Source: Pocillopora damicornis
Lineage: Eukaryota
Assembly: GCF_003704095.1 (NCBI RefSeq)
Contig: NW_020846987.1
Span: 62,001-125,497, forward strand
Length of the DNA stretch: 63,497 nucleotides
Reading direction: 5' to 3'
This document shows, one piece after another, positions 1-63,497 of this stretch. The first letter of the stretch is position 1, and the number at the start of each line of letters is the position of its first letter. The translations under genes were made by a program, and so were the position numbers. The notes beneath the pieces were generated by a model that searched no databases, had not been told where the DNA came from, and was given only the letters and a program-made list of their open reading frames with translations.

Positions 1-1329
1 AGTCGAACATCGCAACTATTTTATTGAAGTATTTTGGTTTAACAGACATATCAAGTCAACTTGACTTTGTCCAATAAGCAAGTAAATAATGTACGTTGCG
101 GTTTGAGAGAGAGAGTGAGCGGAAAGGCATGACTGTGTCTTTTTTGGTCTTGAAGGTTATTTGCTATCAAACAAATTATGATTTTCGTGTCTAAAGCAGA
201 GGGTGCGAAATTAGGAATTAGCCTCTTGTTCTGATTGTTTGTTGAACCTTAATAAAACAAACCTGTATCCGCACATCACTGAGAGTGGCTTTGGATAATC
301 TCAGATGTGAGATGTTAGTATCTTTTTAACTTCCTGTGAGTGAACATCCTCTAGAAAATCTCGGAGGCCTTTGAATTATATTTAAACTTGAGCAAGTTTC
401 ACATCGCTTTTCGTCACAACGTCGTCTCATTATTGGGGTGTCCTATTCAAGTTTCCGTTTGGTTGTCAAGCATATGTTGCATATCGATCCAAATGTTCAA
501 TGTTAGCTCTGGAAGCGGCCAATTGATATCAGTCATAGTTGTTGTTTACTGGTAGCTTTCCTAGGGCTTGGAGGTCCCTCCCAGCCTGGCTAATAGGTAG
601 TTCTACCTACGAAAGTTCTCCAAAGGCCATTGAAGAAAGAGTAAACGGCACGGCCAATATAAAGAAGCAATGTCAAATTTATTGCAGGGTTGGTAACCAT
701 TTTTACAACGACGCGAAGATATTTGTGGAGATGAAAACCATTTTAATCCGTATTTGGTGTAGAAAATTTGACCTATTCTCTAAACTGCGTTATTATTCCT
801 AAGACATATCATTGCTACATACAAATATCAATCTGTCAGATTATCCCATAAAATAAGAAATGTCCTCCTCGAATTCTCAAATGAAAATCATTCCTACGTC
901 TTTCTCAGTTACCATCATTCCCTTCACTTGCACTTGTGACATTCTGTACTAGAAATGCGTGAGCTAACAGCGCTCAATGAAGCTTAAAAGAATGTTCTAT
1001 TTTCAGGTAAGGGAATACCCCTGGCGGTAATAAGTTCTCAGAGTAGTTTCGAATTCCTTTGCCGCAAATTATTTAGACTTCGTCAATGTTAGATAGCATG
1101 GTTATCGCACAATATGTCATTTCAAATCGGTGTAATACTTCACAAAACATTAGTAACAGTCAAATTTGCGACTCTCCATTGCAGGCTTTTCTAGACGAAA
1201 CGAGAGTAAACCACTCTAGATGTATAGAGTCGCAGCCTTAACCGTGACTGCGAGCTGTTTATAGAACTGGATGGTCTACTTGCTGTCTTGCTCGTAAACC
1301 ATTATTTTTGTCTATAGAGCGTATTTCTG

Positions 1330-1390
1330 TGACGTCAGATTCCTATTATTACATTTGCTCTGACGTTATTGAGAAGAGGGACTTACGTCA
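1330..1390. promoter_or_regulatory. Cluster of CRE/ATF-like sites upstream of PKD
   Basis: Perfect TGACGTCA at 1330-1337, plus TGACGTTA (~1361) and TTACGTCA (~1383), ~650 bp upstream of the first coding exon. Function untested. Confidence 0.35.
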
Positions 1391-2021
1391 TCAGTGTCAA
1401 CCTAACCAAATTCGTTACGGCAAATCGCGGAAGTTCATTGAAAAAGCAAGAAATGAGAAAAGGGGCTTTTTAGGAAAAATACTTTAAAGCAAATTTCTTG
1501 AACTATCGAATTTCTTTACCCACGAAATTGCGTGCACATAAAACTTGCAGTTTGATTGTTATATTGTACTCTGTATTGAGCAGTCTTTCTTGTGTCATAA
1601 AAGATTGAAAGATCTCACATTCCATTTTTGTTGCAAATGATGAACAATTGCAGGTTGGCGAGCTTATAGTCTTTCATTTCATTTGCTATATTAGGCGTTA
1701 TTACACTGGACGTACGTTTATCAGTTCAACTATTTATTTCCGTTTCTTTGCTTGTTTGCTTTTGTGTATTATGATCATACAATTTTACCCTTCAAACAAT
1801 ACCGGAAGTTAAAATTACCGGAAATACGTTCCTCTCTTTTTTTTTTCTGCCGGGCAATATGTAGCTGTCACGTGACAATGTTGTCGCCCATATTGTTAGG
1901 GAAATATTTCTAGTAGAGACAGTAGCGAGTAATAACTCTTTGGTCAGCGAAATTTATCGCCTTTTGGGTTGTGTGTGATTGATGTTTAGAGAATATTCTT
2001 TGATGATTTGTGTGTACAGCT

Positions 2022-17366
<15,345 letters not shown>

Positions 17367-18354
17367 AAAAAGCTATGGTTACATTTTAAGATAATTATAA
17401 GATACGTGTCATTAATTAATATTTTATTTGTCAGTAAAAAAAAAGGCTTCTGACATGTTGCTATTCGTTAAAAAGACTGTCCCCACGTTTGAAACTTTTC
17501 AAGGTTTTTCGATCATTGTCCAGCGAAACACAGCGGTCAAACGTCTGCGCTTGTGCGAAAGTTGTTGGGTGGCGTGCCTTAGGGCTATCAGGACTAAGTT
17601 GTTTCACTCGAGTTAAAAGTAATTACACAAGCTAGTTCGTCACGGTATTTAAAAAGTCTGCAACTTTTTTCGGTAAAGTTCAAAACAAAATATTAAATCA
17701 ACAGGATACCCGTACATGAATAAGCTTTGTGTAAGTCTCCTTTTTACCTACTGTTGTTTCCTTTTCTAGATTTCTATGAACGTCTCAATTTTCCTTCGCT
17801 TCTTTTGCGGAACAATGTTTATTAATTTTTCGATAGAAATTTCGCGAAAAATTAGGGCGCGGACGTCCAGAATTGATCCCCTCGCGCATGCCCTACGCTT
17901 ACCCGCTGTGTTGACTTGCAATGACTAATTTTGGGAGTGCAAACGTCCGGGAGGGGTGGGTGGGATACGAATCGTCATATTTTGCCAAAATTTCACTAAA
18001 AAAATTCCAATGTTGCAATTATAATGACTAGTAAATAACAGGCAGAATTCAATGCACACGTTTGCTTATATATTGTATTTTATCAATAATGATCAACATT
18101 CCACGTCGAAAGTTATTTGTAAGTTGTTTGTCCTAAATTTTAGTACAAGGATTGTATTGTCAATGAAAGGATGGTTCATGCACAGCTGCTACAAGGATCT
18201 GAAACGTAGTTACCGTTTATAGTATTTAAGTAAGACTATTTCAATAATTTCACTTTTGTATTTTGGTGTTAAAAAGTGGCCTGTTTGCACATGTGCGATC
18301 TCGCTTCTAGTGCCTTCGTTATCCATGTCCAGCGGATTGACTGGTGAATTAAAC

Positions 18355-18627
18355 AGAGCAGTTTTCAATTGAATGTTGTAAACCAAAATCAAAGTAATCA
18401 CAGCTACCAATCACAGCAAAGGGTTAACATCATTAACCAATCAGAACTTAGCAAAGACAGGCAACCAGCTTGAGGCGCGGGAACGCGAGTGACCAAGTTG
18501 AGGTTGCTTCTAGTTTGTATTTATTGGTTGAGAAGCTGGCGCGATTTCTCTTTGACCTATCGCAGAGCGAAGGCCAAACCCAAAACAATTCTTCATTACT
18601 TTCGGCACTCAATTGAAAATTTCTCTA
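18355..18627. mobile_element. MITE-like dispersed repeat rich in CCAATCA motifs
   Basis: Imperfect terminal inverted repeats agagcagttttcaattgaatgt / actcaattgaaaatttctct; related ccaatca/gattgg-rich segments near 10770-10990, 12240-12400, 36120-36320, 40370-40550. Confidence 0.55.
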
Positions 18628-20849
18628 AAACACAGAACAGGATAAGCGAGCTCGACGACAGAATCTTGCGTCCGAGCAGCTGACCAAATGGATCGCGGTA
18701 CTCAAAACGAGATTGGCATAGCTCTGAAACTGAGTCTTTCCCGCGCACGTAGTTAACTGAGTGTAATGTTTGATCCAAAAACTCCAGACACATGATGCAG
18801 CCCTACAGACATCTGTTTGGTGGCTCTTGTTGGCTAATGCAATAATTAATCAAGTCCACCTGGAACTTAGGAGCCACATCATCAGGTTGGAATTCATGAG
18901 GTTGAACCTTGTTTCCAAACAGTAAAATATTCTGCGCCATAAGATATGCACCTTTAAGCTTATTTTCAGTAAGATAACTAAAGCTGTAAAGTTCTGATGG
19001 GCCTTTACAAAACCGCGAGGGATTAATAGACAAAGGTAACTTTAACACAAAACAGAAGGCAATGTACAGTGTAGTCCGTAAAATTAAAACGTGCGAAAGC
19101 TGAAGAAATTTTTTTAGAGGAACGTACCATTGCAAAATAAACTAGTTTTCACTCAATATTTTGTGGATGTGTTTATTTCGTGTTACAGACGATGAAAAGT
19201 TTTGGCGTGAGAAAGGTGTGGTAGGAGTAACTTTAGACCAAGAGCGCGACAGACGCGAGTCTGTAAAGACGGAGAGGTCGTCGTTCAGAATTCGTGTCTG
19301 CTTCCCCTTTCCTCTTTCCTTGATCGATTTGTTCAATCTAAGTTGTTCTTTCTTCGACGATCGTGAGTGCCTCTTTCTCACCTATGATCCCTTTTCCAGG
19401 CCCCGGTCGCTCGAAGGGTAAGTATTGCCGTCCGATGAATAAATCTGTACCCAATGGATAGCCAGCACGTCTGCTGGATAGCTATTTATTAGTTAAATAA
19501 CGTTGTCCGCCCTTAGAAAAAAGAAGATCCAGGAGATTTAGAGAATGAATCGATTGTCTCTGGCCTATTGTTACAGAAATAAATACATTGCGAGATCAAT
19601 TCACCACAATGACAGATCCATGCGTTCGACTCATCGCACGTTGATTTTTGCACTGGCGGCAAAGGGCTTGGAATCCTTCTCTTTCGACGCATCCATGCCT
19701 GTTGGGAACCTCTGTTTTTGCTCAGTTGTTGGAGATAGAAGTTACCTATACCCACAGTTTGGCATGAGAACGGTAAATCTCATGCCAAACAATTTCTAAT
19801 CTGAACTTAACGCGCGTAAGAAACGACCTATCAGTAGCTCACCGGGAAACACTTCCGCTAACAGTGGGAAATTTAGAGTCCAGTTTCAAACTTTTCTGCC
19901 TGGAAAAGTAAGTGGCCGCAAGAATGGAACAAGACAGTGAAATTTTCGAAACTGTTATGGTTTATTTCTCTTTCCTCAAAATAAAAAATGAAGAAAGAAA
20001 ATCGTTACAAAAATGTGCTTTAGCTTAATATCTTATAACAAAACAAAAAAAAATACCAAAACACTGATGACAAAAAATTACGATTATTTAAATACTTAAA
20101 TCGCCCCTGTGCACTACATACTTACTAGCTAAGTTGAGACTATTCGAGGTGTCAAAAAACTTATTTGCCGTTACGAAATGCATTTGTTGTCTCGAAATTC
20201 GAAAAAAAACGTGACTGCATTGTTGGTAAAGATACTATTGCTAATAGGCTATAAAACTTCAAGAAACTTCAAAACTTTTCGATGCCGAGGGTTCTTTTAC
20301 AACTTTGGCTTATTAAATTTCTAATGGGATAGATAATCACGTCACGGTTGGGTGGAGTGCAGGTGTCACTTGTTTATCACTCATGGAGAACCTACTGATT
20401 GCAAATCGAGTACATTCATAGCCTGCGAGGAGGCGTTCTCGTCCCGCGGGAAGGTTTAAGACGAGTCGGGGAGAAGTTACCTATTGCTATCTCGCGTTCC
20501 TTAAAGCCTCCTAATTTCCCAAGGGCGAAGAAAGGTTTGTGCCGAAGCGGTAATAGTGAGCACAGGCTAGTACATTCGTGTATTTTAAGTTATTGATTAG
20601 TTAAATCTCTTTATTTTTATTTCCCTTTTCTTAATACGCGGAAGAATTTTGGTGGGAAAGTCTCCTATAGGGCGGAAAGCAAAGAAGTGTCTTTTTGCTC
20701 CGACATAATTACGAAAAAAAAAGATTACTTTAGCAGGTAATAGTTTTGAGGATAGTAGCACTTGCTCTCCTCGGTGACGCGAAAAAAAGAAGCATACTTC
20801 ACGATTTTACGAGCGTAATACGTAAAACCTTATAAATGTCCCCGGTGTC

Positions 20850-23800
20850 TTATTCATTTTGTATAACATAGATGTTAGGTTGTTTATCTTCGCGCAATCT
20901 CTGCCTTGACGGCGAGCGCGGAATACACAAGGAACACTTCTCATCTCGTGAACGCTTTTGCAAGATCAGAATCAGCAGGGGCCCGGCAATTAGAAGAGAC
21001 ACGAACACTGTGAACACGATAAAACCAATTCTCGCTGATAGGAAAAAAAAAAAAGTAAAGAATAAAAATATTAGGAATTTTGTGAACCAAGAAGACAAAA
21101 CTTTCTGAGTTCTACTATGGAGGGCCACAGAGCCCTAATGGTCTGCGAGCAGGACTCCAGGAAGAGAGATTTGGGTTCGAGCCTTGATCAGGCCATTGTG
21201 TTGTGTTATTGGCCACAATATTTAATTCTCCCTGTTCTCGTACTTAGCCTTAAGAGACAAAACAAGAGAGACCAAATAGAAAAACAAGAAACTAATAAAA
21301 TCAAATTACTTCCTACCTGAAGAACATGAAGATTGACCTGGTTTTGAGGTGAAAAAATCGTTCTTACACTTGGTGCACGATGACGACCTGAAACAAGTCA
21401 ATATATCTATTCATTCTTGACCCTTTAACTCCCAAGATCTGATTGTTAATTCTCCCATCTAACTGCTATACATTTTCTTGTTAATAAGTCACGAGAATTT
21501 GGTGTTAAATCAGCTACTTGATAAATTTGAGTATTCTTATAACATGTTGGTTGGACAATGTGTGTATGTTATAGCAAGAAGTTTAATCACTTATAGGAGT
21601 TAAAGGGTTAAAGTATCATGAGGTAACTTTCATATTTCAACGCATGCACATAAGACACCTCTATAAAGATCTCTAGAAATAACGCATATTTATTCCATAA
21701 TCTTCATACAAATAACGCGGAATTTTACAAGAGGGAATGTGCACTTGACCTAAATCTAAAAGTAAGGGGTTTCGGGAATAGGAAACGGTCTACTAAACTG
21801 TCAGTTGCAGGAATGTCACGCAGAAATGTTTTCATTGCTTCCTTACACAAATCTTAATCCTTAAAACTCAATAATGGCGCATGCTACACAGCGTACTGAG
21901 GTTGAGTTCTCTGAGTTTATAACCAAGGAAGAAACATCTTTACAAGTGCCTGTTTTTAGAAAACTGGAATCTTATCAACCACAACAAGAAAGAAATAATA
22001 ACAAAAATCAAAATAATAATAATAATAATAATAATAATACAAACCCTGTCTTTGATGCAAAGGTACCCTTTGCACAACGTGTGCACTGCATACTTCTTGT
22101 CTTTGAACTGTATGTTCCAGCTGGACAGCTGCAAGATCACAAGCAATTAAGTTTAATACTTCAATGTGTTTGGTGAAATTTTCTCTGATGAGTATTAATA
22201 AGGGAAACAGACACCAAAGGGTCTGTTAACAATCCATATAGAGCACTCACATTTTAATGAGCCCATCTCTGTAATAAGCTCCCCTCTCTATTCATTGGCC
22301 CTCATAAATAAGACTCCTCTCTTAAAAGTCCTCATCTTAAATCAGCCCCCCCCCATCTTGAGCTTTCCTGTCAAAGATCCCCTCCCTAAGAAGCCCTTGT
22401 CTCCACAAGCCCTCCCCTCTTCCATTATAACAAGGCTCCCTCAATGATAAGCCCACTGTCGAAAAAACACCACCCTTCTGTTAGAAAATCCTCCTCTTGA
22501 GTATGCCCCCTCTCTGATTTGCCCCCTCTCATACATGCCCCCTTTATAACAGCCCACTGTCCAACAAGCCCCTCTCTCTTCTCTGATAAACCACCTGTCT
22601 AAGAAATCTCCCCTAATGTCCTGCATGGTAGTTCCAGGCTCTATTAACAAATTTGGACTGGTCAGGCTACATCCATATGCACCTTAATACTTGCATTTAA
22701 TCAAAATCATTTATTGTGAAATGAATGCTTAGAGTTTTCTTCCATTATCTATTTTCATTTATCTCACAAGAAACCTCCCTTCAGCTTCTACCTATTATAC
22801 AGTTTACCTTATTATTACAGTTTACCTTGTGCATTGTAGCATGCTTTTGTTTGACACAGTTCCTAAGCTGTAAGTTCCTACTGGACAAGGACTGCAAAGA
22901 ATGTTACTTGACAGAAACTCCCCTGGTCCACAGAGGACTGAAACACAAGAAAAAAATATCTTTAGTCATATTCCAACAAGCTTTGTCACATGTGTTTAAA
23001 CCCTACAGATAAATCACTATCCAGTGGATAACTGTTTACAAAATGTACTGCACTATTCACCAGATAGCAATTTATCCAGAGGATAGTGTTATCCAACATT
23101 TAAACAACTGGGACCAGGCTGATGAGAACACATAAACTTTCAAGCTAGAGGGTGTAATCTTGAGATTTCACTGAATTTCCCTAACCAGTTCAAATGGAAA
23201 TGTGAATAACAGCAAGAAGGAAGATCTTTGAACTGGGAGCCAAGAGTAAACGCAAGCCTTGTTTATAAAAATGATACAAGATAAACCTTCCATTACAGAA
23301 AGAAGTTATCCAGCTGACCTTAATCAGAAAGTGAAGGTTCCCTGAACTCAAGAATAGCCCATACTATACATACATGTATTCAATATAGCAACCACTGGCA
23401 TATTGGTTTTAAGTACACAACTCACAGATTTGACTTACCAGTATATATTAAGTAATTTCAACCTAAAACTTAAAAATACCTCAGAATTTGAAACTTCAAC
23501 CAGACATATTACCTGGGCAGTCTGCGTCCACAGTGCAGTCATCACAGGACACTTGATGAACGTTTTTCAACAGCACAGGTGACAAAAACAAACTCTTATT
23601 GACCATGTTACAGCTGAAATCACATTCCTCATTACCAACAAAAAAGCAAAGTTATTAGTCATACTATAAAACAAATTGAAATGTGTCGACTTCTTTTGAT
23701 TCATCATCCCTTTAACCCCCCCTGAATCAAACATTAAGGTTGTGAGAATAAAGGAAATGATCACAAACTCAAGATGCTCCTGATTTTTGGGCAAATTCTC

Positions 23801-24934
23801 ATTGTAGGTAGCATAGGAAATGTGTAGAAAAACAGTATGGAGAACCATCTTAGGTTGTGAAGGGTTAACTGCTCCAAATTCAGAGCTAAAATAACTTGAA
23901 AAGCTTGCTGTGACTTCTATACTCACCTCTAAACTGGCCAAGGAATGATTATCATCTAAAAACAGCAAATGTCCAACATTTCTGATAAATTTTGTTCCAG
24001 AGAGTTTAAGATGTGAAACATGTCCCGTAATAATGGAACCACCTGCCAGTACTTTGTTTCCTTCCAAATATGAGTCAACAATAGATGTTTGATAAATGTT
24101 TTCTACAGTGAGGACGGGCCCAACATTCTTCACAAAGTTGCAATTTAAAATCTGCACGAAGTTGTGAAATCCTGAAAGAGTTGCCATCGATAGTAATGGT
24201 AACTTTGGATGGTAACCTGAACTGCTTGAAATGTTGCTGTACTTAAGAATAATGTTGGATGAGCTACCAGTGATGCTTATATTTGTTCCTTTTACAGTGC
24301 ACTGGCAGATCGCCACATCTGACATAGAGGCTTGGTGAATCACTGGCCTGCTATTTAGCCAGTGAAGATCGATCAAGCTCACTTCACAGAGCAGCACGTC
24401 TAATGAATAGTCAACTTCGACCAATTGTTCATTAACCCTATTTTAAAAGAAGTTACAAAAAAACTTTTAGAGGAAACCAAAGGTGAAAAATAGATTGCAG
24501 CATTTTTTATAAGCAAAGTTGGAGAAAATCAAAATACAAAGCGGTTGATAAGTTGTCACGTGAAAAAGCCATTGAACACACACACAAAACTATATTACTC
24601 TGTTCACTAACCGCTCTCCCCAAAAAGTAACTTTCCGTAAGCTCCATCTTCCACAGTCCAGTTTAATACTTTCCAACTCTTCATATTTTCCCGTGGAAAT
24701 ATTAACAGTTAGCGAGCTAACGTTCTTTCTAACCGCTAGATTAACGGCGTAGGATATGCTGTAACAGGGCTTCGATGAAGCCCCACAATTAGGAGAGTTT
24801 ACTCCAGAAGTGTTGACGAAAAAGGTCGTTCCGGCATACAAAGGACAGTCTTGGTTTAAGACCTCCTGCTGGAGTGCAAATGCCGGAAATACTAAGCAGA
24901 GAAATAATTTTACCACGCCTAACATGGCCTTCAT
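20850..24934 (-). CDS. Uncharacterised type I membrane protein (~426 aa): signal peptide, parallel beta-helix/pectin-lyase-like region, GCC2/GCC3 (TNFR/ephrin-receptor-like) Cys-rich repeats, TM helix, short tail
   Basis: Exons 24934-24612, 24350-23927, 23594-23513 (AAG acceptor, least certain), 22937-22826, 22128-22045, 21387-21317, 21034-20850 join in frame (1281 nt). N-term MKAMLGVVKLFLCLVFPAFA; FVNTSGVNSPNCGASSKPCYSISYA; NCNFVKN/DSYLEGN/GTKFIRN strands; CSPCPVGTYS, CPAGTYS..CTRCAKGTFA..CTKCKNDFFTSKPGQSSC; TM IGFIVFTVFVSLLIAGPLLILIL followed by QKRSR. Confidence 0.78.
21417..21611 (-). mobile_element. TTAA-type MITE copy
   Basis: ttgaccctttaactcccaagatc ... ggagttaaagggttaa inverted termini. 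Confidence 0.75.
22255..22620 (+). repeat. Degenerate C-rich minisatellite (~17-20 bp units, ataagccccctctct-like) in an intron
   Basis: Recurrent a(a)gcccc(c)tct(c)t-like motifs across ~360 bp. Confidence 0.65.
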
Positions 24935-27900
24935 TATCAAGAGGAGAATCTAATGGATTTTAACCTTGGAATATTACTTAGCACGTGAAGAAGCGTCCGC
25001 CATTGCTGCTTCTAAAGGATGCTGGGAAAGTACATGAAAAGAAAAATTAAGGAGTGGACTTTAGGGACCAACGGACTACACTCTGTCCCATTCGTTAAAC
25101 AATAACTGACTTGCCTCCAAGAAACATGATTGTTGCAGATCTACCAGCGGGCATAAAGTTCACTAAAGCATAGCTCACTGGCCATTCCGATTATTATTTT
25201 AAAAGGCACTTCTGTAGTTCTATGGGCCTCTCAACTTCAGTAGGTACTGGGGCCGGTCGAGAAAATAATTGATTCGAAGACTGTGCGTCACGAGAGAGAG
25301 CCAAATATTTTTCCCTACCTCTTGAACCAACCCGGTCAATAAAGATATTTTCATATGGCCACTCTTTCTCTTTCGACCCAGCACATTGCATTTTTTTCGA
25401 GCGAGACCGCACACAGGGCTATACGGCTTTTTGCGCCATCGCTTACTGTCTCTGTGAGACCGTAGAGGTTATTTCAAATGCATAGAATCTTTCAAAACGC
25501 ATCATTCTGAAAAGGCCTCATTCTTTGTGTTAACAGGTTAAAAACAGAGGCTTTTGAAAACGGTAGTCTATAAAGCGTCACATACGGTCGATTTTAGGAG
25601 CAGTTTCGGGCGTTGTAGCGTGAATGATTGGGAAAAAAGCATCAATAGTTCAAATTAAAAGTTAATTGTGAGGAAAGTTTAAAACTATACAAAAAATATT
25701 GCTTTGTTTAAGGTTACACGACACGGAATATTTCTGAAAACCAATCGCATTAAATTATCCTCAAATAAAATAAATTCGTCATGAAATATTTAACAATTAT
25801 TTCATGACCGCGCGTTGGATATGAGATGATAAATAGCCAACAAGGGACATAGAGCCAAGTTAACTTTCAACAATCTCGTGTCCAACAAGTGCGAATGGAA
25901 TAATTGTTTCATTAAATTTCGTTAAATCCTTAATATTTTGATAATTAGAGCCTTTTTTTTCTCTTCTCAACAATTAGCGCAATGTATTTCCGTATAAGGT
26001 GACCCGGATTATGAGCTAATAACCGGAATTGAGAGAACAAGTCAGAACACCAGAAATGTAATATCCGGAGTTGAAAATTTAATAATGACCATTAGCTTTT
26101 ATATTTGAATGCTAGATCACAAACTCTTTTTCGCGATCAAGAGTGCGTAAACCATTTTTCCTCATCCGTCCTTGGTATACATGTTGGTTTACGCAATTCT
26201 GTTCCCTGTTTGAGATTCATTCCATGTGATTATTGCGTTGGCATATCTCTCTCGGCGATTCATGCACAAATATTTAAAGTAGATCGAATGATCAAACGAT
26301 TCCTAGAATTTTAAAATAAATGATAAATGTTTGCTAGCACATTAGCGTGAGGGAATTTTTGTCTTAAAAAATATCAACAGTTGTTTCAAGGCAGCCGGCT
26401 GTAAACACAAAGACAGTGCTTGCTTTTAGTGTCAACATGATCGAAAATTGCGTTTAGGTTGTAATGACTCAATATTTGTAAATGCAAACACAACTGTTTA
26501 GAGAACTTATTTCTACTCCAGTCCCATTTATGTAAAGTCAGGTAGAAAAAACACAGTATACATGATTTATAGCGCTTCTTGGAGAAGGCTTTCCAGCTGA
26601 AATATTATGGATATATATTGAAAAATGCTAACGAATGCAAAATAGATGAGTTTAAAATTTAAATAAAATAATTTATCATTTCAATAATCGCACACCCGAT
26701 CTTAAAAAAGTCAAAGATCATCTAAATTTAGAAGCAAAGAAGGCAATTTCAGCCAATTTGACAACAATCTACTCTCTTCGGAACCCGTACAAATTAGGGT
26801 GGACTTTTAATGATACCCAAGTGCTCTTTGTGCGTGCAGTCCACATTTTAGTGAGAAACCACTTCGTTACTCAGGATTCAATCAGTTCGGTTTTACTCCT
26901 TCAAATGCTATAACACAAAAAGAGGAAAGAGGATACAGCCTAATTTCTCGTCCGTCTGGTCATCAAATAAAGAGAGATTTTAACAATTATTTGTCATGAT
27001 CGTGAGACAAGGAGTAAAACAGAGAAATTTTTTTTCGTCTTTAAACTCATTCCTATGAGGAATCGAACCTCTGACATATCTTCGATTATCGGGCTCCGAT
27101 GCTCTTCCATTAAGCTACAGAGACTCTATGCGTGTAAGTTACCAGGCGAATCCGAACTTCAAATGTCAGGATCTCGCACTCTGATGAACTACTACCAAGC
27201 TAGCTGCGGAGTACACGACAATTTGCTTGGCCTTTTTTACGTGACGCGGTCGAAAGCGTCGGATATAGAGAAAAAATTTGGAAGAAATATGGTAAATTTT
27301 GCGCTCGCGCGTCGAATTAAGAGATGTTTTAAACGTCTATCATATTACGCTTAAGACAATATGTCAACATCTTTTTATTTTAGGAACTAAGGATTTAATG
27401 CATAAATTCTTCAGTTGTATTTACTATTTGTTCAGTTTTGATTACCAAAAAAAAAAAGCCATTCTTCTAAGTGGAGGGGTCAACGCATCACTCACCCATA
27501 ACACTTTTTCCGTTTTATGTGAGTGTTTTCATTCCTTAGGCAATATTCGGTTAGAACAGCTTATAAAAAATACACAGAGAATATGCGGAAAATCTAAATT
27601 TGACTTGAATTGGCAACTGTTTGACGTACCTTGTTCTATAGGCCGAATGTCAATCTAAACCGTCCTAACCAATAAGATCACAGAGTATGGCAAAAATTCG
27701 CCATCAGTCACAAGCTTTAAGCCAATCAAATCACAGATCCAACATTACATAACTTGACAAGTCCTGTTTTTTCATTATTATTATTATTTTGCACTTGCAG
27801 GGTTCTGCATTTGCTGAGACGAATCTGTTTAACCTCAGAGTCAAGAATAACATTTCTTCGTAACTAGGTAGGTGACACATCTCTATTGCAAGAAAGCGTA

Positions 27901-28754
27901 TGGGTACAAGGATCTATCATAGTCAGGCTAAAGAATGTATCTGATTTTTTACTCAGACGCGATTTCTTTCTGGCACGTAGTATAATTAACTTTTTTTAAA
28001 TCGATGTAGCCCCCGAACACGGAAAAAATTAATTCAGTATTGACGAAACTTTGCACAGCTCTAAGTTTATTTCTTAGCGCTCTCCTGTAGTCACTATTCA
28101 AAAATACAAGTCGAAAGCAATGTTTAAGGATCGATTATGTCATAATTCTGAGTGGGTAGAATAATTCTTAAGACCTACTTATCAATTTTATTGGATGCTT
28201 AATGTTGCGAATGGGGTCTACAATTTTTTAATCAACAGTTTGTTCATGTTTCCTTTCAAGCGAGACATTCATGGTTGGCAGATTTTTAAGATAAATAGCC
28301 GAGTCGAGAAGTGTTTTGCGCATCTTTTCCAATGGTTTCTGCTTTATAAATAACAGACGAGGAATAACAATTTGTTATTTGGCACAAGCACTATGGTTGT
28401 AGACTTCAACAAGGACGAAATACATTTATAGCAATGGAGTGAACCCTTGAGTTCATACATAATCTATTCAGGAAGATGCCAATTAAGATATCTAATGACC
28501 CCAACTGCGTGTTTAAGAACGTTCTCACGATCTCGCCTCTAGCTGTCTCACTTCTCAAGTCCCAGATACCTTTTTTAAAGGCCTTGTCTCCTTAAAAGAA
28601 ACTGTTCTCGGAGATTTTGACCTAAGAATCACCCCATGCACTGCAGTCCTTTGACTCATTTATTAGATTGTTGAACTTTTGCTTATTCATCGCGTAGGGC
28701 TGAAAGCAAATAGAAGCCAGTTGTATTGTAGTCTGCACTTCTGCCGACGGAGAG

Positions 28755-28778
28755 ATGATCCATAAACTTCATTTGCTG
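28755..28778 (+). CDS. Start of another copy of the Gly-rich secreted protein (exon 1, cut by a gap)
   Basis: ATGATCCATAAACTTCATTTGCTG (MIHKLHLL), identical to 31176-31199 with near-identical upstream sequence; then N gap. Confidence 0.7.
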
Positions 28779-29599
28779 NNNNNNNNNNNNNNNNNNNNNN
28801 NNNNNNNNNNNNNNNNNNNNNNNNNNNNNNNNNNNNNNNNNNNNNNNNNNNNNNNNNNNNNNNNNNNNNNNNNNNNNNCGAGCCGAGAAATGTTTTGCGT
28901 ATTTTTTCCAATGGAAGACCCACTTATGAATATTATTGTATGTTTAATGTTGTGAATGAGGTCTACAATTTTTTTATCAACAGTTTTTTAATGTTTCCTT
29001 TCAAGCGAGACACTCATCATTCGCACACTTTTACGATTAGTAGCCGAGCCGAGAAGTGTTTTGCGTATTTTTTCCAATGGTTTCTGATTTATAAGTAACA
29101 GATGGAGGGTTAACAATTTGCTATTTGACACAAGTATTTTGGTTTGTACTCATCAACAAAGACAAAGTAGATTTATAACAATAGAGTGAACCCTTGAGTT
29201 CATACATAATCTGTTCAGGTAACTGTCAATTAAAATACCTAATAACCCCTACTGCGTGTTAAAGAACGTTCTCACGACATCACCTCTGGCTGTTACGCTT
29301 CTCAAGTCCCAGATACCTTTTTAAAGGCCCTGTCTCTTTAAAAGAAACTGTTTTCGGATGTTTTGACCTGAGAATCACCCAATGCACTGCATTCCTTTTA
29401 AATACAATCCAACCAATTGTTCATCAAGCCTATATAAAAGAAGGTTACAAAAACCTTTCAGAGGAAACCAAACGTGAAAAATAAGTCACAGCATTTTTTT
29501 AAGTTAAGTTGGAGAAAATCAAAATACAAAGCAGTTGATAAGTTGACACGTGAAAAATCCATAGGATAAACAAAAAAAACTATATCACTCTGTTCACTA

Positions 29600-42600: not shown

Positions 42601-42664
42601 AGGTGGAGGTGGTGGTATCGGACGCTGGGTTGTACAGGAAGGTCAATCCACCCATCACAGCTAA
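39614..42664 (+). CDS. Secreted glycine-rich protein, copy 2 (C-terminal exons only; 5' part lost in a gap)
   Basis: Exons gap-39658, 39883-40045, 40193-40234, 40980-41162, ~41688-41855, 42603-42664, paralogous to copy 1 with intact frame and a few substitutions (IGTHA vs IGIHA, FRDDPNPG vs FSDDPNSG, NRKRHR vs NQKGHR). Confidence 0.82.
42236..42353. repeat. Perfect 57-bp inverted repeat with a 4-nt GCGA loop
   Basis: Left arm 42236-42292 (atattatgagagg...gtttcgtgaa), loop 42293-42296, right arm 42297-42353 is the exact reverse complement. Confidence 0.95.
42299..42470 (+). ncRNA. Hammerhead-ribozyme-containing retrozyme/Penelope-like monomer (170 nt), circularly permuted
   Basis: 3' half CAC-GAAAC-AGGCTT-GTC-GGGAAATGTA at 42299-42325; 5' half TATATATCCC-CTGATGA-GTGCTA-aatgttgtgg-TAGCA at 42433-42470. 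Both core boxes (CUGAUGA, GAAA), a GUC cleavage triplet and stems I-III can be paired by eye. Confidence 0.72.
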
Positions 42665-43320
42665 ATCTGTCATGGACTTTAAAAGAACGAAGCCGAAACA
42701 AGTGAACAGCTAATGGGTTCGCTTTACATGATTTGTTCTCTGTTGTATCAGCGTGGTATATCCGAACACAAGTTCTCTTGACACCATCAATTAGTTGTAG
42801 TTGAAGGATGCAAAGTAGGAAATAAACTTAGTTGAATCTCGTCAAAGTCTTGCGTATTCATGATACCGAATGATCGAGCCTATTTATTATTATTTTTTTA
42901 AGCCTACGAGCAGACGCTTATTGTCAGTACTTTGGAACGAGCTTTCCTTCGCTCGCGAGGAATTATGAGGCCTTGAACTACGCGAAGCGATGAGAGGTCT
43001 GCAGGGGGTTCCATTATTAGTCCCAGACTCCACTCACATCTCGACTCGTCTCAAATCCTCCCGCGTGTGGAGAAACGCGCGTTCTGGAACACTAGGACAT
43101 GCTCGTAAGCTATTTCTTTTCGTGCCTGTCGTTCTGAACAAGTCTTACCCAGGTCTTTACCCTCTCTGTTTTTTTTTGTTTTTGTTTTTTGTTTTTTGTT
43201 TTTTGCTTTTTGTTTTTTACTTTTTGTTTTTTGTTTTACTGAGGCAAGTACTGATCTATGGGAACTGAAGGAAAAGTAACTACCTCAACGATTCTTGTAA
43301 CTTTCTTCCGTTTACAATTA

Positions 43321-43777
43321 ATAATGGTAATAGGACCAAGTGGAGTCCAATTCGGACTGTAATCATACGAGTGATTATCAAAATCGTCGATTTTTCTATC
43401 ACGAGTACGATTACTGACAGGATTGGACGACATCAATTCCTGTTACAAATTAATAACCGTTACAATTTCCGGAAAAAAAATACATTTAGGACAAACATCT
43501 CTTGTAAAGACAATGTCTAAAGTAAGAAATTCCTCCATTTTGGAAATTCCCCAGTTTACATTTTTTTTCCAGGATAAGTGGTTGTTGCTATGGTTATTGT
43601 GATCAATTTTGTGATTGGTGGATTTAGCTGAGTGGACTTGATTGGCCGCTTCAGCTGTCCGATAACAGGTGCCTGATTACAACCAACTGTCCGATTACAA
43701 CTGTATAGAATGATTAGTGAAATTTAAAGCAGCTGATGCACCAATCACATTTCAGGAAATAGTAATGGTTATGATTA
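43321..43777 (+). mobile_element. Dispersed repeat/MITE-like element downstream of the Gly-rich gene; truncated paralog at 39070-39255
   Basis: aatggtaataggaccaagtggagtcc... occurs at both sites; the 39 kb copy stops at the duplication junction. Mobile-element status is inferred. Confidence 0.55.
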
Positions 43778-44863
43778 ATATCAAAAAGCTGATCCGAGAG
43801 CCAAGTGGTGAAAGTGTTATTAGAACAAAGCATCGTAATGGTGCTTAACTTATAGCTGTAAATTCAATTGACGCGTTTTATTAACTGTCTGTATATTCGG
43901 AATTTGACGGCAGATGCCTTGATAGAACACAAAGTGGCAGTTTATTGGAGCAATTTTGCAGAACAGACTGTGATAAATTATTCACAAAACAGTAACATGA
44001 TTTAGTCAAACAGAACGGGGATCTTTCTTTACAACAGCAAGTCATTTTTGTAAAGAAGGATAACCGAAACCAAACCAGAACAATCTACGAAAAACTGTGA
44101 CAAAAGGTTAGTGACAAAAACATGAACCAGGCGAAGTTAAAAAATTGGCGACTGCAGATTAATTCAAGCAGTTGGAATGTCGGTCGCTGTTTTCTTAGAG
44201 AATAATTGAGATATATTGCTCCCCTTATCAACAATAGGAAAGTCTTTTTTTCCAGGGTACAATGGCGGAAAATGGTTTGCCTTGCATATTTTAATCAAAA
44301 GTGTCAAGAAATCGTTCAACAAAGCAGTTCTGGTGACTTTCGCGATAAGGAAAAGACGGAAGGGGGGGAAGGGGGGGGAAGATGACAATGAAAAAAAGCT
44401 GCACACAAACCCGAGTTCATCTACCGTATTAATTTTTAAGTTGTTACAAGAACTTGTTTCCGCCGATGTTTCCTTTTATTCTACATATATGAACAGAACA
44501 TCTTGTTTTGATCAGCTTTCCACCGTATATTAAACTTGTACATTGTCGTAATTTTGAAGTGATTTTTACAAAATAGTTACTTGGACGTAACAAAAAGGAT
44601 CCGGAAAACGTTGTTTCCTTAGCTCCCTATAAAGTGCACAATAAGATTGTAAGTTGACTCAAGATAGCCGAAGTGTATCATAACTTCAACCAAATGTTAA
44701 ATACTGTTAGTAATGTTGATTCGATGCCAGAGTATGCTACGTTACTTCGGATCCTGTAGTTTTGTCGAAGCTTTCGGTCACTTTGTGAATGTGCCCCTGA
44801 CCAAATAAAGAGCTGTTTCATTCTCCTTTCCCATAAACGTGGCAGAAGTTCTCTGGTGCGACA

Positions 44864-45928
44864 TTATAGGTCGACAATTTCAGGTCCTTGATATTCATGC
44901 TTCATTCTTTCTTTTACCATGGTAACACTGTTCATAAGCTCCTCCATGCTCGGTCGCTGATCGGGGTCACCTTTGACGCAATCACGAATCGTGGCTTTAA
45001 GCTCGTCAGAGAAATTTTCATTGATATCTGGAGGCGGTCTGCCCTCCATAATGTTTGCCAGAGCAGTAAACATGTCATTCCCTTCAACTTGATAGGCGGG
45101 TTCAAGTGCTGTGATCTCGTACAGTAAACATCCAAGAAGCCACACCTGGCTTTCGGGGCCAAAGGCGTGTCCTTTCATGACCTCCGGGGGTGAATAGAAC
45201 CCCGCTCCATCAACCCTGACATCAGGGTCATTCATCGTATCCTCCGGGGATGATTGGTACAGCAAACCACTGTCTAATTTGAGGTTTCCATGTTCGTCGA
45301 AGGAAATACGCTTCGTCGCTTTAGCAGTCTTGTAGAAAATGCCTTTCTCATTCAGATACTTCATAGCGGAGCACAATTCGCAAAACGCTTTCCATATCAA
45401 GTACTCGGGCAAATGCCTCCGTAGTTCTCGCCGCTCCCTGATAATATCCTCCAGTGAAACTGGAGGGTATTCGAATACAATTATTTCCGTACCACCTTGA
45501 TGAAAGCGCAGAAAACTACGCATGATATTTGGATGGTTGACATCTTTCCAAGCTTCCATAGCGGCCTGAAAATGATCATCTACTAGACAAGGCATGACGC
45601 ACTTAAGCAATACCTCTGACATGTCCAGAAGACACTTAGCAGGATAAACGCAATTCAACATGTTCTCTGAGCTCAAGTTATTTCGGTTTACAAAGAAATC
45701 GTCCACAGTGAGCTGATTGGCTAGATAGTTGATCATTGTCTTTGGAATTGGAAGATCTACGATGCGCGCTAGTCGTTTCAAACCCACAGCTTGTAGAATG
45801 AATGTGCGGCAGTGTTGTTGGAGGGAGCCTGGTTGAGGGTCGAAAGAGGAGAACGCTCCCTCCGGGTTCAGAATGTTAAATCTTGCTTGGTCTGTGGACG
45901 AGTCCTGCAAACGCGTTCTTCTCGCCAT
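44864..45928 (-). CDS. Intronless SOCS-box + NEK6/7-like pseudokinase (354 aa)
   Basis: Single ORF. aa ~33-70 [31 protein letters not shown] fits SOCS box (BC box + LPxP cullin box). Kinase fold: [69 protein letters not shown]. Gly loop absent, HRD replaced by FYKT, DFG/DLG region reads LDSG. Confidence 0.88.
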
Positions 45929-46813
45929 ATGTTAGATATCGGTCAGCTTTCTTAGCTGGTACGCGCACAGACTTCGAATCATGTGCTCGCGTTAATTGAA
46001 AACCTCATCAATACATTTAAGCAATTAATTAGCTTTGTGCGTCAAGATGGCATTCGAATGCCGGAAGCTTTGTAAAGCTTGCCGCACTTCAAAGAGCTAA
46101 AAGCAATTTGAGTCAGTTTTAGCCGTCGGAAGGCCTACCAAAAAATGAAAAGAACCACTGATGAAAAAAGGGCCTTCGGCGCGAAATACTTGCTACTACA
46201 ATCTAAAAGATATATATATTTATCATTCTTGAAATCATCTTTCTTGCGTTACTTTATCTACGAGCACTAACACTACCTAACAAGCGATGTTTTGAAGATT
46301 TTAGATATATGAATTTCATATATATAGATAGATATATGAATTTCATATATTTGCACGGAATTTCGTATATTTGCCCGCACGGGCCTTTTCTTATTGCGAT
46401 AGATGTGGATAGTTATTGCATATGCGCACTAGCAAAACAATAAATCACATTCGAACCTATTTTAGGCGGTCACCCACGGGGAACGGCGGAGCGACCGCTA
46501 AATACAGGTTGACGGCTTAATACCGGTTTCATAGAAAAGGGTTATTGTAAAAAAACGATAAAAATCGGCATTTTATGTCATAACGGAACACTTAATGTAC
46601 CACAACTTGCTCAAAAATACTAATTACATTGATTTCGGCATATAAACATAATTTTACTTTAAAGATCATTCTTAGTTTGATTTGAGTGGTTCCACTTTAG
46701 GTAAACATTCATTACAGGTAGAGGGCAATACAAACAGACCATTGGGACTCAGTGAAGGTTGACCAAAATTGCTACATAGAGGTGACCGCTTAATAAAATC
46801 AAAATTACAGGAA

Positions 46814-47024
46814 TTAACCCATTAACTCCCAAGATCTCAACAGTAATTCTCCTTACTGTCTGCCAAACAATTCTCATCATGTTAGTTTGGAGAATTTGGT
46901 ATCAGATCAATTAGTAATCCCATAATTGATATTTTTCTTAATTCTCATCATATGTCTACATGATATTGTATAGGTACAGTGAGGAGAAATTCTGTCTTAG
47001 TCATTCACAGGAGTTAAGGGGTTA
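46814..47024 (-). mobile_element. TTAA-type MITE nested in another dispersed repeat (~46455-47090)
   Basis: ttaacccattaactcccaagatc ... ggagttaaggggttaa; both flanks carry gaccgcttaata/ttaatacagg motifs. Confidence 0.75.
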
Positions 47025-47628
47025 AAGGGTATAAATTATGGGACTTAGAAAACCGACAGCTTAATATGTTGCCATTTAATACAGGGTTGACTGCAGTTGA
47101 ATGGAAAGCATGCATTGATACCATAGGGTTGGAGAGTCCTGCAAAATTCTAGAACAAAAATTTTAAAAACTTTTTACAGTGGCCAGTTTACATAATCAAA
47201 TCAGTTAATACAACCAAATTACTTTGTAATGTCCCCACCAATGCAGCAACTCTTTAGAAACTTACACCCTTGAACTGAAGATAGTTCAGAACACAGTTTT
47301 GTCAAAAAACGGCAAAATTTTATTGGAAAAAAATTCTATGCGTTATTTTATGCATACATGGAATATTCACTAAAAATTGTGACTAGATGTCCATTTTTTT
47401 CTGATTCAAGTCATGTAAAGTATGTTGAAAGCATTACAATTTTTTTTTTAAGTGTAGAACAAAATGAGGTGTAGAAAGAATGTGTTTGGTGATAATATAT
47501 TATCATCAGTAAAAACTAGGAATGTCTCTCAAGTCATAAGTTAATTGGAATGATTTCACACACTTTAGGATAAAGTAAAGTTTTACCTTCGCATGCACCA
47601 GTATGAACAAATAGAGACCAAAAGGTTT

Positions 47629-50299
47629 CTATCTCCAGAAAGGTCTTTTGTTATTCTGCAATCTCTGAAGACATCTTTGAGAACAAATAAAACTCTCTGC
47701 TGGAATGTGGCTTTGTGTAGGACAAGCAGACACAACTGTATGAGCTAGCTGATGAATATTGATAGTTATAATGTGGTGGACACACGATGTGAAGCAGTAG
47801 TTTCCACAAAAACACTGTTTTGCTGTGTCCAGAAATACACATAGAGAGGATGGAATGAGTTGTTTGAAGTATGCACACCTGCCGGAAGAAGAGAAGAGAT
47901 TGGTAGTCAGAAAAGTTGCTGCAAAAGAGGAGTTTGTATTTCAATGTGGAGACACATGACCAGTGGCTGTGACTATTTTCTGTGACAAACTTTTCTGTCT
48001 GAAAAAGTTCCTATGACTTATTTTAGTGCTGTCTCACTAAACCTTTTAACTCCCAGAAGTGATTAATATGCAACCTCTTCCTTTAATATCCATACATTAC
48101 CCAGCAAACAGGTACTGAGAATACTCAAACTTATCAGGTAGAAATTGCTACCTTGATCTAACACTAAATTCTCTGAACTGATTAAAAAGGAAATGTTTGG
48201 CTGTTAGAAGGGAGAATTAACAGTCAGATCTTGGTAGTTTAAAGGAGCCAAATTGGATGTGGTTGTCTGGGGTATCCTGAGGCTTCAACTGTGGAATACC
48301 ACCCTCATGGCTGGCAAACCCCTGCAACTCTGTCCTGAGGCCTCATAAACCTCAGCAGTAATAACTTCTCACTAACCTGAGTGAGAGGTCTGAACTGGAG
48401 AATTTTGGCCCATTTTATTTACAGACCATGTACAGCAGCATGGTCTGTACAAAAACAACTGAGGGCCAATTTCTCCAAGTACAGCTCATATAAGCAAGGT
48501 TAGTTAGAAGTTAATTACAAACTTGTTTATTATGAATTTTCCAGCTTTCACCAACAAAAATATACCAGATATACAGTTTGTTCATATGGCAAAATCCTGA
48601 ACAAAGTAAGAACTTATTAGAATGCCAAGAATTAATTCAGAACTATCTTTCCATATAATAAAAATAACAGGAAATTCTCAATGAAATTTCAAGATCACTT
48701 GTTAGTAATACTCACTTGTGCTTCTTGACAGCAATTCCTGCACATTCCTTCAATGATGGAACAGCCAATTTGCTAACGTTGTACCACTTATCCTGAGCTA
48801 AAAATGGGTTTGCAGATACATCAATGGAATCCAATTTTAACTTGGATAGGCTGTAAGGTAAGACCTTTAGCTGGTTGTGACTGGCAGAGAGGAATCTCAG
48901 ATGTGAAAGACTTCCAGTATTTATTGGTAACATGTGAAGACTGTTCTTATCAAGTTTTAAATGAACAAGGTTCTTTAAGTTACAGAATGTCACAGGTAAA
49001 AGCTTTATTTCATTTTGACTGAGATCTAAGAGCTTCAAGGATGATGTCAAGCTTCCAGAACACAACAAAGATGGAAATTCCCTGATCCGATTGCCATGCA
49101 AAATTAGCTCTGATAATGTTGAGAAACTGGCCAGTCTGCAAGGGATTGCCCTCACTTGATTGTCAGCAACATTCAAACATGACAAGCTCTTCATTTGTAA
49201 AATGCGTGCCTCAATACGCACAATTCCACAGTTGTTTACAGTCAACTTGTCAAGCTTACTTAGAAATGGCTTTCCAAGAGGATAATCTGCTCTACGTTTG
49301 ATCACCATTTCAGTTTTGGGCTTTTCTATTTCAGAGATCTTTGCAGGAACCAGACAGGATAGGTTGACATTTTCCAATGCTTTATCTCCAAGCTTGAGTA
49401 AAGATAAAAATGTTTTCAGACTTGATGGGTCAGCCTGTTGACAAAGTAAACAACAAATGATACAAGGGAATGAAAAAATTAACTTAGTAATTCCCCATAG
49501 TTTCTTGGTGCTAAGGATGGAGGGGAAATGAAAAGAATTGAAAAGAAACTTCAGAACAATTAAACTACTGTTCAACACAACAGCTGATGAACAATATGCT
49601 TTCGACATCAGGAAACATTGTTATAGACATTCTGAAGCTACTAATTCGTTGGATTGATCAAAATCAAGTCATCTAATAGGACATCTGCAATCATTTTCTT
49701 TACACCCCCTTCCTTATTCTCTTCTCGTAACCCCATCCCCTCTTCCACCCTATGCGCTAAATCAGAGACTACTTTTTGCATATTCGGCAGTCAATACCTT
49801 GTTGATGAAGAGGTCGTGTGGAGGTTCTTTAAAGCGAATCGTAGCTTTGCCTTTTTCGAGAAACTTGGAGAAGACCTGCTGCAGGTTTTCTTTGATCTGT
49901 AACGAGTTCAAAGGATCGATAACAAATAAAAATCATCGAAATAATACTTGTACTTGTACTATCAAGCTACAATAAATGTACTACATGTATCAAAAACTAA
50001 GTAAAAGCTCAGTGCATAATCGAAAAAAAAATTAAAAATCACACAAAATGCAGTCAAATTTATAAGGAAGAGAATGCTCAAATTTAGCAGCCTCGCACAC
50101 CACACACCTTGTATTTAGCTCCATTCCTCTCTTTTGCTGTACAAACTAAAAGAAACACGTTCTTTCCTCTCTCATCGTCAAGTTTCGAAGAATCTTTTCG
50201 CCCGATTGCTAAAGAGGCGCGCGCAGGCTTGCTTGCATTTCGCACGTTGTGAGAAGCAGCTATACGATTTACGATCGATATTTCACAGTTTATACGCAT
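47629..50299 (-). CDS. LRR1: Leucine-rich repeat protein 1 (PPIL5), CRL2 substrate receptor
   Basis: Exons 50299-50108, 49896-49798, 49434-48716, 47878-47629 in phase. N-term [48 protein letters not shown]; LRRs ([40 protein letters not shown]); BC box VPSLKECAG; Cys-rich C-term CFCGNYC..CSQRC. Confidence 0.92.
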
Positions 50300-50530
50300 T
50301 CTTGTTTTTTCGGATGAAAATACTTCTAAAAGAATAACATTCAACAACCTTCCCCCCAGCTTGCCGCCATATTTTGACTCTAATCACGTGTTTACTTTTG
50401 ACCAATCGTTAGCAATTAGAAGCCTTGAGCCCGCGATAATGTTCGAGAGTCCAACTAACCCTCACAAACCTTCGATTCTTAATGATTGCGGTCGAATAGT
50501 TTAGTTTTCCCTCATATTTCTCTCTCAAAC
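50300..50530. promoter_or_regulatory. Putative bidirectional promoter LRR1/TBCB
   Basis: 231 bp between divergent start codons; YY1-like gccgccatatttt (~50363), tcacgtg E-box, CCAAT at ~50402. Confidence 0.6.
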
Positions 50531-53500
50531 ATGGCTAGTATGGAAACACCAAATACCGTATTTGTTCAGATTACAAGCTCAGTGACCTCTTTTACATCGG
50601 AAAAGAGGCTTCAGAGAAACGAAACAATTTCTCTTCTGAAGGTTTGTTCAAATCGCAAGTTACTCATTTTTAGTGAACAAAAACTTAGCTTGAATTCCAA
50701 CAAAATCGCCCTTTATGTCACCCTGCTTTGGATCGTCGTTACTTCAGTGGTTTTCGTTGATGTTTGCTTGTATACTAAACGATTTCGAAGCTGGAAACAG
50801 ATAACGAAATGAATGTTTTAAGTTAATATATTAAATCAGCACAAATAAGTAACTGATTTTATTTTAGACACAGTATGAAAGTATTTCGTTATGCAATTAT
50901 AAACAATTTCTCGAACATGATATGATAAATCACATTTGGAGGTTCTGACTTGATTTTTGGTTTAAAAAATATACTGAACACATTTTTGGATTTCTATCAT
51001 AATAATTGTTTTTTTTGTAGGGAAAATTGGAGCTAATCACTGGCTGCTCTGCAATGACAATGGAAGTTCAATTATTGGACAAAGAAGGGAAATTTCTTTG
51101 TATTCTCAACAACGAAGATGCTATGTTGGGTGCCTATCCAGTTGATGACAATATGAGACTGCATGTAGGTATATTTACTTGAATTATTTTTGTAGATGTT
51201 GTACTAAGTAGCCCCCTGGTAATATTAAGCCACTGTGTAGAGGATTAACACAACTGTTTAAACAGTCATGATAGTTGATGATAGTTGTGATGGTTTCAAC
51301 TTTCATTCACTCTCATTGACTATCATGGTTGCATTCAAACAGTTCATGGCAGTCTCCTTGACATTCTCTTTACCCACACAAATCTGGCCAAGGGTAAGGA
51401 ACAGACCTCCCTGTGTTGTGGTCTGGCCTTGTTATTGTTTACATAGGCCTCCAATCAGCCTGTCTTAATGTCGCAAGTACATACATATATACTAGTGCTT
51501 GATTTTTCTTGAATTTTCCTTCTCAAGGTTGTTGATAAAGATCCCTCTAAAAAGGCCGGTGAATTTGAAGATTTATCAGCTGTGGAAAAGTATGAGATGA
51601 GCACAGAAGATTACTCTAAAAGATCTGGTAAGCTGAACTAGTAGAGCTTCTAAAAGGTGGTGCCCAGAATCTTAAATCAAGTAATAGCTTACCAACAACC
51701 TGCTAGTAACTATAGAACATTTCTATACACCACCAGTAAACCTTAAACAATGGACCAACAATTCTGCAGTTAAAAAAAAGAGTGATGGGTCATGTTGGCT
51801 GTGTTCAAGACCTTGTTGAACTTTTGATTATCTTGTCAATTTGACTTGGGCAAAAAAAAAAGGTGTTTAATTGTCTTATGTTCTCTAAAAATGCAGAAGA
51901 TATTAGACTCCGTGACATTTCTTTTTCAAGTATATGCACCTTTCATGGGTCGGAATAACCCTTTACACCCTTTTCTCCCTACTGTTCTCCATGCATTTCT
52001 TAAGGTGTTGACAGGGAGAATTTGTTTAACAATCACAATCTGCTTTAGTTGGTGATCATTTCCTTTACTCTCGTGACCTTAAAGTTTGGTTCAGGGGTGA
52101 TATTGTAAGGAGAAATTAGATGCTAATCATGATAGGTAAGTACAGAATAACCGATAAACTAGACCTACTGGTGTAACTTTTCTTGATTGTCCAAGAATTA
52201 ACTATTTGTATTTCAGATTCGGTAAGAGCCTTCAAACAAAAAAACAAGTTGGGCCAGTTTAAAGAGAAAACTCCTGAAGAAATTGAAGAAGAGAAAGAGA
52301 AAGAACGACAAGAAGAAACTGCCGCAAAAGCAATCACTGTTGGTTCTCGATGTGAAGTCACAGTCAGTAATGCTCCTGCTAGAAGGGGTGTAGTCATGTT
52401 TGTAGGTAAGACTTTTGCATTGGGTATCATACATGTTTTTGCAAAAGGTTAGTCCTGACAGGGCCTCAAGTTTTTACAACCTGAGCCATTGTTATCATCA
52501 GAGTGGAGTGAAGAGGTCTTAAGATTAGTCAAGTGATTCAAGTTTNNNNNNNNNNNNNNNNNNNNNNNNNNNNNNNNNNNNNNNNNNNNNNNNNNNNNNN
52601 NNNNNNNNNNNNNNNNNNNNNNNNNNNNNNNNNNNNNNNNNNNNNCAGCTTCTACCTGATAAGTTCAAATATTCTCATTACCTGTTTACTGAATAATGTA
52701 TGGATTTTATAGGGAGAATTTTCATGTGAATCACCTCTGGAAGTTAAAGGGTTGAGTCCCGTGAGTGATCAAGACAGAATTTCACCTTAAAATTTATCCA
52801 TACAATATCAAGGAGACAAGTGATGAGAATAAAGAAAAGTATTAATTGGGGGATTATTAGTTGATCCAATAACAAATTCTCCAAATTAACATCACAAGAA
52901 TTATATGGCAGACAGTAAGGAGAATTGCTAATGAGATCTTTTAAGGGGTTAGTATTCAAGACAGGGTTATTACAAAACAACCTCTTTTCAGGCTCAATAG
53001 TTTTTATAAGTGCTCAACATCTAAGGCAGTAAACAAATTTAATATGAATAAGAGTTGCTATGAAAGGTGATGAACAATGCCATGCCCATTCAACATGTTC
53101 AGATTTGGAAGTTGTTAAGCTGTGATTTCAATTCCATTCTTCAGCAATGGCCAAAGATTGTAATTCTCATTTCTCCTTTTTAGGGCAAACAAACTTCAAA
53201 CCTGGCTGGTGGGTTGGGGTTAAATATGATGAACCTTTTGGAAAAAATGACGGCAGGTATTGAACTTTAATTTTTAAAATTTTTTATTTATGTCTTGATT
53301 TAAATCTGTCATGGCTACATTTCAATGAGATTGTACATGTCTGCAGGTGTAGTTTGAGTGAAGTTCAAAAATAGTTTAATTTGAAGTTTGGTCCTCAGCC
53401 AAATTATGATCTTAAGTTTATCAATCAAGGTGAAAGGATAAAATAATTGTTTTAGTGGGTTTTGAAAACTTTTCAATTGGTGTTGAAAAAAATCAACAAT

Positions 53501-54077
53501 ATATTAAAAAGTCTACAAAATCCATGAGGTGTTTGAGCCAAAAAAAAAAAAAGGAGTGTCTGGGTCAAATGTAGATTTGGTAGTTTAATATGACTTTATT
53601 TTTAAAATTTGTATTTTCATTTATTTTAGATAAAGTACAATCTTCATTATTCTTACCAAAAAAAGAAATTAATATTCTCATCTACACTGTCAATAATTTT
53701 AACCTGAATTCCATGTTATCCTGCAACATACCATCAAACTTTGACTTTTTTAACTTGTTGCTGCATGATGCCGATCTTACTTTTAAAATTTCTTGAGATT
53801 AGATGCCATTTCTACCTGCCGTCAAGCAGGGGGAGACTTATATCAGACAAAGCTATTTAAAAATTCTACAGTAAGGGTACTGTAGCTTCATTTTATTCAT
53901 GTCATACCAACCTTCATGTCTAATGACTGTAACTGTTGCTTGTTTTCCATTTTCAGTGTTGCTGGAAAAAGATACTTCACATGTCCACCCAAATATGGAG
54001 GATTTATCAAACCCAAAGATGTCACTGTGGGTGACTTTCCAGAAGAGGATTTAGGCTTTGAAGATGATGAAATGTAA
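50531..54077 (+). CDS. TBCB: Tubulin-folding cofactor B
   Basis: Exons 50531-50641, 51021-51164, 51528-51627, 52217-52405, 53184-53256, 53957-54077. Ubiquitin-like N-term ([25 protein letters not shown]), [25 protein letters not shown]-Gly [32 protein letters not shown], acidic tail DDEM*. Confidence 0.96.
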
Positions 54078-54661
54078 ACTATGAACATGTCCCAGATTCA
54101 ACCCTCTTTGCTTCTTTAACATGCAAGGGGGGCATTTGAGTTTAAGTTTGCATTAAGAAGGCCACTTGTGTTTCAGTCTGGAGTGAAGCAATTGTAAGAT
54201 AGTGATAATTGACGTCATAATCATTGCCTTGATAGCATTGATGTGCTCACTGTCTGTTACTTATTTCAAGTTTTGGATCGGAAAATCTTGAGAGATTCAG
54301 GAACAGATGATGGATTACTGAATTTTTTTTATTATAAGGCACGTCATTTACTGGGTTGCATCTCATAGCCAAGTATCTTTGCACAACTATATATAATTAA
54401 GCCAAATTTCCCCCACAATTTACCTGGTTTTAAGTTAAAAAAAAAAAACATAAGTTAGGACATGTTGGCCATTGACTTTCTTAACTTGGTGGTTCTGAAA
54501 AGGCAATTCTCCTTGACCGCTAAAAATATTGATTATTTAGTTGATCAAGACTGTTCAGAAAAAGGCTACCTTTGTAAATGAAAAGCTCATCTAGTGAATA
54601 CCACAATCTTGTCTCAAGAGGGTCAAATAGTTTACAATACACTTAACATAGCATTAGTTCT

Positions 54662-54872
54662 TTAACCCTTTAACTCCCAAGATCTCACTAGTAACTCTCC
54701 TTACTGTCTGTCATACAGTTTTTGTGATGTTAGTTTGGAGAATTTGGTATTGGATCAACTTATAATCCCCTAATTGATATTTTCTTTATTCTCATCACTC
54801 GTCTGCTTGATATTGTATTGATATTGTAAGGAGAAATTTGGTCCTAGTCACTCATGAGAGTTAAAGGGTTAA
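54662..54872 (-). mobile_element. Best-preserved piggyBac-like MITE (TTAA flanks, CCC..GGG termini)
   Basis: TTAA-CCCTTTAACTC...GAGTTAAAGGG-TTAA, 211 bp including both TTAA; no ORF. Confidence 0.82.
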
Positions 54873-55829
54873 GAAAATTATTATAGTTATCATAATTTCA
54901 TTATTCATGAAAATTTCTCTTTATCACATAATTCAGTTTTAAACTTTTAAATGGAAAAGTGAGTGTGCAATGTAAAATAGGTAATTTACATGTAAAGATA
55001 CCAACACTGGTAAATAGAACAAAAATATACTAAAACATCCTGTGTATTTGGTTCAAGCACTAACCCTGGACAATCTTTTAATGTCAATATTCCAAAGTTA
55101 TTCTCCATACTCCTCTCAATACACATTTTTGTTGTTGACAAGGAGAATTTGAAAATAGTGTAATTGTTGCAGGAAGAGTAAAGTATAGTATTTACTGAAA
55201 CAAATATTCACCTCAGTGTTGGTAGTTTGCAGTGGATATTTACTTTGTCACTTTATTCCTCTGAAAATATCCACCACAAGTGACCTCCACTTTGGTGAGT
55301 AGTCGTTAAATACAACAGAATATTACTGTAAATATCAGTTATAATTTTTAGGGCTTTAGGACTTTTAGCCTTTATCAAGGACATAACAGGTTTTAGGATA
55401 GTGTTTGATTCAGCATTTTTTTTTTTAACCATTTAACTGATAAAACTGAAACAACATCAATATTTTGAACGTTTTCAACCAAAGAAGTGCACACTGTCTA
55501 CTGTATTTATTACAGCTATGCAACAGTTTAAATAAATCACGATTACAGTTTGGCTTTCAGCGACTTTTTGAGAGTAATAAATCTTCCTTGTAGATACCCT
55601 TGGTGGATTGATAGGCCACGGTAGGCTTATTTATAGATTGGGTTTACAACAACTACAATGAAGCATGTGTGCAAAAGTTAACTTTTAGTTGAAACACTTT
55701 CCTCAGCTTACGATTTTGAAGTAGCCCTGCAGCTGGTAGAGGAAGCTAAGCTTTGAATCTTAGTTTCGTCCAATATTGGCAAGATGTAAAGTCAATTATT
55801 TTGTTTTAAAACATAACAAAATATTTATA

Positions 55830-56360
55830 TTAACATTCTACCCCAAATTTATCAAAGTTTCTCGTTATCACGCCTAATTGCAAATGTATCGAGCCCATGG
55901 CAATCGTTCTCAATTTATATCGGTCTCCACCAGTGTAGATAACATCTGAAGTCTTTAACTGTGGTGCACCGCCGACAAAAAAGCTACGAAGCTGTTCTGA
56001 CTTGCTCGAACCGAGAGGTCGCCATGTCACGCAATCAACGTTGTGAGTTCCAGGTGATGTTGGCACATGGCAGTAACCATAACCATAAATCTCGTTTCGT
56101 CCATTAGAGTCTTGGTGCCAAACTTGGAAATGAAACTTTGGCCATCCTTTCAGTCCTTTGGTCGCAAAATGCAAGTCTATGGGATGGCACCATCGTGCAC
56201 AATCCTCGTTCTGGGGGTTGTCCACTTGCGTTTGGCCCTCTTTTTGTCCAGCTAAAAGTTTCCACAAACCGTCAACATGGACAGACCATTTGCAGTATAA
56301 ATTATGTGAGGGGAACCCGCTTGCACCGATGATTTCACCTATAACATGTACTTCCGCCAT
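55830..56360 (-). CDS. B9D2: B9 domain-containing protein 2 (ciliary transition zone), intronless
   Basis: 176-aa ORF: [75 protein letters not shown]. Confidence 0.97.
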
Positions 56361-56635
56361 TGCCGTTTACTCAGCAAAACATTTAGCAACGGAAAAATGA
56401 CGGAAAATCTAAACATGGCGGGCTCTATACTACGCATGCTTAAATTGCGCCCGCAATGCGTCAGCACAAAAGATGGCGGCAAAAGTTTAAATTTTTCCCT
56501 CGGAGATGTTAGTTCATGTGAATCCTGCGTGTGTAAAGGCAATTTTGACGAGCTAAACCTTCTTTTGCTGTGTTTCTTGAGAAAAAAAATTTAAGGCATC
56601 CAACGAGCATATAAAGCCCAAAAAGAGGTAGCCCC
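56361..56635. promoter_or_regulatory. Putative bidirectional promoter B9D2/TDP1
   Basis: 275 bp between divergent ATGs; two YY1-like motifs (aacatggcgg ~56412, aagatggcggc ~56470). Confidence 0.6.
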
Positions 56636-59600
56636 ATGGGTGACAAAGAGAAGAGAGTTGGAAAGATCGATAGGAGACCGATGTGCAGATACGGAACAGA
56701 TTGTTACCGTAAAAATCCGGTTCATTTTAAGGAATATAGACACCCAGGTAAGTTTACGTAAATTGATGTCTAAGCTACTGGGAAGTTAATAACTAACGCA
56801 AACATTCAACTCCTTGGGATTTGGGCAATCCATAAAATCGATATTCCACTTAGTTTTAATTAATAACTTAGTAAAATCGTTTCAGTCGATACTGATAATC
56901 GAAAAATCGATAATTAAGTTATCGGTAAACGCTAAATATAAATCCTTAAGTGCATGATGAGTGATAAATATTTATTGATTTTTCGATTATCAGTATCGAC
57001 TGAAGCGATTTTACCAAGTTTATTGATTACAGATTTTCACCTTGGTTCTCCATCTGGAAAAACGAATTTAGCAAATGTAAGACTTAAAAGCAGGGAATAT
57101 ATATAACGGCGTAATATGTGACTAACACAGTCTAAATACTGTAAGATTTTACGCCATTATCTCAGTCGGTAGATTAATTATAATAAATTAATATATAATT
57201 AAATTATATTACTGGCGTAAAATTTACATTATATATATCACTGACTGGAAGAAAAGCAAATAGTTAGTACAACAAACTTTCTATGGCCAATTTTCTTGTA
57301 TAACTCTTTGTTGACTGCCTATTTATGGAGAAGTCAAGAGAACTCCAAACCTGAAATAATTCCAAAATGTTGATCATGCTCTGACCAGTGTAGATGAAGC
57401 TGCATTAAGCTGCAAGATAAAGATTCAAGCTGACCAGACAACAAAATCACCAAAAACCAAATTACACTGCCTTCAGTTATATATCTCACATCCAACTGCT
57501 CTACCCTAAACTTTTTGACGGCAACAACATTTTAGAGATATTTTTTTGTGTGTACACTGGTATGTTAGTTTCACAACAAATTTTATAAAAGGTAATAAAT
57601 AGATAATAATTATTTTTCTAATGGACCCCTCATAGGTTATGACTCTGACACTGATGATGATGATGATGACAAGTTGGAGAAGTCTCCGCCAGCTAAAAGA
57701 CAGAAGTTAACTAGTAGTTTGACAACCAGTGAGCCGTCATTTTCATCGTCTTCATCATCATTACCAAAAGACACTGAGAATGACATGAAGTGTTTGCCAT
57801 TTTTACTGACCACTGTTCGAGGAATTCCTTCTGAATTTAATAACAAAAATATGGCAGTTAGCATTAAAGGTACCCTTTTCTTTTAAAAGTTAGATTAGCC
57901 TGGCAGAATTAGAATGTTTTAATTCTAAATTATGCTATAGGAGTTTTTTACTATATATAGATAAAGCAATCAGTCAATCAGTTAGTCTTTGTCTTTTGAA
58001 TTGTCATCTTGAGGTGGTTTTAGGGGGGATGTAAAAATGTTCTTTAACTCTTTAACTCCCATGAGTGACCAAGACATAATTTCTCCTCACAATATCAATA
58101 CAATATCAAGCAGACAAGTGATGAGAATAAACAATATCAATTAGGGGATTAATAGTTGATCCAGTATCAAATTCTCTGAACTAACATCACAAGAATTATA
58201 TGGCAGATAGTAAAGAGAGTTAAAAATAAATGAGATCTTGGGAGTTAAAGGGTTAAAATGAGCTATTATCAAGTAAATTCTCTGAATTTAATTATAGTGT
58301 GAAATATAAGAACATGTCTTGTTTGTTTGTTCGTTTGTTTGTGGCTCATCTTGTAGGTCATGTAAGAGTTGTGCTTTGATTTACTGATATTTTACTTGTA
58401 CTTACCAAATTTTATTGCTCTACGATATATCTTATACAACTAGATATCCTTTCAAATACAATGGGGAACTTGGAGGCATCAGCACAGGTACATGAGTGAA
58501 AAAATGAGTGCTTGATATTAATTAATAATAAGTAGTATTCTTTTTTAATAATATTAGATTGTAATTATCAGATGAGATTCAACAATAATTATTATTATGC
58601 ACATTGATTTTTTTCAGTTCAACTACATGTTTGATATTCCATGGTTGATGGAGCAGTACCCAGCAGATAAAAGGTCAAGATTATTATGTTTTGACACTGA
58701 ACTGTCAAATTGCCAAAAATCAAGCATATTTTTTTAAGTGAAGCATTGATGCAGAACTGTTATCTAAAGCTTTTTGGCTGGTTCATTTAGAATTAAAATT
58801 TATCTTCCAACTAAAACTCTTCTTGGTCATGAAAGTTCATATGGGAATACTGTTGAGGTCTACTGAGGTAATTTTTGAGGGGATAGGGCTGAGGTGCTTA
58901 GTGAACATCTGCATGAATATTAATGTTTCTCTTCAAGCTAGAATTGAAAACTTGATTCCCAAGTTGATACACGTGTGTGCGATAAACACCAAACCAATAT
59001 GGGATCCTTTATTTCTTTATTCCTTGGGGAATTCTTACATCAAAGCGGTCAACTGAAATCATTACATGAAGAAATTACCTATTAAGTATTGTGTGATCAT
59101 AGCTTAAGAATAATTTAAATTTTGGAAACGAGCATGTGGCAATTAAAAGAACCAAAAGAAAGGTAAAAACGAAGCACTAAGTTTCACTTTGAATAACAAA
59201 CAAGTTATTGTTTACCAACATTTGTGGGTCTCAATTACTTTATTAAGGATTATGGTCTAATTTGTCTTCTATTCAAAGAACAATCTTGATTACATGGCGT
59301 CTTATCCTGAACTGAAATGCCAACTATAATTTCAGTCTGAAAGGAACTAATCATGGAGGCATCCATCTAACCAAAAAATTTTTCGCTGCTTCTCTCAGAA
59401 GCGGTAACATTTAGCTCTAATGGAAGAGGTTACAATGAACACTGTAGTTGAAGGGATTATTACCAACTTGGTATGCTCAAGTATTTAAAAACAATGGTCA
59501 TTCCTTATTGGTAGTTGAAGACTTAGTATGGAATGTTTTTGGGTTTTATGTGTATTTTGGGGTTGCAAAAAATTCATAAAAGAGATTTTTAACAATTCAA

Positions 59601-62600
59601 ATATGTTTTCAGGTCCAAACCTTTATTAATCGTTCATGGAAATCAGAGAGAGGCAAAGGCTCAACTTCATAAAGAAGCAGAACCATATCCAAATATTAAA
59701 CTGTTTGCTGTAAGTTTGATGTTTGTGCAGTCACTGGCATGGAGATATTTCCAGAAGTGCATACAGTTACCAGAATGGGGAAAATTTCTCAAAATCATCA
59801 AATCTGTTAAGCTAGTTTTACTTGGTTGATGAATTTGACGAATATTTGCCAAAATTGTCAAATCCATGAACATTCACTCAGTTTGACGAAATTTCATCAA
59901 ATCTGCCATTTTTGTTACTGCATGCATTTCTGGAAATAAGTGAAATTAGGGTCCTCATACAACACAAATCATCCAAAGGATAACACCAAGGCATTCAGAT
60001 TCAGACAATTTCTTAACTGGCTGATAAATCTGCAGATAAATCCTCTATCTAATCAAATCAGTGATTCTCAATATTAAATTGTTATCATTTTTATATTTAG
60101 TAGTCAGTCATTAAACTTAATTTAATTTTAAAAAATCAGTCAATTAAATCACTAGTGAAGTATAATTATAATGATAAAATAATAATGGTTTGTCTCTTTT
60201 TAACAGGCCAGACTAGAAGCATTTGGAACACATCATAGGTTGGTCTTGTGATGGTACATCCAAGAATGAAGATGTCATCATTACTGCACACAAACAGAAT
60301 TGCAAATTATAAGAAACCGATTAATTCAGCTTCAAAACTTGAGTATTTACAATACCTCTGAGATACAACAAAAAGATGATAACCTGCTACACTTTCATGA
60401 TAAAACTGAAGGAAATCCTTTTTAAAATAACAGTGATTGTTGGTAGTGAATGATCTTTATTTTCTATTCATTAAGTTACAAGCTTTTCACTTTTTCTGGC
60501 AAGCCCCTAAAGTACCTTGATCAAAGGGGAAAACTGAAAGAGCAATAAAACTCAAGTCACATGATAATGCTGGCATGAATAAATATTTTATATACTAGAC
60601 TAGATGCGTCACTTTCCATGTAATCCACTGTATGAAGTTTTATGCAGCTAGCCAAGCTAAAGGAAAACGGCAAATGTTCACCCATTCCTCAACACTGCAG
60701 TAGAAATTAAAAAATTAATGGTCAATTGAGAGCTTCTCTCCTAATGATCACAATAGATATATTTTCTCAGGTTTTTGAGAAGTTTAGTTCTCATAATTTT
60801 TTTTTTCAGCAAAATGATGCTACTGTTGTACAAAGAGGGCTTAAAAGTTGTGATCACCACAGCAAATCTCATTGCCATGGACTGGGACCAGAAAACACAA
60901 GGGTACATCAAAATTATTTGTTCTGAATTTTTTTAATAAAAAAGGTGCATTCCCCTTGAATATGTCATCAAATGAAGAGGAAGCACACTGTAACTGAAGA
61001 GCAGACTTGTTAAACATTTCCTTCTGTAATTCTCCCTTTTGGCCTTTTGTTTGAGAACCATACCATACAATGGAAACAGGATTAATAACTTGAAAATGTT
61101 AGTGGAACTGACTGCATTAATTTCTAATTAAAATGAACAAAAATCATGCCTAGCTTGGGTAAAATTCTAATTTAAAGGATATACTCTCGTGCAGAAGATT
61201 CATGAGTGTAATGGTTGGTGCAATAACTGCATTCATTTGATTCTTGAGGAAATTTTCCCCTTACAAGCCAATTTCCCTTCTCACACAACATGGCTTGTCA
61301 TATTCATTTGTTTCTTTTTCAGGGTTTGGATGAGTCCAGTGTTTCCTAAACTTTCCAAGTTATCTGGTGAAGAATATGCAAACTATTCACGAACTAATTT
61401 TAAAGAGGATTTATTGGTAAGGAAATTGCCAAACTAACTAATAATAGTTTGGCATGTGGATTTTATCTTTGATCATGGAGTATTTGCATGTACGACCAGG
61501 TCATTTGTGCATTTTTCTTTGTACAGAGACTGCAACTTATGGTAGTTTTTGTACTCTGTTGTGGTATGTGTGACATGACACTTTTCAGTTTTAGCTCAGA
61601 TCAGGAAAGGCCAGTGGGAGAAAAATTTTTACAGGTCAAGGGAGAGTCAAAAAAAGTTTTGGTCAGAGGGGAAAGTGAAATGTTTTGGACATTTACAGGG
61701 ATGGTTAAAATTTATACAGCTGGTCAATTTCATACCATTTTGTATTTTATTGGTTAGTTAGAGTTTTAGATATAATTTTTAACAGGGAAAAGGAAGTGAT
61801 AAATGAGGGGTTTTTGCCTAAAGAAATCAAATTTCTTCTGAAAACTAAGCCAGATAGCTTTCCAAATTTTAAACACCCAGTAACTGAAGAAGGAAGGCCA
61901 GTTGGGGGTGGGAGGGGGGGGAGGTTCTGATCCTGTTTCACATTTACTCTAAACAAATTTGAAAGGAATAACATCAAGTCTTCCCTTACCTTGCCTTCAG
62001 TAAAATTCATGTGTACAGTCACATATTAATTTTGAGCTTGATCTCTTTGCAACCCTCTACTGAAGAGATGCACTGTACAAGGAAAGTACCTTGAGGTTCT
62101 TTAAATTCATTGCATCCCCAATGATGTGATGTCTTTCAGCAAAGCTTCATCTTAATTAGTCTAAAAAAAACCATTACAGGAATATTTGGCAGCATATGGG
62201 GGTAGTGCACTAGATGAATGGAAGAAACATATTCGGGAACATGATATGTCATCTGCAAGGTATATTGTTCATTAAATATTTTTTTCTTATTTGATCATTT
62301 GTTTTTCAGGAAGTTATTGAGTTGTCATTGCCTCCTTATGATATTTTCTTCCGTGGATCCTAATTTGTTGTTTTGATTTGTTTAGTTGTGGTTGAGACAT
62401 CCAATTGAAATGCACTCTGTTGGTATTAATATAGGAGAGACTTTTGATTGATTTTAGGGTTCGCCTAATAGCCTCTGTTCCTGGGAGACACACTGGAGTC
62501 AATAAAACCAAATGGGGCCATCTTAAACTTCGTAAGGTGATCATGAATTATTGGTATAAATTAAGAAGTCTAAAATTTGGAATTTGTTTGAGTTGTTAGC

Positions 62601-62889
62601 AAATATCACCCTTTAGCAAAGTTAGGTGCCTGTCTAAAAGAGCATTAAAGTTTCACTCAATGGAATTGAACAAATTTTGAATTCATCTACTGTAGCAATA
62701 CCTTAAGAATAAGATAATTGTCTTTGAAACTTAGGTTCTTCACCAACATGGACCTAGCTCTGATGACATCAGCTCCAAGTGGCCTGTGATTGGTCAGTTT
62801 TCCAGCATAGGTTCTCTTGGGAATGACAAGGACCGTTGGCTGTGTTCTGAATGGTTACAAAGCTTGTCCACATGTTCTGGTAACATGAT
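56636..62889 (+). CDS. TDP1: Tyrosyl-DNA phosphodiesterase 1 with N-terminal PBZ zinc finger (3' part lost in gaps/outside window)
   Basis: Exons 56636-56747, 57636-57869, 58444-58487, 58618-58673, 59613-59709, 60207-60238, 60810-60902, 61323-61416, 62180-62259, 62458-62536, 62735-gap. [67 protein letters not shown] (first HxK motif), [24 protein letters not shown]. Confidence 0.95.
56857..57029. mobile_element. Foldback/MITE-like element with ~50-bp imperfect inverted arms in TDP1 intron 1
   Basis: aacttagtaaaatcgtttcagtcgatactgataatcgaaaaatc ... gatttttcgattatcagtatcgactgaagcgattttaccaagtt. Confidence 0.7.
58023..58255 (+). mobile_element. TTAA-type MITE copy
   Basis: ttaactctttaactcccatgagtgaccaagac ... 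gagatcttgggagttaaagggttaa. Confidence 0.78.
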
Positions 62890-63497
62890 NNNNNNNNNNN
62901 NNNNNNNNNNNNNNNNNNNNNNNNNNNNNNNNNNNNNNNNNNNNNNNNNNNNNNNNNNNNNNNNNNNNNNNNNNNNNNNNNNNNNNNNNNNNNNNNNNNN
63001 NNNNNNNNNNNNNNNNNNNNNNNNNNNNNNNNNNNNNNNNNNNNNNNNNNNNNNNNNNNNNNNNNNNNNNNNNNNNNNNNTTCCTTCAACTTCAATTGGA
63101 ACACACTGGATTTATTATTATCATTATTATTATTGTTAGTTTAATTATTATTATTTTTTCATTATCATTATTATCTTAATCACTAAAAATTTAGGGATGC
63201 ACATGTGAGTAAATTTAAAGTAATTACTGCAGTTTGTAGAAACACCAAAAGTATCCACATTGTTTGAGTTATGTATTTCTTTCTATANNNNNNNNNNNNN
63301 NNNNNNNNNNNNNNNNNNNNNNNNNNNNNNNNNNNNNNNNNNNNNNNNNNNNNNNNNNNNNNNNNNNNNNNNNNNNNNNNNNNNNNNTCTCGAGGCAAAA
63401 CCCCCCCTTTGTTCCTTCCTCTTCCCTGTCAAAAAAAAAAACCTAAAACTCTAACAGACCAAACAAATACAAAACAGTATGAAATTGACCAGCTGTA

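What the first reader, a model, noticed from the sequence alone, without database searches (positions are those of the whole stretch)
44864..45928. Intronless N-terminal SOCS-box fused to a catalytically dead NEK6/7-like kinase
Seen: [21 protein letters not shown] precedes a kinase fold with NEK6/7-like signatures ([15 protein letters not shown]; [16 protein letters not shown]; [10 protein letters not shown]). It lacks the Gly-rich loop and HRD and has a degenerate DFG-equivalent. Established: SOCS boxes recruit Elongin B/C-Cul5 and are usually C-terminal; NEK7 has a kinase-independent scaffold role for NLRP3 and binds NEK9. Inference: a possibly retroposed pseudokinase repurposed as an E3-ligase substrate receptor or decoy that targets NEK6/7 partners such as NLRs or NEK9. 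I know of no described family with this architecture.
Basis: partly seen in the sequence, partly recalled or inferred. Interest (0 to 1): 0.8.

Follow-up and report, generated by a model that had tools for sequence, protein, structure and literature searches.

The report
SOCS-box NEK7-like pseudokinase gene family
This stony-coral gene is real, conserved and probably expressed; it joins a ubiquitin-ligase docking motif (SOCS box) to a catalytically dead NEK6/7-type kinase fold, and belongs to an old animal family I found described nowhere that probably hands bound proteins to a Cullin-5 ligase.

Summary
Window 44864-45928 (minus strand) is one uninterrupted 354-codon ORF. Residues 32-70 are a Pfam SOCS box (36 bits, cut-off 23.5) with textbook BC-box and Cul5-box motifs. 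Residues 75-340 are a kinase fold closest to NEK7 (E 2.5e-27; next NEK1, about 1e-15). It lacks the glycine loop and the HRD aspartate and has DSG in place of DLG.

It is not a one-off. Orthologues of 354 aa occur across stony corals (67-81% identity, dN/dS 0.06-0.09), and Nematostella has one of 357 aa (50%). A profile search found about 27 clusters with the same architecture, including a jellyfish, anemones, limpets and an annelid. On a kinase-domain tree all 34 SOCS-bearing sequences sit on one side of a 100/100 branch, and all are pseudokinases.

This genome also holds a second paralogue and a separate intron-rich canonical NEK6/7. The scan had already found that paralogue on other DNA (s1-770012), and its follow-up reached the same reading.

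A fold with coral Elongin C gave weak support (0.45; best control 0.02). PolyA RNA-seq assemblies from four studies hold the sequence.

Most likely this is a Cul5/Elongin BC substrate receptor that uses a dead kinase as its recognition module. Its targets are unknown; the NLR/NEK9 idea is untested. Six literature searches found no description.

The parts
44864..45928 (-). Complete single-exon coding sequence, 354 codons plus TAA
   Evidence: identical protein on three metagenome contigs
45863..45928 (-). Residues 1-22: conserved N-terminal motif (MARRTR..FNILNP), specific to this subfamily; function unknown
   Evidence: alignments A1 and A2; helix at residues 10-15 in the deeper AF2 model
45719..45835 (-). 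Residues 32-70: SOCS box
   Evidence: Pfam 36 bits; profile matches ASB7/ASB9/ASB8/SOCS4 SOCS boxes; three predicted helices at 36-48, 53-58 and 63-70, with block-mean pLDDT about 72-83 over residues 31-70
45797..45826 (-). Residues 35-44: BC box [10 protein letters not shown], the Elongin C-binding helix
   Evidence: L36, Q37, C40 and R41 are at least 90% conserved across 40 family members; weak pass when folded with coral Elongin C
45722..45754 (-). Residues 59-69: Cul5 box [11 protein letters not shown]
   Evidence: L59 and P62 are invariant in 40 family members
44909..45706 (-). Residues 75-340: NEK6/7-type pseudokinase domain, starting directly after the SOCS box
   Evidence: pLDDT mostly 80-97
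45644..45673 (-). Residues 86-95: position of the glycine-rich loop; no glycine is left
45596..45613 (-). Residues 106-111: VLLKCV with the retained beta-3 lysine K109 (at least 90% conserved in the family)
45308..45337 (-). Residues 198-207: degenerate catalytic loop; HRD is replaced by YKT, so the catalytic aspartate is absent
45266..45274 (-). Residues 219-221: DSG in place of the DLG of NEK6/7
44867..44908 (-). Residues 341-354: C-terminal tail ending in the conserved Y.GP.IV.L
44475..44480 (-). AATAAA about 385 nt after the stop codon; a possible polyadenylation signal (inference only)
   Evidence: no more frequent than chance; a transcript of about 1.5 kb would fit the 0.63-0.71 share of words held by polyA RNA-seq runs

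Best explanation
The ORF is a functional host gene of a stony coral. It encodes a member of an old metazoan family in which an N-terminal SOCS box abuts a NEK6/7-derived pseudokinase. Shown: the gene is intact and under strong purifying selection. Its architecture is conserved from cnidarians to molluscs and an annelid. Its catalytic machinery is lost in every member. Its SOCS box carries canonical BC-box and Cul5-box motifs. Inferred mechanism: the BC-box helix binds Elongin C (with Elongin B) and the LPxP box recruits Cullin-5/Rbx2. The dead kinase fold then acts as the substrate-recognition module, so the protein is a CRL5 substrate receptor that delivers a bound partner for ubiquitination. 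This is a pseudokinase adaptor in the manner of Tribbles, built on the chassis of an ASB or SOCS protein. The substrate is unknown.
For: The gene is real and constrained. There are orthologues of 354-357 aa in many corals and in Nematostella. Among coral genera dN/dS is 0.06-0.09 with dS above 1, and dN is among the lowest in the SOCS box. The LRR1 gene sits upstream on the same strand in four coral genomes. PolyA or oligo-dT RNA-seq assemblies from four studies hold 38-71% of the sampled words. SOCS box: Pfam 36 bits; the N-terminal profile matches ASB7 (E 1e-5), ASB9, ASB8 and SOCS4 boxes over their whole length; 27 of 38 family representatives fit a strict BC-box plus Cul5-box pattern and the rest fit one half; L59 and P62 are invariant; three helices are predicted. 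The genome encodes Elongin C. Folded with coral Elongin C, the score is 0.45 against a best control of 0.02; the runs share at least 89% of contacts and the partner's pLDDT is at least 53. The verdict is 'weak support': the mark was reached by 51 of 78 solved complexes and 2 of 108 mismatches, but only 5 of the 78 solved complexes scored 0.60 or under, as did all 4 mismatches that passed. The prior from the motifs was high. Pseudokinase: the Gly loop and the HRD aspartate are absent in all 34 representatives, and the fold is confidently NEK7-like. Single origin: all SOCS-bearing kinase domains fall on one side of a branch with 100/100 support.
Against: No binding, ubiquitination or substrate has been measured. 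The complex prediction is only a weak pass. It could also reflect the model's memory of solved SOCS box-Elongin C complexes. The SOCS box is N-terminal, unlike classical SOCS-box receptors. In the jellyfish-containing clade the LPxP box is degenerate and Pfam scores fall below the cut-off. The beta-3 lysine is conserved, so nucleotide binding or a residual activity is not excluded. The expression evidence is k-mer presence in assembled contigs, not mapped reads.
Confidence: 0.6

Rival explanations
1. The protein is a non-degradative regulator or decoy. The pseudokinase binds a NEK6/7 partner or NEK6/7 itself and modulates it allosterically. The SOCS box only sets the protein's own half-life or tethers Elongin BC without ubiquitinating a substrate.
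For: The domain keeps NEK6/7-specific surfaces such as the CLLD strand and the PE..IWK helix. NEK7 is known to act as a scaffold and to dimerise (PDB titles). Some clades have a degenerate Cul5 box but keep the BC box.
Against: The Cul5-box residues L59 and P62 are invariant across 40 diverse members. That conservation is hard to explain unless cullin recruitment matters.
Confidence: 0.22
2. It is an atypical but active kinase that uses displaced catalytic residues, with the SOCS box directing its turnover.
For: K109 is at least 90% conserved. An acidic residue (D or E) is kept at the DFG position in this subfamily, and the PPE motif is kept.
Against: The catalytic aspartate and the asparagine of the catalytic loop are missing. 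All glycines of the Gly loop are missing in every member. The alpha-C glutamate aligns to alanine.
Confidence: 0.05
3. It is a dead retrocopy of NEK6/7, or an annotation artefact, that happens to stay open.
For: The coding sequence is intronless while the parent-type gene is intron-rich.
Against: dN/dS is 0.06-0.09 with synonymous sites saturated. Length and motifs are conserved between stony corals, anemones, a jellyfish and molluscs. The sequence is present in polyA RNA-seq assemblies.
Confidence: 0.01

Closest known systems
ASB proteins (ankyrin repeat and SOCS box; ASB7, ASB8, ASB9)
   Same: The SOCS box is closest to theirs in solved structures and aligns over both the BC box and the Cul5 box. 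Presumed use as a Cul5/Elongin BC receptor.
   Different: ASB boxes are C-terminal, after ankyrin repeats. Here the box is N-terminal and is followed at once by a kinase fold. There are no ankyrin repeats.
NEK6/NEK7 kinases
   Same: Closest active kinases by sequence and fold. They share the CLLD strand, the HPN motif, the PE..IWK..QLCSA helix and the GCLLYE helix.
   Different: The Gly loop, the HRD aspartate, the catalytic-loop asparagine and the alpha-C glutamate are lost. The NEK N-terminal extension is replaced by a SOCS box. It is not the orthologue: this genome has a separate multi-exon NEK6/7 with exons 80-91% identical to vertebrate NEK6. The tree separates the two groups 100/100.
Tribbles pseudokinases (TRIB1-3)
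   Same: The same working principle is proposed: a pseudokinase domain binds the substrate and a short motif recruits an E3 ligase (abstract of PMC5382568).
   Different: Tribbles recruit COP1 through a C-terminal peptide and derive from a different kinase group (from my own knowledge). No sequence relationship was seen here.
Classical SOCS, SPSB and WSB SOCS-box receptors
   Same: A modular receptor made of one recognition domain plus a SOCS box.
   Different: Their recognition domains are SH2, SPRY or WD40, and the box is C-terminal.

Membership tests
SOCS-box proteins (Pfam PF07525) | Profile match above the curated cut-off | tested here: met
   36.0 bits against 23.5. Paralogue 31.1 bits, Nematostella 30.9 bits.
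SOCS-box proteins (Pfam PF07525) | BC box (S/T/A/P)-L-x3-(C/S/A)-x3-(aliphatic) | tested here: met
   [10 protein letters not shown] at residues 35-44.
SOCS-box proteins (Pfam PF07525) | Cul5 box L-P-phi-P followed by a hydrophobic ...(Y/F)L | tested here: met
   [11 protein letters not shown] at residues 59-69. L59 and P62 are invariant in 40 members.
SOCS-box proteins (Pfam PF07525) | Three-helix fold | tested here: met
   The AF2 model built on 40 sequences has helices at 36-48, 53-58 and 63-70, with block-mean pLDDT about 72-83 over residues 31-70. This is a prediction only.
SOCS-box proteins (Pfam PF07525) | Binds Elongin C/B | tested here: inconclusive
   Score 0.45, best control 0.02, verdict 'weak support'. 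Elongin B was not included.
SOCS-box proteins (Pfam PF07525) | Recruits Cul5/Rbx2 and supports ubiquitination | not testable with these tools
   Needs biochemistry.
NEK6/7 protein kinases | Kinase domain closest to NEK6/7 | tested here: met
   NEK7 E 2.5e-27 against NEK1 about 1e-15. All chains listed at ranks 1-20 of the Foldseek table are NEK7.
NEK6/7 protein kinases | Intact catalytic motifs (GxGxxG, HRD, DLG) | tested here: not met
NEK6/7 protein kinases | Orthology to NEK6/7 | tested here: not met
   A separate canonical gene lies on contig C2255. The two groups are split 100/100 on the tree.
Pseudokinases | Kinase fold lacking at least one of the beta-3 Lys, HRD Asp or DFG Asp | tested here: met
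   The HRD aspartate is absent here and in all 34 representatives.
Retrogene | Intronless copy of an intron-bearing parent | tested here: met
   No coding intron here, against about 9 in the canonical coral NEK6/7.
Retrogene | Direct marks of retroposition (poly-A remnant, target-site duplication), or proof that intronlessness is ancestral | tested here: inconclusive
   The family is too old for such marks. The Nematostella and Patella members have introns at other positions, one of which may coincide with a canonical one. The SOCS box lies in the same exon, so this is not a simple retrocopy.

The most novel reading that the evidence does not exclude
The family is a degradative antagonist of the NEK6/7 pathway. 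The dead NEK6/7 fold still recognises what NEK6/7 binds, such as a NEK9-type activator, NEK6/7 itself through back-to-back dimerisation, or LRR domains of the NLR-like proteins that I recall are expanded in corals. It hands that partner to Cul5 for destruction. This would be an ancient ubiquitin switch on mitotic, ciliary or innate-immune signalling that vertebrates have lost.
Probability: 0.12. Interest if true: 0.85.

Novelty: new variant of a known kind. Interest (0 to 1): 0.62.

Why it matters
SOCS-box receptors are known with SH2, ankyrin, SPRY, WD40 and GTPase recognition domains. Pseudokinase E3 adaptors are known mainly from Tribbles. A SOCS box fused directly to a dead NEK6/7 fold would add a new class of Cullin-5 receptor and a new fate for a kinase domain. 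The architecture is conserved between cnidarians and lophotrochozoans. No vertebrate member appeared in the searches.

The family is present in Nematostella, where knock-down, knock-in and proteomics are possible, so its substrate can be found directly. Automatic annotation currently calls these genes 'Nek6-like' or 'Nek7-like' kinases. That is misleading for kinome counts and for expression studies in corals.

Tried and rejected
- **Read laying:** Transcript ends, UTR introns and strand could therefore not be seen.
- **Complex prediction:** A later try ran.
- **ESM Atlas:** gave only generic kinase clusters.
- **Logan contigs L024 and L025:** searched for a poly-A tail or splicing. L024 is collinear with the genome and shows no poly-A, so it does not tell RNA from DNA.
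- **Taxon of the third subfamily (P0203, P0218, P0222 and relatives):** it is absent from this genome. The last word search returned only unnamed proteins.
- **Spliced genes:** the exons of the Nematostella and Patella members, the canonical NEK6/7 and Elongin C were mapped exon by exon only. Database proteins were used as given.
- **Retropseudogene reading:** rejected on dN/dS and deep conservation.
- **Symbiont or contaminant origin:** rejected because of the metazoan neighbours, the synteny among corals and the orthologue in Nematostella, which has no algal symbionts (my own knowledge).

Full report
**Observation.**
Window 44864-45928 on the minus strand is one ORF from ATG to TAA of 354 codons. 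Pfam finds a SOCS box at residues 32-69 (36.0 bits, cut-off 23.5, E 8e-9) and a protein kinase domain (79.9 bits). The best solved relatives are all NEK7 (E 2.5e-27); NEK1 follows at about 1e-15 and NEK2 at 1e-13. In the residue-level alignment to NEK7 the glycine loop has no glycine left, HRD reads YKT, the catalytic-loop asparagine is gone, and DLG reads DSG. The beta-3 lysine (K109) and the APE-type motif remain.

**Organism and context.**
The relatives are stony corals and sea anemones. The window is part of a 234,350,878-base assembly in 4393 contigs. From memory these figures resemble a published Pocillopora assembly; I did not test that.

The LRR1 gene lies about 2.8 kb upstream on the same strand. 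Its PH_LRR1 exon is at 50087-50347 and its LRR exon at 48715-49608. The same neighbour precedes the orthologue in three other coral genomes. This is a host gene in conserved microsynteny.

**The gene is functional.**
About 29 proteins of 354-372 aa share the whole architecture. Identity is 67-81% among stony corals, with named examples from Oculina and Montipora, and about 50% in Nematostella. Coding sequences from four other coral contigs give dN/dS of 0.06-0.09 with dS above 1. The SOCS box and the segment after it are among the regions with the lowest dN. One coral carries three recent tandem copies (dS 0.025-0.04).

PolyA or oligo-dT RNA-seq assemblies from four studies hold 38-71% of the sampled words of window 44300-46500. 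I worked beside those places from then on.

**The SOCS box.**
Residues 35-44 ([10 protein letters not shown]) fit the BC box and residues 59-69 ([11 protein letters not shown]) fit the Cul5 box. A profile of the N-terminal 55 residues from seven members matches the SOCS boxes of ASB7 (E 1e-5), ASB9, ASB8 and SOCS4 over their full length.

With 17 sequences AlphaFold left this part uncertain. With 40 diverse members it predicts three helices at 36-48, 53-58 and 63-70, with block-mean pLDDT about 72-83 over residues 31-70 and an overall pLDDT of 84.7.

The genome encodes Elongin C, and a full-length coral Elongin C was recovered (P0086). Residues 26-80 were folded with Elongin C residues 27-122. 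The score was 0.45 against a best control of 0.02. The runs shared at least 89% of contacts and the partner's pLDDT was at least 53. The tool's verdict is 'weak support'. The mark was reached by 51 of 78 solved complexes and 2 of 108 mismatches. However, only 5 of the 78 solved complexes scored 0.60 or under, as did all 4 mismatches that passed. A like complex is also known, so the pass may come from the model's memory. Given the motif evidence the prior was high, and I read this as modest extra support.

**The kinase part.**
The fold is confident (pLDDT 80-97). All chains listed at ranks 1-20 of the Foldseek table are NEK7, with TM 0.79-0.83 over the target. It begins at residue 75, directly after the SOCS box, so the box replaces the N-terminal extension of NEK6/7.

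It is not the coral's NEK6/7. A canonical gene lies on contig C2255, with about nine introns in the kinase domain and exons 80-91% identical to vertebrate NEK6.

**The family.**
A profile of 17 members was searched against 1.84 billion representative proteins. It found about 27 clusters (at 50% identity) of 308-460 aa whose match starts in the SOCS box. Pfam confirms the box in most of them. Named members include:
- the jellyfish Rhopilema esculentum
- the anemone Actinia tenebrosa
- a second Nematostella paralogue
- the limpets Patella vulgata and P. caerulea
- more weakly, the annelid Owenia fusiformis

The limpet and annelid proteins also share the segment between the box and the beta-3 strand. 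This genome has exactly two members: the window gene and a 338-aa intronless paralogue on contig C1673 with 32% identity.

A careful maximum-likelihood tree of the kinase domains alone (65 rows; I left out 17 long or redundant rows) puts all 34 SOCS-bearing rows on one side of a branch with 100/100 support (the quick tree of 82 rows agrees). There are three large groups plus the bilaterian group. The taxon of one group is unknown.

All 34 lack the glycine loop and the HRD aspartate. The fusion and the loss of catalysis are therefore old, most simply older than the split of cnidarians and bilaterians. One caveat applies: pseudokinases may attract each other on a tree. The shared SOCS box and linker, which were not used for the tree, are independent support.

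The closest active kinases to the profile are NEK6/7-type. The unrooted tree cannot show that the family is the sister group of NEK6/7.

**Introns and origin.**
- The coding sequence is uninterrupted in this coral, in four other corals, in the 48%-identical P0026 lineage, in the jellyfish and in the unnamed third group.
- The Nematostella orthologue has three coding introns, one holding a Pao-type retrotransposon.
- The limpet gene also has three.
- Mapped onto one alignment, the Nematostella introns (window residues about 140, 212 and 261) do not coincide with the canonical NEK6/7 introns (about 113, 128, 147, 164, 179, 200, 239, 271 and 310).
- One limpet intron (about 114) may coincide with a canonical one. 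By my rough estimate that could be chance.

This fits an ancestrally intron-poor, retrogene-like kinase part with later intron gains, but it does not prove it.

**Mechanism.**
The best-supported reading is a Cullin-5/Elongin BC substrate receptor whose recognition module is a dead NEK6/7 fold. The gene's integrity, its constraint, its architecture, the loss of catalytic residues, the motif-level SOCS box and the presence of Elongin C are shown. Binding to Elongin BC and Cul5, and the existence of a degraded substrate, are inferred.

The main rival is a non-degradative decoy or scaffold whose SOCS box only sets its own turnover. The invariance of the LPxP residues across 40 members argues against that rival. 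However, the jellyfish clade has a degenerate Cul5 box. A residual kinase activity is unlikely. The conserved K109 keeps nucleotide binding open.

**Novelty.**
Six full-text searches found no paper describing a SOCS box joined to a NEK-like or any other pseudokinase. Databases name these proteins 'Nek6-like' or 'Nek7-like'. The scan had already met the paralogue of this genome (s1-770012), and its follow-up reached the same family-level reading, which I re-derived here independently.

I class it as a new variant of a known kind: a SOCS-box receptor, or equivalently a pseudokinase E3 adaptor, with a new combination of parts.

Noticed in passing
window 48715-49608 and 50087-50347 (minus strand): These are exons of an LRR1 gene (PH_LRR1 plus LRR). 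From my own knowledge, LRR1 is itself a cullin-RING (Cul2) substrate receptor. It lies directly upstream on the same strand. The same pairing occurs in three other coral genomes (L022, L026, L027) but not in Nematostella (L004).
   Followed up: partly
G000:C1673:70461-71390 (L006 1432-2448): A second intronless SOCS-box pseudokinase of 338 aa, 32% identical, with HRD replaced by HTE. It belongs to a separate subfamily with anemone members. The scan already reported it as s1-770012.
   Followed up: partly
L027 10001-11065, 14317-15381, 19159-20223: Another coral has three tandem 354-aa copies of the gene on one strand, duplicated recently (dS 0.025-0.04).
   Followed up: partly
L004 6001-15328: The Nematostella orthologue has three coding introns. 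The first holds a Pao/BEL-type retrotransposon ORF of 1483 aa.
   Followed up: partly
L036 5001-6017; L035 5001-8783: The jellyfish member lies within the span of a large ankyrin-repeat gene on the opposite strand. The limpet member lies within the span of an RNA polymerase subunit gene on the opposite strand.
   Followed up: no
G000, many contigs (e.g. C871:12083-37161, C2075, C3577, C3459): There are dozens of uninterrupted kinase ORFs of 250-600 aa, several in tandem clusters. This looks like a large expansion of intron-poor kinase genes in this coral.
   Followed up: no
proteins P0191, P0195, P0196, P0197: These are giant predicted proteins of 1900-2900 aa with 5-10 tandem kinase-like domains related to this profile. 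Their organisms are unknown. They may be real multi-kinase proteins or fused gene models.
   Followed up: no
protein P0245: A NEK6/7-type active kinase is fused to an IFT57 (intraflagellar transport) domain in an unnamed organism. This is either a link to cilia or a merged gene model.
   Followed up: no
window residues 1-22 and 346-354 of the ORF: An N-terminal MARRTR..FNILNP motif and a C-terminal Y.GP.IV.L motif are conserved in this subfamily and absent from the paralogue. They may be docking or PDZ-type motifs.
   Followed up: no
It lies outside the gene.
   Followed up: no
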